64,000 nucleotides of DNA from Alistipes sp. UBA936. GTDB taxonomy: Bacteria; Bacteroidota; Bacteroidia; Bacteroidales; Rikenellaceae. The notes beneath the pieces were generated by a model. That model was given only the letters and a program-made list of their open reading frames with translations. It made no database searches and was not told the DNA's origin. Each line of letters starts with the position of its first letter. Position 1 is the stretch's first letter. The stretch spans positions 6,350 through 70,349 of the forward strand of contig DBDI01000030.1 in assembly GCA_002293505.1 (NCBI GenBank). The letters run 5' to 3'. The position numbers and the translations under genes were made by a program. This document shows positions 1 through 64,000 of this stretch, in pieces.

Positions 1-29
1 CGCGTGACGGCTCCGTCCGTGACCGCATT

Positions 30-392
30 ATGAACATCGAAGAGTTTCGCGCCTGTTGCCTGTCCGTTAAGGCGGCTTCGGAGTCGTGTCCGTTCATCGA
101 CCCGAACGTGCTGGTCTTTAAGGTGATGGGTAAGATGTTCGCCTATATCCACCTGGCTCCCAAGGGCGGCGAGTTTCGCGCGGCTCTGAAATGCGACCCC
201 ACGCGGTCGCTCGACCTGCGCGAGCGATACTCCGGCGTTACCCGTACGCGGTTCAAGACCCTGCTTTGGAATTCGGTTTCGTTGGATAGCGACGTGCCCG
301 ACAACCTCATCGCGGAGCTGGTTCGCCACGCGGCGGCGGAGACGATCAAAAACCAACCCAAATACAAACAGCGGGAGTACAGTGCCTTATGA
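30..392 (+). CDS. MmcQ/YjbR family DNA-binding protein
   Basis: 120-aa ATG ORF. Overall sequence (VLVFKVMGKMFAYI..., RYSGVTRTRF) resembles the small YjbR/MmcQ fold family. Its stop overlaps the crcB start (ATGA). Confidence 0.6.
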   Translation: MNIEEFRACCLSVKAASESCPFIDPNVLVFKVMGKMFAYIHLAPKGGEFRAALKCDPTRSLDLRERYSGVTRTRFKTLLWNSVSLDSDVPDNLIAELVRHAAAETIKNQPKYKQREYSAL

Positions 393-841
393 AGACCGTA
401 TTGTTAGTCGGGGCGGGGAGTTTTCTTGGTGGCGTTGCTCGCTACCTGCTCTCTCTGGCCCTCTCTCCGCGCTTGACCGGCCTCTCTCCGCGCTTGACTG
501 CCCTCTCGCCTCGGCCGTCCGGAATCTCGGCCACCCTCCCCACAAGCCTCCCTGCCAGCCTCCTCGCTGGCTTCCCGACCGGTACCCTCGTTGTTAACAT
601 CGTCGGTTGCTTTTGCATCGGCATCGTGTTCGGCTTGTTCGACCGCGGTGGGCTCTCCCTCGAATGGCGGATGTTTCTCGCGACCGGGTTCCTTGGCGGG
701 TTCACAACTTTCTCTGCCTTCTCAAACGAGACCTTCACCCTCTTTCGCGACGGCCAGCCCGGTTGCGCCCTTCTGTACGTTGCCGCCAGCCTCATTCTCG
801 GCCTTCTGGCGACTTGGGGCGCTTATCAAATTACCAGATAA
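389..841 (+). CDS. crcB: fluoride ion channel CrcB/FluC, with an atypical loop insertion
   Basis: N-terminal GAGSFLGGVARY, FPTGTLVVNIVGCF and GFLGGFTTFSAFSNE are CrcB hallmarks. At 150 aa it is about 25-35 aa longer than usual because of a Pro/Ser/Leu-rich insert. Confidence 0.85.
   Translation: MKTVLLVGAGSFLGGVARYLLSLALSPRLTGLSPRLTALSPRPSGISATLPTSLPASLLAGFPTGTLVVNIVGCFCIGIVFGLFDRGGLSLEWRMFLATGFLGGFTTFSAFSNETFTLFRDGQPGCALLYVAASLILGLLATWGAYQITR
460..522. repeat. three in-frame 21-nt tandem units inside crcB (LSPRLTG/LSPRLTA/LSPRPSG)
   Basis: cctctctccgcgcttgaccgg (460-480), cctctctccgcgcttgactgc (481-501), then a degenerate third unit cctctcgcctcggccgtccgg (502-522). Confidence 0.8.
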
Positions 842-2960
842 CTATCTCATCCGTGAAGATGAATCCTCGGCCCGGGTGGGTGTTGTTGGCCCGTAGCCGC
901 ACATACCTCGCTGGCCACTCGCCGTTGAACGCATACTCCTGGAACGACAGCATCCGGTCTGTGTCCGCGATGGTTGTGAATACCTTGCCTCGCGAGGTGA
1001 ACGTCACTCCGTCTATCGAGGTCAACAGCTCCACGTCTCCCGGCTGGAACACCGACGGCCCGATTAGTTGCAGGAACTTTGCATAGACCTTGCTGATCTC
1101 CGTAGCCTCTCCCATATCGACCACACAGTCCAGCGAGTTTGTATATCCCTGCCAGCGCCTGTCATAATAGGTCAGCCCACCTCGATAGCCATCCAGTAGA
1201 GCACCTCTGCCTCCAGCCATATAGCCCGGATAGAGTGGGGTGCGATAGACTATCGGTTTTCCGATTCCTCTATGATAGTCCACCTTCTTCTCCGTTGGCT
1301 TGCCCATCAGTACTCCGTCTCGGAACACTCCCGCAACAAAGTGTGCCGAGTCGCGCACTGTCACCGGCTCGGTGTAGACCTGCGACGTCGCTGTCGGTTG
1401 GGTTCCGTCGGTCGTGTAGCGTATTTCTGCCGGATACTTCTCCGCATCCAACACCACACGTATCTCTCTGGCTTCCGTGTCGACGGTCATCTCGTAGTCT
1501 ATGTCGTACGACAGCGGGAAGGCGTTGAATCCCATCTGGTCACGTAGCACTCCCACGTGATGGTTCATCCTCGGCTTGAAGTCCTGCCAGTCTCGTTTCT
1601 CTTGCGGCGTCCAGCCTACTTCGGCTACTGACAGCGCTCTTGGCCACTGCATATACTCTACGTCCGCCTGCGTCGGTATGTATGTTGTCCAGGTGTTGCC
1701 CTGTACTCCTATGACGTGCTTGCGCGCTGCCGCATCCAGCGAATCCGCCGGCGCCGGGTCGAAACTGTACACCCACTTCACCGTCGTGTGCCCACCTATG
1801 GCGTATGGTTGAGTGGTCGGGTCGGTCTGATAGAAGTCGAAATATAGATAGTTCTGCGGAGTCATCACAACGTCGTGGCCCATCCTCGCGGCCTTATATC
1901 CCTCCATCTCGTCTCTCCACGACATCACCGTTGCATCCGGCGCTATGCCTCCTTGCAGTATCTCGTCCCAGCCTATGAGCTTTCGGCCGTGCGAGTTGAG
2001 GAACTTCTCCACCCGACGGATCATATAGCTTTGTAGTTGGTCGACATTTTTCAACCCCTCTCGCGCCATCAACGCCTGACACTTCGGACAGGTTTTCCAC
2101 GCTTGCTTGCTGGCTTCGTCGCCTCCTATGTGAATGTATGTCGATGGGAAGATCTCCATAATCTCTGTCAGCACATCCTCCACGAATGTGAACGTGTCGG
2201 GGTTTCCGATACAGAAGTCGCCTCCTCTGTACGCCTGCCCGCTGCACGTAAGGTTAGGATATGCCACAAAGACTTCCGCCGAGTGGCCCGGCATTTCGAA
2301 CTCCGGAATCACCGTGATGTGCCGTTCGGCTGCATAGGCTACCACTTCGCGCATCTCGTCCTTCGTATAGTAGCCTCCTTCTGCTCCCGGCGTTCCCTCC
2401 GGAACAAACCGCCTCGACCTCCCGTCGCCAGACGGGCTTCGGAACGCCGCCATCTTTGTCAATAGCGGATACTTGTCGATCTGGATCCTCCATCCCGCTC
2501 CGTCTGTCAAGTGCCAGTGGAACCGGTTGAGCTTGTAGTACGCCATCGCATCGAGCAGCTTGAGTATGTACTCCTTCCCGAAGAATGTACGCGACACATC
2601 CAGATGCAGCCCCCGGTACGGCAACCGAGGCGCATCGGTAATCTCCACCATCGGCACTCCCTCGGGCGTGATCAACTGTCGTACTGTTTGTTCGGCGTAG
2701 AACAGTCCTGCTTCCGTTGGTGCCTTGGCGGTGATACCGTCTTTGTCGACTACCAGTTCATATCCTTCCGGGTTGTCGGGACTGACGGTCGGGTCGATCA
2801 GGTAGCGGGCCGGGGTTTCGCCCGAGAACACGCCGCCCGAAAGCGTCATTTGGGCTGGTAGCGGGATCACGTTAATATCGACATCGGTTGTTTCGACGTT
2901 ACGGGTGCATCCGCCGACCACACACAGCAGGGCGAGCACAAGTGCAGGAGTAGTTTTCAT
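831..2960 (-). CDS. GH20 beta-N-acetylhexosaminidase (lipoprotein)
   Basis: Motifs RGLHLDVSRTFF, HWHLTDGAGWR, IPEFEMPGHS and HIGGDE, plus a lipoprotein signal MKTTPALVLALLCVVGGC. The ATG at 2960 is preferred over the TTG at 2969 in the track. Confidence 0.9.
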   Translation of the reverse strand: MKTTPALVLALLCVVGGCTRNVETTDVDINVIPLPAQMTLSGGVFSGETPARYLIDPTVSPDNPEGYELVVDKDGITAKAPTEAGLFYAEQTVRQLITPEGVPMVEITDAPRLPYRGLHLDVSRTFFGKEYILKLLDAMAYYKLNRFHWHLTDGAGWRIQIDKYPLLTKMAAFRSPSGDGRSRRFVPEGTPGAEGGYYTKDEMREVVAYAAERHITVIPEFEMPGHSAEVFVAYPNLTCSGQAYRGGDFCIGNPDTFTFVEDVLTEIMEIFPSTYIHIGGDEASKQAWKTCPKCQALMAREGLKNVDQLQSYMIRRVEKFLNSHGRKLIGWDEILQGGIAPDATVMSWRDEMEGYKAARMGHDVVMTPQNYLYFDFYQTDPTTQPYAIGGHTTVKWVYSFDPAPADSLDAAARKHVIGVQGNTWTTYIPTQADVEYMQWPRALSVAEVGWTPQEKRDWQDFKPRMNHHVGVLRDQMGFNAFPLSYDIDYEMTVDTEAREIRVVLDAEKYPAEIRYTTDGTQPTATSQVYTEPVTVRDSAHFVAGVFRDGVLMGKPTEKKVDYHRGIGKPIVYRTPLYPGYMAGGRGALLDGYRGGLTYYDRRWQGYTNSLDCVVDMGEATEISKVYAKFLQLIGPSVFQPGDVELLTSIDGVTFTSRGKVFTTIADTDRMLSFQEYAFNGEWPARYVRLRANNTHPGRGFIFTDEIVIW

Positions 2961-3028
2961 AGGTTCCAAAGTTATGCAACTTTTTTGAATTTAGCAATCC
3001 CGGAAAAGTTTTCCGGCCGCCGCCGCGT

Positions 3029-3036
3029 TATCTTTG
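3029..3036 (+). promoter_or_regulatory. Bacteroidota -7 box (TAnnTTTG), 4 nt upstream of the ATG
   Basis: tatctttg followed by cact then ATG (3041). Confidence 0.45.
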
Positions 3037-3040
3037 CACT

Positions 3041-3937
3041 ATGAAAAAACAACAGACCAGAGAAATTTACGAACGTCGCGTTGCGGCGGCCGAGGCTTAC
3101 ATCGCTGCCCACCTCGACGAGGAGCTCGAACTGGAACGCGTGGCTGCAGCGGCCCACTTCTCGCCCTTCCACTTCCACCGCATCTTTCGCGCCTTCCGCG
3201 GCGAGACTCCCGGTAGTTACATCACCCGTCTTCGGGTCGAGGCGGCTGAAAAACTGCTGCGCGAAACCGACCTCACCATCGAAGAGATCGCTTACCGCGT
3301 CGGCTTCGAGGTTCCCTCGTCGCTCACCAAGGCGTTCCGCACCCTCTACGACATCACACCCAGCGAATACAGAAGTTCTAAAATACTCAAAATTATGAAA
3401 ACCACAACCGTAACTCCTTCCGCTAAGCTGAAAGCTCCGCGCATCGTGGAGCTCGAACCCCGCACCTTCCTCTACCTCTCCTTCACCGGCCCCTATCCCT
3501 CGCTCGACTTCGGTGGCGCCTTCGTCCGCCTGTGGGCCGAGGTCAAACGCCAGGGCCTCTACACCGCCGGCATCGAACACATCGGCGTCTACTACGACGA
3601 CCCCAAGTTGACCGACGCTTCTGAACTCCGCACCGAAGCGGGCCTTGTCGTTAACAAAACTCCCGAGGCCAATGGCGACTTCGCCGTGCGCACCATCGCG
3701 GGCGGCCGCTACGCCGTCTTCACCCACATCGGGCCCTACGACGAGGTTACTCCGACGTACGACGCCATCTTCGGTGAGTGGGTTCCGGCCAACTGCGATT
3801 GCGAGGAGTGCGATTGTTCTCCGGGCGAGTGCCGTTGCATTTTGCGCGACGAGCCCGTGTTCGAGAAATACTGTAACGACCCGACGCGCACCGCGCCCGA
3901 GAAACTCAAAACGGAGATCTACGTGCCGATCAAGTAA
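3041..3937 (+). CDS. AraC family transcriptional regulator with GyrI-like effector-binding domain
   Basis: AraC HTH region (HFSPFHFHRIFRAFRGETPGSYITRLRVEAAEKLL...IEEIAYRVGF...SEYR). The C-terminal half looks GyrI-like (ending EIYVPIK). It contains a Cys-rich insert, NCDCEECDCSPGECRC. Confidence 0.85.
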   Translation: MKKQQTREIYERRVAAAEAYIAAHLDEELELERVAAAAHFSPFHFHRIFRAFRGETPGSYITRLRVEAAEKLLRETDLTIEEIAYRVGFEVPSSLTKAFRTLYDITPSEYRSSKILKIMKTTTVTPSAKLKAPRIVELEPRTFLYLSFTGPYPSLDFGGAFVRLWAEVKRQGLYTAGIEHIGVYYDDPKLTDASELRTEAGLVVNKTPEANGDFAVRTIAGGRYAVFTHIGPYDEVTPTYDAIFGEWVPANCDCEECDCSPGECRCILRDEPVFEKYCNDPTRTAPEKLKTEIYVPIK

Positions 3938-3964
3938 CCCGGCCCGCCCGGGCTTCGGCCCCGA

Positions 3965-4210
3965 CTACTTTTTCGCCCAGCCGAGCACATTCTCGCTGTG
4001 CACTTCGACTCCAAACTCACTGGCCTTCCGTAGTATTCGGCGGGCCAGTTGTGGTTTTTCGTCGTCCGGCGCCCAGTGGAAATAGGATTCTGCTGCTCTT
4101 ACGTGCGCTGCATCCGGCATCGGGAACTTGTGCTCTTTCGGTAGCCCGAAATCGCTCAGCGGTAGACTGTTTCTTTCTTCTGTCGTCATACCCTCCCCGG
4201 CGTGCAACAT
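3965..4210 (-). CDS. small hypothetical protein
   Basis: 81-aa ATG ORF in a gap between other genes. It has a KFPMPDAAHVRAA-type motif. An alternative start is the Met at 4189. No family assigned. Confidence 0.4.
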   Translation of the reverse strand: MLHAGEGMTTEERNSLPLSDFGLPKEHKFPMPDAAHVRAAESYFHWAPDDEKPQLARRILRKASEFGVEVHSENVLGWAKK

Positions 4211-4236
4211 TTATACCACAAAAAGACCATAACTAA

Positions 4237-4833
4237 TCAGAAATTGTATCCCAGCGTGAGATTTATAGTCCGGTTGCGCATCTTCACATCGTCCTCTGCC
4301 GTGACGCTATTTCCGACGATCGAACCCTGAAATCCTATGCCGAGGTAATAATGCCTCCGCCACGAAGCCCCGACACCGATTCGACCGCCGAAGTCGTTGC
4401 GTCCTATCGTGCCGTGCTTACCGAATGTGGGGTCGGAACCGAACCTCCCCGCAATGCCCAAACCGTAATAGAGACCCAGGTGGGGTATGATAACGAACTG
4501 ATTACCGAGCTGGAGATGATAGTTTAAAAGTACCGGAAGTACCAGATACATAGCTTCCAGATGCTTATTAGTCGATTCGACCTTTGTGCCCGCATCATTG
4601 AAAAACAGACCGAGTTCCAGATAGAGGGGGTTCGAGTGGATGAGCCGGATTTGATCCGTCACTCCGACGTGGAACGAGTTGCGATGGTGAACGCTGTTGG
4701 TAACGGCACCCGAGCGAAACAGCATATTGCTCATACTGAAGCCGGCGCGAACACCGAAAATGTTATTTTCCTGCGCCGAGACACCGGTCGCGAATGCGGT
4801 AATGAGCAGCAGACAAAGCAAAAGTTTTTTCAT
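4237..4833 (-). CDS. outer membrane beta-barrel protein (porin-family, small 8-10 strand type)
   Basis: Signal peptide MKKLLLCLLLITAFATGVSAQ, alternating aromatic/glycine strands, and a C-terminal ...LTLGYNF typical of an OM barrel terminal Phe. Confidence 0.7.
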   Translation of the reverse strand: MKKLLLCLLLITAFATGVSAQENNIFGVRAGFSMSNMLFRSGAVTNSVHHRNSFHVGVTDQIRLIHSNPLYLELGLFFNDAGTKVESTNKHLEAMYLVLPVLLNYHLQLGNQFVIIPHLGLYYGLGIAGRFGSDPTFGKHGTIGRNDFGGRIGVGASWRRHYYLGIGFQGSIVGNSVTAEDDVKMRNRTINLTLGYNF

Positions 4834-4942
4834 AGTATTTCTCTTTGCAAAAAATATACCAATCACTCAGTTCGTGGAAAACCCCTACAATTTCCCTAAA
4901 TCAGCGCGATGTGGTGCAAATGTGGTACAAGTCAAAAGAGAA

Positions 4943-4975
4943 AGACCATAAGTGATTGATACTCACCTACGGTCT
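4943..4975 (-). terminator. hairpin terminator 3' of tRNA-Leu(CAG)
   Basis: 13-bp stem. On the minus strand the two plus-strand A:C mismatches become G:U pairs. A T-rich tract (ttctctttt) follows on the minus strand. Confidence 0.5.
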
Positions 4976-4983
4976 TTTCTTAA

Positions 4984-5070
4984 TGGTGCCCAAGACAGGA
5001 GTCGAACCTGCACTTCCTTACGAAAACTCGCCCCTGAAACGAGCGCGTCTACCAATTCCGCCACTTGGGC
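4984..5070 (-). tRNA. tRNA-Leu (anticodon CAG), class II with long variable arm, CCA encoded
   Basis: Reverse complement GCCCAAG...CTTGGGCACCA. Acceptor stem is 7 bp, anticodon stem CTCGT/GCGAG, loop TTCAGGG, T-loop TTCGACT. Confidence 0.9.
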
Positions 5071-5124
5071 ATCGAATGAGGGTGCAAAGATAGTTATTTT
5101 TTTGTGCGGGCCAAAAAATTTTTC

Positions 5125-5132
5125 TATCTTTG
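5125..5132 (+). promoter_or_regulatory. -7 box (TAnnTTTG) upstream of tRNA-Pro
   Basis: tatctttg, 20 nt before the tRNA 5' end. Confidence 0.45.
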
Positions 5133-5152
5133 TGCCCTGCAAATCGCAGATT

Positions 5153-5230
5153 CGGGGTGTAGCACAGTCCGGTTAGCGCGCCAGCTTCGGGAGTTGGAGG
5201 TCGAAGGTTCGAATCCTTTCACCCCGACCA
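5153..5230 (+). tRNA. tRNA-Pro (anticodon CGG), CCA encoded
   Basis: Acceptor CGGGGTG/CACCCCG, anticodon stem CCAGC/GTTGG with loop TTCGGGA, T-arm GAAGG-TTCGAAT-CCTTT. There is one A:C mismatch in the D-stem. Confidence 0.88.
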
Positions 5231-5296
5231 ACAAGGGGCCACCTGAAAAGGTGGCCCCTAATTGCGCACGGGAGGGGTCGTTTTGCGCAAACCCCC

Positions 5297-6661
5297 TTAC
5301 AGATCTATCCTCACCCCCCTGTAGAAGTCGAGTATCCGGGCGCTGAACAGGAAGTCGTAGCGTGCTTGCGCTTGCTCCGAGCGCGCCGACACCAGCCGTG
5401 TGTTTGCCTGGTCGTACTCGAAGACGGTTGCCTTGCCGCTGTTGTAGCGTATCTCCATTGCTCGGAACGACTCTTCGGCCGCGGTCAGTGCTTTGGTTGT
5501 TGCCGTAAACCGTTCGCGCGCCGAGACTGCCTTCTGATGCGCCTGTTGTATCTCCTTGTAGAGTGCCAGCCGCACGTTCGCCAGTTCCAAGGTCGAGTTG
5601 GTCACCCCCAGGCGCGCCGAACGGACACTGTTGCGGGTTCGGTTTCGGTTGAACAGGGGAATGCTCAGGTTTAGTCCCACGCTTTCGGAGTGCTTGTTTC
5701 GTATCTGATCTGAGAAGCTTTGTTGCTCATAGTCCTGCCCGAACTGATGGTAGTAGCCGTCGCTGACGCTGCCACCCAGCGAGAGGCTGGGGTAGTAGCC
5801 GCTTTGGGCAACGCGCACCTGATGTTGGCTGCTTTCCAGTCGTAGCTCTGCCTGGCGAACCTCGGGCTTGATTCCCAGTGCGGTGTCGTATATCGACTCG
5901 GGCGACACGAGAGGTTCGTTACCCGCCACGGCAAGTTCCTCGGCCGTCGGGACCACAATGTCGAACCCGCCCTCCACGTGCTCCAGATTGAGCGCCTGTT
6001 CGAGACTGAGCAGTGCGAGCGCAAGGTCGTTCCCGGCGGTTATTTCGTTCACCTCGTCGTTGGCCAGTTGTGCTTCGATGTCGTAGAGTTGCGACATCGC
6101 GACCTTACCCTGTTCGACCATCAGGCGGGTGTTAGCTACCTGTTCGCGGGTGAGGGAGGTCTGCTCGCGGTAGACGGCCAGTATCTCCTTTTTGAACAGC
6201 ACGTCCAGATATAGTCCCGTTATGTTTAGCTCCAGATTCTCCTTGGCCCTTTGCAGGCTGGCGGTTGCGGCACCGAGCGTTGCGCGATCCATCTTCGCCT
6301 GATTGTTGATTCGGAAGCCGTTGAACACATCCACGTTGAGCGACACCGACCCTGAAGTGTTGCTTGCTTGGGTGTTGACGTAGCTGTTGTCGACCTCCGA
6401 GGCCATACGCCCGAAGCTGAAGTTCTGGTTCACACCCGCGTTGAGGCTCGGTAGGCGACTGTTCTGCGTAGTGTTGAGATTCAGGGCCGCGTCTTCGACT
6501 TGCAGGGCTGATTGTTGGATGGAGATGTTGTTCTCCACCGCGTAGTCGATGCACTCGCGCAGCGACCACGTCCGGGGCAGGGTTTGCGCGCCTGCCACCG
6601 AGACTATGGCTGTGGCCGAAACCGTCAGCGCCGCCGCTATAGTGAAAAGTTTATTCTTCAT
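5297..6661 (-). CDS. TolC family outer membrane efflux protein
   Basis: 454 aa with a signal peptide and two repeated coiled-coil/beta halves typical of OEP/TolC. It is the last gene of an efflux operon. Confidence 0.85.
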   Translation of the reverse strand: MKNKLFTIAAALTVSATAIVSVAGAQTLPRTWSLRECIDYAVENNISIQQSALQVEDAALNLNTTQNSRLPSLNAGVNQNFSFGRMASEVDNSYVNTQASNTSGSVSLNVDVFNGFRINNQAKMDRATLGAATASLQRAKENLELNITGLYLDVLFKKEILAVYREQTSLTREQVANTRLMVEQGKVAMSQLYDIEAQLANDEVNEITAGNDLALALLSLEQALNLEHVEGGFDIVVPTAEELAVAGNEPLVSPESIYDTALGIKPEVRQAELRLESSQHQVRVAQSGYYPSLSLGGSVSDGYYHQFGQDYEQQSFSDQIRNKHSESVGLNLSIPLFNRNRTRNSVRSARLGVTNSTLELANVRLALYKEIQQAHQKAVSARERFTATTKALTAAEESFRAMEIRYNSGKATVFEYDQANTRLVSARSEQAQARYDFLFSARILDFYRGVRIDL

Positions 6662-6674
6662 CGTCTCTCCCTCC

Positions 6675-7775
6675 TTACTTTACTTTCGGGTTTCCGCGTA
6701 CCTTCTGACCCTCGACGAGTCCCTCGACGACCTCGATCATCATACCGTCGCTCAAGCCCGTTCGAATGTCGTGGCGGGTGAAGGTTTGCTTCTTGGCCTC
6801 GGCGCTGTCGAGCACGTAGACGAAGGTCGAGTCGTTCGAGAAGTTGACTGCGTTTTCCGGGATCGCAACCACACCCTCTTCGCGGGCGAGTACGATCTCG
6901 GCGTTGGCGCTGTAACCGGCACGGATCGTGACGTCATCGGGAATGCGGGCTGCGGCCTTGATCTCGAAAACGATTGCGCCGTTCTCCTCCACGCCCAGCG
7001 GAGAGATATACTCCAGATTGGCGTCGAACGAACGATCCTCCACCGCGCCGACGGTCAGCTTGACCGGCATACCGGTGTGGACGCGCCCGATCTCGGTCTC
7101 GTCGACGTTACCGATGAAGATTAAATCGTTCATATCGGCAACCGTTGCTATGGTCGTACCCTCGTTGAAGGTATTGGCGTTGATCACCGAAGTACCCACC
7201 TTGACCGGAACGTCGAGGATCATCCCCGTGATGGTGGAGCGAACCTGAGTGTTGGCGATGTCGGAGGTGCTCTTCGAAGCGCCGTCGCGAACGATGTCCA
7301 GGTTGTCGCGCGAGTTCTGCAACTCCTCCACCGCACGCCGGTACTCGCCGTCGCTGGTCTCCATCTCTTCGCGCGAGATGACGTTCTCGGCAAACAACTC
7401 CTTCTGGCGTTCGTACACCGCGCGGGTTGTCTCCATAGCGATCTCGGCCATCCGGACGCGGCTCTCGGCGGCGTTCAACTGGTTCATATCGGGGATCACC
7501 TTCACAACCGCGATCACCTCACCCACCTGGACGCTCTCGCCCGCCTCCTTACGAAGCTCGGAAATGATGCCCTGGATCTGGGGTTTGATCATAATCTCGT
7601 CCCTCGGAGAGATCTTGCCCGTCGCCACGGATGCGTTCTGGATCGTGTCGACGCGGGCCTCCACGATCTCGTAGGTCACCTCCACCGGGCGCGACTTACG
7701 CCACAGTGCCCAGAAAGTCCCGAGCACCACAAGGCCCAAAACCACAAACAGGAAAATTCTGAAAAACTTTTTCAT
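6675..7775 (-). CDS. efflux transporter periplasmic adaptor subunit (HlyD/MacA-like)
   Basis: N-terminal TM helix, a biotinyl-lipoyl-like hairpin (GKISPRDEIMIKPQIQGIISEL...GEVIAVV) and a coiled coil. It sits between TolC and the MacB-type permeases. Confidence 0.85.
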   Translation of the reverse strand: MKKFFRIFLFVVLGLVVLGTFWALWRKSRPVEVTYEIVEARVDTIQNASVATGKISPRDEIMIKPQIQGIISELRKEAGESVQVGEVIAVVKVIPDMNQLNAAESRVRMAEIAMETTRAVYERQKELFAENVISREEMETSDGEYRRAVEELQNSRDNLDIVRDGASKSTSDIANTQVRSTITGMILDVPVKVGTSVINANTFNEGTTIATVADMNDLIFIGNVDETEIGRVHTGMPVKLTVGAVEDRSFDANLEYISPLGVEENGAIVFEIKAAARIPDDVTIRAGYSANAEIVLAREEGVVAIPENAVNFSNDSTFVYVLDSAEAKKQTFTRHDIRTGLSDGMMIEVVEGLVEGQKVRGNPKVK

Positions 7776-7790
7776 AACTTGATAATTATT

Positions 7791-9062
7791 TTATTCATCT
7801 CTAATTGCGTCGATAGCTTTAATCTTCAAGGCGCGCCAAGCAGGCAACAGTCCGGCCACGATGCCACTCATCACCAACACCAACAACGCCACCATTGCAA
7901 GGTTGAACGACACCACGGGCTCGGGGTGGAACCCGATGGGGTTGCCCGGGCCGTCACCGCTGATATTGATATTTTGGATAACGACCGACACCCCGATGCC
8001 GCACATCAATCCGGCAAGGCCCGCGATCCCCGTCAGCACGAAGCTCTCGGACATAATCTGGATGATGATGTTCCAAGGCTTGGCACCAAGCGCCCGCCGC
8101 ACACCGATCTCGCGCATACGTTCGCGAACCGTGACCAGCATAATGTTTGAAATGCCGATGATACCGCTGAGCAGAGCCCCCAGACCGACCAACCACATCA
8201 GGACGCTAAGGCCGGTGAACAACATATTGAAGATCTTGAACTGGTGCTCGATGTTGACGCTGCCGATGGCCTTGGTGTCGGAGGGTGCGATCTTGTGGGC
8301 CGCCTTGATGATCGTCTTGAACTCCTCCTCCACCTCGTCGGCGCTGATGCCGGGCTTGGCCGTGCAACCCATAAAGTAGAAGTTCTCGCCGCGCTCGAAC
8401 AACATCTGGTGGGTGGAGAACGGAAGGTGGATCATCTCGTCCACCGGGCCGAAGATACTCGCGTTGGAGTGGGGAGAGATCACACCGACCACCTGGAAGT
8501 AGATACCGTTGATGCGGATGAAGCGGCCGATGGGATTTTCGCCGGGAGAGAACAGAGTCTCGGCAACGACGTTACCTATTACGCATACCTTACGCCGCTC
8601 GGAGATGTCCACGTCGTTGAGCAACCGACCGGAGTCCTGATTGACGGTATTGATCTCGTAGAAGTTGGGGAAGATACCGATGAAGCGCCACGAACCCGAC
8701 TTCATACCGTTGACCACGTTCTTGTCGCTACTATTACCCATCAGGGCGGGAGAGATGATGTCGATGGTCTGGGCACGGCGCTGCAACAGGTCGATGTCGC
8801 TATTGTTGAAGGCCCACCAACGACCCTTACGGTAACCCTCGTAGGGCTCACTGGTGCGGTCGGTGAAAAAGAACACGGCGTTGGTCGCGAAGCCATCCAC
8901 CTGAGCGAGGATACTCTGGGTGATCTTGTTACCGATCGCGAGCAGAACGATGAGCATAAACAGACCCCAGAAAACCCCGAACCCCGTGGCTACGGAGCGA
9001 AAGCGGTTACGAGTGATCGTCGCCCAGATCTCGTGCAAACTATCTATGTCAAAAAACTTCAT
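7791..9062 (-). CDS. ABC transporter permease (FtsX/MacB-like)
   Basis: MacB_PCD-like periplasmic domain plus a C-terminal FtsX region (REIGVRRALGAKPWNII). Confidence 0.85.
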   Translation of the reverse strand: MKFFDIDSLHEIWATITRNRFRSVATGFGVFWGLFMLIVLLAIGNKITQSILAQVDGFATNAVFFFTDRTSEPYEGYRKGRWWAFNNSDIDLLQRRAQTIDIISPALMGNSSDKNVVNGMKSGSWRFIGIFPNFYEINTVNQDSGRLLNDVDISERRKVCVIGNVVAETLFSPGENPIGRFIRINGIYFQVVGVISPHSNASIFGPVDEMIHLPFSTHQMLFERGENFYFMGCTAKPGISADEVEEEFKTIIKAAHKIAPSDTKAIGSVNIEHQFKIFNMLFTGLSVLMWLVGLGALLSGIIGISNIMLVTVRERMREIGVRRALGAKPWNIIIQIMSESFVLTGIAGLAGLMCGIGVSVVIQNINISGDGPGNPIGFHPEPVVSFNLAMVALLVLVMSGIVAGLLPAWRALKIKAIDAIRDE

Positions 9063-9064
9063 AC

Positions 9065-10306
9065 TCAGTCAGCTCTCATTGCTTCGATGGGACGTATTCG
9101 GGTTGCCTTCAGCGAGGGGATCAGTCCGGCAACAACCCCGCAGATGATCAGAACCACAAGAGCGGAGAAGACAACCCCCAGTCCGACGTCGGGATCCTTG
9201 AACGCCGTCATACCACCCTCGCCCGCGCTACCGATCACGCGGGAAGCCAACTCGCTGGCGCCGATACCCATCAGGATACCGATGTAACCCGCAGCGGTGG
9301 TGATGAACACAGCCTCGATGATGACGCTCTTGATGATCGACCACGGAGTCGCCCCGAGGGCCTTACGGATGCCGATCTCGCGAGTACGCTCCTTGACCGT
9401 GACCAACATTATGTTAGCCACCCCGACGATACCAGCCATCAAAGAGGCGAACCCGATTACCCAAAGGAACATATTGACGAATCGGAAAACGTTACCGATC
9501 TCGATAGACTGGCGAGCCGAACCCCAGATGCGAAGAGCGGAGGTGTCGGCAGGGTCGAACCCGAGCAATGGCCCCAACTTACCGCGAAGGCGAAGCACGA
9601 ACTCGTCGTACTGTTTCATATTCTTAATACCCAAAACCGTGAGGTCGATACGACTGATGCCCCAACCGCGGTCGTAAAGCATCTTGGCGGTGGACAACGG
9701 AGCGAAGATGAGCGCGTCGTTCGAACCGTCCAACCACTCGTAAACCCCGATGATCTGGAAAGAGATTCCGTCCGCGACGATGTATTTACCCAACGACTCC
9801 TCGCCGTGAGGAAAGAGAGTCTCCTCGGCCAACTTATGGATGAAAGCAACTTTACGTTTCTGGCCGTCGTCGATCTCGTTAACGAAGCGACCCTTGAGGA
9901 TAGTCAGGTTGTGGATGTTGACTGCCTGGGGAGAAGCGCCGATGATCTGCCAAGTACCGTACTGCTTGCCGTAACTGACGCTTTGGGTGTTGTGGAAAAT
10001 GACGCCGGAAAGGTACTCCACCTCGGGAATATTCCTACGGACGTAATCTATCGTACGCTCGTCGAACCGGATACGGCGGTCGGCCTTCAGGCCCTTGTAA
10101 GGCATCGAAGTCCAACCCGGGCGGATGTTGATATAATTAGTCGCCTGACCGGCCATATTACTCTGGACGCCGTTCTGCAAACCGGTACCGGCTGCCAAAA
10201 GAACGATCAACAGAAAGATACCCCAAGCAACGGCAAACCCGGTGAGGAACGTGCGCAGTTTGTTGCGCCGCATAGTCTCCAATATTTCGCCCAGAATGTC
10301 GAACAT
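9065..10306 (-). CDS. ABC transporter permease (FtsX/MacB-like), paralogue
   Basis: Same architecture as 7791-9062 (REIGIRKALGATPWSII). It starts 3 nt from the neighbour and has an ATGA overlap with the ATPase stop. Confidence 0.85.
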   Translation of the reverse strand: MFDILGEILETMRRNKLRTFLTGFAVAWGIFLLIVLLAAGTGLQNGVQSNMAGQATNYINIRPGWTSMPYKGLKADRRIRFDERTIDYVRRNIPEVEYLSGVIFHNTQSVSYGKQYGTWQIIGASPQAVNIHNLTILKGRFVNEIDDGQKRKVAFIHKLAEETLFPHGEESLGKYIVADGISFQIIGVYEWLDGSNDALIFAPLSTAKMLYDRGWGISRIDLTVLGIKNMKQYDEFVLRLRGKLGPLLGFDPADTSALRIWGSARQSIEIGNVFRFVNMFLWVIGFASLMAGIVGVANIMLVTVKERTREIGIRKALGATPWSIIKSVIIEAVFITTAAGYIGILMGIGASELASRVIGSAGEGGMTAFKDPDVGLGVVFSALVVLIICGVVAGLIPSLKATRIRPIEAMRAD

Positions 10307-11007
10307 CAGAACTCAATGACGGGGTTAGGATTGTGTTTGTCGGACTCGATGCGACCGTCGCGAAGGTAGATCATACGGTCCGTCGCGCGAGCAACAGCCC
10401 CCTCGTGGGTGACGATCAACATCGTGATACCCTCCGAACGGTTGACCTCGCGCATTATCTCGATCACCTCGCGGCTCGTGGTAGTGTCCAGAGCGCCGGT
10501 GGGTTCGTCGGCAAGGATGATACTGGGCCGGGAGATCAGGGCGCGGGCGATGGCGACACGCTGCTTCTGGCCGCCGGACAACTCGCTGGGAAGGTGGAGA
10601 GCGTGATCCTTCAAGCCGAGCTTTTCGAGATACTCGGCAGCCAACTCGTTACGCTTCTTACGAGGAATACCGTTATAATACAGAGGCAAAGCGACGTTCT
10701 CCAGAGCGTTCTTATAGGAGATCAGGTTGAACGACTGGAAGATGAACCCGACCTTACGGTTACGAAGCTCGGCCGAAGAGGTCTCGCTAAGGTCGCGAAC
10801 CGGAATGCCGTCCAGAATGTACTCCCCGGAGTCGTAGTTGTCCAGAATGCCGATCACGTTCAAAAGAGTCGACTTACCAGACCCCGAAGCACCCATTATG
10901 GAGAGAAACTCGCCAGCCGCAACGTCCATATCTATACCCTTCAAAACGTGAAGAGCGTTGGGCTGGCCGAGGTTGTAAGTCTTGTTCAGGTCGCGAATCT
11001 TGATCAT
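10306..11007 (-). CDS. ABC transporter ATP-binding protein (MacB/LolD type)
   Basis: Walker A GASGSGKST, signature LSGGQKQRVAIARAL, Walker B IILADEPTGALD. The ATG at 11007 (MIKIRDLNKTY) is preferred over the upstream Met. Confidence 0.9.
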   Translation of the reverse strand: MIKIRDLNKTYNLGQPNALHVLKGIDMDVAAGEFLSIMGASGSGKSTLLNVIGILDNYDSGEYILDGIPVRDLSETSSAELRNRKVGFIFQSFNLISYKNALENVALPLYYNGIPRKKRNELAAEYLEKLGLKDHALHLPSELSGGQKQRVAIARALISRPSIILADEPTGALDTTTSREVIEIMREVNRSEGITMLIVTHEGAVARATDRMIYLRDGRIESDKHNPNPVIEF

Positions 11008-11112
11008 AAACCACAGTTTTGATGCCGCAAAGTTACGCAAAAAATAATACTATGCAATACATACAACCATTTTTTACATAATATCGCGTTTTTTTTAGAA
11101 AAAATTAATCAG

Positions 11113-11120
11113 TAACTTTG
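11113..11120 (+). promoter_or_regulatory. -7 box (taactttg) flanked by 9-nt direct repeats attaatcag
   Basis: attaatcag at 11104-11112 and 11130-11138 brackets the taactttg box upstream of the 11162 lipoprotein gene. Confidence 0.4.
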
Positions 11121-11161
11121 CGGCCAAACATTAATCAGAAATCTCAGTAAAGAACAAAGGT

Positions 11162-11998
11162 ATGAAAAAAATCATTCTCGTATTCGCAGCCGCCCTGATC
11201 GGGACGGTAGGCTGCAACAAGAACGACAACAACGGAAACGGTGTGATGCCGGCACTGATGTCGAGGGAAGAGAAAACCGGAACGCAGGTGACCCTCACGG
11301 AGTATACCTACGACGAGTATGGACAGACCACGGGCGAGACCCAAAAAGTCAACGGAGTGGTGGTCTACGAAGAGTCGGAATATGAGTGGGACGCAGCCGC
11401 CTACGAAATGACAAGCCTGAGGACATACTACACCGGAAGCGGAATACCTACCGCGACGCACAAGAGGGTGCAAACCTATTCGAAGCAGTACAATGTGTTG
11501 GTAAAGCGCGAGGTGTTTCTGATGGGAGCGGGCGGAAGCGAAACAGAACCAATCGAGTTGTGGGAGCAAACCCTCTCCGGAGAGAGAGTGTCGAGGCTCG
11601 AAACCCTGGAGGACGGAGTGAGAACAGTACAAGGACCGTATGTGTATGACGGAACACAGGTGAACTACGATAAGGTGGTAACGTATGAGGACGGCACGGA
11701 GGAGACGTTCAAAGTGTCGGAAGCACACTACGCCGGAGGGTACAACAGGACGACTAAGAAGGGTGAAGACATTGTCGAGTATGGAGTCTATGTGCAGGGC
11801 GAGGTACTCCAATACGAGATATACAAGGACGGCGACGCGCAGAACGGAACGCTGGTGGAAAAACTAAGCAACGTGAGAACAAGCACCACCAACGAACAAA
11901 TCATACGGATGTACGACATCACCCACTACGACGAAGAGGGCAAAAACCCAGTCGTAACGACAGTGAAAGAGACCATCGTCTGGATGGTAGTTCTCTAA
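11162..11998 (+). CDS. hypothetical lipoprotein
   Basis: Lipobox MKKIILVFAAALIGTVGC. The composition is rich in Y/T/E/G and beta-like. No family recognised. Confidence 0.6.
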   Translation: MKKIILVFAAALIGTVGCNKNDNNGNGVMPALMSREEKTGTQVTLTEYTYDEYGQTTGETQKVNGVVVYEESEYEWDAAAYEMTSLRTYYTGSGIPTATHKRVQTYSKQYNVLVKREVFLMGAGGSETEPIELWEQTLSGERVSRLETLEDGVRTVQGPYVYDGTQVNYDKVVTYEDGTEETFKVSEAHYAGGYNRTTKKGEDIVEYGVYVQGEVLQYEIYKDGDAQNGTLVEKLSNVRTSTTNEQIIRMYDITHYDEEGKNPVVTTVKETIVWMVVL

Positions 11999-13194
11999 CG
12001 CAGGCGGTCGGGGTAGCTCTCGAGAGCGCGGGCGAGGATCTCCAGAGCAGCGGAGAGGTCGTCGCGGTTGAGAACGTAAGCGATACGAACCTCGTCACGA
12101 CCACGAGCCGGATCGGCGTAAAATCCACTACCAGGTGCCATCATAACGGTGGCACCTTTGTATTGATAGTCGGTCAGAAGCCAGGCGCAAAAAGCATCGG
12201 CGTCGGGTACGGGAAGCCGGGCCATAGTGTAGAAAGCACCACGAGGAGAGGGAGAAAAAACGCCCGGAATGGAGTTCAGCCCGGCGATCAGCAAGTCGCG
12301 ACGAGAGATGTATTCGTCGTAGATAGCCTTTATGTAGCTGTCCGGTGCGTCGGTCGAAGCAGCCGCAACCAACTGTCCAACCAAAGGAGGGCAGAGGCGC
12401 GCCTGAGCGATCTTCATAGCAGCGGCGCGAACATCGCGGTTACGGGTGACGAGCATACCGATACGAAGCCCGCACTCGGAGTAACGTTTAGAAACAGAGT
12501 CGACCAACACTACGTTCTGCTCGCAACCGGGCAGAGTCAGCGCCGAAGTGTAAGGCTCGGGAGAGTAGGAGAACTCGCGGTAAACCTCGTCGCAAATCAA
12601 AAACAGATCGTGCTTACGAACAATCTCGGAGATTTGGTCGAGCTCCTGACGGCTATAAAGGTATCCGGTAGGGTTATTGGGATTACAAAGGAGAAGAGCG
12701 CGGGTGCGGGGAGTGATGTAACGCTCGAACTCGGCTAAGGGAGGAAGAGCGAATCCGTTGTCGATCGAGGTGGGAATGGGAACGACCTTAACCCCGGCCT
12801 GCTGGGCGAAAGAGATGTAGTTGGCGTAACCGGGCTCGGTCATCATAACCTCGTCCCCGGCATCGAGGCACGACAAAAGAGCGAACAGGATCGCCTCCGA
12901 ACCGCCGGTGGTAACGATCATCTCGTCGGGAGAAACCGAAACGCCGAAGCGGCGGTAGTAGTCGACGAACTTCTGGCGAACGGCGAGCAACCCGTCGCTG
13001 GAAGTGTATTCGAGCACGGGGCGGTCGATGGAGCGAAGAGCCTCCAAGCCGATCCGGGGAGTGCGGATGTCGGGCTGGCCGATGTTGAGGTGGTAGACCT
13101 TGACGCCCCGAGACTTGGCAGAGTCGGCCAACGGAGCGAGTTTGCGGATCGGAGAGGCGGGCAGGGCCGCGCCGCGGTGTGAGATAGAAGGCAT
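11995..13194 (-). CDS. pyridoxal-phosphate-dependent aminotransferase (class I/II, aspartate aminotransferase-like)
   Basis: PIRKL near the N-terminus, NPNNPTG, and SVSKRYSECGLRIG (PLP lysine). The ATG at 13194 is preferred over the TTG at 13206. Confidence 0.85.
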   Translation of the reverse strand: MPSISHRGAALPASPIRKLAPLADSAKSRGVKVYHLNIGQPDIRTPRIGLEALRSIDRPVLEYTSSDGLLAVRQKFVDYYRRFGVSVSPDEMIVTTGGSEAILFALLSCLDAGDEVMMTEPGYANYISFAQQAGVKVVPIPTSIDNGFALPPLAEFERYITPRTRALLLCNPNNPTGYLYSRQELDQISEIVRKHDLFLICDEVYREFSYSPEPYTSALTLPGCEQNVVLVDSVSKRYSECGLRIGMLVTRNRDVRAAAMKIAQARLCPPLVGQLVAAASTDAPDSYIKAIYDEYISRRDLLIAGLNSIPGVFSPSPRGAFYTMARLPVPDADAFCAWLLTDYQYKGATVMMAPGSGFYADPARGRDEVRIAYVLNRDDLSAALEILARALESYPDRLR

Positions 13195-13202
13195 AATGGC
13201 TT

Positions 13203-14111
13203 TCAAATATATATTTCCAACAAGCGGCCGTTGCCGGAAAAGGTGACGGAGGTTTGGTCGGCGGGAATGAGAACAGTATCATCGGCCTTCAGAGAGAGCT
13301 TCCCCCCAGGTGTTTCGGCAGCAAGCTCCCCGGAAGTACAAACGTATATGGTGAACGATTCGCGAGAAGAGAGCTCGCGCTCGGAGGAGCCGGAAACGTC
13401 GAGAAGGTCGACAGTGAATTCGGAGCATTCGACGAGCAGAGCAGCCTCGCCAGCGGAAGGGTGTTGAGTCACGCGGCGAACGGGAGCGGCGAAGTCGATA
13501 GCCTCCAGAGCAAGGTCGGTGTGCAGTTCGCGAGGACGGCCTTTGGAGCCGGTGCGGCCCCAGTCGAAGATGCGGTAGTTGATGTCGCTCGTCTGCTGGA
13601 CCTCCACCAGAGTGATATCGGCGCCGATGGCGTGGACAGTACCGGCGGGAATGAAGTAAGCCTCGCCCGCGCGGACGGGAATGTGGTTCAACAGAGCATC
13701 GACCTCGCCGTGGGCCAAGGCGTCGAGGTAAATCTCCTGAGTAACCCCAGGCCGGAAGCCGATCAACAACTCGGCGTCGGGTGCGGCAGAGAGGATGTAC
13801 CAGAACTCGGTCTTACCCCAAGCGCGGTGGCGAGAGGCGGCAAGCTCGTCGCGAGGATGAACCTGAACGGAGAGTGTCTGGCGGGTGGAGAGAAACTTGA
13901 CCAAAAGAGGAAACTCCTCACCGAAGCGAAGGTACGTCTCGTCCCCGACCAACTCGCCCATATAGACCTCCACGGCCTCGTTCAGAGACGATCCCTTAAG
14001 GAAGCCGCCCGTGATCAGAGAGACGTCGCCCCCCAACCCCGAGACCACCCAACTTTCACTACCCCAGAGGCGCGGTTTCTCGCGCGGCCGGAACTGCAAC
14101 GGATAAAGCAT
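13203..14111 (-). CDS. manA: type I phosphomannose isomerase catalytic subunit
   Basis: MLYPLQFRPREKPRLWG..., LSVQVHP, and the cupin motif PAGTVHAIG. The ATG at 14111 is supported by a tacttttg -7 box at 14120-14127 on the minus strand. Confidence 0.8.
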   Translation of the reverse strand: MLYPLQFRPREKPRLWGSESWVVSGLGGDVSLITGGFLKGSSLNEAVEVYMGELVGDETYLRFGEEFPLLVKFLSTRQTLSVQVHPRDELAASRHRAWGKTEFWYILSAAPDAELLIGFRPGVTQEIYLDALAHGEVDALLNHIPVRAGEAYFIPAGTVHAIGADITLVEVQQTSDINYRIFDWGRTGSKGRPRELHTDLALEAIDFAAPVRRVTQHPSAGEAALLVECSEFTVDLLDVSGSSERELSSRESFTIYVCTSGELAAETPGGKLSLKADDTVLIPADQTSVTFSGNGRLLEIYI

Positions 14112-14139
14112 AAGTAGCACAAAAGTAAGAATTTTTCGC

Positions 14140-14147
14140 TATCTTTG
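14140..14147 (+). promoter_or_regulatory. -7 box (tatctttg), 5 nt upstream of the ATG
   Basis: tatctttg-cagat-ATG (14153). It lies back-to-back with the manA box. Confidence 0.45.
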
Positions 14148-14152
14148 CAGAT

Positions 14153-15838
14153 ATGATCCGCAAGATTATAGATTTTCTCACACACGGGGTGTGGCTGACC
14201 GATCCGAACAGGATCTCGGGAAAGAGCTGGTGGGCGGTGAGGCAACTGAGGGTGATCATACTGACCGCCAAAGGTTTCGGGCGGCACGACACAGCCATCA
14301 GAAGCGCAGCATTATCCTTCTTCACAATTATGTCGCTGGTGCCGATACTGGCTTTAGTTTTTGTGGTCTTCAAGGGTTTCGGGATGGAGGACTCGTTTAA
14401 TGGATACCTCTACGAGATTATGCCCAAGTATCCGGAAATAGTCGACCAGATCGTGGTCTTTATCAACAACCTGCTGGGCCGGACGAAGGGCGGAATTATG
14501 GCCGTGAGTGCGTTCTTCGTGTTGATATGGGCGGTGATACAGGTCTTCGGGAATGTCGAGGGTGCGTTCAACAACATCTGGGAAGTGAAGCGATCGAGGT
14601 CCTTCGCGAGGAGATTCTCGGCATATATGGCACTGATGATTCTGGTGCCGATACTACTGCTGGCCGCCAACAGCGTCTATGTGGCGATGAGGCAAAACGT
14701 GGAGATGGTCACGGGAACATTAGGAGCGGAGATACTGTTCGGAGTGGTGGCCGTGGCGATCGTCATTGTGATGTTCTCGGTGATATATTTCGTGCTGCCA
14801 AACACCGAGGTGAAGTACAAGAACGCACTGAAGGCGGGAATAGTGGCGGGCATCGGGTTCAGCGCATTTCAGGTGATATATGTCTTCATTCAGGGCTATC
14901 TGAGCAACTACAACGCGATCTACGGGACATTTGCGGCGATACCACTGTTCCTGCTGTGGCTGCAAATCTCGTGGCAGATACTGTTGTTCGGGGGCGAGCT
15001 GTCGTTCGCGATGCAGAACGTGGGCGAGTTCGAGAGAAGGCAGGCCGCGCTGAACAGGGCGCACAAGAGAGGAAACATATTCAAGCGAGGAAGCGAAACG
15101 CTGAGAGTGGTGGTAGTGGGAGACGGTGGAGTGGGCGAAGGGCTGGCGAGAGAGATCGCCGCAGCGCACGGGATACGGCTGGCGGGATTGTGGGCCAGAA
15201 AGCACAACACCCCGGAGCAACTACCGGCAGCGGATCTGTACATACTGGCGGTGAGCGACGGGGCGGTGGGAGAAGTGTCGGCGAGTCTGCCGTTTGCGCC
15301 AGGAGCAGTGGTGGCGCATACAGCGGGGTGTGTTCCGATGGAAGATATCTCGAACAAGATTGTGGACAAGGCGGTGATGTATCCCTTACAGAGTTTCACG
15401 TGGGGCCACAGGATAGAGAACTTCCACGAGACGCCGTTCTTCATAGAGGGCTCGACGGGCCGGGCGCTGGAAGTGGTTCGAGAGGTGGCCGATGCGCTGA
15501 GCGACAGGGTGTCGGAGATGGATTCGGCAAAGAGGGCGCACATACATCTGGCGGGAGCGTTTGCGAACAACTTCTCGAATGCGATGCTGTCGCTGGGAGA
15601 AAAGGTCGCAGCAGATGCGGGAGAGAATTTCGAAATACTGAAACCCATCGTGGCCGAAACCTATCACAAAGCGTTGTCGATGAGCTCGCCCAGGTATGCG
15701 CAAACGGGCGCGGCGGCGCGGGGAGATGTGACGATTCAGAAAAAACACCTTGCGATGCTACGAGCCGACCATCCGGAATTGGTGCCGCTGTATGAATATG
15801 TGAGCGAGTTGATATGGAAAATTTCAAAGAAAAACTGA
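14153..15838 (+). CDS. fusion protein: YihY/BrkB-family membrane protein (N) + Rossmann-like/DUF2520-type domain (C)
   Basis: Residues 1 to about 290 are polytopic membrane, YihY-like (FFTIMSLVPIL, NAIYGTFAAIPLFLLWLQISW). The residues after RVVVVGDGGVGEG form a Rossmann GxGxxG plus a C-terminal helical domain, as in DUF2520 proteins. The frame is continuous. Confidence 0.75.
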   Translation: MIRKIIDFLTHGVWLTDPNRISGKSWWAVRQLRVIILTAKGFGRHDTAIRSAALSFFTIMSLVPILALVFVVFKGFGMEDSFNGYLYEIMPKYPEIVDQIVVFINNLLGRTKGGIMAVSAFFVLIWAVIQVFGNVEGAFNNIWEVKRSRSFARRFSAYMALMILVPILLLAANSVYVAMRQNVEMVTGTLGAEILFGVVAVAIVIVMFSVIYFVLPNTEVKYKNALKAGIVAGIGFSAFQVIYVFIQGYLSNYNAIYGTFAAIPLFLLWLQISWQILLFGGELSFAMQNVGEFERRQAALNRAHKRGNIFKRGSETLRVVVVGDGGVGEGLAREIAAAHGIRLAGLWARKHNTPEQLPAADLYILAVSDGAVGEVSASLPFAPGAVVAHTAGCVPMEDISNKIVDKAVMYPLQSFTWGHRIENFHETPFFIEGSTGRALEVVREVADALSDRVSEMDSAKRAHIHLAGAFANNFSNAMLSLGEKVAADAGENFEILKPIVAETYHKALSMSSPRYAQTGAAARGDVTIQKKHLAMLRADHPELVPLYEYVSELIWKISKKN

Positions 15839-16341
15839 CCAGGGTCGAGGCGTTCGTGTTCGATGTGGACGGAGTGTTCACAGACGGAGGTATAACCCTG
15901 CTACCGGGCGACGACTTCCTGAGAATATACAACGCGCGGGACGGGTATGCGCTGACGTATGCGATAAGCGAGGGCTACAAGATATATATCATAACGGGAG
16001 GCAGGGGAGCGATGCTGAAGAGAAGATTCGAGCTACTGAAGATCACGGAGATCTTTACCAATGTGGCGGACAAGGCGAAAGTGTTGAGGGAAGTGGTGGA
16101 GAGAGACGGGTTGAAGCTGGAGAATGTGGTCTATATGGGAGACGACATACCGGACCTGGATGTGATGAGGATGGTGGGACTACCGGTGTGTCCGGCAGAC
16201 GCGTGTCACGAAGTGATGGAGATAGCGGCATACGTGTCGCAATACGGAGGAGGGAAAGGATGTGTGAGGGACATAATTGAACAAGTACTGAGAGCACAAG
16301 GAAAATGGCTGAAGCACACGATAGGAATGCACACCGTGTAG
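15814..16341 (+). CDS. kdsC: 3-deoxy-D-manno-octulosonate 8-phosphate phosphatase (HAD-IIIA)
   Basis: FVFDVDGVFTDG (DxD nucleophile motif), IITGG, YMGDDIPDL. About 175 aa, typical of KdsC. Confidence 0.85.
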   Translation: MENFKEKLTRVEAFVFDVDGVFTDGGITLLPGDDFLRIYNARDGYALTYAISEGYKIYIITGGRGAMLKRRFELLKITEIFTNVADKAKVLREVVERDGLKLENVVYMGDDIPDLDVMRMVGLPVCPADACHEVMEIAAYVSQYGGGKGCVRDIIEQVLRAQGKWLKHTIGMHTV

Positions 16342-17279
16342 AGCGGGACGGGCGGCGGAGGGTGGAGGTTTTTGTGGAAGGGTACGACGATGTGGCGTTC
16401 TGGAGAGGAATATTCGACGACTTCGAGAGTCCGAGGGTGACGTTCGAAGTGGCCGTACCACCGAGGCCCGATCTGGCAAAGGGAAAGAGGGTGGTGATGG
16501 AGATGCTGCCCGAGGCCTCGCCGGAGAGGCTACTGTGTGTGGACAGCGATTTCGACTATCTGTTCAACGGAGCAACCCCGCAGAGCAAGCGACTGCTGAG
16601 TGCGGAGTATCTGTTCCATACCTATACCTACGCCTCGGAAAACTATCTGTGCTACGCCCCGTCGCTACACACAGTATGCACGAGGGCGACGAAAAATGAT
16701 CGCCATATCTTCGATTTCGAGAGGTTTCTGGAGGAGTACTCGCGGATAGTCTTCCCGGCCTTCGCGTGGTATGCCTACTCGGCGATGCTGGGCGACGAGC
16801 ACGTGTATAAGCTGATAGATTTCAAAAACACCGTGAGGCTAAACTATCTGGAGATCGAGAACAACGGCACTGGAACGCTACGGTGGCTGAAAGGAAATGT
16901 CGAAAAGAGGCTGCGTTCGCTGGCAACGCATCACGAGAAGCACGTGGCGGGAGTGGAGGAGTTCAAGCTGAGGCTGGATGGGCAAGGGGTCGAGCCGGAG
17001 AATACGTATCTGTTTATGCACGGCCACACGCTACTGGACAACGTGGTGATGCCGATGCTGAGCGCCGTGTGCGACAGGCTGAAAGTGCTGGCAGGAGACT
17101 ACATAACCAACTCGGCGCAGAGGGGAGTGGCTCTGGGAAACGAGCTGAGCAACTACCGAAACTCCCTTCTGAATGTGCGAGACACGCTAATCTACAACGA
17201 AGACTACAAGGACTGTTTCCTCTACAAACGGCTACACAACGATATCCGAAAAGTGTTGGAGGAAGCGGGGCTAAGGTAG
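16305..17279 (+). CDS. DUF4435-like (Toprim-related, AbiLii/AriB-like) protein
   Basis: VFVEGYDDVAFW, CVDSDFDY and TYASENY match the Glu...DxD...ENY pattern I associate with DUF4435/OLD-type Toprim domains. An alternative GTG start at 16362 would remove the 37-nt overlap with kdsC. Confidence 0.65.
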   Translation: MAEAHDRNAHRVERDGRRRVEVFVEGYDDVAFWRGIFDDFESPRVTFEVAVPPRPDLAKGKRVVMEMLPEASPERLLCVDSDFDYLFNGATPQSKRLLSAEYLFHTYTYASENYLCYAPSLHTVCTRATKNDRHIFDFERFLEEYSRIVFPAFAWYAYSAMLGDEHVYKLIDFKNTVRLNYLEIENNGTGTLRWLKGNVEKRLRSLATHHEKHVAGVEEFKLRLDGQGVEPENTYLFMHGHTLLDNVVMPMLSAVCDRLKVLAGDYITNSAQRGVALGNELSNYRNSLLNVRDTLIYNEDYKDCFLYKRLHNDIRKVLEEAGLR

Positions 17280-17282
17280 GGG

Positions 17283-17501
17283 CTATTTACGGAGGAGCTC
17301 GGCGGGAGGAACTTCGAGGGCCTCGGCGATCTTACAGAGGGTCTGGAGCGTGATGCTGTTCACCTGCCCTTTCTCGATGCGGCTGACGTCGCGGCGATCC
17401 TTGTTCGCGTAGTCCGCAAGAGCCTGAATCGACCAACCACGGGCCAGTCGAAGCTCTTGAATCCTGTTGCGAACATATTTCCACTCCTCGTCGTAAGTCA
17501 T
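17283..17501 (-). CDS. XRE family helix-turn-helix transcriptional regulator
   Basis: 72 aa; RLARGWSIQALADYANKDRRDVSRIEKGQVNSITLQTLCKIAEAL is a canonical HTH_3. It is convergent with the DUF4435 gene, with stops 3 nt apart. Confidence 0.8.
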   Translation of the reverse strand: MTYDEEWKYVRNRIQELRLARGWSIQALADYANKDRRDVSRIEKGQVNSITLQTLCKIAEALEVPPAELLRK

Positions 17502-17626
17502 TGCCGTACCTTATAATACGACAAAGATTGAGGAATTATTTCGTTAGTGCGCGGGGAGAACTCCCCCGCTCTGTCGCCTTGTTTTTCGCCACCTTTGTGT
17601 GAAAATATCAAAAAAAAGTCACGCGA

Positions 17627-20239
17627 ATGCAAAAACAGAGGACGAAATTGGTATGTTGGGCGGTTGGAGCGCGGCTGGTTTCCTTGCGGGTCGTTTTGTC
17701 GGCGGTTTTGTTTTCTTGCGTTTTCGAGGCCGAGGCGCAAACACACGACACCGAATTTTCACCCGCCGAACCGGTGTGGATGTCCGAGGAGCCGGAGTGG
17801 GAGTCCGACGAGCCTTGGCTGGAGCGGGCCGAGCTTTTCGAGCGGCGGGTCGAGCCCGAGTTTGCGCCCCAGAGCGACCGCGGGGTTTTCGTGACCCCCG
17901 CCTGGAGCCAGTCGGGGCCGTTCGAGGAGTTTGCGCGCTACCGCTTTGGCGACGTTCGATACCGCCAGCGCGGACTCGACGATCGCAGATATCGCGTTGT
18001 GCTGGCGGGTGCCGACCTGATGGATGACATTACGCAATATCCTGATTATTCGCTTATTACGTTGCTTAGGCGCGCCGGTTTATCTGTTACGCGACCTGCT
18101 GCTGTTGTCGGTGGCGTGGAAAGTTATTCGTTGCAGGCTGCGGGTGAGGGGCTGTATGTTTTGACGCGCGCGGGCGACCGATATTCACGCGGCGGGGGCG
18201 ATTTGCGGCATTCCGGGGCCGGTGGGCGTGGTTGGTCGTGGACTGTCGGTGCGACGGGCGAAGCAGGTGACGACGGCCATATCAAAGGTGTGTTTACCAA
18301 TGCGTTAGGTGGCGTTGCATCGCTGTCGAAGGAGTGGGCAAGTGGCGCTCGGTTGACTTTTTTCGGAGCGGGTGGCGTTTCGGAACGTGGTGCGCGAACG
18401 GCCGCAACAGAAGAGGCTTTTGCTCTGATAGGCAATAAGTTATACAATCCGGTTTGGGGTCTTCAAGAGGGGCGTGTGCGGAATTCGCGAGTGAACGGCG
18501 TGCGGCAGTTTTTCGGCGCGGTGGAGTTTTCGGTGCCGCTGGGAAGTTTTGCCGCTGCCGAGGGCGTTGCCGGAGGTATTGGTCGCGAACGAATGCTTTA
18601 TGTTTCAGTTGCTTACCGTCGTGCTCGTGGAGGTCGTTCGCGGCTCGCTTGGATGGACACGCACTCGCCGATGCCAGATTATTATCGCTCGATGCCGTCG
18701 TTTTTTCCACCCGGCGCGGCGGAGGAGTTGGTCGAGGCGGCTTGGCGGTCGGGCGACGAGCGGATAACGCAGGTGAATTGGCATAACTTATACTATAACA
18801 ACACTTTGGCGGCAGATGGCAGGGCGACATATCTGGTCGAAGAGCAGGTCGAGCAGGCGAACGACGTGCATCTTGCAGCAACGGTTAATGCTCAGATTGA
18901 CAGCGAGTTGTCGTTAGCTTATGGTGTACGGGTAGGGGTGGAGAGTTCGCGGTTTTTCAAGGAGGCGGCCGATCTACTTGGTGCTCAGTGGCTTCCGAAT
19001 ATTGATCAGTATGCCGACGACCCGACCGACGGGGAGTATCACGCTGAGCCGCCGAACGAAAATGATCTGAGGAATCCGGGGCGGCAAGTAGCTGTGGGTA
19101 AGCGGTTTGGATACGATTATGCGTTTACGCGACTGCGACCTTCGGTTTTCGGATCATTGCATTGGAACAGAGCGACATACGGGCTTGTTGCGGAGGCTTC
19201 GCTGACTTATGCGCGGATGCAGCGCGAGGGGTTCTACGAGAAGGAACTTTTTCCGGGCGACGCGGCGGAGGGGCTCGGCGGGTCGTTCGGGCGCTCGCCG
19301 GCGGTCGAATTTACGACTTTTTCAGCCTCATTGTCAGCGTATTGGAGTCCAAGTGTGCGCCATTCTCTGTCCGTTTCCGCACTTGCCGCGACCGAGGCGC
19401 CGCGGATGGCAGATATGTTCCTGTCTCCAGAGCAAAACAGTCTTATGGTCAGCGATTTGACCCCGTCAGGGCTCTTTGGAGCGGAGGCTGCGTGGGTGTG
19501 GACGGGCGAAGGGGCGAGGCTGCGTGCGGCGGCTTTTGTTAACGCACAAACGTCTGAAACACAAGTGTATCGCTATTATGACGACCTTGCGGGCGCGTTT
19601 TCCGATATGGTCGTTCGGGGCGTCAATCGTCTCGCGATGGGGGTCGAATTGGGGGCCGAGGTGAGACTTGCGAGGCCGCTGACCCTTGCTATGGGTGCCT
19701 CTGTGGGCGATTTTCGGTACAATTCGGAGCCGCGAGCCACGATTTTCGACGACGCAACGGGCCGCCTGATTTCCGACGACATCGTTTGCTACGTGAGCGG
19801 GCTGAGGACCGGGCCACCGCAAACCGTGCTCGGGACGAAACTCGAATATTATGATCGAAAGTATTGGCGCATAACGCTTTACGGCGAGTGGCTCGGGCGG
19901 CGCCACGTAGAGATAAATCCGCTCTACCACTCGTCGCGAATCGTGGGAATCAATGCCGCGCCCGAAGTGATGGCCCTGTTTACGGGTCAGGAGCGGTTGC
20001 CCGACGCGTTTACGCTCGGAGCCTCAGTATCAAAAGGTTGGGTGTTGAGACGCGGATATCTGCGGATTGTCGGTTCGGCGCGTAATTTGTTATCAACCAG
20101 TATAATACACTCAGGATACGAGCAGATGAGAATCCGGCGCCTCGGCAGCGGGTCGGAGCGGACATTGGTGCCGTTTCCGTCGAAATATTTGTGGAGCTAT
20201 CCGATGACGTGGAATGTTACTGTAAGTTATAGATTATGA
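17627..20239 (+). CDS. large outer-membrane beta-barrel protein (divergent TonB-dependent-receptor-like)
   Basis: 870 aa with a signal peptide (...VFEAEAQ), long stretches of alternating Y/G/R beta strands, and a terminal ...WNVTVSYRL. I recognised no clear plug or TonB box. Confidence 0.55.
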   Translation: MQKQRTKLVCWAVGARLVSLRVVLSAVLFSCVFEAEAQTHDTEFSPAEPVWMSEEPEWESDEPWLERAELFERRVEPEFAPQSDRGVFVTPAWSQSGPFEEFARYRFGDVRYRQRGLDDRRYRVVLAGADLMDDITQYPDYSLITLLRRAGLSVTRPAAVVGGVESYSLQAAGEGLYVLTRAGDRYSRGGGDLRHSGAGGRGWSWTVGATGEAGDDGHIKGVFTNALGGVASLSKEWASGARLTFFGAGGVSERGARTAATEEAFALIGNKLYNPVWGLQEGRVRNSRVNGVRQFFGAVEFSVPLGSFAAAEGVAGGIGRERMLYVSVAYRRARGGRSRLAWMDTHSPMPDYYRSMPSFFPPGAAEELVEAAWRSGDERITQVNWHNLYYNNTLAADGRATYLVEEQVEQANDVHLAATVNAQIDSELSLAYGVRVGVESSRFFKEAADLLGAQWLPNIDQYADDPTDGEYHAEPPNENDLRNPGRQVAVGKRFGYDYAFTRLRPSVFGSLHWNRATYGLVAEASLTYARMQREGFYEKELFPGDAAEGLGGSFGRSPAVEFTTFSASLSAYWSPSVRHSLSVSALAATEAPRMADMFLSPEQNSLMVSDLTPSGLFGAEAAWVWTGEGARLRAAAFVNAQTSETQVYRYYDDLAGAFSDMVVRGVNRLAMGVELGAEVRLARPLTLAMGASVGDFRYNSEPRATIFDDATGRLISDDIVCYVSGLRTGPPQTVLGTKLEYYDRKYWRITLYGEWLGRRHVEINPLYHSSRIVGINAAPEVMALFTGQERLPDAFTLGASVSKGWVLRRGYLRIVGSARNLLSTSIIHSGYEQMRIRRLGSGSERTLVPFPSKYLWSYPMTWNVTVSYRL

Positions 20240-21054
20240 GGCTGTTATGTTGTGTTTTTGTGGCCTTTTCGCTGGTCGGCTGCATCGGGTCGTGGACGGT
20301 TCCGGAGTTTGAGGATACGTCCCGTCCGCGGAATGTGACGATTGCGGAATTGCGTGATTATATGTCTGGTGCAGAGGTTGTTATCGCGAACGATGTTGTG
20401 ATTGCCGGGCGGGTCGTGTCGAGCACGCGAGCCGGGAATTTTTACAACACGTTTCTGATTGACGATGGCACCGGCGCGGTCGAAATTATGGCGGGTTGGC
20501 CCGACCTGGATGCTGTGTATCATCCTGGTCAGCAGGTTGTTGTATCGGTGCGTGGCTTGGCGGTCGGCTGGCGCGATGGGGTGATGCAACTCGGACTGCC
20601 ACCGGATCCAGGAAGTCGCTATCCCACAGGCTATTTCTATCATCCGGTAGTCGCGGCGGAGTGGGTGATGGCCGAACGAAGTGTGATTCCGGTGTCGCCG
20701 ATTGTGACAGATATTGCGCTGTTAGACAGTGATTTGTGTGGTCGACTTGTGCGGATAGACGGTCTTCGAGCGGACGGGGCCCTGGCTACCGGCGCGACTT
20801 GGGCGACGAGGTGGCCCGAACCGACGACTGGTTATGTTAAATTTCGCTCGTCTGAGCGAGGCCCTGATGATTTTACGGGGCGCCCGCAGACTGATTCAAT
20901 TACCATTGTTACAAGCGGTTACGCATCGTTTGCTGGAGCCACGGTTCCGCGCGGGGAGGGGTCGCTGACCGGAATCTTGTTGTGGGGCCGCGGCGGCGGT
21001 GGACGAGAACACTTTTTGCTGAAGTTACGTGATGAGGAAGATATTGATTTTTAG
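20236..21054 (+). CDS. lipoprotein with OB-fold-like domain (resembles DUF5689-type)
   Basis: Lipobox FSLVGC. Core GRVVSSTRAGNFYNTFLIDDGTGAVEIMAG...VVVSVRGLAV is typical of an OB/tRNA_anti-like barrel. ATGA overlap with the upstream barrel gene. Confidence 0.5.
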   Translation: MRLLCCVFVAFSLVGCIGSWTVPEFEDTSRPRNVTIAELRDYMSGAEVVIANDVVIAGRVVSSTRAGNFYNTFLIDDGTGAVEIMAGWPDLDAVYHPGQQVVVSVRGLAVGWRDGVMQLGLPPDPGSRYPTGYFYHPVVAAEWVMAERSVIPVSPIVTDIALLDSDLCGRLVRIDGLRADGALATGATWATRWPEPTTGYVKFRSSERGPDDFTGRPQTDSITIVTSGYASFAGATVPRGEGSLTGILLWGRGGGGREHFLLKLRDEEDIDF

Positions 21055-21898
21055 CTTCTTGGCTCTTGTAGCATGCCGTTCGACGAGCGATCTGCCCGGG
21101 CCCGATGATGGCGAAGAGCAGACCGTGTCGATTGCCTATCTGAAAACGCTGTACAGAGGAGCTTCTACGCTGATTGACAGCGAAATACGTATTGAGGGAG
21201 CGGTCATTTCGAGCGACGATCAGGGCAATTTTTATCACACGCTGCTGGTGGATGACGGAACAGGCGGTATAGAAGTGAAACTCGCTATGGATCAGATTTT
21301 TAAGCAGTTTCGAGTGCATTCGCACGTCACGGTGCGGTGTAATGGGTTGTGGTTGGGCTCGTATGGCGGCACGTTACAGCTTGGTGCTCAACCGTTTGGA
21401 GAGTATGAAGTGGAACCGCTCGGTCAGGCGCAGGCGGCGGAGCATCTGAGTTGCGACAACGAATTTTGCGGCGAAGTTCTGCCTACTATTCTTACATTCA
21501 GCGAGTTATCGTTGCAACATATCTCCACTTTTGTGGCGTTCGAGGGGGTGTCTTTCGTCGAGCAAGGGCAACAATGGGCCGAAACCGAAGCCCTGACCAA
21601 TCCTGAGATCGCGACTCACTCCGCTACCGGAGCCGCGACTCCAGCCGCCCGCGCCCCAAACCACGTTCTCGCTACAGATCCCGCGACCGAACCTCCCTCG
21701 GCGACAAACAGACATATTATTGATAGACAGGGTAATACGTTGATCGTGCGCACGAGCCGGTATGCTCGTTTCGCGACGTGGTTGCTGCCCGCCGGAGAGG
21801 GACGAATCGAAGGCGTGTTAGGTTACTTTAGCGGTGATTATCAGTTGGTTGTGCTCGACGCGATGAAGTTCCAGCCGACGCGTCAACCCGGCAATTGA
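21032..21898 (+). CDS. lipoprotein with OB-fold-like domain, tandem paralogue
   Basis: Lipobox FLALVAC. Core GAVISSDDQGNFYHTLLVDDGTGGIEVKLA...VTVRCNGLWL is parallel to the preceding gene. ATG at 21032. Confidence 0.5.
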   Translation: MRKILIFSFLALVACRSTSDLPGPDDGEEQTVSIAYLKTLYRGASTLIDSEIRIEGAVISSDDQGNFYHTLLVDDGTGGIEVKLAMDQIFKQFRVHSHVTVRCNGLWLGSYGGTLQLGAQPFGEYEVEPLGQAQAAEHLSCDNEFCGEVLPTILTFSELSLQHISTFVAFEGVSFVEQGQQWAETEALTNPEIATHSATGAATPAARAPNHVLATDPATEPPSATNRHIIDRQGNTLIVRTSRYARFATWLLPAGEGRIEGVLGYFSGDYQLVVLDAMKFQPTRQPGN

Positions 21899-22671
21899 CC
21901 GAACACCCGCTGCGCATTTTCTGTCGTAATTCGGTCGACCTCATTGGGCGCGAGACCCAGAATTTCGGCCACCGCGGCGCGTATATATATAAGGTACGCC
22001 GGCTCGTTTCGCTGGCCGCGCAAAGGGGTGGGGGAGAGCCACGGGGCGTCGGTTTCGAGCACGATATGGGCCGGGTCGAGCTGTGGCAATAAGCTGATCC
22101 ATAAATTCTTACGGTATGTCACTGGTCCGCCGACTCCGAGCACTAAATCGCCCACCGCACGCACGCGATGGTACTCGTCGAGGCCCCCGCTGAAGGCGTG
22201 CATCACACCGCGCAGGCCCGTTCCGGTGTACTTTTCCAGCACGTCGAGCGTCTCGGCCCAGGCATCGCGTGAATGGATGGCGACGGGCAGATCAAAGCGC
22301 AGAGCCAGTGAGAGTTGGCGTTCGAAAGCGGCGGTCTGTTCGGCCAAGAAATCGCGACTCCAGTGCAGGTCGAGCCCAATTTCGCCCACGGCCCAGAATC
22401 TCCGCACAGGCGGCCGCGAAAGGTACTCCTCTACGATATCCAACTCGTTAACCCACTGTGTATTATCGTTGATTTCGGTCGGGTGGACGCCCATCATTGG
22501 CAGGCAAAAATCGGGATACGCACTGCACAGTTCGATCAACCGCGGGTGGCTCGCGGAACTCACCGCCGGACAGAAAACGTGCGTCACTCCGGCCTCCGCA
22601 GCGCGTGCGATAACCTGCTCACGGTCAGCGTCATAATCCTCAAGATAGAGGTGCGAATGTGTGTCGATCAT
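21883..22671 (-). CDS. TatD family metal-dependent hydrolase/DNase
   Basis: MIDTHSHLY start (HxH), internal H/E/D metal ligands, ...LETDAPWLSP. The ATG at 22671 is preferred because the upstream extension would overlap dprA. Confidence 0.85.
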   Translation of the reverse strand: MIDTHSHLYLEDYDADREQVIARAAEAGVTHVFCPAVSSASHPRLIELCSAYPDFCLPMMGVHPTEINDNTQWVNELDIVEEYLSRPPVRRFWAVGEIGLDLHWSRDFLAEQTAAFERQLSLALRFDLPVAIHSRDAWAETLDVLEKYTGTGLRGVMHAFSGGLDEYHRVRAVGDLVLGVGGPVTYRKNLWISLLPQLDPAHIVLETDAPWLSPTPLRGQRNEPAYLIYIRAAVAEILGLAPNEVDRITTENAQRVFGQLPG

Positions 22672-22690
22672 ACCTTGTGTTTTTGCCGCG

Positions 22691-23815
22691 TCAGGCAATT
22701 CGTTCGTAAAGTCCGCCGGGCAGGCGCGTGATTTTTCCGGCAAATTCGAGTTTAAGCAAAATTGGCGCCAACTCGCTGTGATTCAAAGCACTAAGCTCGC
22801 TCAGCAGGTCCACCGAAATGGCATCGCCACCGCGAAAACAGCCCAAAAGTCCGGCTGCATCGACAGAAATAGCCCCAGCCTCCGCTCCAAAACCCGCCTC
22901 AACCGCGGGAGTAACGCGAGGCCCAACACTCTCCACAGTCAGATCCCATCCGAGCGTTCGAATCACATCCTCGCCGTTGCAGACCATCTGCGCTTTATTA
23001 CTCTTGATCAGCCAGTTAGGGCCCTTTGCAGTCTTGTCTGTCGCGCGCCCCGGGACCGCCATCACAAGCCGGTTGTAGCCGAATGCAAAGTCGGCCGTGG
23101 TCATCGCGCCGCCGCCTAAGTCGCTCTGAACCACCACTGTACCCTCGCTCAGCGCTGCGATCAGTCGGTTGCGCGGTATGTAAAAATTGCCTTTCTGCTT
23201 GCTGTTCGAGTGGAGTTCGGTCACCACGGCGCCTCCGCGGGCGACTATTTCGCGCACAATCCCGGCGTTCGAAGCGGGAACAGGATTAGGCAACGCATTG
23301 GGTATCACTGCAATAGTCGGTACACCGTGGCGTAGCGCCGCGCGATGGCTGCTCATATCGACGCCGAACGCCAGCCCACTGACGATGCACAGACCCGGCA
23401 CACGCTCGGCGAGACCCTTCACGAGGCGGTCGCACATTACGTCGCCGTAGGTGTCGAACTGCCGCGTGCCGACGATTGAAACGCACCTGAGTGTCAGCGC
23501 ATTGACGTCACCACAAACATACAACACGTGGGGATGGTCGGCCGCCTCGCGCATCAACGGCGGATAGTCTTCATCGGTTGACGCCACAGCCGTAATGCCA
23601 TGTTTATCAATGTATTTCAGCTCGGCGGCTGCCCGACGATGCGCCTCCTTGCGGGCGATTTGCAGGGCTAACCCTTCGCGCAACCCGGCGCGGGTCAATT
23701 CGCTCGGCGAGGCGGCGTAAATTGCCTCCGCCGAACCGAACTCCTCCAACAACGCCGCAGCCGTCAATGCCCCCACACCATCTTCGAGCGAAAGCGCTAT
23801 ATCGTTGATATTCAC
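22691..23815 (-). CDS. dprA: DNA-processing protein DprA
   Basis: N-terminal SAM-like LLEEFGSAEAIYAASPSEL, the Rossmann DprA core (IVSGLAFGVDMSSHRAAL) and a C-terminal wHTH. Apparent GTG start. Confidence 0.85.
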   Translation of the reverse strand: MNINDIALSLEDGVGALTAAALLEEFGSAEAIYAASPSELTRAGLREGLALQIARKEAHRRAAAELKYIDKHGITAVASTDEDYPPLMREAADHPHVLYVCGDVNALTLRCVSIVGTRQFDTYGDVMCDRLVKGLAERVPGLCIVSGLAFGVDMSSHRAALRHGVPTIAVIPNALPNPVPASNAGIVREIVARGGAVVTELHSNSKQKGNFYIPRNRLIAALSEGTVVVQSDLGGGAMTTADFAFGYNRLVMAVPGRATDKTAKGPNWLIKSNKAQMVCNGEDVIRTLGWDLTVESVGPRVTPAVEAGFGAEAGAISVDAAGLLGCFRGGDAISVDLLSELSALNHSELAPILLKLEFAGKITRLPGGLYERIA

Positions 23816-23861
23816 CGAGTCACCTTTGAATTACACAGTCAAAAAATGACCCCCGGCTGCT

Positions 23862-23970
23862 GAGCACCTCACCTCACAGCATACAGATTTTCGACAGAAA
23901 GACCTTACCGGAGGCCAAAAACCTCCGGTCTTCCTGTCTAAAAATATACCAAACTGAGCGTGAGGTGCTC
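23862..23970 (-). ncRNA. candidate structured RNA or long 5' leader of dprA (nested hairpins)
   Basis: An 11-bp outer pairing, gagcacctcac (23862-23872) with gtgaggtgctc (23960-23970), encloses a 9+8-bp hairpin at 23893-23938. That hairpin only pairs fully on the minus strand (one G:U). A tatctttg -7 box on the minus strand at 23977-23984 would start transcription at the outer stem. Confidence 0.3.
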
Positions 23971-23984
23971 CGAGTGCAAAGATA

Positions 23985-24698
23985 TTAAATTATGAACGAA
24001 ACCTCGCGATAGAGGTAACTTTTTGTGTCACGGCCGTTGTCCAGAAGCAGTTCGCCGCCCGGCCCGACGCCGCGAATCGTTGCGGTAAAGCGTTTGCCGT
24101 CTGGCAGTTCGAAACTCGCCGGAACCCCGAGGCGGTAGATGCGGGCGTGGTAGTCGTTTAATAATTGTTGCGAGCCCGCCCGCAGCTCCCCGAGCCGCGT
24201 CATCAGACACTCATAAAACCGTTCCAGAACCTCGCGCCGGTCGACTTCGCGGCCCAGTTCCAGAGCCATCGACGTCGGATTGGGCAGCGACGGGTCGAAC
24301 TCCCTCTGATTCACGTTTATACCGATCCCCGCACCGCTGCGACGCAACATCCCGCCCTCGCCTGCCGAGTGGTCGATCAGCACTCCAACTATCTTACGGT
24401 CACCGATATAGATGTCGTTCGTCCACTTGATCCGCGCATCGAGGCCCCAAAGCGCGAAAGTGTCGACCAGCGCCAGCGCAACGGTTTGCAGCAACAAAAA
24501 CTGCTCGCCGACCCGCAAGAACGACGAGTCCATCACCGCGCTGAACATCAGGTTCTTACCCTCAGGACTGCTCCACTTTTTCCCCCTCTGTCCTCGTCCC
24601 GCCGTCTGGCGTTCGGCTACCACGACGTCGCCGTGAACGTAACGTTCGTCGCGCGCCTCGTCGATGGTGGAAGTTAGTTCGTCGAAAAAGTAAAACAT
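23985..24698 (-). CDS. birA: biotin--[acetyl-CoA-carboxylase] ligase
   Basis: GRGQRGKKW motif and KWTNDIY. The ATG at 24698 (MFYFFDEL) is supported by the tattttTG box at 24703-24710 on the minus strand. The track's longer N-terminus is hydrophobic junk overlapping the divergent promoter. Confidence 0.8.
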   Translation of the reverse strand: MFYFFDELTSTIDEARDERYVHGDVVVAERQTAGRGQRGKKWSSPEGKNLMFSAVMDSSFLRVGEQFLLLQTVALALVDTFALWGLDARIKWTNDIYIGDRKIVGVLIDHSAGEGGMLRRSGAGIGINVNQREFDPSLPNPTSMALELGREVDRREVLERFYECLMTRLGELRAGSQQLLNDYHARIYRLGVPASFELPDGKRFTATIRGVGPGGELLLDNGRDTKSYLYREVSFII

Positions 24699-24753
24699 TG
24701 GCCAAAAATAGTTACTTTTGTGGCAAAATCCGCAAAATACAAAACCAACAATT

Positions 24754-26880
24754 ATGAAAAAGCTCCTGACCCTTGCTCTAATCGCCTGTGCGGCAGCCGC
24801 TTGCTGCCAGAAAACAAAAAACACCATCACGATGTTGCCCTATCCCGAAACCCTGCGCGGGGACGTTGTGGAAGATTACCACGGCACACCCATCGCCGAC
24901 CCCTACCGCTGGCTGGAGGATGCCGATTCGGCCGAGACAGCCGCCTGGGTTGCCGAACAAAACAAAGTGACGTTCAACTACTTGGATCAAATTCCCTACC
25001 GCGACGCCGTTCGCGAACGCCTGACCCAGCTTTGGAACTATCCCAAGACCAGTGCGCCGTCGAAAGTGGGCGATTGGTACTTCTTCTACCACAACGACGG
25101 GCTTCAGAATCAGAGCGTTCTCTATCGTAAGAAGGGCCTCGACGGTGCACCCGAGCTCTTCCTCGACCCCAACACGCTCTCCACGGACGGAACCGTTGCT
25201 CTGGGCGAGGTCGACTTCTCTCGCGACGGTCGTTGGATGGCTTATGCGGTTGCTGCCGCGGGCTCCGATTGGGTGAAAATCCACGTTCGCGACGTCGAAA
25301 CCGGTGCCGACACCTCCGACCTTGTCGAGTGGGTGAAGTTCTCCGGCGCGACGTGGGCTCCCGACTCCAAGGGCTTCTATTACAGCTGCTACGAGGCTCC
25401 CAAGGATGGTAACATCTACTCCGTCCAGAACCAGCACCAGATGGTTTACTACCACGCGCTGGGCACCCCTCAGAGCGCCGACGTGCGCATCTATCGCGAC
25501 GACGCTCACCCGTTGCGCTACTTCCACGGCTACCCAAGTTACGACGGCCGTTGGATCTTTGTGGTCGGTTCCGAGGGTACGAGCGGTGCCGAGTTGCTCT
25601 ACCGCCGGGCCGATGAGCGTGCTTTCCGCGTGCTGTTTCCGGGCTTCGAGAACGAATACTCCGTTGTTCACGCTGAGGGCGACACCGCCTGGGTCTACAC
25701 CAACGACAAGGCACCCAACTTCCGCCTCGCTCGCGTCGATCTTGCTAATCCTGCTGCCGGCCTTGTGGACGTGATCGCCGAGGATCCCGCTCTGAGACTC
25801 CAAACAGTCTCTTCGACAGGCGGTTACTTCATCGCCAAATACCTCAAGGATGCAACCAGTAAGGTCATCCAATACGACATCGACGGTAAGCTGATTCGCG
25901 AGGTCGAGCTCGGCGAGTTGGCTACGGCTTCGGGCTTCGGCGGCCGTTGGGACGCGACGGAGACCTTCTACTCACTGTCGACCTACACCGCGCCCCCGAC
26001 CGTCTACCACTACGATCTGGCAACCGGCACCTCCACTTTCTACGACCGTCCCGAGGTCGACTTCAACCCCGACGAGTTCACCACCGAGCAGATCTTCTTC
26101 ACCAGTAAGGACGGTACCCGCGTGCCGATGTTCGTCGTTCACAAGAAAGACATCAAACTCGACGGTACCAACCCTACCTACCTGTATGGTTACGGCGGCT
26201 TCGACAGTAGCATCACTCCCGGATTCTCGGCCCAGCGTATAATGTTTATGGAACAGGGCGGCGTTGTTGTCGACGTCAACCTTCGTGGTGGCGGTGAGTA
26301 CGGCGAGGCTTGGCACCGGGCCGGAATGTTGGAAAAGAAACAGAACGTGTTCGACGACTTCATCGGCGCTGCAGAATGGCTGATCGCCAACAAATACACC
26401 TCGCCCGAGAAACTCGCCATCGCCGGTGGTTCTAACGGCGGCCTTCTGGTCGGCGCTGCGATGACCCAGCGCCCTGAACTTTTCGCGGTTGCACTTCCCG
26501 CTGTCGGCGTGATGGATATGTTGCGCTACCACCGCTTCACCGTCGGTTGGGGTTGGAGCGTCGAGTACGGTAATGCCGACAACGCCGACCAGTTCGAGTA
26601 TATATATAAGTACTCGCCGTTGCACAACCTTCGCGAGGGTGTCTGCTATCCCGCGACCCTCGTCACCACCGCCGACCACGACGACCGCGTTGTTCCGGCC
26701 CACTCGTTCAAGTTCGCCGCCGAGCTTCAGCACGATCAGGCGTGCGACAACCCGACCCTGATTCGCATCGAGACCAACGCTGGCCACGGAGCAGGCAAGC
26801 CCACCTCGAAACGCATCGACGAAGCGGCCGATACCTACTCGTTCGTCTTCTGGAACACCGATACTAAGGTCAAACTCTAA
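24754..26880 (+). CDS. prolyl oligopeptidase family S9A serine peptidase (lipoprotein)
   Basis: DPYRWLED, a beta-propeller region, the catalytic GGSNGG, and a C-terminal D...H (ADHDDRV, NAGHG). Start at MKKLLTLALIACAAAACC. Confidence 0.9.
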   Translation: MKKLLTLALIACAAAACCQKTKNTITMLPYPETLRGDVVEDYHGTPIADPYRWLEDADSAETAAWVAEQNKVTFNYLDQIPYRDAVRERLTQLWNYPKTSAPSKVGDWYFFYHNDGLQNQSVLYRKKGLDGAPELFLDPNTLSTDGTVALGEVDFSRDGRWMAYAVAAAGSDWVKIHVRDVETGADTSDLVEWVKFSGATWAPDSKGFYYSCYEAPKDGNIYSVQNQHQMVYYHALGTPQSADVRIYRDDAHPLRYFHGYPSYDGRWIFVVGSEGTSGAELLYRRADERAFRVLFPGFENEYSVVHAEGDTAWVYTNDKAPNFRLARVDLANPAAGLVDVIAEDPALRLQTVSSTGGYFIAKYLKDATSKVIQYDIDGKLIREVELGELATASGFGGRWDATETFYSLSTYTAPPTVYHYDLATGTSTFYDRPEVDFNPDEFTTEQIFFTSKDGTRVPMFVVHKKDIKLDGTNPTYLYGYGGFDSSITPGFSAQRIMFMEQGGVVVDVNLRGGGEYGEAWHRAGMLEKKQNVFDDFIGAAEWLIANKYTSPEKLAIAGGSNGGLLVGAAMTQRPELFAVALPAVGVMDMLRYHRFTVGWGWSVEYGNADNADQFEYIYKYSPLHNLREGVCYPATLVTTADHDDRVVPAHSFKFAAELQHDQACDNPTLIRIETNAGHGAGKPTSKRIDEAADTYSFVFWNTDTKVKL

Positions 26881-26896
26881 CCCCTACGGCTGGCGT

Positions 26897-28192
26897 ATGA
26901 AAGTATACAAGTTCGGTGGCGCGTCGGTTCGTAGCGCCGAGGGGGTTAAGAACCTGAAATACATCGTGGAGGATGAGCGCGGCGGTTTGTTCATCATCGT
27001 TTCGGCGATGGGGAAAACCACGAACGCGCTCGAAGTGGTGGTCGACCATTTTATGGCCGGCCGCCGCGCCGAGGCGCTCGCTGAGTGGACTGCTGTCGAG
27101 GCATACCACGCAACGATCATCGAGGGGCTGTTCGAGGGGCCGGGCGACTCGGGCGCAAAGGGTGCGAAAACTCCCGCTGGCGTGCAAAAACTCTACGACG
27201 AGGCTCGCGGGATCCTTTCCACTGCCACCCCGACCGAGAACGACTTCGAAAAGTGGTACGACGCTCTGGTGAGCTTCGGCGAGCTGATTTCGACTTCGAT
27301 CATCTCCGAATACCTTAATGCCGTCGGGGTTCGTAACCGTTGGGTCGATATGCGGCGCGCGATGGTCACCGACCAGAAGTTCAAATACGCCAACGTCGAT
27401 ATGGAGGCTTCGACCGTCAAACTTCGCGAGGCTGTTGCTGGTGCCGATGTGGATGTGTTCGTTGGCCAGGGCTTCATCGGCGCGACTCCCTCGGGCAAGA
27501 CCACAACCCTGGGCCGCGAGGGGTCGGACTACTCTGCCGCTGTTGTGGCCTCGATCCTCGACGCTGATAGCGTGGCAATTTGGAAGGACGTGATCGGGGT
27601 TCTGAACGCCGACCCGAAGATCTTTCCCGAGAGTACGTTCATTCCCGAGTTGACCTACCTCGACGCCGTCGAGTTGGCCTTCAGTGGTGCTCAGATCATC
27701 CACCCCAAGACGATCAAACCGCTGCAAAATAAGAACATTCCGCTTTACGTGCGTCCGTTCGGCGACAAGATGGCTCCCGGTAGCGTGATCCGCGGCCAGA
27801 TTGCTGCTCCGATCGAGGTGCCGATTCTGATCCTCAAACGTGGACAGGTGTTGTTGCAGATCCGGCCGCGCGACTACTCGTTCGTGTTGGAGGAGAAGGT
27901 TGGGGAGATTTTCCCCATCTTCGAGCAGTACAACGTGAAGGTCAATCTGGTGCAGACTTCGGCTGTGAATATGTCGTTGTCGATCGACAAGACCCGCCGT
28001 CTGGACGAGCTCACTCGCGCTCTGGAGGGCCACGGATTCTTCGTCACTCGCGACGAGGGTATGGAGTTGCTCACTATTCGCGGTTACACCGAGCCGTACC
28101 TGGAGCGTTATAGCCGCGTGCCGGGCATTTACCTCGCTCAGCGCACCCGCAAGATCCTCCGCCTGATGCGTAAAGAGGCCGGGGGCCAGTAA
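26897..28192 (+). CDS. aspartate kinase
   Basis: MKVYKFGGASV, VSAMGKTTN, GREGSDYSAA, DPKIFPE, and C-terminal ACT-like repeats. Confidence 0.9.
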   Translation: MKVYKFGGASVRSAEGVKNLKYIVEDERGGLFIIVSAMGKTTNALEVVVDHFMAGRRAEALAEWTAVEAYHATIIEGLFEGPGDSGAKGAKTPAGVQKLYDEARGILSTATPTENDFEKWYDALVSFGELISTSIISEYLNAVGVRNRWVDMRRAMVTDQKFKYANVDMEASTVKLREAVAGADVDVFVGQGFIGATPSGKTTTLGREGSDYSAAVVASILDADSVAIWKDVIGVLNADPKIFPESTFIPELTYLDAVELAFSGAQIIHPKTIKPLQNKNIPLYVRPFGDKMAPGSVIRGQIAAPIEVPILILKRGQVLLQIRPRDYSFVLEEKVGEIFPIFEQYNVKVNLVQTSAVNMSLSIDKTRRLDELTRALEGHGFFVTRDEGMELLTIRGYTEPYLERYSRVPGIYLAQRTRKILRLMRKEAGGQ

Positions 28193-28279
28193 CATAGGGG
28201 CAGGGTTGCGGCAGAGTGAGCAGAGGGCGGTTGGGGTGCCGGAGTCGCTTGAGGTACTGCCGCCTGCCGTGGCCCGGGG

Positions 28280-29437
28280 TTAGAACACCCTCTCCAGGGT
28301 CACGTTTCCGTCCACATCGACGGTTCGTACGTTCACGCCTGCCGAAGAGACTCTCACCAGAGAGGCGCTGCGATTGTCGTTCACCACGACCGGGAAGTCC
28401 CTATCCTCCTGCGGCTCGAAGAGCATCTGGCGGTGGGTGTGCCCACACATCATCACATCCACCCCGGCTCCGTTCAGTACCGGTACGAAGAAGTCGTACA
28501 CTTGTTGCGTTCCGCCGTCCAGTTCGCGATAGCGATCCTCGTCGGCTTCTGCACGGTCGATTGGCGGTATGTGTATCATCACTACCCGATGCCCCGCCGA
28601 GCGGAACTCGTCGCTCTCCACCACTCCCTTTAGCCACTCGGCTTGCCGGGCACGATAGTCGTAGAAGTCGACCAGTCCTGCATATACCGGATGGCTGTCG
28701 GGCTTGTCTTCGCCGCAGTCCAATACCACGACCGCCGTGTCGCCTACCTTGTACAAGCCGTAGTACTCCCCGTTCGGCCGATAAACATAGTTGTGATATT
28801 CTCTGGCCAGCGCCCCCCTCGTCTCGTGGTTGCCTCGGATGGCCACAAAAGGCTTTCCCGTAGCGAACATCTCCACCGAGGCGTCGATGTATGCGGGGTA
28901 TAGTTGGTCGGGTTCGACGAAGTAATCTACCGTGTCGCCGTTCAGGAACACCGTCTGCACCTCCTCCATCGGCAGATGCACCAACAGCGTTGTGTACTTC
29001 TCTGCGTCGCCGTGGATATCGCTCACCACAGCGAAGGTGTACTCCTTCGCTCTCGGGTCGACCGTTCGAAAGCTGTACCACGGCGAGGTGATGCTGTCTC
29101 CGTAGGTCACCTTGTAGGGCTGAAAATCGACCATCTCTTTCGACACCATCCTGTACTCATACTCCGTGCCCGGCCTCAAGTCCTCCAGTCGGATCGCATT
29201 GCGGGTGTTGTAGGCTTCGATGAGACCGTGTCGGGTCGTGACGTAGCGCCGAGCCTCCGCGGACGAGCCTTTCTCGCGCGCCTCGACCCACGAGAACCCC
29301 CTCCCCGAGGTTGTGAAATAGATACTCGCCTCGCCTTCGGTCACTCCCTGAAGATATGGCCCGTGGTTGAACGTGTGTTGTGCTGTTGCACCGGCGGCGA
29401 CAAATAACGCGGCCAGCAAAAGGGTTAGTTTTTTCAT
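28280..29437 (-). CDS. secreted metallophosphoesterase (purple-acid-phosphatase-like)
   Basis: Signal peptide, an N-terminal FN3-like domain (PGTEYEYR), VVSDIHGD, GNHE and GHTH metallophosphoesterase motifs. Confidence 0.8.
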   Translation of the reverse strand: MKKLTLLLAALFVAAGATAQHTFNHGPYLQGVTEGEASIYFTTSGRGFSWVEAREKGSSAEARRYVTTRHGLIEAYNTRNAIRLEDLRPGTEYEYRMVSKEMVDFQPYKVTYGDSITSPWYSFRTVDPRAKEYTFAVVSDIHGDAEKYTTLLVHLPMEEVQTVFLNGDTVDYFVEPDQLYPAYIDASVEMFATGKPFVAIRGNHETRGALAREYHNYVYRPNGEYYGLYKVGDTAVVVLDCGEDKPDSHPVYAGLVDFYDYRARQAEWLKGVVESDEFRSAGHRVVMIHIPPIDRAEADEDRYRELDGGTQQVYDFFVPVLNGAGVDVMMCGHTHRQMLFEPQEDRDFPVVVNDNRSASLVRVSSAGVNVRTVDVDGNVTLERVF

Positions 29438-29441
29438 ATTT

Positions 29442-31217
29442 TTATTGTGATATCGCCACCAACTGCTCTCTGTACGCGGCCAGTATCCTCGACTTGGAGA
29501 TGAATCCCAGATAGTGTCCCTGTTTGTCGACCACCGGCAGCATCCACGTTCCCACCTCGTCGAACCTCTCCAACACTTCGGCCACCTGTTCGTTCGACAG
29601 TATTCGATCCGGCGGTGGGATCATATAGTGGGTTATGGGTGTGTCGTACTTTTCGGGCGTGAACATATCTCGCCTCAGGTCGTCCAGTTGCACCACACCC
29701 AGCAGTATATCCGTCTCGTCCACCACCGGAAAGATATTTCGCCTGGCGCTTGCAACTATCTTCACCAGGTCACCCAGCGTATAGCTGCGGTCGATCTTCA
29801 GGAAGTCGGTCTCCATCAGCGCCTTCAACTCTAAGAACACCATCACCGATGCATCCTTGTCGTGGCTCAACAGTTCTCCCTTTTGCCTGAGTTGCTTTGT
29901 GTAGATCGAGTCGGGGTCGAGATAGTAGTCTATCACGAACGAGATTGCCGTGGTAATCATCAACGGTATGAACAGCCCATAGCCGTTCGACAGCTCGGCT
30001 ATGAGGAATATCGAGGTCAAGGGCGCCTTCATCACACCGGCCATCACTCCCGCCATCCCTACCAGCGTAAACGACACCAGCGGCAGACTCATCCCGAAGA
30101 ATGTATTGCACACGAATGCCATAGCCGCTCCGGTGAACGCTCCCACAAACAGTGACGGTGCGAACGTTCCACCCACTCCTCCCGCGGCATTCGTCGTCGC
30201 CATCGCCACGACCTTCAACAGCAGAGTCGCAACCAGAAAAGCCACCACCACCCACGGCACCCCTCTGTAATCCGAAAACAGCGACCCCTCGAACAGCGTA
30301 TCCATCCGCCCGTGCATCAGCTCGGCCAGTGCCTCGTACCCCTCGCCATAGAGCGGCGGAAACAGAAACAACAGCACACCCAACACCGCTCCTCCGACCA
30401 CCCATCGTTTCCAGCTGCGGTCGAGCTTCCGGCGGAAGAATCCCCCCACGGCTCCGTTGACCGACGTGAAGTAGTACGCCACCAGTCCGCACGCCACCCC
30501 CAGGGCGATGTACATCGGAATATTCCCTATCTTGAACACCTCCGGCACATTCACCGCGATCAGCGGGTCGAAACCCCTCAGCGCGAATGCCAGCGTGGTG
30601 CCTGTGATCGTTGCCAACAGTAGCGGGATGATCGACATCGCGGTCATCTCCAGCATCAGTATCTCCAGCACGAAGACCAGCCCTGCGATCGGCGCTTTAA
30701 AAATAGCCGCCACAGCCGCCCCCGCCCCGCAACACAACAGCAGCGTTGTCTGCCGGTAGTTGAGCCTCGCCAGCCGTCCCACGTTCGAACCTATCGCCGC
30801 ACCGGTCAGTACTATCGGCGCCTCGGGCCCGACCGAGCCCCCGAAACCGATGGTCGTCGCTCCTCCCACTATGGAGGTCCAGGTGTTGTGGCCCTTGATT
30901 CGCGAACTCTTCTTGCTCATCGCATATAGCACCCGCGTAACACCCTCCGAGATATCGTCCTTGACCACGTAGCGCACAAACAGCGACACTATTATAATCC
31001 CGATCGCAGGGTAGACCAGATATAACCAGCTCAGACTCTCACCCGGAAACCAGCTCGTGAGCGCCTGCCTCACCCAGTGCAGCAACAGCTCGAACAGCCA
31101 CGTCCCGATACCCGCCAACAACCCCACCACCACGGCCAGGATCATCATCACCTGCCGGTCGGTCAGCCTCCGTGTCGCCCGTAGAAACCTGTGGTATATC
31201 GTGTCGTGCCGCTTCAT
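29442..31217 (-). CDS. ClC family voltage-gated chloride channel with C-terminal CBS pair
   Basis: GSVGPEAP (selectivity-filter motif), GAGAAVAAIFKAPI, GGVGGTFAPSLF, then two CBS-like repeats (...NIFPVVDE...; ...WMLPVVDKQGHYLGFIS). Confidence 0.9.
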   Translation of the reverse strand: MKRHDTIYHRFLRATRRLTDRQVMMILAVVVGLLAGIGTWLFELLLHWVRQALTSWFPGESLSWLYLVYPAIGIIIVSLFVRYVVKDDISEGVTRVLYAMSKKSSRIKGHNTWTSIVGGATTIGFGGSVGPEAPIVLTGAAIGSNVGRLARLNYRQTTLLLCCGAGAAVAAIFKAPIAGLVFVLEILMLEMTAMSIIPLLLATITGTTLAFALRGFDPLIAVNVPEVFKIGNIPMYIALGVACGLVAYYFTSVNGAVGGFFRRKLDRSWKRWVVGGAVLGVLLFLFPPLYGEGYEALAELMHGRMDTLFEGSLFSDYRGVPWVVVAFLVATLLLKVVAMATTNAAGGVGGTFAPSLFVGAFTGAAMAFVCNTFFGMSLPLVSFTLVGMAGVMAGVMKAPLTSIFLIAELSNGYGLFIPLMITTAISFVIDYYLDPDSIYTKQLRQKGELLSHDKDASVMVFLELKALMETDFLKIDRSYTLGDLVKIVASARRNIFPVVDETDILLGVVQLDDLRRDMFTPEKYDTPITHYMIPPPDRILSNEQVAEVLERFDEVGTWMLPVVDKQGHYLGFISKSRILAAYREQLVAISQ

Positions 31218-31221
31218 TTTA

Positions 31222-32166
31222 TTAAAATGGCAATTGTTGTTTGTTCTTCGAAAACGTCGCGGATATTATTTGCAATATTTTTTGAGGCAAATCTAAAATA
31301 TTCGATTCTATCTCGGATTTCAATTTTACTTGTCTGGGATTGCCGTATGATGTGATTTCAGATACTTCTACGTATTGCCTCATTTGAAGTCGACCTACTA
31401 CTCCCTGAAAATTGCTTGATAATTTGTTGTTTAAATCGTTGATCTCCTCCCAGCGTTTAATCTTGGCTATTTGAGAATCTTCCCGCCAACCCACATCTAA
31501 CCTTGCATTCCCAGCGTCAATCATATACTGTATGAGTAGTAATTCATCGTCCTTTAATTTCCTATTTTCAACATCCGATATAAATTTTGAATACGGGTCT
31601 TTAGTTTCGCTTTTTTCAGCAGTTCGAGAAACATCGGAAACAGTAATTGCAGTTCCACTAACTACTTGTCCAACATTAACTGTATTTACTTCTTCCCCTA
31701 TTGTCTTGAGATATTTTTTGACTTGCTGATTAATTATTACAGAGTTTTTCGAAAGGTTAAATTTTTCCTCCAACTGCTGTATGAAAGATAGTAGTCGTTC
31801 TTCATTATTAAGATAAAAGCCTATTTCCCGTGGATCTAAAGCGCCGCTTCTGAACTCTTTGCAATCAATATCAAAATCTGGGACGAAAAGTACGGCGTGT
31901 TCGCTTTCCACAATCCACGCTGCCCCCATTTCATTTAAGCAGGCTACGCTTTTATAGTATTCGGCAGAAAGCAAATATATCACAAATGGCTTATCATCTA
32001 TCTGGGATTTTAACCAATTAAATATGTTTTGTCCTACGGGAATTCCATATGCCGTGTTGCTTGTGAATATGATTTCATCATCATTAACACCAATGCCTCG
32101 TAGCAAATCAATTATGGCCTCACCATAGTCCTTGTTCGCCGACGAATGAGATATAAAAATTTTCAT
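31222..32166 (-). CDS. TIR domain-containing protein with unknown C-terminal domain
   Basis: MKIFISHSS...FVIYLLSAEYYKSVACLNEMGAAW (TIR_2-like, with a putative catalytic Glu at about residue 79). About 125 C-terminal residues are unassignable. G+C is roughly 27-28% in the lines I counted, against about 65% next door. Confidence 0.8.
   Translation of the reverse strand: MKIFISHSSANKDYGEAIIDLLRGIGVNDDEIIFTSNTAYGIPVGQNIFNWLKSQIDDKPFVIYLLSAEYYKSVACLNEMGAAWIVESEHAVLFVPDFDIDCKEFRSGALDPREIGFYLNNEERLLSFIQQLEEKFNLSKNSVIINQQVKKYLKTIGEEVNTVNVGQVVSGTAITVSDVSRTAEKSETKDPYSKFISDVENRKLKDDELLLIQYMIDAGNARLDVGWREDSQIAKIKRWEEINDLNNKLSSNFQGVVGRLQMRQYVEVSEITSYGNPRQVKLKSEIESNILDLPQKILQIISATFSKNKQQLPF
31222..32166. 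other. AT-rich single-gene insertion (putative horizontally acquired islet)
   Basis: The composition switches abruptly at both gene boundaries. There are no integrase, tRNA or repeat scars. Confidence 0.6.
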
Positions 32167-32194
32167 CTTGTTGAAAGCAGAATATTGTGTTCAA

Positions 32195-33190
32195 CTAAAA
32201 CCTTTTTATCCCCATTATCTCCCGCACATCTGCCAGCGTTGCTGCCGAGCTCTCTCTCGCACGCTCCGCCCCTTCCGAGGTTACCCGATGCAGATACGCT
32301 TCGTCGGCCCGGATTGCTTCGATGCGCTCGCGGATTGGCGCCACCACAGCCACGATGTCCTCTGCCAGTTGCTTTTTCAGATCTCCGTAGCGAATCTCAC
32401 AGCGATTATATGTATCCGTAAAATGTGCTACAACCTCGGGCGCCGACACCAGCCGCAATAGCGTGAACAGATTTGCTACCGGCTCGCTCATCGGCGCTCC
32501 TGGCTCGGCCGGCCCGCTGTCCGACACCGCTCTCATAACCTTTTTGCGAATATCCGCGTCGCTGTCCGAAAGATACAGCCCGTTGCCCTCGCTCTTGCCC
32601 ATCTTTCCACTCCCGTCCAAGCCCGGAACCTTCACCAACTCCGTCCCGAAATTGTACGCCGTCGGCTCCTTGAAATACTCCACCCCGTAGAAGCTGTTGA
32701 ACCGCCTCGCATAGACCCGTGTGAGTTCCAGATGTTGCTCCTGATCCTTTCCCACCGGCACTTTGTCTGCCCTGTGTTGTAGTATGTCTGCCGCCATCAG
32801 TACCGGATAGGTCAGCAGACCCGCGTTCACATTCTGTGGTTGCTTTCGTATCTTGTCCTTGAACGATGCTGTTCGCTCCAGCTCTCCCACCGGCGCGTGC
32901 ATACTTAGCAGCATCGACAGTTCGGCCACCTGCGGCACGTCGCTCTGTACATATATCGTCGCCACTTCCGGATCGAGCCCCGCGGCCAGATACTCTGCCA
33001 GTACATCGCGTATGTTGTCGTGCATTGACGCCGGGTCGGGATGGGTGGTTAGCGAATGGTAGTCGGCGATGAAGAAGAAGCATCGCGCCTCGTGTTGCAT
33101 TCTCACGAAATTGCGTAGCGCTCCGAAATAGTTTCCCAGATGCAGTCGCCCCGTGGGGCGTATTCCACTTAGTACGGTTTCCATTTTCAT
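32195..33190 (-). CDS. trpS: tryptophan--tRNA ligase
   Basis: SGIRPTGRLHLGNYFGA (HIGH-class) and GKMGKSEGN (KMSKS). About 330 aa. Confidence 0.95.
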   Translation of the reverse strand: MKMETVLSGIRPTGRLHLGNYFGALRNFVRMQHEARCFFFIADYHSLTTHPDPASMHDNIRDVLAEYLAAGLDPEVATIYVQSDVPQVAELSMLLSMHAPVGELERTASFKDKIRKQPQNVNAGLLTYPVLMAADILQHRADKVPVGKDQEQHLELTRVYARRFNSFYGVEYFKEPTAYNFGTELVKVPGLDGSGKMGKSEGNGLYLSDSDADIRKKVMRAVSDSGPAEPGAPMSEPVANLFTLLRLVSAPEVVAHFTDTYNRCEIRYGDLKKQLAEDIVAVVAPIRERIEAIRADEAYLHRVTSEGAERARESSAATLADVREIMGIKRF

Positions 33191-33194
33191 TGCG

Positions 33195-33221
33195 CAAAGA
33201 TAGTGATTTTTTGTATCTTTG
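33195..33221. promoter_or_regulatory. divergent pair of -7 boxes for trpS (minus) and the ABC exporter (plus)
   Basis: caaagata at 33195-33202 (minus strand tatctttg, 4 nt from the trpS ATG) and tatctttg at 33214-33221 (6 nt from the ATG at 33228). Confidence 0.5.
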
Positions 33222-33227
33222 TCCGCT

Positions 33228-35051
33228 ATGAATACCTACTGGAAACTGTTGCAGTTCGGCCGGCCGCTCGAAAAGTACGCCATTCCGTATTTCTTCTACA
33301 CGTTGCTCTACGCCGTGTTCAATGTGCTTAACTTCACGCTCGTGATCCCCATCTTGAACATCCTGTTCGGATTGTCGGAGAGCGCTCTGGTCACCTCCGC
33401 TCCCGCGTTCGAGTTCTCTGCCGACTACCTTGGTCAGCTCGTCAGCTTCCTTGTTTACCGCTTTTTCGGCGCGGTGCCCGACGCCACATCCGTGCTTATT
33501 TTCGTTGCCCTGTTGCTCGTCGTTAGCGCCTGCCTGAGTAACCTGTTCCGCTATCTGGGGCAATACACCATAGAAAATCTTCGTATCAACACGGTCCGTC
33601 GAATGCGTAACACGATGTACGACAAGGTTCTGAGCCTCAACGTGGGTTATTTTTCCAACGAGCGTAAGGGCGACATAATATCGAAGTTTTCGGCCGACGT
33701 GACGATGGTTCAGCAGGCCATTTCCAGTACCCTTCAGGTGATCTTCCGCGAGCCGTTGCTCGTGATATCTTACTTCGTCGTGATGATCGGCATTTCGTGG
33801 AAGTTGACTGTTTTCGCCGTCGTGTTCCTCCCTCTGGTGGCTTTCGTTATCGGTTCCATCGTCCGCCAACTTCGCCGTCCTGCTCGCGCTGCTCAGCAGG
33901 AGTTGGGTCAGATGACCAGCCAGTTGGACGAATCGCTCTCCGGCATCAAGATCATCAAGAGTTATAACGCCGAGAGTTACTCCGACGGTAAGTACCGCGC
34001 GATGAACGACATCTACTCTCGCCTGATGCGTTCGATGGCTCGTCGCCAACAGATGGCCTCGCCCCTGAGCGAGTTTCTTGGTATTTCGGCTGTTGCTGTG
34101 TTGATGGTCTTCGGGGCGTCGTTGGTATTCCGGGGCGAGTTGGGTGGGGTGGAGTTCATCGTCTACATCGGTATCTTCTCTCAGATTACCCGCCCTGTTC
34201 GCGCTTTCGCCGATGCTTTCGGTACTATCAACCAGGGTATCGCTGCTGGCGAACGTGTGTTTGCTCTTCTGGACACTCCCTCCGGTATCACCGACCGTCC
34301 TCACGCCCGCGCTCTGGACAGGTTCACCGAGGGGATTGAGTTTCGCGACGTTCACTTCCGTTACGAGGACCGCGAGATCATCCGCGGCGTCTCTTTCTCC
34401 GTTCGTAAAGGCGAGACCGTGGCTCTTGTTGGCCCTTCCGGCGGTGGTAAGTCCACTCTTAGCGACCTTGTTCCTCGCTTCTACGACCCTCAGTCGGGCT
34501 CCGTGCTCATCGACGGCCACGATGTTCGCGATTACACTATGGCCAGTATCCGCTCCCACCTCGGGATGGTTGCTCAGGAGACCGTGCTGTTCAACGACAC
34601 CATCGCCAATAACATTCGCCTCGGGGTTCCTGACGCTTCGTTGGAGGAGGTGGTTCGCGCTGCCAAGATCGCCAACGCCCACGACTTCATTATGGAAACC
34701 GAGTCGGGTTACCAGACCAACATCGGCGACCGCGGGGTTAAGCTCTCCGGCGGCCAGCGCCAGCGCCTTTCGATTGCTCGCGCTGTTTTGAAGAACCCCG
34801 ACATTCTGATCCTCGACGAGGCGACTTCGGCGCTCGACACCGAGAGTGAAAAACTGGTTCAGGCAGCTCTTGAAACTCTGCTCGCCGGTCGTACTTCTAT
34901 CGTCATCGCCCACCGGCTCAGTACCATCCAGTCTGCCGACCGTATCATAGTCATCGAGGCCGGTTCCATAATCGAGTCCGGTACTCACGACGAGTTGATG
35001 AAAAAAGGCGGACTTTACGCCCGCCTTGTCGAGTTGCAATCTGTAAGTTAA
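33228..35051 (+). CDS. ABC transporter ATP-binding protein/permease (MsbA-like lipid exporter)
   Basis: Six-TM ABC_membrane domain, Walker A GPSGGGKST, LSGGQRQRLSIARA, ILILDEATSALD. The ATG at 33228 is preferred to the TTG at 33219. Confidence 0.9.
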   Translation: MNTYWKLLQFGRPLEKYAIPYFFYTLLYAVFNVLNFTLVIPILNILFGLSESALVTSAPAFEFSADYLGQLVSFLVYRFFGAVPDATSVLIFVALLLVVSACLSNLFRYLGQYTIENLRINTVRRMRNTMYDKVLSLNVGYFSNERKGDIISKFSADVTMVQQAISSTLQVIFREPLLVISYFVVMIGISWKLTVFAVVFLPLVAFVIGSIVRQLRRPARAAQQELGQMTSQLDESLSGIKIIKSYNAESYSDGKYRAMNDIYSRLMRSMARRQQMASPLSEFLGISAVAVLMVFGASLVFRGELGGVEFIVYIGIFSQITRPVRAFADAFGTINQGIAAGERVFALLDTPSGITDRPHARALDRFTEGIEFRDVHFRYEDREIIRGVSFSVRKGETVALVGPSGGGKSTLSDLVPRFYDPQSGSVLIDGHDVRDYTMASIRSHLGMVAQETVLFNDTIANNIRLGVPDASLEEVVRAAKIANAHDFIMETESGYQTNIGDRGVKLSGGQRQRLSIARAVLKNPDILILDEATSALDTESEKLVQAALETLLAGRTSIVIAHRLSTIQSADRIIVIEAGSIIESGTHDELMKKGGLYARLVELQSVS

Positions 35052-36284
35052 CTACCAGTTCAATATCTTTCGGAAGTCGAAATCCTCCGGCTTTTTCAGA
35101 TATGCTTTTGCTGCTTCGTAGTCGTCCGGTGTGATGTAGGCCAACACGTTGTCGATGAAGGTCTGCACCTTGTCGCAGTTCAGGTCGACCAAACGGGGCG
35201 GTATTTTCTTTGTTGCTGTGTCTTCGAGGTCTTTCAGATACAGCGGCCACACATAGCCTTCCGGATTGACATAGACCATACAGCCCGTGTTGCCTTGCGC
35301 AAATAGCTTGTACACTCCCATCCCCAACAGCGAACAGTAGACCAAATCGTACGCCACCGGCGTCTGGCACCTTACCTCGTATCCGATCTCCACCGGGCGG
35401 CTCTTCACCTTGATGCCCAGTTCCTTGACTCGCTTTTCCAACATCTCGTTGAATATGTGCGCCTTGCTCACCTTGCCCAGCTCGGGGTGTCCGTGGTCGT
35501 CGTACGAGAAGTTCACTCCGCTCTTCTTGATCTCTTCTTCACTCAGTTCGTGGAACACTCCTTCGGAGATTATTGCTGCACCGTAGTCCATTCCCATAAT
35601 CTTTCTCTTGACTATGGACGAGACCACCAGGTCGACTATCTTCTGCACCGTGATCGTGGTCTTGTTGAACATCTCCGGTATTACGATCATCGGATAGTGG
35701 CACGCGCTGCCGATCCCGAATGCCAGGTGACCTGCACTGCGACCCATTGCCGCCAGCACGAACCAGTTTCCGCTCGTCCGCGCATCCACATAGACCGTCC
35801 GCGCAATGACTGCACCTTTGTCCTTTGCCGACTGATAGCCGAAGGTCGGCATTCCGTCCGGTAGCGGCAGGTCGTTGTCAATAGTTTTCGGTACGTGGAT
35901 GTTGGCTACCGGATACTTGTTCGTCTCCAGGAAAGCTGCGATTCTGTTTGCTGTCGAGGCTGTGTCGTCTCCTCCGACCGTTACGAGCAGTTTGACGTTG
36001 TTCTTCTTGAAGAATTCGAGGTTGAAGTTCTTGTCGAAGTCCTCTTGCGAGGGTTTGAACCGGCTCATTTGCAGGAACGATCCTCCTCTGTTGAAGATAT
36101 CGTCTGCCATTGGGAAGTCGATATCGACTGTTTTCCCGTCTGTGCTGAACAGCCCGCTGTATCCTCCGTGCAGCCCTATCACTCGGTATCCTTTTTGTAG
36201 AAAAGTCTTTGCGACGCTTCCCACGACCGTATTCATTCCCGGCGCGGGCCCGCCACCCGTCAGTATTGCAATAGCTTCTTTCAT
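35052..36284 (-). CDS. 6-phosphofructokinase / PPi-dependent phosphofructokinase family
   Basis: ILTGGGPAPGMN, VGGDDT, PKTIDNDL, MGR.AGHLA. Confidence 0.85.
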   Translation of the reverse strand: MKEAIAILTGGGPAPGMNTVVGSVAKTFLQKGYRVIGLHGGYSGLFSTDGKTVDIDFPMADDIFNRGGSFLQMSRFKPSQEDFDKNFNLEFFKKNNVKLLVTVGGDDTASTANRIAAFLETNKYPVANIHVPKTIDNDLPLPDGMPTFGYQSAKDKGAVIARTVYVDARTSGNWFVLAAMGRSAGHLAFGIGSACHYPMIVIPEMFNKTTITVQKIVDLVVSSIVKRKIMGMDYGAAIISEGVFHELSEEEIKKSGVNFSYDDHGHPELGKVSKAHIFNEMLEKRVKELGIKVKSRPVEIGYEVRCQTPVAYDLVYCSLLGMGVYKLFAQGNTGCMVYVNPEGYVWPLYLKDLEDTATKKIPPRLVDLNCDKVQTFIDNVLAYITPDDYEAAKAYLKKPEDFDFRKILNW

Positions 36285-36343
36285 TGTGAGTATGGATTTT
36301 GTTGAACCGCAAATTTATAAAATTTTTTCATAACTTTGCCTCA

Positions 36344-37483
36344 ATGAAAAGACTTATTCTCTTCTTCTCGCTCGTCTTGTTGGCTTCGTGCAATGGTGGG
36401 CCTGATTCGGATCCGTGGTCTGAGGAGTTCTCTCGTAACACCAACTTCGACGTTCCCGCCCTCACCGACGACAACACCATACGGTTCTCGTTCTCTTCCG
36501 GCTCCGGTGGTGGTACCCTCGAGGTTATCCTGATGGGCGACCACATTGCTGTCGACTGGGGCGACGATTCTGTTACTAAAGATATCCACCCCGAAAATGG
36601 TAAGGCCCGGCAGCCTTTTTTCCGACATACTTACACCTCGTCCGGTGATTTCACTGTTAGGATTTGGTCTTCCGAGGTCGAATTCATCTCCGTTTCGGCG
36701 CTTGGGCAGAACTTCGGCGTGCTTCATATCGGTAACTGCCCCGCGCTCAAATACGCTCACCTGAATAGTTTTTCATCTAACAGTTCGCTCGATCTCTCCG
36801 GTTGCCCGGCTCTGCGACAGCTCAACCTTGGTAATTGGGCTCAGCTTCAGTCGCTCGACCTCGACGGATGTACGCAACTCGAGCAGGCCGACTTCTATAC
36901 CCTTCCGTCTCTTCGCTCTCTCGACCTGAGTGGTAACGAAAATCTGGCCCACCTGCGCTGTCCCGATTCTGCCCTGACCGAACTGATCCTCGACGGATGC
37001 GACCGCCTTTTCACTATCGACTTTTCGCGTACCCGTATCTCGTCGTTCGACTTCTCACAACACCCTCTCCTGGCGAACATCCTGTGTAGCGGCTCAGACC
37101 TGACCGAGCTCGACGTCTCTGCTAACGAGCGGTTGCGATTCCTGGAGTGTATGGGCCTCGGATTGACTTCGTTGGATCTTTCGGGTAACCCTCTCTTGAG
37201 CGAGCTCCACGCGACCGATAACTCCCTGACCGAGCTCGACGTCACCGCTAATCAGTCGTTCCGGTTCCTTCACATCGACAATAACCTCCTCAGCGCCGAT
37301 AGCCTTAACGCCATCTTCTCTGCCCTGCCTTCGTTCGACGCCTCCTTCGCCTCCTCGGCCTCCTTCGCCTCCCGGATGCCTCCTCCGCCTCCTCGTCCTT
37401 CGGCTATATGGTTCTCCGGTAACCCTGGTTCGGCTGCTTGCGATGTGACGATCCTTGCCGACAAACACTGGGTGGTCAAGTAA
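36344..37483 (+). CDS. leucine-rich repeat lipoprotein
   Basis: Lipobox FFSLVLLASC. About 10 LRR units (LxxLDLSGCxxLxxL...) and a C-terminal low-complexity FASSASFAS/PPPPPRP tail. -7 box at 36331-36338, 5 nt from the ATG. Confidence 0.75.
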   Translation: MKRLILFFSLVLLASCNGGPDSDPWSEEFSRNTNFDVPALTDDNTIRFSFSSGSGGGTLEVILMGDHIAVDWGDDSVTKDIHPENGKARQPFFRHTYTSSGDFTVRIWSSEVEFISVSALGQNFGVLHIGNCPALKYAHLNSFSSNSSLDLSGCPALRQLNLGNWAQLQSLDLDGCTQLEQADFYTLPSLRSLDLSGNENLAHLRCPDSALTELILDGCDRLFTIDFSRTRISSFDFSQHPLLANILCSGSDLTELDVSANERLRFLECMGLGLTSLDLSGNPLLSELHATDNSLTELDVTANQSFRFLHIDNNLLSADSLNAIFSALPSFDASFASSASFASRMPPPPPRPSAIWFSGNPGSAACDVTILADKHWVVK

Positions 37484-37517
37484 TAATCCCTGCGGCCGCC
37501 ACGTTATATGTTTACCG

Positions 37518-38144
37518 ATGAAACGGCTTTTTCTCATACTCGTTGTCCTTTTGCTGGCGGTCTCCTCGGCCGAGGCTGCTCGTCCTCGTAAGGCCCGCGA
37601 CTCGAAACCCGAGCGCTTTTCCGGCCGCGACGTTTCTCACATCACCGTCGACACCGACGCGCGTGGTGACACCACCGCCGTGTACATCTACCTGAACCGC
37701 GTCTACTGTTTTGCCAAACCGATGGATATGTCTAAGCACCGTAAGCTCGTTCGCGACTTCCGTAAGGTCTACCCCCTTGCGTTGGTTGCCCGCGAGAAGA
37801 TGGCCGGTTTCGAGGAGCAGCTCCTGGCTCTCCCCACCCGTAAGGCCCAACGCGAGTTCTCCAAACGTACCGAAAAATCGCTCATCGCCGAATACGAGCC
37901 AACGATGCGCCGTATGACCGTTTCTCAGGGTAAGATCCTCGTTAGATTGATCGACCGCGAGACCGAGATGACTTCTCACCAGATTATTAAGGAGTTTCGC
38001 GGCGGTTTTGTTGCCGGATTTTGGCAGGGTGTCGCTCGTATCTTCGGCCACAACCTCAAGGACGAGTACGACGCTGCCGATCGCGACCGTATGATCGAGC
38101 AGTGTATCCTGATGTATAACGCTGGATTGCTTCCCGAATACTAA
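37518..38144 (+). CDS. DUF4294-like secreted protein
   Basis: Signal peptide MKRLFLILVVLLLAVSSAEA. Overall resemblance (ARMTVSQGKILVRLIDRETE..., FRGGF) to a conserved Bacteroidota family of unknown function. Confidence 0.55.
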   Translation: MKRLFLILVVLLLAVSSAEAARPRKARDSKPERFSGRDVSHITVDTDARGDTTAVYIYLNRVYCFAKPMDMSKHRKLVRDFRKVYPLALVAREKMAGFEEQLLALPTRKAQREFSKRTEKSLIAEYEPTMRRMTVSQGKILVRLIDRETEMTSHQIIKEFRGGFVAGFWQGVARIFGHNLKDEYDAADRDRMIEQCILMYNAGLLPEY

Positions 38145-39589
38145 AGCAACGGACTGAGCAGCCTCGCCAAGGACTCCCGGGCTGACGCGTGCCACGGGCG
38201 TAGACTCCACTCTTGCAGGGTGACGATGCGCGAGTTTCCCAGATCGCGATGGAACGACTCTTCCAGCTCTCCGGCCAACTTCCTGTCATAGATCAGTGCC
38301 GACACCTCGAAGTTGTCCTCGAAACTTCTCACATCCATATTCGCCGACCCGACCGAGCAGAACTCCCCGTCGATGATCACCACCTTGGAGTGGTTGAACC
38401 CCGCCTGATACATATAAACCTTTATTCCCGCCTCCAGTAGCTCCTCCACATACGAGCGCGTCGCCCAGTAAACCAACCGCGAGTCCGACCTCGCCGGTAT
38501 CAGCAGCCGCACATCCACACCGCTCAGTGCCGCCACCTTCATCGCGGTCAGAAGTGCTCCGTCGGGCGTGAAATATGGTGTCGAGATATAAATCCTGCTT
38601 CTGGCCCGTGTGATTGCCGAAAAGAACGCTTGCATAATTGCCGACCAGTCGCTGTCGGGCCCCGAGACGGCGATCTGCATCGGACACACCTCCTCCACCG
38701 TGCTCTCCCCGAAGTAGTCTTCCGCTCTCAGTAGTTCTTTTCGTCTCACGAACCGCCAGTCGGTGATGAAGACCGCTTGTAGCAGATTGACCGCCTCGCC
38801 TTCGATCTTCAGATGCACATCCCTCCACCTCCCCAGCCTCGTTCCCGCCAGATACCTCTCCGCCACATTTATTCCTCCCGTGTACGCCACCTCTCCGTCT
38901 ATCACTGCTATTTTTCTGTGGTTTCGGTAGTTCAGCCTGCTCGACAGCCACGGGAACGCCACCGGCATAAAACACTCCACGTTCACTCCCGCCTGCCTCA
39001 TCTTTCGAAAGATCCACCCTTCGGTCCACAGCGTTCCCACTCCGTCGTAAATCAGCCTCACTTCGACTCCTTCTCGCGCTTTGTTCATCAGTATCTTTGC
39101 CACTCGGCGCCCCAGCCGGTCGTTCTCAAAGATGTAGTACTCCAAGTGTATCGAGCGCCGCGCCCCTTTCAGCGCTTCGAACAGCGATGCGAACGTAGCT
39201 TTGCCGTTCTGTAACACTTCCACCCGGTTGTGCATCGCCAGTAGTGCGCGCGAGTTGCGCAACATCAATCTGATTGTTCCTGCATTGTTTTCGATTTCGG
39301 GGGTTGCTTCGAGCGTCGGGCCGGAGAGTCTCGAAAACTGCCTTCGCGAAACGGCCTCCAGGTAGTCCTCATCGAGTATTCCCTTTCTGGAGAACATCTT
39401 TCGCTTTCTCCAGTTTCGCCCCACCAGCGAATACACCCCCAAGCCCAGAACGGGCACCAATGCCACCAATGCTATCCAGGCGAGTGATTTTGTCGGGTCT
39501 CGCTTTTCGGCCACGATCACACCGATAGTCGCCACGACCATCACGCCGTAGAGTACCGCAATCGCGATCTGAACCCACCCCCAAGTCAT
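38141..39589 (-). CDS. cls: cardiolipin synthase (PLD superfamily)
   Basis: Two HKD motifs (HRKIAVIDG..., HSKVVIIDG...GSANMD) and two N-terminal TM helices. The ATG at 39589 avoids overlap with deoC. Confidence 0.85.
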   Translation of the reverse strand: MTWGWVQIAIAVLYGVMVVATIGVIVAEKRDPTKSLAWIALVALVPVLGLGVYSLVGRNWRKRKMFSRKGILDEDYLEAVSRRQFSRLSGPTLEATPEIENNAGTIRLMLRNSRALLAMHNRVEVLQNGKATFASLFEALKGARRSIHLEYYIFENDRLGRRVAKILMNKAREGVEVRLIYDGVGTLWTEGWIFRKMRQAGVNVECFMPVAFPWLSSRLNYRNHRKIAVIDGEVAYTGGINVAERYLAGTRLGRWRDVHLKIEGEAVNLLQAVFITDWRFVRRKELLRAEDYFGESTVEEVCPMQIAVSGPDSDWSAIMQAFFSAITRARSRIYISTPYFTPDGALLTAMKVAALSGVDVRLLIPARSDSRLVYWATRSYVEELLEAGIKVYMYQAGFNHSKVVIIDGEFCSVGSANMDVRSFEDNFEVSALIYDRKLAGELEESFHRDLGNSRIVTLQEWSLRPWHASARESLARLLSPLL

Positions 39590-39618
39590 AGTTTTTCTGC
39601 CGCCTCCCGGGGCGACCC

Positions 39619-40479
39619 TTATTGTTCGAGCGCTTCGACCAGATTGTCCAGCAACCCGCTCGCTCCGATCCTGAAAAGCTTCGGCCCCAGCCACTCTCTC
39701 CCCAACAGCTGCTCCACAATCGTGTAGTACAGCGAGGCTTCGGCAGGTGTTCTCACTCCTCCCGCAACTTTCACACCCACCTTCCGCCCCGTCCGCTCGT
39801 AGAAATCCCTCACCGCCTCACACATCACCACCACTGCTTCGGGTGTTGCTGCCACATCTATCTTCCCCGTCGAGGTCTTCACAAAATCCGCTCCCGCCAT
39901 CATTGCCACCAAAGCCGCATCCCGAATCCTCTCCGGCGTTCCCAAGGCCCCCGTCTCCAGAATCACCTTCAGCACCGTCTCCTCGCCCACTTCTTCCCGC
40001 AACAGCTCCAACGTCCCTCCCATCCGGTCTACCTCTCCGTCCATCAGTTCTCCCACCGAGATCACCACATCCACTTCGTCCGCTCCGCTCTCCACTGCCA
40101 TCGCTGCTTCCAGCATCTTCACCTCTATGAAGGTTTGCGATGACGGGAATCCTCCCGCCACACTTGTTATGGCTATCGGCGACGAGCCCAGCGCAAGCGC
40201 CACCACATCTACAAATACAGGATACACACACACGCTTGCCGGTGCCGGTAGCCCCGGATGCTCCAATGCGAACCGCGCTGCTCGACCTGCAAACTCACCA
40301 ACCGAGCGGTCGGAGTCTGTCACCGACAGCGTGGTCAGATCTATCGCCCCCAGACACGCCTTCCACACCTGGGCATTCTCATTCTTCGGCGCCGCCTTCC
40401 TCGCTCTCGCCACCAGTTCCGCGACCCTCGCCTCGTCCGGCGCCGGTGCAAATTCCGAAAGCCTTACCGCGTAGCTCAT
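39619..40479 (-). CDS. deoC: deoxyribose-phosphate aldolase
   Basis: TIM-barrel DeoC pattern with the Schiff-base lysine in FVKTSTGK. ATGA overlap with the upp stop. Confidence 0.85.
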   Translation of the reverse strand: MSYAVRLSEFAPAPDEARVAELVARARKAAPKNENAQVWKACLGAIDLTTLSVTDSDRSVGEFAGRAARFALEHPGLPAPASVCVYPVFVDVVALALGSSPIAITSVAGGFPSSQTFIEVKMLEAAMAVESGADEVDVVISVGELMDGEVDRMGGTLELLREEVGEETVLKVILETGALGTPERIRDAALVAMMAGADFVKTSTGKIDVAATPEAVVVMCEAVRDFYERTGRKVGVKVAGGVRTPAEASLYYTIVEQLLGREWLGPKLFRIGASGLLDNLVEALEQ

Positions 40480-41132
40480 AGCTTGTCTCCGTATGCCAGA
40501 TCACCCGCGTCGCCCAGACCCGGAATGATGTACGACTTCACTGTCAGCTCCTCATCCACCGCGCCACACCACACTGTGACCTCCCTTTCGGGCAGGTTTT
40601 CACGCACGTAAGCCACTCCCTCTTCCGATCCGATCACTGCGCAGATGTGGGTATGTTTCGGGGTGCCTCCTTTTTCGAGTAGCGCTTTGTACGTCAACAC
40701 TATGGAGGTTCCCGTCGCCAGCATCGGGTCGACCAGAATCAGCGTTTTGCCTTCCAGGTTGCCACACGAGATGTACTCCACCTTCACCTTAAAGGTTCCG
40801 TCCTTGCTGTACTTTCTGAATGCCGACACGAATGCGTTGGACGCTCCGTCGAAGTAGTTCAGAAACCCCTGATGGTACGGTATTCCGGCTCTCAGTATCG
40901 TTGCTATCACCACATCTTCGCCCGTCGGTAGCGCCACCACTGCTTCTCCCAGCGGGGTTTCGATCACCTGCTCCGAGTAGTTCATCGTTTTGCTTATCTC
41001 GTATGCTGTGATTTCGCCTGCTCGTTCGAGGTTTCGACGGAAGCGCATACTGTCTCCCTGCACTCTCACGTCTCGCATCTCGGCGATGAAGCGGTTTAGA
41101 ATGGTGTTTTGCTTGTCAAGAATCCGAACCAT
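40476..41132 (-). CDS. upp: uracil phosphoribosyltransferase
   Basis: ILRAG and the PRPP-binding loop LILVDPMLATGTS; GLGDAGD. Confidence 0.9.
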   Translation of the reverse strand: MVRILDKQNTILNRFIAEMRDVRVQGDSMRFRRNLERAGEITAYEISKTMNYSEQVIETPLGEAVVALPTGEDVVIATILRAGIPYHQGFLNYFDGASNAFVSAFRKYSKDGTFKVKVEYISCGNLEGKTLILVDPMLATGTSIVLTYKALLEKGGTPKHTHICAVIGSEEGVAYVRENLPEREVTVWCGAVDEELTVKSYIIPGLGDAGDLAYGDKL

Positions 41133-41147
41133 AGTCTGTCTGTTCTG

Positions 41148-42317
41148 TTAGTATAGATAATTGTTAAACGGATATCGTCCCGCGTGAATCTCCCTCACCA
41201 TATGATACAGGTCTTCCCTGAGCCTGTCAATCCCTATTTTCTCCCGCGCCGAGATGAAGATTGCCGGTGCATTCTCTTTTCCCATCCACGTTTTCTTCAG
41301 ATCATCCAGCGAGAGGTTCTCTCTCCCTGCCGGGGTCAGATCGTCCTCATCCTTTTTAATGTAGGTATACGCGTCTATCTTGTTGAAGACCATAAACACC
41401 GGCTTGTCTCCCGCTCCGATATCAGCCAGCGTTTGCCTCACCACGCCTATCTGCTCCTCGAATCCCGGATGGGATATGTCCACCACGTGCAGCAACAAGT
41501 CTGCCTCTCTCACCTCATCCAGCGTCGACTTGAACGACTCCACCAGTTCGGTCGGTAGCTTCCTTATGAACCCCACCGTATCGCTTAGCAGGAACGGCAG
41601 GTTTTCCAGTACCACTTTTCTCACCGTCGTGTCGAGCGTTGCGAATAGTTTGTTCTCCGCAAACACATCGCTCTTCGCAATGAGGTTCATCAGCGTCGAC
41701 TTCCCCACATTCGTGTACCCCACCAGCGCCACCCTCACCATCCCTCCTCTGCCTCCTCTCTGGGTTGCCATCTGCCGGTCGATCTTCTTTAGTTCCTCTT
41801 TCAGATGCGCTATCCGCTCTCTCACCCTCCTTCGGTCCGTCTCGATTTCTCTTTCTCCCGCTCCGCCTCTTGTTCCTGTTCCTCCTCTTTGCCTCTCCAG
41901 GTGGGTCCACATTCCCGTTAGCCTCGGTAGCATATACTCCAGTTGCGCGACTTGCACTTGTGTCTTGGCGTATGCTGTTTCTGCTCTCGTCGTGAAGATG
42001 TTGAGTATTAGCCTCGTCCTGTCGATCACTCGGCAGGGGATGATTTTTTCGATGTTTCTCGTTTGCGATGGCGACAACTCGTCGTCGAAAATCACCACAT
42101 CCACCTCGTTCTCTTCGCAGTACCTGGCCACTTCATCCAGTTTTCCCGGCCCCATATAGATTCTCGAGTTTGGGGTCGAGAGTTTTTGCGTGAAGCGTCT
42201 TATTGTTTCGGCTCCCGCTGTGTGTGCCAAAAACGCAAGCTCATCGAGGTATTCGGCGGCTTGCGTTTCTGTTACTTTATCCGTTATGACCGTTGCTAAA
42301 ACGGCTCTCATAGGCAT
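41148..42317 (-). CDS. hflX: GTPase HflX
   Basis: HflX N-domain with the Gly-rich TRGGAGEREIETDRR, G1 GYTNVGKST, DTVGF, NKID. Confidence 0.9.
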   Translation of the reverse strand: MPMRAVLATVITDKVTETQAAEYLDELAFLAHTAGAETIRRFTQKLSTPNSRIYMGPGKLDEVARYCEENEVDVVIFDDELSPSQTRNIEKIIPCRVIDRTRLILNIFTTRAETAYAKTQVQVAQLEYMLPRLTGMWTHLERQRGGTGTRGGAGEREIETDRRRVRERIAHLKEELKKIDRQMATQRGGRGGMVRVALVGYTNVGKSTLMNLIAKSDVFAENKLFATLDTTVRKVVLENLPFLLSDTVGFIRKLPTELVESFKSTLDEVREADLLLHVVDISHPGFEEQIGVVRQTLADIGAGDKPVFMVFNKIDAYTYIKKDEDDLTPAGRENLSLDDLKKTWMGKENAPAIFISAREKIGIDRLREDLYHMVREIHAGRYPFNNYLY

Positions 42318-42332
42318 TCCCCTTCCCGGGCC

Positions 42333-43007
42333 CTATTGCTGCAAAATGAAATCTACCGGTAGGATGTAGTACACACGTACCGGTCGTCCGCGGTTCTTTC
42401 CCGGCTCCCACTTCGGCGAGGAGAGTAGCACTCTTCGCGCTTCTTCCGTTAGCGAGCGATCCGGCGATCCCAGTTCTTCGATATTTGTCAGGGTTCCGTC
42501 CCTTTCGATCACGAATCGCAGGGTTACTTTTCCTTGAATGTTTGCTTCTTGCGCTATGGTCGGATAGCGTAGACGTTCGATAACCCAGCTTCTGAACTTC
42601 ATCAGGTCACCTCCCTGGAACGAGGGGTATTCCTGCGGGTTGAAGGTTGGTATTTCTTCGACTTCTTCTTCCGCTACTTGCGGTACTTCGATCACAAAGT
42701 CTTCGTCGAATTCGTCGAATGTATAGTCTGTGGTGATTTGTTGGTCGTTCTTGACCACATCGAGGAAGTCCGAGAACACTTGATTTGCCTGTGGTCTTAC
42801 TTCGGGTGGTTTTTGGTCTTGTTCGGTGTTGACGATAACTTCTTGTTCGACTGGTGCGATGTCTTCGACCAGGGATTCGATCTTTTTCTCGCTCTGTCCC
42901 CAGTTGAACGCGAGCACCATAGCACCGAGGGCGACGATCAGCCCGATCTCGGCAAACAGCACTCTGCGGTTCTGCAGGTCGGCCTTTTTGGTTTTTTTGG
43001 CTTCCAT
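42333..43007 (-). CDS. energy transducer TonB family protein
   Basis: N-terminal TM anchor, a Pro/Glu-rich linker, and a C-terminal TonB_C fold (...GKVTLRFVIERDGTL...W.PG...G.PV). Confidence 0.8.
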   Translation of the reverse strand: MEAKKTKKADLQNRRVLFAEIGLIVALGAMVLAFNWGQSEKKIESLVEDIAPVEQEVIVNTEQDQKPPEVRPQANQVFSDFLDVVKNDQQITTDYTFDEFDEDFVIEVPQVAEEEVEEIPTFNPQEYPSFQGGDLMKFRSWVIERLRYPTIAQEANIQGKVTLRFVIERDGTLTNIEELGSPDRSLTEEARRVLLSSPKWEPGKNRGRPVRVYYILPVDFILQQ

Positions 43008-43114
43008 AGGTTTATTTAAGGTTGTTTTAGTTTAGTCGTTTTGTACCTGTATTAGCGGTTCCGCAAATGTACGATGTTTTAGTAGAAAAACCAAATAAAT
43101 TTTAACTTTACGGC

Positions 43115-44152
43115 GTGGAACGCGACTCTCTGTTCGGTAAAACTCTTTCCGAGTTGGCTTCGGTGGCCTCCTCGGCCGGATTGCCTCGCTTCGGCGCAGG
43201 GCAGTTGGCGGCGTGGTTGTACCGTAAGGGTGCGACCGACGTCGCTTCTATGACCGACCTTCCGAAAGCCGCCCGTGGGTTTTTGGAGGAAAACTTCTCC
43301 CTCGGCGCATCCGACCCCCTCTCCTGCGTCGCCTCCCGGGACGGTACTCGTAAATATCTTTTTGAGCCCGGGGTCGAGGCTGTGATGATTCCCGACTTCG
43401 GCCGCGAGGGTTCTCGCTCCACTCTTTGCCTCTCTTCCCAGATGGGTTGCCGTATGGGTTGTGCTTTTTGCGCCACCGGTCGTATGGGGTTGGTTCGCAA
43501 CCTCTCTTCGGGCGAGATCCTCAACCAGTTCGCCCGCCTGCCCGAACACAACGAGCTCACGAATGTCGTCTATATGGGTATGGGCGAGCCGTTGGACAAC
43601 CTCGACGCCGTTCTCGCCTCGCTCGACATCCTCACCTCTCCTTGGGGTTACTCCTGGAGCCCCTCCCGTGTCACCCTCTCCACTGCCGGGGTCGCTCCCG
43701 CCCTCGAACGGTTCCTTGTCGAGAGCCGCGTCCACCTTGCCGTCAGCCTCCATAGCCCCTTCCCCGACGAGCGCGCCTCCATTATGCCCATCGAGCGTGC
43801 ATACCCCATCGAGGATATCGTCCGTATCATCCGCCGCCACTCGTTCGAGCCTCAGCGGCGCGTCAGCTTCGAGTACATCGTTCTGGCCGGGTTCAACGAC
43901 TCTCCGCGCCACGTCGCCGGCCTGGCTAAATTGCTAAACGGGCTTAGTTGCCGTATCAACCTTATCCGCTTCCACCGCATCCCCGACTCTCCCTTCTTCA
44001 GTCCTCCTCTTGCCGCTGTCGAAAGGTTCCGCGATGCCCTCTCTGCTAAGGGCCTTCGTACCACTATTCGCGCCTCCCGCGGCGAGGATATCGAGGCTGC
44101 GTGCGGATTATTATCAACAAATTCGTTACCTTTGCACTCGTATGAAACGTAA
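43115..44152 (+). CDS. rlmN: 23S rRNA (adenine2503-C2)-methyltransferase, radical SAM
   Basis: CxxxCxxC (GCRMGCAFCATG), VYMGMGEPLDN, and the C-terminal SRGEDIEAACG. GTG start. Confidence 0.9.
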   Translation: MERDSLFGKTLSELASVASSAGLPRFGAGQLAAWLYRKGATDVASMTDLPKAARGFLEENFSLGASDPLSCVASRDGTRKYLFEPGVEAVMIPDFGREGSRSTLCLSSQMGCRMGCAFCATGRMGLVRNLSSGEILNQFARLPEHNELTNVVYMGMGEPLDNLDAVLASLDILTSPWGYSWSPSRVTLSTAGVAPALERFLVESRVHLAVSLHSPFPDERASIMPIERAYPIEDIVRIIRRHSFEPQRRVSFEYIVLAGFNDSPRHVAGLAKLLNGLSCRINLIRFHRIPDSPFFSPPLAAVERFRDALSAKGLRTTIRASRGEDIEAACGLLSTNSLPLHSYET

Positions 44153-44660
44153 ACACATAGTTATCCTGATCGTCGCCTTGTTGGTTGTCGACCAGATATC
44201 CAAAGTCCTCGTCAAGACCAATATGTCTCTCGGTGAGAGCATCCACGTATTCGGTAATTGGTTCCAGATCTGCTTCGTGGAGAACGAGGGGGCTGCTTTC
44301 GGTATGTCTCTCGGGGGTCGGTTCGGTAAGATCGCCCTTAGCCTTTTCCGTATCGTTGCCGTCTGCGCTATCGGTTGGTACTTGAACCACCTTTACGCTC
44401 GTAAAGCTCCCTCCGGCGTTCTGGTCGGCGTTGCTATGATCCTTGCCGGGGCTCTTGGTAACATCATCGACAGCGCCTTCTACGGTATCATTTGGGATTA
44501 CGCTCCGTTTCTCTACGGTCGGGTCGTCGATATGCTCTACTTCCCTCTGTTCACAATCGGTAACTTCACTTTTTTCTCTCCCGTGTTCAACCTTGCCGAC
44601 AGTTACATTTGCGTGGCGGTGTTCTACCTGATCATCTTTAATTGGAAATACTTCAAGTAG
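44142..44660 (+). CDS. lspA: lipoprotein signal peptidase II
   Basis: DQISK, NEGAAFG, FNLADS. The ATG at 44142 is supported by tacctttg at 44127-44134. It overlaps the rlmN 3' end by 11 nt. Confidence 0.85.
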   Translation: MKRKHIVILIVALLVVDQISKVLVKTNMSLGESIHVFGNWFQICFVENEGAAFGMSLGGRFGKIALSLFRIVAVCAIGWYLNHLYARKAPSGVLVGVAMILAGALGNIIDSAFYGIIWDYAPFLYGRVVDMLYFPLFTIGNFTFFSPVFNLADSYICVAVFYLIIFNWKYFK

Positions 44661-44662
44661 TT

Positions 44663-45382
44663 ATGAAAACGCTCTTACTCTTCCTGGCTATGATTTCATC
44701 CTCTCTCCCTTCGTCCGACGTTATCGCCACTCGCGACGGCGACACAATGACTGCTCACTTCTTCGGCCACGGTAGCGTCGGCTTCACCTCCCACGGCCTC
44801 ACTTTCTACGTCGACCCCGTTGCTCCTTACGCCGACTGGGCGAGCCTTCCCAAGGCGGACTTCATCCTGGTCAGCCACGAGCACGGCGACCACCTCGATG
44901 CGGCGGCTATTAAGGCACTTTCGAAACCCACCACTGTTGTTCTCGGTAACGTTACCGCCATCGAAGCTCTTGGTTACGGCGCTGTGTTGGCTTACGACAA
45001 ATACCACCTCGCTCCCTTCGGCGTGAGGATCGAGGCTGTTCCGGCTTACAATACCTCTCCCGAGAAGCAGAACTTCCACCCCAAAGCCAGCCTGCACAAC
45101 GGTTATATCCTCACTCTGGGCGGTAGCCGCGTCTACGTTGCAGGCGACAGCGAACCCACTCCCGAGATGCTCGCCCTGCGCGACATCGACGTCGCTTTCC
45201 TGCCCGTCAACCTTCCTTACACTATGACCGAGGAGCAGGCCGCCTCCGCCGTCCGGGCTATCCGGCCGACCATTTTCTATCCGTACCATTACGGCGGAAC
45301 CGACCATAAGACCGACCTCGACAAGCTCGCCCGCCTCATTGCGGACACCGGCGTCGAGATGCGTGTCCGGCCTCTGGAATAG
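44663..45382 (+). CDS. MBL-fold metallo-hydrolase (secreted)
   Basis: Signal peptide; HEHGDH motif, a downstream His/Asp, and a YPYHY tail. Confidence 0.75.
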   Translation: MKTLLLFLAMISSSLPSSDVIATRDGDTMTAHFFGHGSVGFTSHGLTFYVDPVAPYADWASLPKADFILVSHEHGDHLDAAAIKALSKPTTVVLGNVTAIEALGYGAVLAYDKYHLAPFGVRIEAVPAYNTSPEKQNFHPKASLHNGYILTLGGSRVYVAGDSEPTPEMLALRDIDVAFLPVNLPYTMTEEQAASAVRAIRPTIFYPYHYGGTDHKTDLDKLARLIADTGVEMRVRPLE

Positions 45383-45442
45383 TCCGTCGGTTAGTTAGTT
45401 GGCCGCGTTGTTTGGCGCGAAATTTGAAATGCCGCTGTGGGT

Positions 45443-46639
45443 ATGAAAGCACGACTTTTTGCCCTTGCGGCACTCATCTTTTTTACACAAACAGTTATGG
45501 CACAATCCATTAATGTCGTCTCTCGCGGCGACCTTCGCCTTCACGTTTTCCAGAGTTCGCCCGTGATCTTCCAGGTTGCGTCGGTCGTCATCGAGGGGCC
45601 TCGCGAGTTGGCTCTCGTGGACGGGCAGTTCAGCGCCGACAACGCCCACTCGCTTGCAGAATATATTCATCAAATCGGCAAGCCATTGAAAACAATATTC
45701 ATCAGCTACTCCGATCCTGACTTCTACTTCGGCCTTGCTGCCCTTGCCGAGGCGTTTCCCAAGGCTCGCTTCGTCGCCACGCCGCAGACCCGCTGGTTGA
45801 TCGACACCACCAAGGACGAAAAACTGTCCATCTGGGCTCCGCAGATGGGTGCCAATGCGCCGCAGAAGATCGTCGTTCCCGAGGCGCTCGCCGACGACCA
45901 CTTCCTGATCGATGGCCACCGCGTCGAGATCTGCCGTCCGGTTGACGACGAGTCCCACGCCTGGCTGTGGATCCCCTCGGCACACACGATTCTCGGCGGG
46001 GTATATCTCGATGAAGGTGAGCACATTTGGGTGGCCGATTCGCCGACGCCCGCCGACCGCCGTAAGTGGTTGGCGGCACTCGACGCGATGCAGAAACAAC
46101 GTCCCGAACTCACCATTCCCGCCCACTTCGCCGAACCCGATTTCGAGGCCCCGATCGCCTTCACGCGAAAATATCTGACCACGCTCGAAAGCACTCTGGC
46201 AGCCACAAAAACCGCCACGGAGGTCATTGCAGCGATGAAGCGGGCCTTCCCGAACCTGCCCGGTGAACAAAATCTGGAGATGACGGCGCGAGTGCTGAAG
46301 GGCGAGACGGCGTGGAAAACCGCCCGTGCGTTTCCGGCCATCGAGCGAAAAGTCGAGGTGAACTTCGGCGGCGAGTTCGTCTTCGAGCTCACTTTTCACG
46401 ACGATAAAACAATGACATACAGAAGTTTACGTGAGCGCACAAGCGGTGCCGCGGCGGTCGATACGCTGCACTACACCGCCGTCGAGGTCGCGCCGCAGGT
46501 GTGGATGGTCTACTGGACCGAGAGCGACAACACCCACGTCGTGCACGTCGAGGATTACGGCGGCGGAGTCGCCTACACCAACATCAGCTCGCCCGACGGC
46601 TTGTTCACAAATCTCAAGGGAACGCTTAAGATGCTTTGA
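45443..46639 (+). CDS. MBL-fold hydrolase-like protein with C-terminal calycin/MoaF-like domain
   Basis: Signal peptide MKARLFALAALIFFTQTVMAQ. The N-terminal MBL-like core is partly degenerate (SYSDPDFYFG replaces HxHxDH). The C-terminal ~100 aa is a beta-rich domain. Confidence 0.6.
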   Translation: MKARLFALAALIFFTQTVMAQSINVVSRGDLRLHVFQSSPVIFQVASVVIEGPRELALVDGQFSADNAHSLAEYIHQIGKPLKTIFISYSDPDFYFGLAALAEAFPKARFVATPQTRWLIDTTKDEKLSIWAPQMGANAPQKIVVPEALADDHFLIDGHRVEICRPVDDESHAWLWIPSAHTILGGVYLDEGEHIWVADSPTPADRRKWLAALDAMQKQRPELTIPAHFAEPDFEAPIAFTRKYLTTLESTLAATKTATEVIAAMKRAFPNLPGEQNLEMTARVLKGETAWKTARAFPAIERKVEVNFGGEFVFELTFHDDKTMTYRSLRERTSGAAAVDTLHYTAVEVAPQVWMVYWTESDNTHVVHVEDYGGGVAYTNISSPDGLFTNLKGTLKML

Positions 46640-47351
46640 GTTTCAGTGAGTTGAGGTGCTCTTTTCGCTCCGGCGAGATGCGGTAACTTTCGCGCGCCTT
46701 TTGGATGGCTTTGTTGTGAACGAAGCGCGAAAACACAGGCGTCTGAAGGAGCGGAAGCGCTGTGTCCCAATGTTTTACAAGAGCCTCGGCCAGCGCCCAC
46801 GCCAGAGCCATATCGACGTAGTATTGTCCCTGAGGCACTTCGGTTAGGTGTTTCAGCGTGCTCTCAATGTGTTCATCATCAAGGAAATAGTCCATCAGCA
46901 GGATCACGAAAGTGCGTTTGGACATCTCGTCGGGGTGGTTTTTGAGCGGCAAAAAGTGGCTCAGAACCTCGCTCTGGTGGCGGCGGAAGATTTTGAAACC
47001 AGAGACGATCACATCGACGTGCGCCCAGCTGTCGAACATCGGAATCAAACGGTCGAGGTGCCCCAGAACCTCCTCCAGAGGCATTTTTCGTGCCCGGGCG
47101 GCAAGAACGAGACCAGCCAACATCACCTCTTCGTAGAGAATTTCGGCCTGTGCAGAAAGTGTCAAATTTTTTGACACTTGTGTAAAAAAATTTGATACTT
47201 CGGGCCCCGAGGCGATACGTTTTGCCAGCGCCCGAAGAGCCGGCATCCGAACCCCGAGAACCTCGTAATTCGTGGCGACGATCCGCCGATTGAACTCCCG
47301 ATATTCGTCGCCCTGATCGGCCGCCGCACGAAGTTGATATAAAATGTCCAT
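46626..47351 (-). CDS. DNA alkylation repair protein (AlkD-like HEAT repeats)
   Basis: About 240 aa, all-helical, with the W..H.D / ...RE motif pattern typical of the DNA_alkylation family. Confidence 0.75.
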   Translation of the reverse strand: MDILYQLRAAADQGDEYREFNRRIVATNYEVLGVRMPALRALAKRIASGPEVSNFFTQVSKNLTLSAQAEILYEEVMLAGLVLAARARKMPLEEVLGHLDRLIPMFDSWAHVDVIVSGFKIFRRHQSEVLSHFLPLKNHPDEMSKRTFVILLMDYFLDDEHIESTLKHLTEVPQGQYYVDMALAWALAEALVKHWDTALPLLQTPVFSRFVHNKAIQKARESYRISPERKEHLNSLKLKAS

Positions 47352-47367
47352 TTTTCGAAATTTTTTC

Positions 47368-47383
47368 TACCTTTGCAAAGATA
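47368..47383. promoter_or_regulatory. palindromic back-to-back -7 boxes (tacctttgcaaagata)
   Basis: tacctttg (plus, 26 nt before the ATG at 47402) abuts caaagata (minus-strand tatctttg, 24 nt before the ATG at 47351). Confidence 0.45.
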
Positions 47384-47401
47384 GAAAAATCCTAACCGAT
47401 T

Positions 47402-48772
47402 ATGAAAAAAGTATTGTTAACAGCGATTGCGTGTGCGACGATCGCAAATGCGTGGGCTCAAGGGGCAGCGCAGGAAGTGGGGAAAACCGAGATCACCAAG
47501 TGGCCGCAGGGAAAGCGAGGGGCCGTGTCGATAACGTACGACGACGGAAGCATCAACCAATTCCGAGTGGCGGTGCCGATTATGGATCGGCTGGGGCTGC
47601 CGGGAACGTTCTATATAAATACGGGTTCGCTTGCGGGTTCGACCTGGACGGGACGACACGTGGGGCGGCCGTGGCAAGAAATTGCAGCCGAAGCGAAAAC
47701 CATCCCGACGAGTGTCGATAATGTGTTCGAGAGGGCATCCGCAGCGAGGTTCATTCCGGTGAGAGGTGCGGGAGGTGTGTTCACAGCGGCGGGGGTCGAA
47801 GTGGACGCGGGCCGAGTGGACGAAGCAGTGAAGATAATAGGCGAGTTCTACAGAAAGTACAACGCGGGAGAGCTGGAACCCGCCGCACCGAGGCGCTCGG
47901 GCCCCCGTGAACCGCAGGAAGGCGAGCTGACGTGGGACTTGGCGAGAGAGTTGACCGAAAAAGGGCACGAGTTTTCAAGCCATATGGTAACCCATCCCTA
48001 TATGTCGGCGCTGGACGAAGCCAATATTATGTATGAACTGGAGGCGAGCCGGGCGGAAATACGCAACCAGATAGATGTGCGCTCGACCATCGCAACCGAA
48101 ATGCCATACGGAACGCCGGACAAGAGAGCCATAGGATATGTGTTGAGGGTATACCCCGCGTCGCGAAACGCGATGGGACTCGACTATCTGCACGAGATAC
48201 ACAGAGGCGACCCCGCATCGCCAATCAGGCCGGAAGATGAGTATGTACAGTGGCAGAGGGGAATACTGTCGAGAACGACGCTGGCAGAGATGAACGGATG
48301 GGTCGATACCGCAGCCGAGCAGGAAAACCTGTGGCTGGTGACGGTGATACACGGAATAGATGGCGTGGGTTGGGAAGCAATGACCGCAGCAGATGTGGAG
48401 GCGCATTTCGGGCATATTGCCGATTCGAGGGACGATGTGTGGGTGGCGACGTTCGGGGATGCGGCGAGGTATATTAAGGAGAGGATGAGCGCGGTGGTTA
48501 CGGCGGAAGTGTGCGTGCCGGGGAATTGTCCGTGTGGATGCGAATGTGGGGGAAAGTGCGGCGCGATTGTGGTGAAGGTCGACCATCCGCTGGACAAGGA
48601 ACTGTTCGATCTGCCACTGACGCTGCGAACCGCGGTCGATCCGAGCTGGGAAGAAGTAAGGGTGATAACAGGGAAGGGTGAGAGTGTTGTACCGGTGATG
48701 CGCGAGGGAGCGGAGGCGTGGGTGATGTACTGCGCAGTAGCGGGAGAAACCGTTAAACTGAAGAAGAAATGA
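47402..48772 (+). CDS. polysaccharide deacetylase (NodB/CE4-like) family protein, secreted
   Basis: Signal peptide, SITYDDGS (NodB motif 1-like), SSHMVTHPY (His motif). Contains a Cys-rich insert, VPGNCPCGCECGGKCG. Confidence 0.75.
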   Translation: MKKVLLTAIACATIANAWAQGAAQEVGKTEITKWPQGKRGAVSITYDDGSINQFRVAVPIMDRLGLPGTFYINTGSLAGSTWTGRHVGRPWQEIAAEAKTIPTSVDNVFERASAARFIPVRGAGGVFTAAGVEVDAGRVDEAVKIIGEFYRKYNAGELEPAAPRRSGPREPQEGELTWDLARELTEKGHEFSSHMVTHPYMSALDEANIMYELEASRAEIRNQIDVRSTIATEMPYGTPDKRAIGYVLRVYPASRNAMGLDYLHEIHRGDPASPIRPEDEYVQWQRGILSRTTLAEMNGWVDTAAEQENLWLVTVIHGIDGVGWEAMTAADVEAHFGHIADSRDDVWVATFGDAARYIKERMSAVVTAEVCVPGNCPCGCECGGKCGAIVVKVDHPLDKELFDLPLTLRTAVDPSWEEVRVITGKGESVVPVMREGAEAWVMYCAVAGETVKLKKK

Positions 48773-50097
48773 AAAAGATCTTAATGACCGCGATGGCGAT
48801 TGCTGTTGTCGCGGGCGCGGAGGCGCAAGGGGTAGGGGAGACGGAGATTACGAAGTGGCCGGACGGAAAGAGGGCGGGAATGTCGATCACCTACGACGAC
48901 GGCTCGCTAAACCAGTTCCGAATAGCAGTACCGATTATGGATAAACTGGGGCTACCAGCTACCTTCCACGTCAACACGGGGCGGATACCGGGCGGGTCGC
49001 ACTGGACGGGAAGGCACATAGGGCGGACGTGGGAAGAGATTGCCGCCGAAGCGAAAACTGTACCGACGAATGCGGAGAACGTCTTTGAAAGGGCATCGGC
49101 AATGAGGTTTATTCCGTTCAGGGGTGCGGGAGGAGTGTTTACAACAGCGGGAATCGAGATAGATGCAGACAGGATGGCAGAAGGGATACGGATAATTGAC
49201 GATTTCTATCGAAAGCTAAATGCGGGTGAACTGGAGCCGGTGGCACCGAGGCAGGCAGGAGGACGAGAACCACAAGAGGGCGAGCTGACGTGGGATCTGG
49301 CGCGGGAGCTGACAGCCCGAGGGTATGAGTTTTCGAGCCATATGGTTACCCATCCGTATATGTCAGCCTTGGATGCTCCGAATATTCTCTATGAGCTGGA
49401 GGCAGGGCGAGACGAGATGAGGCGCCAACTGGGAGTGCGATCGACCCTGGTGGGAGAGATGCCCTACGACACAGAGGTGGAGAGGGCGTTCGAATTGATG
49501 CTACCGGTATTCCCGGTGGCGCGGAGCAGACCTTGGTTCAAGTACACGATGGAACTACATCAACCGGGCTGGAGCAAGATGGCAGAGGAGGAGAGGGAGT
49601 ATGTGATGATGAGGCAGACGGTATACACACGGACGACGCTCGATGAACTGAACGGATGGGTCGACACGGCAGCGGCGGGAGACAACATCTGGCTGGTGAC
49701 GGTGCATCACGGAATAGACGGAATAGGATGGGAAGCAATGACCAGAGAGGATATGGAGGCGCATTTCAGGCACGTGGTGGAGCGAGAGCGTGATGTGTGG
49801 GTGGGAACGTTCGGAGACGGGGCGCGGTATGTGAAGGAGAGGCTGAGTGCGGTGGTCACGGCGGCGGTGTGCGAAAAGTGTGGAGCAATCACAGTGACGG
49901 TGGATCATCCGTTGGACAAGGAGCTGTTCGATATGCCGCTGACGCTGCGCACCGCGGTGGATCCGAGCTGGGAAGAAGCGAAGGTGACGCAGGGCGAGAG
50001 GGCGGTTGTGGTGCCGGTGGTGAGAGAGGGCGGTCGGAGCTATGTTATGTATTGTGCCGTACCGGGAGACGAGGCGATTAAAATCCAAAAACAATGA
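48769..50097 (+). CDS. polysaccharide deacetylase family protein, tandem paralogue
   Basis: Collinear with 47402-48772 at high identity (SITYDDGS, SSHMVTHPY) but lacks the Cys-rich insert. ATGA-coupled. Confidence 0.75.
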   Translation: MKKILMTAMAIAVVAGAEAQGVGETEITKWPDGKRAGMSITYDDGSLNQFRIAVPIMDKLGLPATFHVNTGRIPGGSHWTGRHIGRTWEEIAAEAKTVPTNAENVFERASAMRFIPFRGAGGVFTTAGIEIDADRMAEGIRIIDDFYRKLNAGELEPVAPRQAGGREPQEGELTWDLARELTARGYEFSSHMVTHPYMSALDAPNILYELEAGRDEMRRQLGVRSTLVGEMPYDTEVERAFELMLPVFPVARSRPWFKYTMELHQPGWSKMAEEEREYVMMRQTVYTRTTLDELNGWVDTAAAGDNIWLVTVHHGIDGIGWEAMTREDMEAHFRHVVERERDVWVGTFGDGARYVKERLSAVVTAAVCEKCGAITVTVDHPLDKELFDMPLTLRTAVDPSWEEAKVTQGERAVVVPVVREGGRSYVMYCAVPGDEAIKIQKQ

Positions 50098-51284
50098 AGA
50101 GAGTGACCGAAATAATACCGGGGGTGCACTACGTGGGAGTGAACGACCGAACAAAGCACCGATTCGAGGGCCTGTGGCCGCTACCGCAAGGGGTGTCGTA
50201 CAATGCGTACCTGATTGAGGACGAGAAAGTGGCACTGGTGGATACAGTCGATGCGGCGTATACGGAACGGCTGTTGGAAAATGTTCGGGAAGCGATAGGG
50301 GAGAGGCCGGTGGACTATCTGGTGATCAACCATATGGAGCCGGACCACTCGGCCTCGATACACGCAGTGAGGCAAGCGTGGCCGGGAGTGACGATAGTGG
50401 GAAACGCGAAGACACTACAGATGGTGGAAGGGTTCTATGGAATCGGAGGGCCGACGCTTGAAGTGGGAGACGGCGATGGGCTGAAACTGGGGCGGAGAGA
50501 GCTGAAGTTCTATCTGATACCGATGGTGCACTGGCCAGAAACGATGGTAACACACAGCCCGAGTGAGAAGCTGGTGTTCTCGGGAGATGCGTTCGGGTGC
50601 TTCGGAGCACTGGACGGGGCTGTGGTCGACGAGCAGATGGATACGGAGAAGTACTGGGACGAGATGGTGAGATACTATGCCAATATTGTGGGCAAGTATG
50701 GCGGGCCGGTGCAAAAGGCGCTGGGAAAACTCGCGGAACTGGGAGAGCTGGCTATGGTGTGTCCGACCCACGGACCGGTGTGGACGACGCAATTCCCGAA
50801 GGTACTCGATTTGTATGACCGGCTGAGTCGCTACGAACCGCTCGAAAAGGGAGTGGTCATAGCCTACGGAAGTATGTATGGAAACACGGAGCGAAGTGCG
50901 GAGAGGCTGGCGAGGGAGCTGGCCGCGAGGGGAGTGAAACGCGTTGTGATGCATAACCTGTCGGTGTCGCACGCGTCGTTTGTACTAAGGGACGTGTTCA
51001 AGTACAGTGCGCTGGTGATAGGCAGCCCGACCTACAATATGCACCTCTACCCGAAGGTGCAGGAACTGGTGGACGATCTGGAACTGAGAGTGATCCCTTC
51101 GCGAGTGTTCGGATGTTTCGGAGGGTTTACCTGGGCAGGAGCGGCAGTGAAGCGGCTCGGGGAGTTTGCCGAAAGAATGGGGTGGGAGATGGCAGCCCCG
51201 CCGGTGGAGGTGAAGCAGGGATTCACGATGGAAAAGAGCGACGGGCTGGGAGCGATGGCCGAGGCGTTGGCGGCGGCGATGTAA
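50094..51284 (+). CDS. FprA family A-type flavoprotein (flavodiiron protein)
   Basis: MBL-like di-iron domain (INHMEPDHS) followed by a flavodoxin-like domain (VIAYGSMYGNTE). Confidence 0.85.
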   Translation: MKRVTEIIPGVHYVGVNDRTKHRFEGLWPLPQGVSYNAYLIEDEKVALVDTVDAAYTERLLENVREAIGERPVDYLVINHMEPDHSASIHAVRQAWPGVTIVGNAKTLQMVEGFYGIGGPTLEVGDGDGLKLGRRELKFYLIPMVHWPETMVTHSPSEKLVFSGDAFGCFGALDGAVVDEQMDTEKYWDEMVRYYANIVGKYGGPVQKALGKLAELGELAMVCPTHGPVWTTQFPKVLDLYDRLSRYEPLEKGVVIAYGSMYGNTERSAERLARELAARGVKRVVMHNLSVSHASFVLRDVFKYSALVIGSPTYNMHLYPKVQELVDDLELRVIPSRVFGCFGGFTWAGAAVKRLGEFAERMGWEMAAPPVEVKQGFTMEKSDGLGAMAEALAAAM

Positions 51285-51307
51285 GAGAGAGACACACATC
51301 TTTACGT

Positions 51308-51643
51308 ATGAAAAAACTTCTTGGAAAGTGGCAAATCACGTGCTGGAGCGTGAACGCCATCGGAGGGTGGCGGCCCTTTCAAACTTTCGGCCCAGGCCAA
51401 TGTGTGTGGGAGTTCGTGGCGGACGAACCACTGTATGAAGACTCCGAGGGAGGGCCTCCTTTGGAACTCGGGTATGAGTATGATCCGGAGGAACGCCGAC
51501 TGGTGATCCATCGCGAGGAGGAGGACGAGTGCTTCAGAGCCGAATTTCCGAGGCCCGGCCAACTGGTACTGTATGATCTGGACGAGGTTGAAGTCGAACC
51601 GGACGACTACTCCCTAAGGGTGGAACTGGTGAAGGTGGGGTGA
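51308..51643 (+). CDS. small hypothetical protein (lipocalin-like?)
   Basis: 111-aa ORF from the ATG at 51308 (MKKLLGKWQI...), the last gene before a strong terminator. The track's longer version overlaps fprA. Confidence 0.5.
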   Translation: MKKLLGKWQITCWSVNAIGGWRPFQTFGPGQCVWEFVADEPLYEDSEGGPPLELGYEYDPEERRLVIHREEEDECFRAEFPRPGQLVLYDLDEVEVEPDDYSLRVELVKVG

Positions 51644-51649
51644 TATAAT

Positions 51650-51679
51650 AAACGCCTTACAGTTATCTGTAAGGCGTTT
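51650..51679. terminator. 13-bp hairpin, bidirectional terminator
   Basis: aaacgccttacag-ttat-ctgtaaggcgttt lies between the plus-strand operon end and the 3' end of the minus-strand tRNA-Leu. Confidence 0.7.
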
Positions 51680-51683
51680 ATCG

Positions 51684-51767
51684 TGCCCAGGACGAGATTC
51701 GAACTCACACACCGTAACCGGCACTACCCCCTCAAAGTAGCGTGTCTACCAATTCCACCACCTGGGC
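51684..51767 (-). tRNA. tRNA-Leu (anticodon GAG), class II, CCA not encoded
   Basis: Reverse complement GCCCAGG...CCTGGGCA. Anticodon stem CTACT/GGTAG, loop TTGAGGG, long variable arm, T-loop TTCGAAT. Confidence 0.9.
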
Positions 51768-51803
51768 CTTTGAGGGGAGCAAAGGTAGGCGAAAAATCGG
51801 AAT

Positions 51804-52604
51804 CTACAAAATTTTTATCTCCGGAGTGTGAAAAACTTTCGTCCCAGCAGGCACGCTTTCGGTCAACCAAACCGATCCGCCGATCACCGAACCGGCCCCG
51901 ATGACCGTGTTGCCGCCCAGCACCGTGCAGCCCGCGTACAGGATCACGTCGTCCTCGATGGTCGGGTGGCGTTTGCGGCCCTCGAGCTCCTTTTTGACGA
52001 ACGTTGCTCCGAGCGTAACCCCCTGATACACTTTCACTCGCTCGCCTATGACGCACGTTTCGCCTATGACGATCCCCGTGCCGTGGTCGATGTAGAAATG
52101 CTTGCCGATTTGCGCCCCTGGGTGGATGTCGATGCCTGTTCGCGAGTGGGCGTGTTCCGAGAGAATCCGCGGCAGGATCGGCACTCCGAGCGAGTGAATC
52201 GCGTGCGCAAACCGGTGAACCATAATGGCATAGAATCCCGGATAGCACAACACGATCTCCTCCATCGAGTGGGCCGCGGGGTCACTCTCGTTGAACATCT
52301 CCGCGTCGTCGATCAGGTCGAGATAGAGCTCCGGGATGGCCGAAAAGAACTGCCGCACGAGTTCGGCCCGGCTAGTGTCGGGCGGTAGCACCGGATGGAT
52401 CAGTCGCGAGAATTGCAGTTGCAGCTCTCGCCAGCGATACTCGATCTCATCGAGCGAGAACAACTGACCGTGGGTGACCGGAAAAAGCAGCGCGACCAGT
52501 CGGCCCAGAAATTCAACGGCGCCGGTTTTGGACGGAGCGTCGCAGTAGCACCTCTCGTGCAGACATTCGAGTTGGCGCGGAAAGGCGGAGATTGTCGTTT
52601 CCAT
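51804..52604 (-). CDS. cysE: serine O-acetyltransferase
   Basis: Helical N-domain plus hexapeptide repeats DIHPGAQIGKHFYIDHGTGIVIGETCVIGERVKVYQGVTLG. Confidence 0.85.
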   Translation of the reverse strand: METTISAFPRQLECLHERCYCDAPSKTGAVEFLGRLVALLFPVTHGQLFSLDEIEYRWRELQLQFSRLIHPVLPPDTSRAELVRQFFSAIPELYLDLIDDAEMFNESDPAAHSMEEIVLCYPGFYAIMVHRFAHAIHSLGVPILPRILSEHAHSRTGIDIHPGAQIGKHFYIDHGTGIVIGETCVIGERVKVYQGVTLGATFVKKELEGRKRHPTIEDDVILYAGCTVLGGNTVIGAGSVIGGSVWLTESVPAGTKVFHTPEIKIL

Positions 52605-52608
52605 ATCG

Positions 52609-53370
52609 TCAGATTTTGATCATTCGGTTTCGCAACGCCCACACCACCAGCGAGGCGGTGTTCCGGCATCCGGTCTTGGCGAGGATGTTCGCGCGGTGTT
52701 TGTCCACTGTTCGGGGCGAGATGAAGAGCCGCTCGGCAATCCGGCCCGTCGAAAGCCCCTCGCAAATCAAGGGCAACACCTCGCGTTCGCGGTCTGAAAG
52801 CGGTTCGGGTCCGGGCCCGAAACCAGCCTCGGACTCCAGTTCGTGATCGGGTTCCGCCTCGCCTCCCCATTCTGCCCCCTTTGCCCCCTCAACGTCGCCC
52901 TCCTCTGCTGCGCCCCCCTCGTTCCGGCCAATCGCCTCCAGCGCGGCCGAGACAACCTCCTCGAAGCGCGAGTCCTTCGCCAGAAAGCCCACCGCTCCCG
53001 CATCCATCATCGCCGTCCGATACTCGTCGTCGCCGTGCATTGTCAGCGCCACTATCCGCAACTCCGGCCAGCGTTCCATCGCCCGCCTCGTCGCTTCTAT
53101 TCCCGACACCGTTCCCGGCATATCTATGTCCATAAATACCAGTCGCTCTCCGCCCCCTTCTTCGCCCCAGCCGTCTGCCTCGCCACCATCCTTCATCAGC
53201 GCCAGAAACTCCTCCCCACTTGCTGCTTCCCCCACAACTTCGAACCGCCCGTCGCTCGCCAGCAGCCTCCTCAACCCGTCGCGAAACAGGCTGTGGTCGT
53301 CCACCAGTACAACCCGTACCGGACCACCGCCCGCCGCACCCGTACCCATACCCCTCACCGGCCCGCTCAT
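52609..53370 (-). CDS. response regulator transcription factor (NarL/LuxR family) with low-complexity inserts
   Basis: Receiver (VVLVDDHSLFRDG...FMDIDMPG) and a LuxR HTH (LSDREREVLPLICEGLSTGRIAERLFISPRTVDKHRANIL). Gly/Glu-rich inserts lie in the receiver and the linker. Confidence 0.85.
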   Translation of the reverse strand: MSGPVRGMGTGAAGGGPVRVVLVDDHSLFRDGLRRLLASDGRFEVVGEAASGEEFLALMKDGGEADGWGEEGGGERLVFMDIDMPGTVSGIEATRRAMERWPELRIVALTMHGDDEYRTAMMDAGAVGFLAKDSRFEEVVSAALEAIGRNEGGAAEEGDVEGAKGAEWGGEAEPDHELESEAGFGPGPEPLSDREREVLPLICEGLSTGRIAERLFISPRTVDKHRANILAKTGCRNTASLVVWALRNRMIKI

Positions 53371-54317
53371 CGCTTGAGCTCGATTCGCGCCTTCGCACTC
53401 ATTCCTTCTCCCCTCGCGCTGGTTATTTCGAGTCGCCCGCCCAGAGTTCCTATGCGCGAGACGATGTTTCCCAGCCCCATTCCCGCTCCTTCGTCCGAGG
53501 TCGGGGTGAAGCCGCAGCCGTTGTCGCTGTACCGTAGTGCGATCGCACGGCCTGCCTCGTCGTACTCCAAGTCGAGTACCGCTTCGGTTGCACCCGAGTG
53601 CTTCAATGTATTGTTAATCAGCTCGCATATCACCCTGTACAGCACCACCTCCACGTCCGTGTCGAACCGCTCGGCCCTCAGGTTTGTGTTGTAGACGATT
53701 CTCATTTCGTGGATACCGCTCAGGCGCGTCACGAAGTTTCCCACACCGCGTCCCAGCCCGAATTCGCCCAGCACGTGCGGCGAGAGGTTGTTAGAAATCT
53801 CCCTCAGGCTTCGTATCGCCTCGTCTATCACTTGCGAGGTGCTCTCTATGATCTCCAGATTCTGGGTCGGTTGTCCCTCGCGCCCAAGTGCCGAGAGCGA
53901 CATCTTTGCCGACGACAGCAACGGTCCCAGTCCGTCGTGCAGCTCTTTCGAAAACCGTGTCCGCTCTCTCTCCTCGGCCCGTAGCGTTGCCGACAGTATT
54001 CGCTTTCCGGTAAGGCCCGTCTGGAAGATCAGGTTGTCGATGTACTCCACCAGCCTTCGGGCATTGAACAGTACCACCGTGATGCACAACGACGCTGCGA
54101 TGTCGATCCAGATCAGCGCCACGAACCACGGCGAGGATTGTCCCCGCGGCAGGAAGTGGACGAATTGCAACACGGCCGAAGCGGTCATCAACAGTAGTGC
54201 CACGATGAACAGTATCCACACCGAGTTGTACTTTGTCTTTTTGACCAGTCCGATGGCCATTCCCGTTGCTGCGAGTTGCATCAGGATCGAGACTATGAGT
54301 AGAATTTTGACTGCCAT
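53367..54317 (-). CDS. sensor histidine kinase (HisKA_3/NarX-DesK type)
   Basis: Four TM helices, the H-box ERTRFSKELHDGLGP, and an HATPase_c domain with N, G1 and G2 boxes (NNTLKHSGA, DNGCGF, GMGLGNI). Confidence 0.85.
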   Translation of the reverse strand: MAVKILLIVSILMQLAATGMAIGLVKKTKYNSVWILFIVALLLMTASAVLQFVHFLPRGQSSPWFVALIWIDIAASLCITVVLFNARRLVEYIDNLIFQTGLTGKRILSATLRAEERERTRFSKELHDGLGPLLSSAKMSLSALGREGQPTQNLEIIESTSQVIDEAIRSLREISNNLSPHVLGEFGLGRGVGNFVTRLSGIHEMRIVYNTNLRAERFDTDVEVVLYRVICELINNTLKHSGATEAVLDLEYDEAGRAIALRYSDNGCGFTPTSDEGAGMGLGNIVSRIGTLGGRLEITSARGEGMSAKARIELKR

Positions 54318-54338
54318 AATGGCAAAGGTACAAAAAAA

Positions 54339-54355
54339 GCACCCAAATCGGGTGC
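54339..54355. terminator. rho-independent-type hairpin flanked by A/T runs (rplS terminator)
   Basis: gcaccc-aaatc-gggtgc with aaaaaaa upstream and tttttttt downstream. It is followed on the minus strand by tacctttg (54323-54330), 5 nt from the kinase ATG. Confidence 0.7.
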
Positions 54356-54378
54356 TTTTTTTGTGTAAGCTTTTTTTG

Positions 54379-54756
54379 TCAGGCTTCTTTCTTGGCGCTG
54401 CCCATTCTGCGTTCTTTGATTCGGGCTTTCTTTCCCGTCAGGTTGCGCAGATAGTAGATACGCGCCCTGCGGACTACGCCTCGCTTATTGACTTCGATGG
54501 TGTCGATGTGCGGCGAGTAGAGTGGGAAAATGCGTTCGACCCCCACTCCGTTGGAGACTTTTCGGATGGTGAACATTTTGGTTCTTCCCGAGCCTTTGAT
54601 CTGAATGACCACACCTCGGAAGCTTTGTAGACGTTCCTTGTTTCCCTCGATAATTCGATAGGTTACGGTGATTGTATCTCCGCTTCCGAATTCGGGTACT
54701 TCTTTTTCCGGCCACATTGCATCCTGGGCCACCCTGATGAGTTGTTCTTTGTTCAT
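54379..54756 (-). CDS. rplS: 50S ribosomal protein L19
   Basis: [29 protein letters not shown]...[11 protein letters not shown] is canonical L19. Confidence 0.95.
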
Positions 54757-54881
54757 CTTATTCGCTGTTTTTACTTATTCCACTTACGGGTTCGCCCTTC
54801 GGCCCCCGCCAACGTTACGACTCGAAAAGGTAAGAGGTTGGGGGTGCAAAGGTAAACAAAAAAAAATAACCCAACAAAAAT

Positions 54882-55394
54882 CTACAGGTTTTCACACAAC
54901 TTTTTTATCCAAAAACTCGAATAGGGATAATTAATATAGCCATATTTTGAGTCTGAAAAATCAGGCGTCCTAGTTGGACGCTTGAGGATGGTATTGTTTG
55001 ATATTCGTATCTTCTTAATAATAGGTTTCCCAATCTTTATGCCTATCCTTTGAGCACTCTTAAGGATAAAGTTCATGAATAATTCAGTTGCCTCTAATTG
55101 CCTGCTTACTTGGTTACCACCTGATTTTAGTTCTATGACAAATACGAATGTTTTATCGTTATGGAATACGAACATTACATAGTCACAAATCTTTTTTAGT
55201 CCCTCCTTGTTCTCAAAGAAGGGAAATAAGTCAAGTATTTCGGGATCGAACTTATAAAGACAGTACCGATCTATACCCTTACTGTCTATTTTAAGCGACA
55301 TAATAGGCTTCCTAACTCGCCTATCAACAGCAAGTTCTTCCATTACCGCTTGATTTGTAGCTAAAAATCGTTTATTAATTATGGTGTTTGCCAA
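54882..55394 (-). CDS. small PD-(D/E)xK nuclease-like protein (hypothetical)
   Basis: ICDYVMFVFHNDKTFVFVIELKSGG gives D71...E88-x-K90 on a predicted beta-hairpin. The start is ambiguous: TTG at 55394 (15 nt after the ATPase stop) or ATG at 55343. Confidence 0.5.
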   Translation of the reverse strand: MANTIINKRFLATNQAVMEELAVDRRVRKPIMSLKIDSKGIDRYCLYKFDPEILDLFPFFENKEGLKKICDYVMFVFHNDKTFVFVIELKSGGNQVSRQLEATELFMNFILKSAQRIGIKIGKPIIKKIRISNNTILKRPTRTPDFSDSKYGYINYPYSSFWIKKLCENL

Positions 55395-55409
55395 AGCGTG
55401 TAAACTTTT

Positions 55410-56792
55410 TTATTTATTGTTAGATAATGTAGCGTAGAATAATTTTTCTGTTAGAAAATTTTGATGTTCTATCGCATCGTCAATGGACGGGACATTAAAT
55501 CCCTTATCGCTAACTTCAATATTTTTAACAACCACTTTTCGACCATTTTTATAATAATCAAAGTAGTGAACACCGACATCATCGTTAGATATCAAGGTGC
55601 TGTCTATATATTCATCCGGTAAACTTATTCCTTTATTGTATAGTGACTTAGCCATAATCATATTATTGAACTCTCTCACAATGTAGTCACTATGCGTGCT
55701 AATAAGCAGTCTCAGCCCATTATTAAGTAATTTCCCTAAAATTCGAGCAAGTATAAGTTGATTATCAGGATGTAGATTCATTTCAGGCTCATCAATGATA
55801 AGAAGTTCATTTTTGCTGGTAATATGCTTCAGATTAAAAATTAGACTTGACAGTGTTTTTACAATTGATGCACTCATATGGATTGGTAATTTCCCCCTTT
55901 TTTTAGAAGCCGCTTTATTTGGGTAAAATATCACATCTCCTTCACTACTAACATCTAATTTGCCGTCTAATAATTCTTGCTCGATTTCCGAAGCTAATTC
56001 ATAATAATAACCCTTTTCTTTTTTTATGGTTTCGAGATCATTGGCCACTCGTAAACCATCTCGAATCGCAAGAGGATATCGTTTTGAGCCGTAATTTAAT
56101 AATGTGAATGGATCAAGTTTCTCATTACGAGAAAGCTTCTGCATTTGATCAATCAATGCGTTTCTACTTAATGAGAGCTCTTTGTTAAATGTATATATTG
56201 AATTCCTTTCAACAGGGAATATCTCAGTACCTATAATAGGTGCAAAAGCAGAAACCTTATATATTGCTGAGGGTAATATGACGGATATCATAAACGCTTC
56301 TTCACCGTACACATTATCTTTGTTGGGTATAATTGTTATGTCGTATGATCCCGTTTTTTTTACAATAACAAACTTGTTTTTATTTAATGTTATAGTATCT
56401 TTATATTCTGAAATAAGCAGTTCATTTGAGCAATCACTTTCAGAAGTGAGGAAATTAATGTCAAATCCCTCAAATAATTTTTCAGCTTCCTCGTCAGAAA
56501 TACCGAAAATGGTATCCAGATTATCTTTTATATAGTCTGTCGACATTTTTCTATATCGGAAAACTTCTTGAGGATCGATGGACACGACTAATTCATCATT
56601 CTCTGTAAGTTGCTTCATTTTACTATCATCCATCTGCATCCGTGAAGGATAACTATTGCCACTCAAGGCATATATGACGTAAGCCAAATAGGTTTTTCCG
56701 GTATTATTCGGCCCACAAAAAATAATCAGTTTTTTGCCTAAATCTATTGTTGCCTCGCCGATAGCACCAATGTTGCGAACTTGGATTTTCAT
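55410..56792 (-). CDS. ABC-type AAA family ATPase (AAA_15/AAA_21-like)
   Basis: Walker A GPNNTGKT (residues 27-34), a long helical insert, Walker B LLIIDEPEMNLHP, and D-loop/H-loop LLISTHSDY. Confidence 0.8.
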   Translation of the reverse strand: MKIQVRNIGAIGEATIDLGKKLIIFCGPNNTGKTYLAYVIYALSGNSYPSRMQMDDSKMKQLTENDELVVSIDPQEVFRYRKMSTDYIKDNLDTIFGISDEEAEKLFEGFDINFLTSESDCSNELLISEYKDTITLNKNKFVIVKKTGSYDITIIPNKDNVYGEEAFMISVILPSAIYKVSAFAPIIGTEIFPVERNSIYTFNKELSLSRNALIDQMQKLSRNEKLDPFTLLNYGSKRYPLAIRDGLRVANDLETIKKEKGYYYELASEIEQELLDGKLDVSSEGDVIFYPNKAASKKRGKLPIHMSASIVKTLSSLIFNLKHITSKNELLIIDEPEMNLHPDNQLILARILGKLLNNGLRLLISTHSDYIVREFNNMIMAKSLYNKGISLPDEYIDSTLISNDDVGVHYFDYYKNGRKVVVKNIEVSDKGFNVPSIDDAIEHQNFLTEKLFYATLSNNK

Positions 56793-56826
56793 ATGTTTTC
56801 GCTATTATCTTAATAGATATTAATCG

Positions 56827-56834
56827 CAAATATA
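56827..56834 (-). promoter_or_regulatory. -7 box (tatatttg on the minus strand) for the ATPase cassette
   Basis: caaatata on the plus strand, 34 nt upstream of the ATG at 56792. Confidence 0.4.
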
Positions 56835-56926
56835 GTCAATAACTTTAATTGCTTGAAAATTTCGAACATGAAAATTGTAATGACGTATGTGATTTATTAT
56901 CTTTGGGGCTTGAATAGTGAAAAATT

Positions 56927-57700
56927 ATGGCTGACAGACTGATTTTTTTGACGAACGACGACGGGGTGGGGGCTCGCGGGCTGGAGCGGATGATCCAGAT
57001 GATGCGCCCTTTTGGCCACCTTGTGGTTGTTGCTCCCGAGACTACCCAAAGCGGAATGGCCCACGCGATCACTATGTCCAACCCGTTGTTTCTTCGCGAG
57101 GTTCGTTCGGAGCCCGGTTTGGAGGTCTACGCCTGCTCGGGTACTCCCGTCGATTGCGTCAAAATGGCTCTCGACTACCTTCTGCCCGGCCGTAAACTCG
57201 ATATGATCTGCTCCGGCATCAACCACGGCTCCAACGCCGCCATCAACGTTCTCTACTCCGGTACTATGGGGGCTGCGATCGAGGGTAGCTTCTACGACGT
57301 TCCTTCGATCGGTTTTTCTCTCTGCGACCACTCGCTGGACGCCGACTTCGAGGCTGCGGGCGAGATCGTCCAGCGCATTGCCGGCGCCATACTCGAACAT
57401 AAACCCGCTCTACCTCTCTGCCTCAACGTCAACATTCCGGTCGGTCGGCCCGAGGATCTGGCCGGTATAAAGGTTTGCCGCCAATGCCGTGGTTATTGGA
57501 AGGAGGAGTTTTTCATTCGTAAGAATCCCGCCGGTCGCGACTACTTTTGGCTCACTGGCGACTTTCAGAACCACGAACCCGACGCCACCGACACCGACGA
57601 ATGGGCTCTGGCCCACGGCTTCGTCTCGGTCGTTCCGATCCAGATCGACCTCACCAACCACGCTCAGGTCACTTCCCTTGGGAAGTTCCTGAACCGCTGA
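56927..57700 (+). CDS. surE: 5'/3'-nucleotidase SurE
   Basis: LTNDDGVGARG, SGINHGSN, NVNIP. Confidence 0.9.
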   Translation: MADRLIFLTNDDGVGARGLERMIQMMRPFGHLVVVAPETTQSGMAHAITMSNPLFLREVRSEPGLEVYACSGTPVDCVKMALDYLLPGRKLDMICSGINHGSNAAINVLYSGTMGAAIEGSFYDVPSIGFSLCDHSLDADFEAAGEIVQRIAGAILEHKPALPLCLNVNIPVGRPEDLAGIKVCRQCRGYWKEEFFIRKNPAGRDYFWLTGDFQNHEPDATDTDEWALAHGFVSVVPIQIDLTNHAQVTSLGKFLNR

Positions 57701-58652
57701 AGAACTCTTTGACTGCGCGCTTGTACCTTTCGATGGTTACCTCCATCGAGTCGGTCGACTTGCCTCCTGCTGCGTTTCGGTGACCTCCTCCGTCGAAGTA
57801 CTTGCGGGCGAACTCGTTCACATCGACCTCGCCTCGCGAGCGCAAAGATATCCGTATGAACTTATGGTTCTGTAACAGCATTGCCGACATCTTCACTCCC
57901 GCGATGCTCAGTGGGTAGTTCACAAATCCCTCGCTGTCTCCCTGCCTGAAATGGAATCGCCTCAGTTCGCTCTCTTTGAGCGATATCAGCGCTGCCTGTC
58001 CCTTCTCCATAATCTCCATCTTCGGCCCCAGCGCATAGCTCAGCAGCCTCACCCGCCCCTCGGAGTATGAGTTGTACACCTGCCGGTTTATGTCCGGAAT
58101 GTCTATTCCTCGTTCGACCAGCACCGCCACCGCCCGGAACAGTTCCGGCGTGAGGTTCGAGTATGAGAAGTTTCCCGTGTCGGTCATCATTCCCACGTAC
58201 AGCACCGTTGCCATATCCCTGTCTATTGCTTCCGCTCCCACCATCTCCGAGATCAGTCGGAACACCACGAACGAGGTCGACGAGGCCTCCGGGTAGGAGA
58301 ACGACACATCGAAATACCCTTCCGGCGGGTCGAGATGGTGGTCGATGAGTATTTTCTTCGCCTTCGTGTTCGCCGCCACGGCTTCCGAGAGCCCTTCCAG
58401 TCGCGAGATATTGTTGAAATCCAGAAAGAAGATTACATCCGCTTCCGCCGTTGCGGCCCTGATTTCGTCTCCGTGCTCGGTGAATATCCTGATCCGTTCC
58501 ACCCCCGGCATCCAGTCCAGAAAGTACGGAAACTTGTTCGGCACCACACAGGTTGTCTTGTGCCCTCCTGCTTCGAGCATCTTGGCCCACGCGATCGAGG
58601 CTCCCAGTGCGTCTCCGTCGGGGTTATAGTGCGACAGGATGAGGACGTTCAT
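57669..58652 (-). CDS. DHH family phosphoesterase (NrnA-like oligoribonuclease/pAp phosphatase)
   Basis: SHYNPDGDALGA, DHH, and the DHHA1 motif GGGHRNAAGG. Its 3' end overlaps the surE 3' end by 32 nt. Confidence 0.8.
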   Translation of the reverse strand: MNVLILSHYNPDGDALGASIAWAKMLEAGGHKTTCVVPNKFPYFLDWMPGVERIRIFTEHGDEIRAATAEADVIFFLDFNNISRLEGLSEAVAANTKAKKILIDHHLDPPEGYFDVSFSYPEASSTSFVVFRLISEMVGAEAIDRDMATVLYVGMMTDTGNFSYSNLTPELFRAVAVLVERGIDIPDINRQVYNSYSEGRVRLLSYALGPKMEIMEKGQAALISLKESELRRFHFRQGDSEGFVNYPLSIAGVKMSAMLLQNHKFIRISLRSRGEVDVNEFARKYFDGGGHRNAAGGKSTDSMEVTIERYKRAVKEFFSGSGTSQGK

Positions 58653-60198
58653 AGATTCGTGCGCCTCCCCGGGTCGGGTCGTGCGGTTGTTTTACAAGTT
58701 CTCTGGTTACCGGCTCCGCGGCTCTCTCTCCCCGGGCTCGTGTCACTGCATCCGCATCGGGACTCACCACTCCTCCGTCGATCATTCTCAGGGCGCTTCC
58801 CAGTAGTCTCTCCGCCTGGTTGCCGAATTCGAATATTTCTCCTGTTCCTCCGGTGTTTTGCACCTCCCAGAATTCGTTCTTGGCCAGGTCGGGTTTCAGT
58901 CCTCCGGCGTAGTCGCAAAACGAGTCGGCGTTCATAATCTTGAACGATATGGGCCACATATTATAGGTATACCCTCCCTCTTTGTGTTCTCGTAGATTCA
59001 TCCCCACGTTCTTGCCTTCGGTTCTCTCGCCTATGTGTACTATGTCGATCCCGACGGCTTTGGCCTGAAGCGAGTTGATGAACATTTCGCTTGCCGAGGC
59101 GCTGTTCTCTCCCGCCAGCACATATATCTTGTTCAGCTTCAGCGACGCATCCTCGTTCAGGAAAAAGTAAGACCGCGGGTTTGCGAATCCATCCGCCACG
59201 GCGATGTCCTTATTATAAAGTAGCCTGCAGAATATCTGACTCGGGCCCACGTTTGCGGCCAGCGACGCGAGCAGTTGACACGAGCTGATTGCACCTCCGT
59301 GGTTGTACCTCAGGTCGAGCACCAGTTCCTGCGCTCCCCGGGCCTTGAAGTCGCGAAACACCTCTCGCAAATCGTTGTCGAACTCGCCCCATTGGCCCCT
59401 CATTTCGCCCGTCTCGAAGGCGTTGTAGACCAGATACGCCACCCGTCGGTTTTGCACCGGCGAGTCGAACACATCGTGATAAAGTATGGGGGTGTTTCGA
59501 ATGGTCTCCGCCGTCAGGTCATACTCGTTCCCATCCTTGTCCGCCACTATCATCGAGGTTCCGCCCTGGAACCTGTGCAGCCTGTACCAGAATTGCTCAT
59601 ACTCCGCTCCCGCGCCTCCGTGAATCACCGCTCCGTTGTATCTTGTCAGCCACACTCCTCTCTTCAGTCCCGCTTCTTCGGCCGGTGAGTTCGGTTGCAC
59701 CCACGTGACCAGCATCTCGACCACTGTGCTGTTCCTCTTCTGGAACGCCTGCACATCGAACCCGAAGCTCAGTTTTTCGCTCCCCGAGGCCCTCGTTGCC
59801 GTGGCGAGACGTTCAATGTACGAGTATGGTATTCCCGTCGGCGTGAATCGTCCGTTGGCGTAGTCATACCCTCCGTCTATCGTTGGTGGGTTTTCGCTCG
59901 TGTCGCGCGCGTTCTTCAGCGCCAGCACCGATTGGGTCAGGAACTCATCGTAGCTCAGTTTGTTGCTCGGCGGGGCTGTTGCTTTCACTTCTGCGTTCCA
60001 GTAGTACCAATCCTTCAGATCGTCGTAGATCCACTTGTTGACTCCCGTCAGGGTGTTGTTCACCGGTGGATCCGGCGGTTCGGGTCCTCGATACGGGTCG
60101 CTTCCGCACGCCGCCATCGCCATCGCCATTGCCAGCGCCACGAACGCCACCAGCACGCCCCCCACAGCCCGATATATACGTTCTCTATTCATCTTCAT
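58624..60198 (-). CDS. S41 family peptidase lipoprotein (catalytic Ser/Lys present)
   Basis: Lipobox AMAACG, LDLRYNHGG, GENSASASE and GERTEGK (Ser-Lys dyad context). Confidence 0.8.
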   Translation of the reverse strand: MKMNRERIYRAVGGVLVAFVALAMAMAMAACGSDPYRGPEPPDPPVNNTLTGVNKWIYDDLKDWYYWNAEVKATAPPSNKLSYDEFLTQSVLALKNARDTSENPPTIDGGYDYANGRFTPTGIPYSYIERLATATRASGSEKLSFGFDVQAFQKRNSTVVEMLVTWVQPNSPAEEAGLKRGVWLTRYNGAVIHGGAGAEYEQFWYRLHRFQGGTSMIVADKDGNEYDLTAETIRNTPILYHDVFDSPVQNRRVAYLVYNAFETGEMRGQWGEFDNDLREVFRDFKARGAQELVLDLRYNHGGAISSCQLLASLAANVGPSQIFCRLLYNKDIAVADGFANPRSYFFLNEDASLKLNKIYVLAGENSASASEMFINSLQAKAVGIDIVHIGERTEGKNVGMNLREHKEGGYTYNMWPISFKIMNADSFCDYAGGLKPDLAKNEFWEVQNTGGTGEIFEFGNQAERLLGSALRMIDGGVVSPDADAVTRARGERAAEPVTRELVKQPHDPTRGGARIYERPHPVAL

Positions 60199-61969
60199 CT
60201 CCCAGTGTCATACTTGCTCTCGGTAGATAGTCTCTCGGATATCCTGCTTGTTGTCGCGAGCGACTTTCCAGCACTCCTCCGTTCGGTACCGCGGTTATTC
60301 CCATCACCATATCCATCGCCCTCCTCAGTAGCGGGTCTTCCGTAGCACCCTCCCATCCTTTCCACCCCCACCCGTCGTTCCACAGTATTCCGTTTCCCTG
60401 CCACTCGTTCACCGCGCCTCCGTTCGGCGTGAAGCCATATTCGTAAGCTCCGTTTCCCGCCGCGTTGAAGCACCTGAAGGCCGCAATCCACACCGCATAC
60501 GTATGTTGCTCTCCCTCTACTTCGGCTGTTATCTCCTTTCGCACCATTCCCGTGTTCATCCCTTCGGTCACATCGCCTATTACCACCAGCTTCACCATCC
60601 CCTGATCCAGTCCCCTCAAAGCGTTTATCAACAGTTCTGCCGCTCCCGTCGTGTGGCCCGAGGTGAGTACGAACACCAGCGGTACTCCCACACTGCTTTC
60701 GTGCGGCTCGAAACTCCACGTCGCGTTGTTCGCCGCTGCTTCTCCCTCCGCGTACTGGAACCTCGCAAAGGTCTGTCCTGCCGCTTCGGCCGGTACCAGC
60801 AGATTTCCCACCACATTCGCCATCTTCGCCGTTCCTGTCTTGCTGTACCTCACGTCCAACACGAACACCTCCACTTCCGCGGCCTTCATCTCTGTAAACG
60901 TTCTCACTATGTCGGTTTCGTATTCCGGGTCGAAACTCCTCAGCGCCAGATATCCCGTCCTGACGACCTCTCCGTCGAGCGTATGTGCCTCTATCACTTG
61001 CGGTGTCCCCAGTATCGGCGAGCCTTCCCACTCGCTCGTTGTCAGATCGACCGTCCTCCCTTCGTCTATCAACCGCGATGCGAATGGTTGGAAGGTCAGC
61101 ATACTCAGCCTTGGCGAGAACCCTTCCACCGGATGTACCAGCGTGTCTATTCTGTCGTTGTACTGATATCGCCCGGCTGTGTTGATGTAGTTTTGTAGTT
61201 GGATGTTGTTCACTTTCCAGAACCAGTCGCCCCTCTTCAGTCCCGCCGTGGCTGCCGGGCTTCCCTCGCCGACCCACATTACTCGTCCAACCAGCTTGCC
61301 GTCGTAGTTGCCCAGGTCGAACTCCATTCCGTAGTTCAGTCCGCTCGGGTCGCGCTCGATGTATGAATACAGATACCGCTTGGAGTCTCTTGCCCAGACG
61401 TTTCCGTCGAGTGGGTTTTGCCTCAGCGTGCTAAGATATGTCTCATAGAAACTCTTGTACCCTTGATTGTAGTCTCCCGGCGTTGTTCGCGTCTCGCCGT
61501 TGTAGTACCACGGGTTCAGCAGTTCCTCGTGCACTCGCTTGTTGAGTTCCCACTCCGGACTCTGTCTCGGCGGGGTGATGTGTATTCCCAGTTGTTCTAT
61601 CTCTATGGTCTTTGTCTCGCTTCCTGCGGTGAAGGTCAGCGTCGCTCTCCTCGTCGTCGGTTCCGCTTCGGGGTCTTCTGCGTCTTCCGGTAGTGTGTTC
61701 TCTTCGAATGTTATCACTATCGGTGTCACTCCTTGCGGGCCGCTCTTCGGATCTGTCGTCAGCCATTCCGCTCCTCCGCTCATCTGCCATCCTGCGTTTC
61801 GCGCGGTCACTCCCACATTGACCGTTGTTGCTCCTCGCCCGACGGTTATCTTCTCTTGCGACAGTTCCAGTGGTTCTCCTGGGGCGTTGTTGTACATATC
61901 GTCGCTGCAGGCCCCCAGCCCCAACAGAGCCGCGGCCACCGACACAAGTATGGCAAGGTACTTACTCAC
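60185..61969 (-). CDS. BACON-domain + PDZ + S41-like lipoprotein, predicted catalytically inactive
   Basis: Lipobox LLGLGAC (GTG start), a BACON-like N-domain, and a PDZ (GLKRGDWFWKVN). The S41 body has TSGHTTGAAE and GDVTEGMNTG in place of the Ser and Lys motifs. Confidence 0.7.
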   Translation of the reverse strand: MSKYLAILVSVAAALLGLGACSDDMYNNAPGEPLELSQEKITVGRGATTVNVGVTARNAGWQMSGGAEWLTTDPKSGPQGVTPIVITFEENTLPEDAEDPEAEPTTRRATLTFTAGSETKTIEIEQLGIHITPPRQSPEWELNKRVHEELLNPWYYNGETRTTPGDYNQGYKSFYETYLSTLRQNPLDGNVWARDSKRYLYSYIERDPSGLNYGMEFDLGNYDGKLVGRVMWVGEGSPAATAGLKRGDWFWKVNNIQLQNYINTAGRYQYNDRIDTLVHPVEGFSPRLSMLTFQPFASRLIDEGRTVDLTTSEWEGSPILGTPQVIEAHTLDGEVVRTGYLALRSFDPEYETDIVRTFTEMKAAEVEVFVLDVRYSKTGTAKMANVVGNLLVPAEAAGQTFARFQYAEGEAAANNATWSFEPHESSVGVPLVFVLTSGHTTGAAELLINALRGLDQGMVKLVVIGDVTEGMNTGMVRKEITAEVEGEQHTYAVWIAAFRCFNAAGNGAYEYGFTPNGGAVNEWQGNGILWNDGWGWKGWEGATEDPLLRRAMDMVMGITAVPNGGVLESRSRQQAGYPRDYLPRASMTLGDEDE

Positions 61970-62600
61970 AACCTACAAAATTACAAAAATTTTTGATTCC
62001 GCACTCTTCGCAGGCTGGTTTTCGGGCCGTGCACACATACCTCCCGTGTAGTATCAGCCAATGGTGCGCTCGCGGGATCAGCTCCACCGGTATGTTCGCC
62101 GTCAGTTCCAGCTCGACCGCCAGTGGGGTTTTCGCACTCATCGGCACCAGCCCCGTTCGCCTCGCCACCCGGAATACGTGCGTGTCGACCGCCATCACCG
62201 GCTTGCCCCACAGTATCGACGCAACCACATTGGCTGTCTTTCTCCCCACTCCCGGCAGCGCCATCAAGGCGTCCTGATCGGCCGGTATCTCTCCTCCGTG
62301 CTCTTCGGTCAGCCGCCTGGCCAATGCTGCGAGGTTTCGCGCCTTGTTGTTCGGATAGGATATGCTGCGGATGTAGGGATAGATCTCCTCTGCCCCGACC
62401 TCCGCCATCGCTGCCGGATTCGGGAATCGCTCCAGTAGCGCCGGCGTGGTCAGATTTACCCTCTTGTCCGTGCATTGGGCCGACAGCACTACCGCCACCA
62501 GCAACTGCCACGGATTCTCGAACCTCAGTTCGCTCTCTGGCGCCGGTACGTTCTCCTCGAACCATCCCAGTATTCCCGCGTATCTCTCGGCCGTGGTCAT
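61962..62600 (-). CDS. nth: endonuclease III
   Basis: HhH-GPD (LPGVGRKTANVV) and a 4Fe-4S cluster loop CTARKPACEECGIKNFC. The ATG at 62600 is preferred to the GTG at 62615. Confidence 0.9.
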   Translation of the reverse strand: MTTAERYAGILGWFEENVPAPESELRFENPWQLLVAVVLSAQCTDKRVNLTTPALLERFPNPAAMAEVGAEEIYPYIRSISYPNNKARNLAALARRLTEEHGGEIPADQDALMALPGVGRKTANVVASILWGKPVMAVDTHVFRVARRTGLVPMSAKTPLAVELELTANIPVELIPRAHHWLILHGRYVCTARKPACEECGIKNFCNFVGCE

Positions 62601-62611
62601 CTTCGGGGTTG

Positions 62612-64000
62612 TCACAGTATTTCGAGTTTTGCGAACTTGCTCAGCAGGGTCTTTCTGCCCGCTCCCGGGTCGTCGAACTCCACCACGACTTTCAGGTCTC
62701 CCGGGCCCGTTGCACCCGCTGCCGGTTCTACTTCGAGGATTGTTCCCGCTCCGAACTTCACGTGCGCCACTCTCACTCCTTCACCCAGTTCTCCGGCGGA
62801 GGCCGTGCGCGTAGCCGGGGTTGCCTGGCGTTTTGTTGCCGGTTCGACCTTTTTGAATCCCGCGGGCACCACCGGCCTCGTCGCTTCACTCGGCGGCGTC
62901 CGCCTCATCGTCGGCTTGGGCGCATATCCACTCGTAACCCCCGGCCCCGGAACTGCCGCCGGTTGTGGTCGCCTTTCTCCTCCCGCCTGGCCATCCAGAA
63001 ACTCTTCTGCTATCTCTCTCACGAACCGACTCGGCCTGCGAAAATCCATCGACCCGTGTACGAACCTCATATCGGCCAGCGAGACGAACGCCCTCTCCCT
63101 CGCCCTCGTCAGGGCCACATAGAACAGCCGCCGCTCCTCTTCTATTTCGCTCGTGTCGCCGTCCCTCACACTCGGAAACAGTTCCTCTTCCAGTCCCATC
63201 ACAAACACGTGCCCGAACTCCAGCCCCTTCGCCGAGTGGACTGTCATCAGCGACACCTTGTCCCTCTCCTCGCCCTTTTCCTCATCCGCATCGGTCATCA
63301 GGGCTACGTTTTGTAGCCACTCGTCAAGGGATAGTGGAGATTCGGGAGAGCCATCGTTCTGCGTAGCTAAATCTGCCGTGGCCGTTGCCACCATAGAATT
63401 CAGCAGCTCGTCTATATTTTCCAGCGCGGAGGTTGCTTCGGCACTTCCGTCCGCCCTGTAGTGCCCCACTATTCCCGAGCGTATTGCCACCTGCCGCCCG
63501 AACTCATACAAGCTCAGCTCCTCCCTCATCAGCGCCAGCCCCTGTATCAACTCCGCGAACGCACCGATCTTCTTGTCGTCGCTTTCCGCCGCCACTTCCC
63601 ACAGCGACAGGCCTTGCGCCCTTGCCGAGGAGGTCAGCCTCCCCAGGGTCACTTCACCTATTCCCCTCGTGGGGTAGTTGACGATTCGCCTGAACGCTTC
63701 GTCGTCCCGCGGATTCACAATCAACCGGAAATAGGCCAGCAGGTCTTTGATCTCCTTTCGGTCGAAGAACGAGTGGCCCCTGTAAATCTTATACGGTATA
63801 TCCCTCTTCCGCAGGCTCTCCTCGATCCCTCGCGACAGTGCATTGATCCTGTACAGCACCGCTATCTGACTCCACGGCACCCCTGCCCGTCCCAGCGACC
63901 GTATCTCTCCCGCCACTATCTCCGCCTCTTCCCTGTCTGTGTATCCCCTCAGTAGCTTTATGTTCTCGCCTCTCGCTCCCGCCGAGAAACACTCTTTCTT
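62612..64000 (-). CDS. UvrD/PcrA/Rep family ATP-dependent DNA helicase (C-terminal part; the gene continues beyond the window)
   Basis: Motifs TVHSAKGLEF and YVALTRAR, plus a C-terminal Tudor-like VAHVKFGAGTI. The frame stays open up to position 64000 (...ENIKLLRGYTDREEAEIVAGEI...). Confidence 0.85.
   Translation of the reverse strand, partial: KKECFSAGARGENIKLLRGYTDREEAEIVAGEIRSLGRAGVPWSQIAVLYRINALSRGIEESLRKRDIPYKIYRGHSFFDRKEIKDLLAYFRLIVNPRDDEAFRRIVNYPTRGIGEVTLGRLTSSARAQGLSLWEVAAESDDKKIGAFAELIQGLALMREELSLYEFGRQVAIRSGIVGHYRADGSAEATSALENIDELLNSMVATATADLATQNDGSPESPLSLDEWLQNVALMTDADEEKGEERDKVSLMTVHSAKGLEFGHVFVMGLEEELFPSVRDGDTSEIEEERRLFYVALTRARERAFVSLADMRFVHGSMDFRRPSRFVREIAEEFLDGQAGGERRPQPAAVPGPGVTSGYAPKPTMRRTPPSEATRPVVPAGFKKVEPATKRQATPATRTASAGELGEGVRVAHVKFGAGTILEVEPAAGATGPGDLKVVVEFDDPGAGRKTLLSKFAKLEIL

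What the first reader, a model, noticed from the sequence alone, without database searches (positions are those of the whole stretch)
54862..56900. AT-rich two-gene cassette: ABC-type ATPase + small PD-(D/E)xK-like protein inserted between rplS and surE (Septu/PARIS-like logic with a different effector)
A segment of about 2 kb with 23-32% G+C (lines at 55441 and 56341) sits between the rplS promoter and the surE promoter; flanks are about 58% (line 57001). It carries its own -7 box (minus-strand tatatttg, 56827-56834) and two co-oriented genes separated by 15 nt, or 66 nt if the ATG at 55343 is the start. Gene 1 (460 aa) has Walker A GPNNTGKT, a helical insertion of about 270 aa, Walker B LLIIDEPEMNLHP and LISTHSDY. 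This is the AAA_15/AAA_21 ABC-ATPase type used as the sensor subunit in Septu (PtuA), PARIS (AriA), Gabija (GajA) and OLD/AbiL systems. Gene 2 (about 153-170 aa) has none of the HNH, Toprim/DUF4435 or helicase signatures of the known partners. Instead it shows CDYVMFVFHNDKTFVFVIELKSGG, a D...E-x-K arrangement on a beta-hairpin that is the hallmark of restriction-endonuclease-like PD-(D/E)xK folds. I cannot place an ATPase plus mini-PD-(D/E)xK pair in a named system. Its location and composition argue for horizontal acquisition of a defence or abortive-infection module.
Basis: partly seen in the sequence, partly recalled or inferred. Interest (0 to 1): 0.8.

Follow-up and report, generated by a model that had tools for sequence, protein, structure and literature searches.

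The report
PD-T4-4-type phage defence cassette
The AT-rich two-gene insert between rplS and surE is real, but it is a divergent Bacteroidota member of an already named and experimentally validated anti-phage system, PD-T4-4 (an ABC-type ATPase plus a small restriction-enzyme-like nuclease), so it is an ordinary find, not a new kind of system.

Summary
A 2,037-bp segment (about 54861-56897, 33% G+C in a 56% window) carries two co-oriented minus-strand genes: A (460 aa) and B (170 aa from a TTG start). About 10 Rikenellaceae/Alistipes relatives have rplS and surE only 100-380 bp apart and no cassette.

A has an ABC-ATPase fold with invariant Walker A, Walker B and H-loop residues. B has an invariant D71...E88-x-K90...Q99 signature.

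The claim that the pair fits no named system is wrong. A matches PADLOC PD-T4-4_A over its full length (E=4e-84). B matches PD-T4-4_B (E=1e-10), as do all 80 relatives I tested. B's catalytic core aligns with a near-prototype E. coli PD-T4-4_B. The A-then-B order is kept in 44 of 44 informative metagenomic loci.

PD-T4-4 was validated in E. coli in 2022. Its relative WonAB in V. cholerae acts by abortive infection with translation shut-off.

Most likely mechanism (inferred): an A dimer senses infection and licenses the B nuclease, possibly on RNA.

Minor points: B is a divergent, unnamed clade; its ancestral ATG is lost here; the cassette has no mobility genes, terminal repeats or terminator.

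Verdict: new member of a known kind; low interest.

The parts
54861..56897 (.). Inserted AT-rich cassette (2,037 bp, 33.3% G+C) between the divergent rplS and surE promoters
   Evidence: Homology with the empty site in L006 ends at about 54860 and resumes at about 56898. In L006 only about 6 nt lie between these points. About 10 Rikenellaceae/Alistipes loci have rplS and surE 100-380 bp apart with no A or B.
55410..56792 (-). Gene A: PD-T4-4_A-type ABC ATPase, 460 aa
   Evidence: PADLOC PDLC04033 PD-T4-4_A, E=4.2e-84, residues 1-454 against model positions 1-457 of 460. Pfam AAA_15 4.6e-23 and AAA_21 1.9e-10. AF2 model pLDDT 86, pTM 0.85. Foldseek hits to PtuA, Rad50, the Eco8 effector and AriA with E down to 6e-11.
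56691..56714 (-). Walker A motif GPNNTGKT (aa 27-34; K33 is the catalytic lysine)
   Evidence: Coordinates. G27, N29, K33 and T34 are invariant in 25 A homologues, including the E. coli and Vibrio phage PD-T4-4_A proteins.
55767..55805 (-). Walker B / D-loop LLIIDEPEMNLHP (aa 330-342)
   Evidence: Coordinates. I333, D334, E335, P336, E337, N339, L340, H341 and P342 are invariant.
55683..55706 (-). H-loop LISTHSDY (aa 363-370)
   Evidence: Coordinates. T366, H367, S368, D369 and Y370 are invariant.
54882..55394 (-). Gene B: divergent PD-T4-4_B-type small nuclease with a predicted PD-(D/E)xK-like core; 170 aa from the TTG start
   Evidence: PADLOC PD-T4-4_B PDLC04037 E=1.2e-10 and PDLC04035 E=4.5e-8. 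All 80 relatives tested hit PDLC04037. hhalign against an E. coli PD-T4-4_B gives 92% probability, E=6.5e-7. AF2 model pLDDT 90, pTM 0.88. N-terminal conservation (N14, E20) favours the TTG start over the later ATGs.
55119..55187 (-). Predicted catalytic core of B: C70-D71 ... E88-L-K90 on a beta-hairpin (aa 70-92)
   Evidence: Coordinates. D71, E88 and K90 are invariant in 80 sequences. Strands 72-78 and 81-90 in the model. The core aligns to CD...DQK / CD...DLK in the E. coli B proteins.
55089..55103 (-). RQLEA: invariant Q99 at the start of the helix that follows the hairpin
   Evidence: It aligns with the QLE / QIE of the E. coli PD-T4-4_B proteins.
56827..56834 (-). Candidate Bacteroidota -7 promoter box TATATTTG of the cassette, 35 nt upstream of A's ATG
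   Evidence: Read directly. Only its position is suggestive; the match is not statistically distinctive inside AT-rich DNA.
55395..55412 (-). A/B junction: A's TAA stop, then five in-frame codons (KSLHA) that still align with the N-terminus of B homologues; the ancestral B ATG is missing
   Evidence: compared with the consensus.
54847..54854 (-). rplS -7 box TACCTTTG, kept just outside the left border
   Evidence: the same sequence is present in L006.
56898..56905 (+). surE -7 box TATCTTTG, kept just outside the right border
   Evidence: the same sequence is present in L006.
54379..54756 (-). rplS (ribosomal protein L19), downstream of and co-oriented with the cassette
   Evidence: Pfam Ribosomal_L19, 3.1e-45.
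56927..57700 (+). surE, divergent from the cassette
   Evidence: Pfam SurE, 8.7e-58.
54328..54366 (.). First terminator-like hairpin on the cassette's transcription path; it lies after rplS
   Evidence: No terminator-like site was found between B's stop codon (54882) and rplS.

Best explanation
The segment is a horizontally acquired two-gene anti-phage cassette of the PD-T4-4 family, from a divergent clade found mainly in Bacteroidota. It is inserted between the divergent rplS and surE promoters of an Alistipes-like (Rikenellaceae) bacterium.

Gene A encodes an OLD/PtuA-like ABC ATPase. Gene B, translated from the same transcript, encodes a small nuclease whose core is a minimal restriction-endonuclease-like (PD-(D/E)xK) fold with catalytic residues D71, E88 and K90, plus a conserved Q99.

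Shown here:
- family membership of both proteins;
- conservation of the ATPase and nuclease motifs;
- strict A-then-B operon linkage;
- the insertion itself.

Inferred from the validated relatives (E. coli PD-T4-4 and V. cholerae WonAB): A dimerises through its composite ATP sites and forms a complex with B. A phage-derived cue, together with ATP binding or hydrolysis, licenses the B nuclease. B then stops phage production, most likely by abortive infection. The substrate may be RNA (tRNA or rRNA, giving translation shut-off) and not bulk DNA.
For: PADLOC: A matches PD-T4-4_A at E=4.2e-84 over its full length. B matches PD-T4-4_B at E=1.2e-10. All 80 B relatives tested hit the same B model.

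Link to the E. coli system: a near-prototype pair on an E. coli IncX1 plasmid scores 862 bits (A) and 357 bits (B) on the PD-T4-4 models. Its B aligns with the B profile built here over CD...(D/E)xK...QLE (hhalign 92%, E=6.5e-7).

Conservation: invariant residues in A are the Walker A set (G27, N29, K33, T34), E195-R196, D334-E335 and H367. Invariant residues in B are P58, D71, E88, K90 and Q99.

Structure: A's model matches the solved ABC ATPases PtuA, Rad50, the Eco8 effector and AriA, with 182 hits at E<=1e-3. For B, apart from gelsolin/villin-type chance hits, the weak fold hits are almost all PD-(D/E)xK nucleases.

Operon linkage: 44 of 44 informative metagenomic B loci have A directly upstream on the same strand. 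The same is true in L002, L032, L033-L037 and L038.

Mobility: the family is carried on an integrase element in Phocaeicola, on E. coli plasmids and in a P2-like Vibrio phage. The cassette is AT-shifted relative to its flanks in 22 of 23 loci.

Literature:
- PD-T4-4 was validated against phage and described as 'ATPase, nuclease'.
- PD-T4-4 forms higher-order complexes, and the purified complex cut none of 11 DNA substrates.
- WonAB needs both genes, the ATPase motifs and the nuclease lysine. It leaves genomic DNA intact and blocks translation.
Against: - B's own match to the PD-T4-4_B model covers only its core (aa 49-115 against model positions 60-128 of 190). Clade members score only 32-54 bits. 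B is therefore a remote relative, and PADLOC's coverage cut-offs might not call it.
- Foldseek gives no statistically significant match for B (best E about 0.05 against PDB and 0.004 against BFVD; TM 0.2-0.33). The PD-(D/E)xK assignment rests on the motif, the topology and homology to PD-T4-4_B.
- B lacks the family's canonical ATG and must start at a TTG or a later ATG, so its expression here is uncertain.
- No phenotype, trigger or substrate is known for this clade.
- The text of Vassallo 2022 held here does not say whether PD-T4-4 acts by abortive infection.
- One 2026 preprint lists the PD-T4-4 effector as HNH. That conflicts with the other sources and with the data here.
Confidence: 0.82

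Rival explanations
1. Same family, different mode of action. The complex is a direct, DNA-targeting, restriction-like nuclease that degrades phage DNA and spares the cell. It is not an abortive-infection system acting on RNA.
For: PD-(D/E)xK enzymes are classically DNases. Vassallo 2022 reports that 7 of 11 systems with nuclease-like components gave direct immunity. Several ATPase-nuclease systems degrade DNA in vitro.
Against: Purified EcPD-T4-4 cut none of the 11 DNA substrates tested. In WonAB, ICP1 DNA replication proceeds, genomic DNA stays intact and translation is blocked. There is no methyltransferase or other self-protection gene in the cassette.
Confidence: 0.22
2. The cassette is a decaying or silent relic in this genome. 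B is poorly translated or not translated because its ancestral ATG is lost, so the locus gives no defence.
For: An AAA codon occupies the position of the family's start codon. The first usable start is a TTG six codons downstream, and gene callers pick an ATG that removes 31 conserved residues. The G+C gap to the host is very large (34% against 57-59%).
Against: Both ORFs are intact over their full length. Every invariant catalytic residue is retained. TTG is a legitimate bacterial start codon, and with it only about six N-terminal residues are lost. Identical copies occur in several independent assemblies.
Confidence: 0.12
3. The pair is mainly a selfish addiction (toxin-antitoxin-like) module, with B as toxin and A as antitoxin. 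It persists by post-segregational killing and not by defence.
For: The two-gene operon is compact, mobile and AT-rich, often has overlapping ORFs, and sits next to a HigB/HTH toxin-antitoxin pair in Phocaeicola. Over-produced WonB is toxic.
Against: In WonAB, B is toxic only when an active A is present, which rules out simple sequestration by an antitoxin. PD-T4-4 and WonAB both protect against phage.
Confidence: 0.06
4. One reading: a previously unnamed defence system that pairs an ABC ATPase with a new mini-nuclease.
For: B has no Pfam, NCBIfam or PHROG family. All of its relatives are annotated 'hypothetical protein'. No PADLOC B model scores above 54 bits on this clade.
Against: Both genes hit the PD-T4-4 models best. 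B's core aligns with E. coli PD-T4-4_B. The architecture, gene sizes and gene order match the named system.
Confidence: 0.03

Closest known systems
PD-T4-4 (Vassallo et al. 2022; E. coli ECOR58, RCO57999.1 + RCO57988.1)
   Same: Two-gene operon with A followed by B. A is an ABC/AAA_15 ATPase of about 460-480 aa. B is a PD-(D/E)xK-type protein of about 170-210 aa. The two ORFs span 1,911 bp here and 1,973 bp in ECOR58. The best PADLOC hits for both genes are the PD-T4-4 models. The ATPase motifs and the CD...(D/E)xK...QLE core are shared. Both are carried on mobile DNA.
   Different: A is only 27-29% identical to the Escherichia plasmid copies. B is alignable by profile only, over about 60-130 residues. 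The host phylum is Bacteroidota. Here the cassette is bare, between housekeeping promoters, whereas the prototype sits in a defence hotspot of an ICE-like element.
WonAB (V. cholerae WASA-1 prophage; Adams et al. 2025, PMC12137116)
   Same: An OLD-type ABC ATPase plus a small variant PD-(D/E)xK nuclease in one operon. The motif residues that are essential in WonAB (Walker A lysine, an arginine, the Walker B glutamate, the H-loop histidine, and the nuclease lysine) have invariant counterparts here: K33, R196, E335, H367 and K90.
   Different: The authors describe differences from PD-T4-4 in the ATPase inserts and C-terminal extension, and sometimes in the nuclease.
'OLD-ABC ATPase + novel REase' operon of the ABC-ATPase survey of Krishnan et al. 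2020 (as cited in PMC12137116)
   Same: [quoted passage not shown] It is reported in 0.96% of bacterial genomes.
   Different: Known to me only through the citing paper. The example sequence (from Anaerovibrio lipolyticus) was not compared here.
Septu (PtuAB) and retron-associated PtuAB
   Same: These are the closest solved structures to A's model (9n69, 8eea, 9e91; E from 6e-11 to 1e-9). They also use an ABC ATPase with a separate nuclease.
   Different: The Septu effector PtuB is an HNH nuclease, and B has no HNH signature. A matches the PtuA models only over the Walker B region (E about 1e-12). TM-scores are only about 0.3-0.36.
PARIS (AriA/AriB), Gabija (GajA) and OLD
   Same: AAA_15/AAA_21 ABC ATPase sensors of the same broad clade (AriA model 7e-26; GajA and Old about 1e-12).
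   Different: Their effector is a Toprim/DUF4435 domain, either separate or fused. It is absent here. These matches are far weaker than the match to PD-T4-4_A.

Membership tests
PD-T4-4 | Component A: an ABC (AAA_15) ATPase that matches the PD-T4-4_A profile over its full length | tested here: met
   PDLC04033 at E=4.2e-84, 281 bits, residues 1-454 against model positions 1-457 of 460. This is far better than AriA (7e-26), PtuA or GajA. For comparison, the Escherichia and Vibrio phage copies score 301-376 bits on the same model.
PD-T4-4 | Component B: a small protein that matches the PD-T4-4_B profile | tested here: met
   PDLC04037 at E=1.2e-10 and PDLC04035 at E=4.5e-8, but only over aa 49-115. 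All 80 clade members tested hit PDLC04037, some across positions 33-172 of 190. hhalign against E. coli B gives 92% probability, E=6.5e-7. Caveat: scores are low (32-54 bits), and PADLOC's own coverage thresholds could not be applied here.
PD-T4-4 | A and B adjacent and co-oriented, with A first | tested here: met
   The gap in the window is 15 nt. The order is kept in 44 of 44 informative metagenomic loci and in L002, L032, L033-L038 and L039-L041.
PD-T4-4 | The effector has a PD-(D/E)xK nuclease fold and active site | tested here: inconclusive
   D71, E88, K90 and Q99 are invariant, and the model shows a beta-hairpin followed by a helix. Apart from gelsolin/villin-type chance hits, the weak Foldseek hits are almost all PD-(D/E)xK nucleases, but none has E<1e-3 and TM is 0.2-0.33. 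A sequence search of the PDB found nothing. The motif evidence is strong; the fold statistics are not.
PD-T4-4 | Confers protection against phage | not testable with these tools
   Shown only for the E. coli prototype and for the related WonAB.
WonAB / 'OLD-ABC ATPase + novel REase' | Sequence homology of both components to WonA/WonB or to the Anaerovibrio pair | not tested
Only the architecture and motifs are parallel.
Septu (PtuAB) | HNH nuclease partner (PtuB) | tested here: not met
   B has no HNH hit in Pfam, NCBIfam or PADLOC.
PARIS (AriAB) / OLD / Gabija | Toprim/DUF4435 effector (separate or fused); GajB helicase for Gabija | tested here: not met
   Neither protein has a Toprim, DUF4435 or helicase hit. 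The cassette holds only two genes.
   Pfam gives no such hit for B at E<=1.

The most novel reading that the evidence does not exclude
The B clade found here is a functionally distinct nuclease subfamily within the PD-T4-4/WonAB radiation, with its own trigger or substrate. It comprises about 1,000 clusters at 50% identity, all unnamed. It has no Pfam family and, for the window's B, no PHROG or NCBIfam match. It scores at most 54 bits on any PADLOC model. In addition, the bare 2-kb cassette spreads by an undescribed route that needs no integrase, transposase, terminal repeats or target duplication. It lands precisely between housekeeping genes or promoters, as seen independently in the window, L002 and L038.
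Probability: 0.1. Interest if true: 0.45.

Novelty: new member of a known kind. Interest (0 to 1): 0.18.

Why it matters
This is mostly housekeeping. It assigns a name (PD-T4-4 family) and a testable mechanism to a gene pair that public sources label 'AAA family ATPase' plus 'hypothetical protein'. The pair is common in gut Bacteroidota; for example, one Phocaeicola A protein is listed in 1,159 blocks of the assembly index.

It also shows that current defence-finder models cover the B component of this clade poorly, so such loci may be under-called.

The mechanism of PD-T4-4-type systems is still open: the trigger and substrate are unknown, and the purified E. coli complex is inactive on DNA. 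A compact, well-conserved Bacteroidota clade could be a useful second model. This locus by itself does not open a new question.

Tried and rejected
- **Fold search for B.** Foldseek against the PDB and BFVD found nothing at E<1e-3, only weak local hits. A profile search of PDB sequences found only chance hits.
- **Viral carriers.** A scan of IMG/VR viral contigs for B relatives found none. The larger alignment A2 was too divergent for pattern design.
- **Empty site in the same species.** Exact look-ups of SurE, RplS and B returned only contigs that carry the cassette. Presence/absence within the species could not be assessed; only other species show the empty site.
- **Insertion mechanism.** There is no target-site duplication and there are no terminal inverted or direct repeats at the borders. 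No mobility gene lies nearby.
- **Defence hotspot idea.** The four relatives with a larger rplS-surE gap were checked in two loci. Those carry outer-membrane beta-barrel or TonB-receptor genes, not defence genes.
- **Prototype sequences.** The Vassallo supplements give accessions but no sequences. I used PD-T4-4 copies from E. coli plasmids as proxies.
- **Sigma-70 promoter scan.** It is uninformative (10 found, 9.5 expected) and not suited to Bacteroidota.
- **Public names.** The exact window proteins carry none.
- **Other families considered and rejected.** Septu, PARIS, Gabija, OLD, RloB and DUF4276 (see the membership table).
- **Assembly chimera.** Rejected because independent assemblies agree.
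Full report
**1. What is in the sequence**

The region holds two co-oriented minus-strand ORFs. A runs from 55410 to 56792 (460 aa, ATG start, TAA stop). B runs from 54882 to 55394 (170 aa from a TTG start, TAG stop). They are 15 nt apart.

G+C falls to 0.30-0.38 across about 54750-56900, against 0.55-0.60 on both sides. The insert is 33.3% G+C and the whole window 55.6%.

The flanking genes are rplS (54379-54756, minus; Pfam L19, 3e-45) and surE (56927-57700, plus; Pfam SurE, 9e-58). The minus-strand TATATTTG at 56827-56834 lies 35 nt upstream of A's ATG.

TAnnTTTG is enriched in the window as a whole (42 matches against 17.5 expected). That fits a Bacteroidota genome. One match inside AT-rich DNA is not significant in itself.

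**2. It is an insertion**

A scan of species-representative genomes with SurE returned Alistipes, Rikenellaceae and Tidjanibacter genomes. The best match is 85% identical.

In about 10 of these loci rplS and surE are divergent neighbours only 100-380 bp apart, with no A or B. Alignment by eye with the closest empty site (L006) shows window homology ending at '...ggtgcaaaggtaaacaaa' (about 54860). It resumes at 'tatctttg' (56898). In L006 only about 6 nt separate these points.

Both housekeeping -7 boxes survive just outside the insert: TACCTTTG at 54847-54854 (minus) and TATCTTTG at 56898-56905 (plus).

- There are no terminal repeats and no target duplication.
- There is no mobility gene nearby.
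- There is no terminator-like site between B's stop codon and rplS. The first such hairpin is at 54328-54366, after rplS.
- Four relatives have larger gaps at this site. The two I checked contain outer-membrane beta-barrel genes, so the site is not a defence hotspot.
- The arrangement recurs in independent assemblies, so it is not a chimera.

**3. What the two genes are**

PADLOC models give the answer directly. A matches PD-T4-4_A (PDLC04033) at E=4.2e-84 over residues 1-454 against model positions 1-457 of 460. The candidate model PDC-M47A comes next (4.5e-66), and AriA, PtuA, GajA and Old are far behind. B matches PD-T4-4_B (PDLC04037 at E=1.2e-10; PDLC04035 at E=4.5e-8).

Pfam sees AAA_15 and AAA_21 in A and nothing significant in B. 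NCBIfam and PHROGs have no family for B.

B's match covers only its core, so I tested its membership further.

- A profile search found 156 relatives. They are about 170 aa long, mostly from Bacteroidota and all unnamed.
- An exhaustive HMMER search found 1,026 clusters at 50% identity.
- In an 80-sequence alignment P58, D71, E88, K90 and Q99 are invariant.
- All 80 members hit PD-T4-4_B. Some match across positions 33-172 of the 190-position model, but at only 32-54 bits.
- Escherichia plasmids and a P2-like Vibrio phage carry A-plus-B pairs that are near-prototype PD-T4-4: A scores up to 862 bits and B up to 357 bits.
- The E. coli B proteins align with the B profile over CD...(D/E)xK...QLE with identical spacing (hhalign 92% probability, E=6.5e-7; and 75%, E=2.6e-5).

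**4. Structure**

B models confidently (pLDDT 90, pTM 0.88). The model has an N-terminal three-stranded sheet, then a beta-hairpin (72-78 and 81-90) that carries D71 and E88-x-K90. A long helix follows, starting near Q99, and then further strands.

Foldseek finds nothing significant for B. Apart from gelsolin/villin-type chance hits, the weak local hits are almost all PD-(D/E)xK enzymes: Nt.BspD6I, McrC, MunI, BamHI, FokI, the R2 endonuclease, bunyavirus cap-snatching endonucleases, XisH, herpesvirus UL24 and VRR-NUC. [quoted passage not shown] I rate the fold test inconclusive on statistics and supportive on motif.

A models at pLDDT 86 and pTM 0.85. It matches solved ABC ATPases with 182 hits at E<=1e-3. 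PtuA of Septu and retrons is on top, followed by Rad50, the retron Eco8 effector, SMC heads and AriA.

From Bacteroidota to the E. coli and Vibrio phage copies, these residues of A are invariant: G27, N29, K33, T34, E195, R196, I333-D334-E335-P336-E337, N339-L340-H341-P342, and T366-H367-S368-D369-Y370.

**5. Linkage and mobility**

Of 49 metagenomic loci encoding a B relative, 44 have an A gene directly upstream on the same strand, usually overlapping B. The other five contigs end within 59 bp upstream of B. That makes 44 of 44 informative loci.

The closest A homologues (55-56% identical) and the widespread Phocaeicola copy are all followed by a B-family gene.

In Phocaeicola the pair sits beside an integrase and a HigB/HTH toxin-antitoxin pair, with varying downstream flanks. 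In L002 and L038 it is a bare cassette between housekeeping genes, as in the window.

The cassette has lower G+C than its flanks in 22 of 23 loci (mean -8.6 points). The window shows the largest contrast.

**6. What is known about the family**

PD-T4-4 was recovered by functional selection from E. coli ECOR58. It was validated and described as 'ATPase, nuclease', and it sits in a defence locus of an ICE-like element. Reviews list it with AAA_15 and PD-(D/E)xK domains.

A 2025 preprint reports that it forms higher-order complexes and that the purified complex cut none of 11 DNA substrates. The authors suggest that it needs a viral cue or has an RNA target.

The related WonAB system of V. cholerae has these reported properties:

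- it needs both genes, the ATPase motifs and the nuclease lysine;
- WonB is toxic only when active WonA is present;
- genomic DNA stays intact and translation stops;
- the outcome is abortive infection without lysis.

One 2026 preprint calls the PD-T4-4 effector HNH. This conflicts with the other sources and with my data.

**7. Mechanism**

Shown here: family membership, intact catalytic motifs, operon linkage and horizontal acquisition.

Inferred by homology: an A dimer with composite ATP sites holds B. A phage cue together with the ATP cycle licenses B. Nuclease action then aborts the infection, possibly by cleaving tRNA or rRNA.

Rivals: direct DNA restriction (0.22), a silent relic (0.12), an addiction module (0.06) and a truly unnamed system (0.03).

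**8. A local oddity**

A and B are in the same reading frame, separated by a single TAA. The five codons after that stop (KSLHA) still align with the N-terminus of the B homologues. An AAA codon sits where the family has its ATG.

B must therefore start at the TTG (55394) or at a later ATG. Gene callers choose the ATG at 55301, giving 139 aa and removing conserved residues. This may lower B expression; I could not test it.

**9. Verdict**

This is a new, divergent member of a known kind. Interest is low.

Noticed in passing
window 55395-55412 (minus strand): A and B share one reading frame, separated by a single TAA. The codons after the stop still align with the N-terminus of B homologues, and an AAA codon replaces the family's ATG. 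B probably starts at the TTG (55394). Gene callers annotate a 139-aa version that is truncated at the N-terminus.
   Followed up: partly
window 54855-54881 and 54328-54366: Only about 21 nt separate B's stop codon from the insert border, and there is no terminator-like site before rplS. Cassette transcripts probably read through into rplS and end at the hairpin after it.
   Followed up: partly
L002:4632-6531 and L038:6001-7951: In two unrelated genomes the same A+B pair is also a bare cassette wedged tightly between housekeeping genes (TerC and mnmA; an aminoacyl-tRNA synthetase and Ham1). No mobility gene appears among the called genes. How such cassettes move is unclear.
   Followed up: partly
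L033-L037:5786-9885: In Phocaeicola the pair lies next to a tyrosine integrase and a HigB/HTH toxin-antitoxin pair. Three different downstream contexts are seen, which suggests a small integrative element that carries stacked defence or addiction modules.
   Followed up: no
L041:1797-5560 (Vibrio phage NC_048066): A P2-like temperate Vibrio phage carries a PD-T4-4-type pair between its repressor and integrase genes.
   Followed up: partly
L010, L011, L017, L030 (rplS-surE gap): Tidjanibacter-like relatives have 1.1-4.5 kb between rplS and surE. In the two loci I scanned (L011, L017) the gap holds outer-membrane beta-barrel or TonB-receptor-like genes. This intergenic site has accepted different cargo in different lineages.
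   Followed up: partly
L007:5876-5905: The empty rplS-surE intergenic region of Alistipes sp. UBA940 contains a short tandem repeat (acgaatt, 4 copies).
   Followed up: no
window 52609-53370 (minus strand): The LuxR-type response regulator two genes beyond rplS has glycine/glutamate-rich low-complexity stretches at its N-terminus, inside the receiver domain and in the linker. The local G+C of 0.64-0.67 is above the window average.
   Followed up: no
literature (10.64898/2026.07.10.737580): A 2026 preprint lists the PD-T4-4 effector as an HNH nuclease. Vassallo 2022, Ragucci 2025 and Adams 2025 describe a PD-(D/E)xK nuclease, which matches the sequences examined here.
   Followed up: yes
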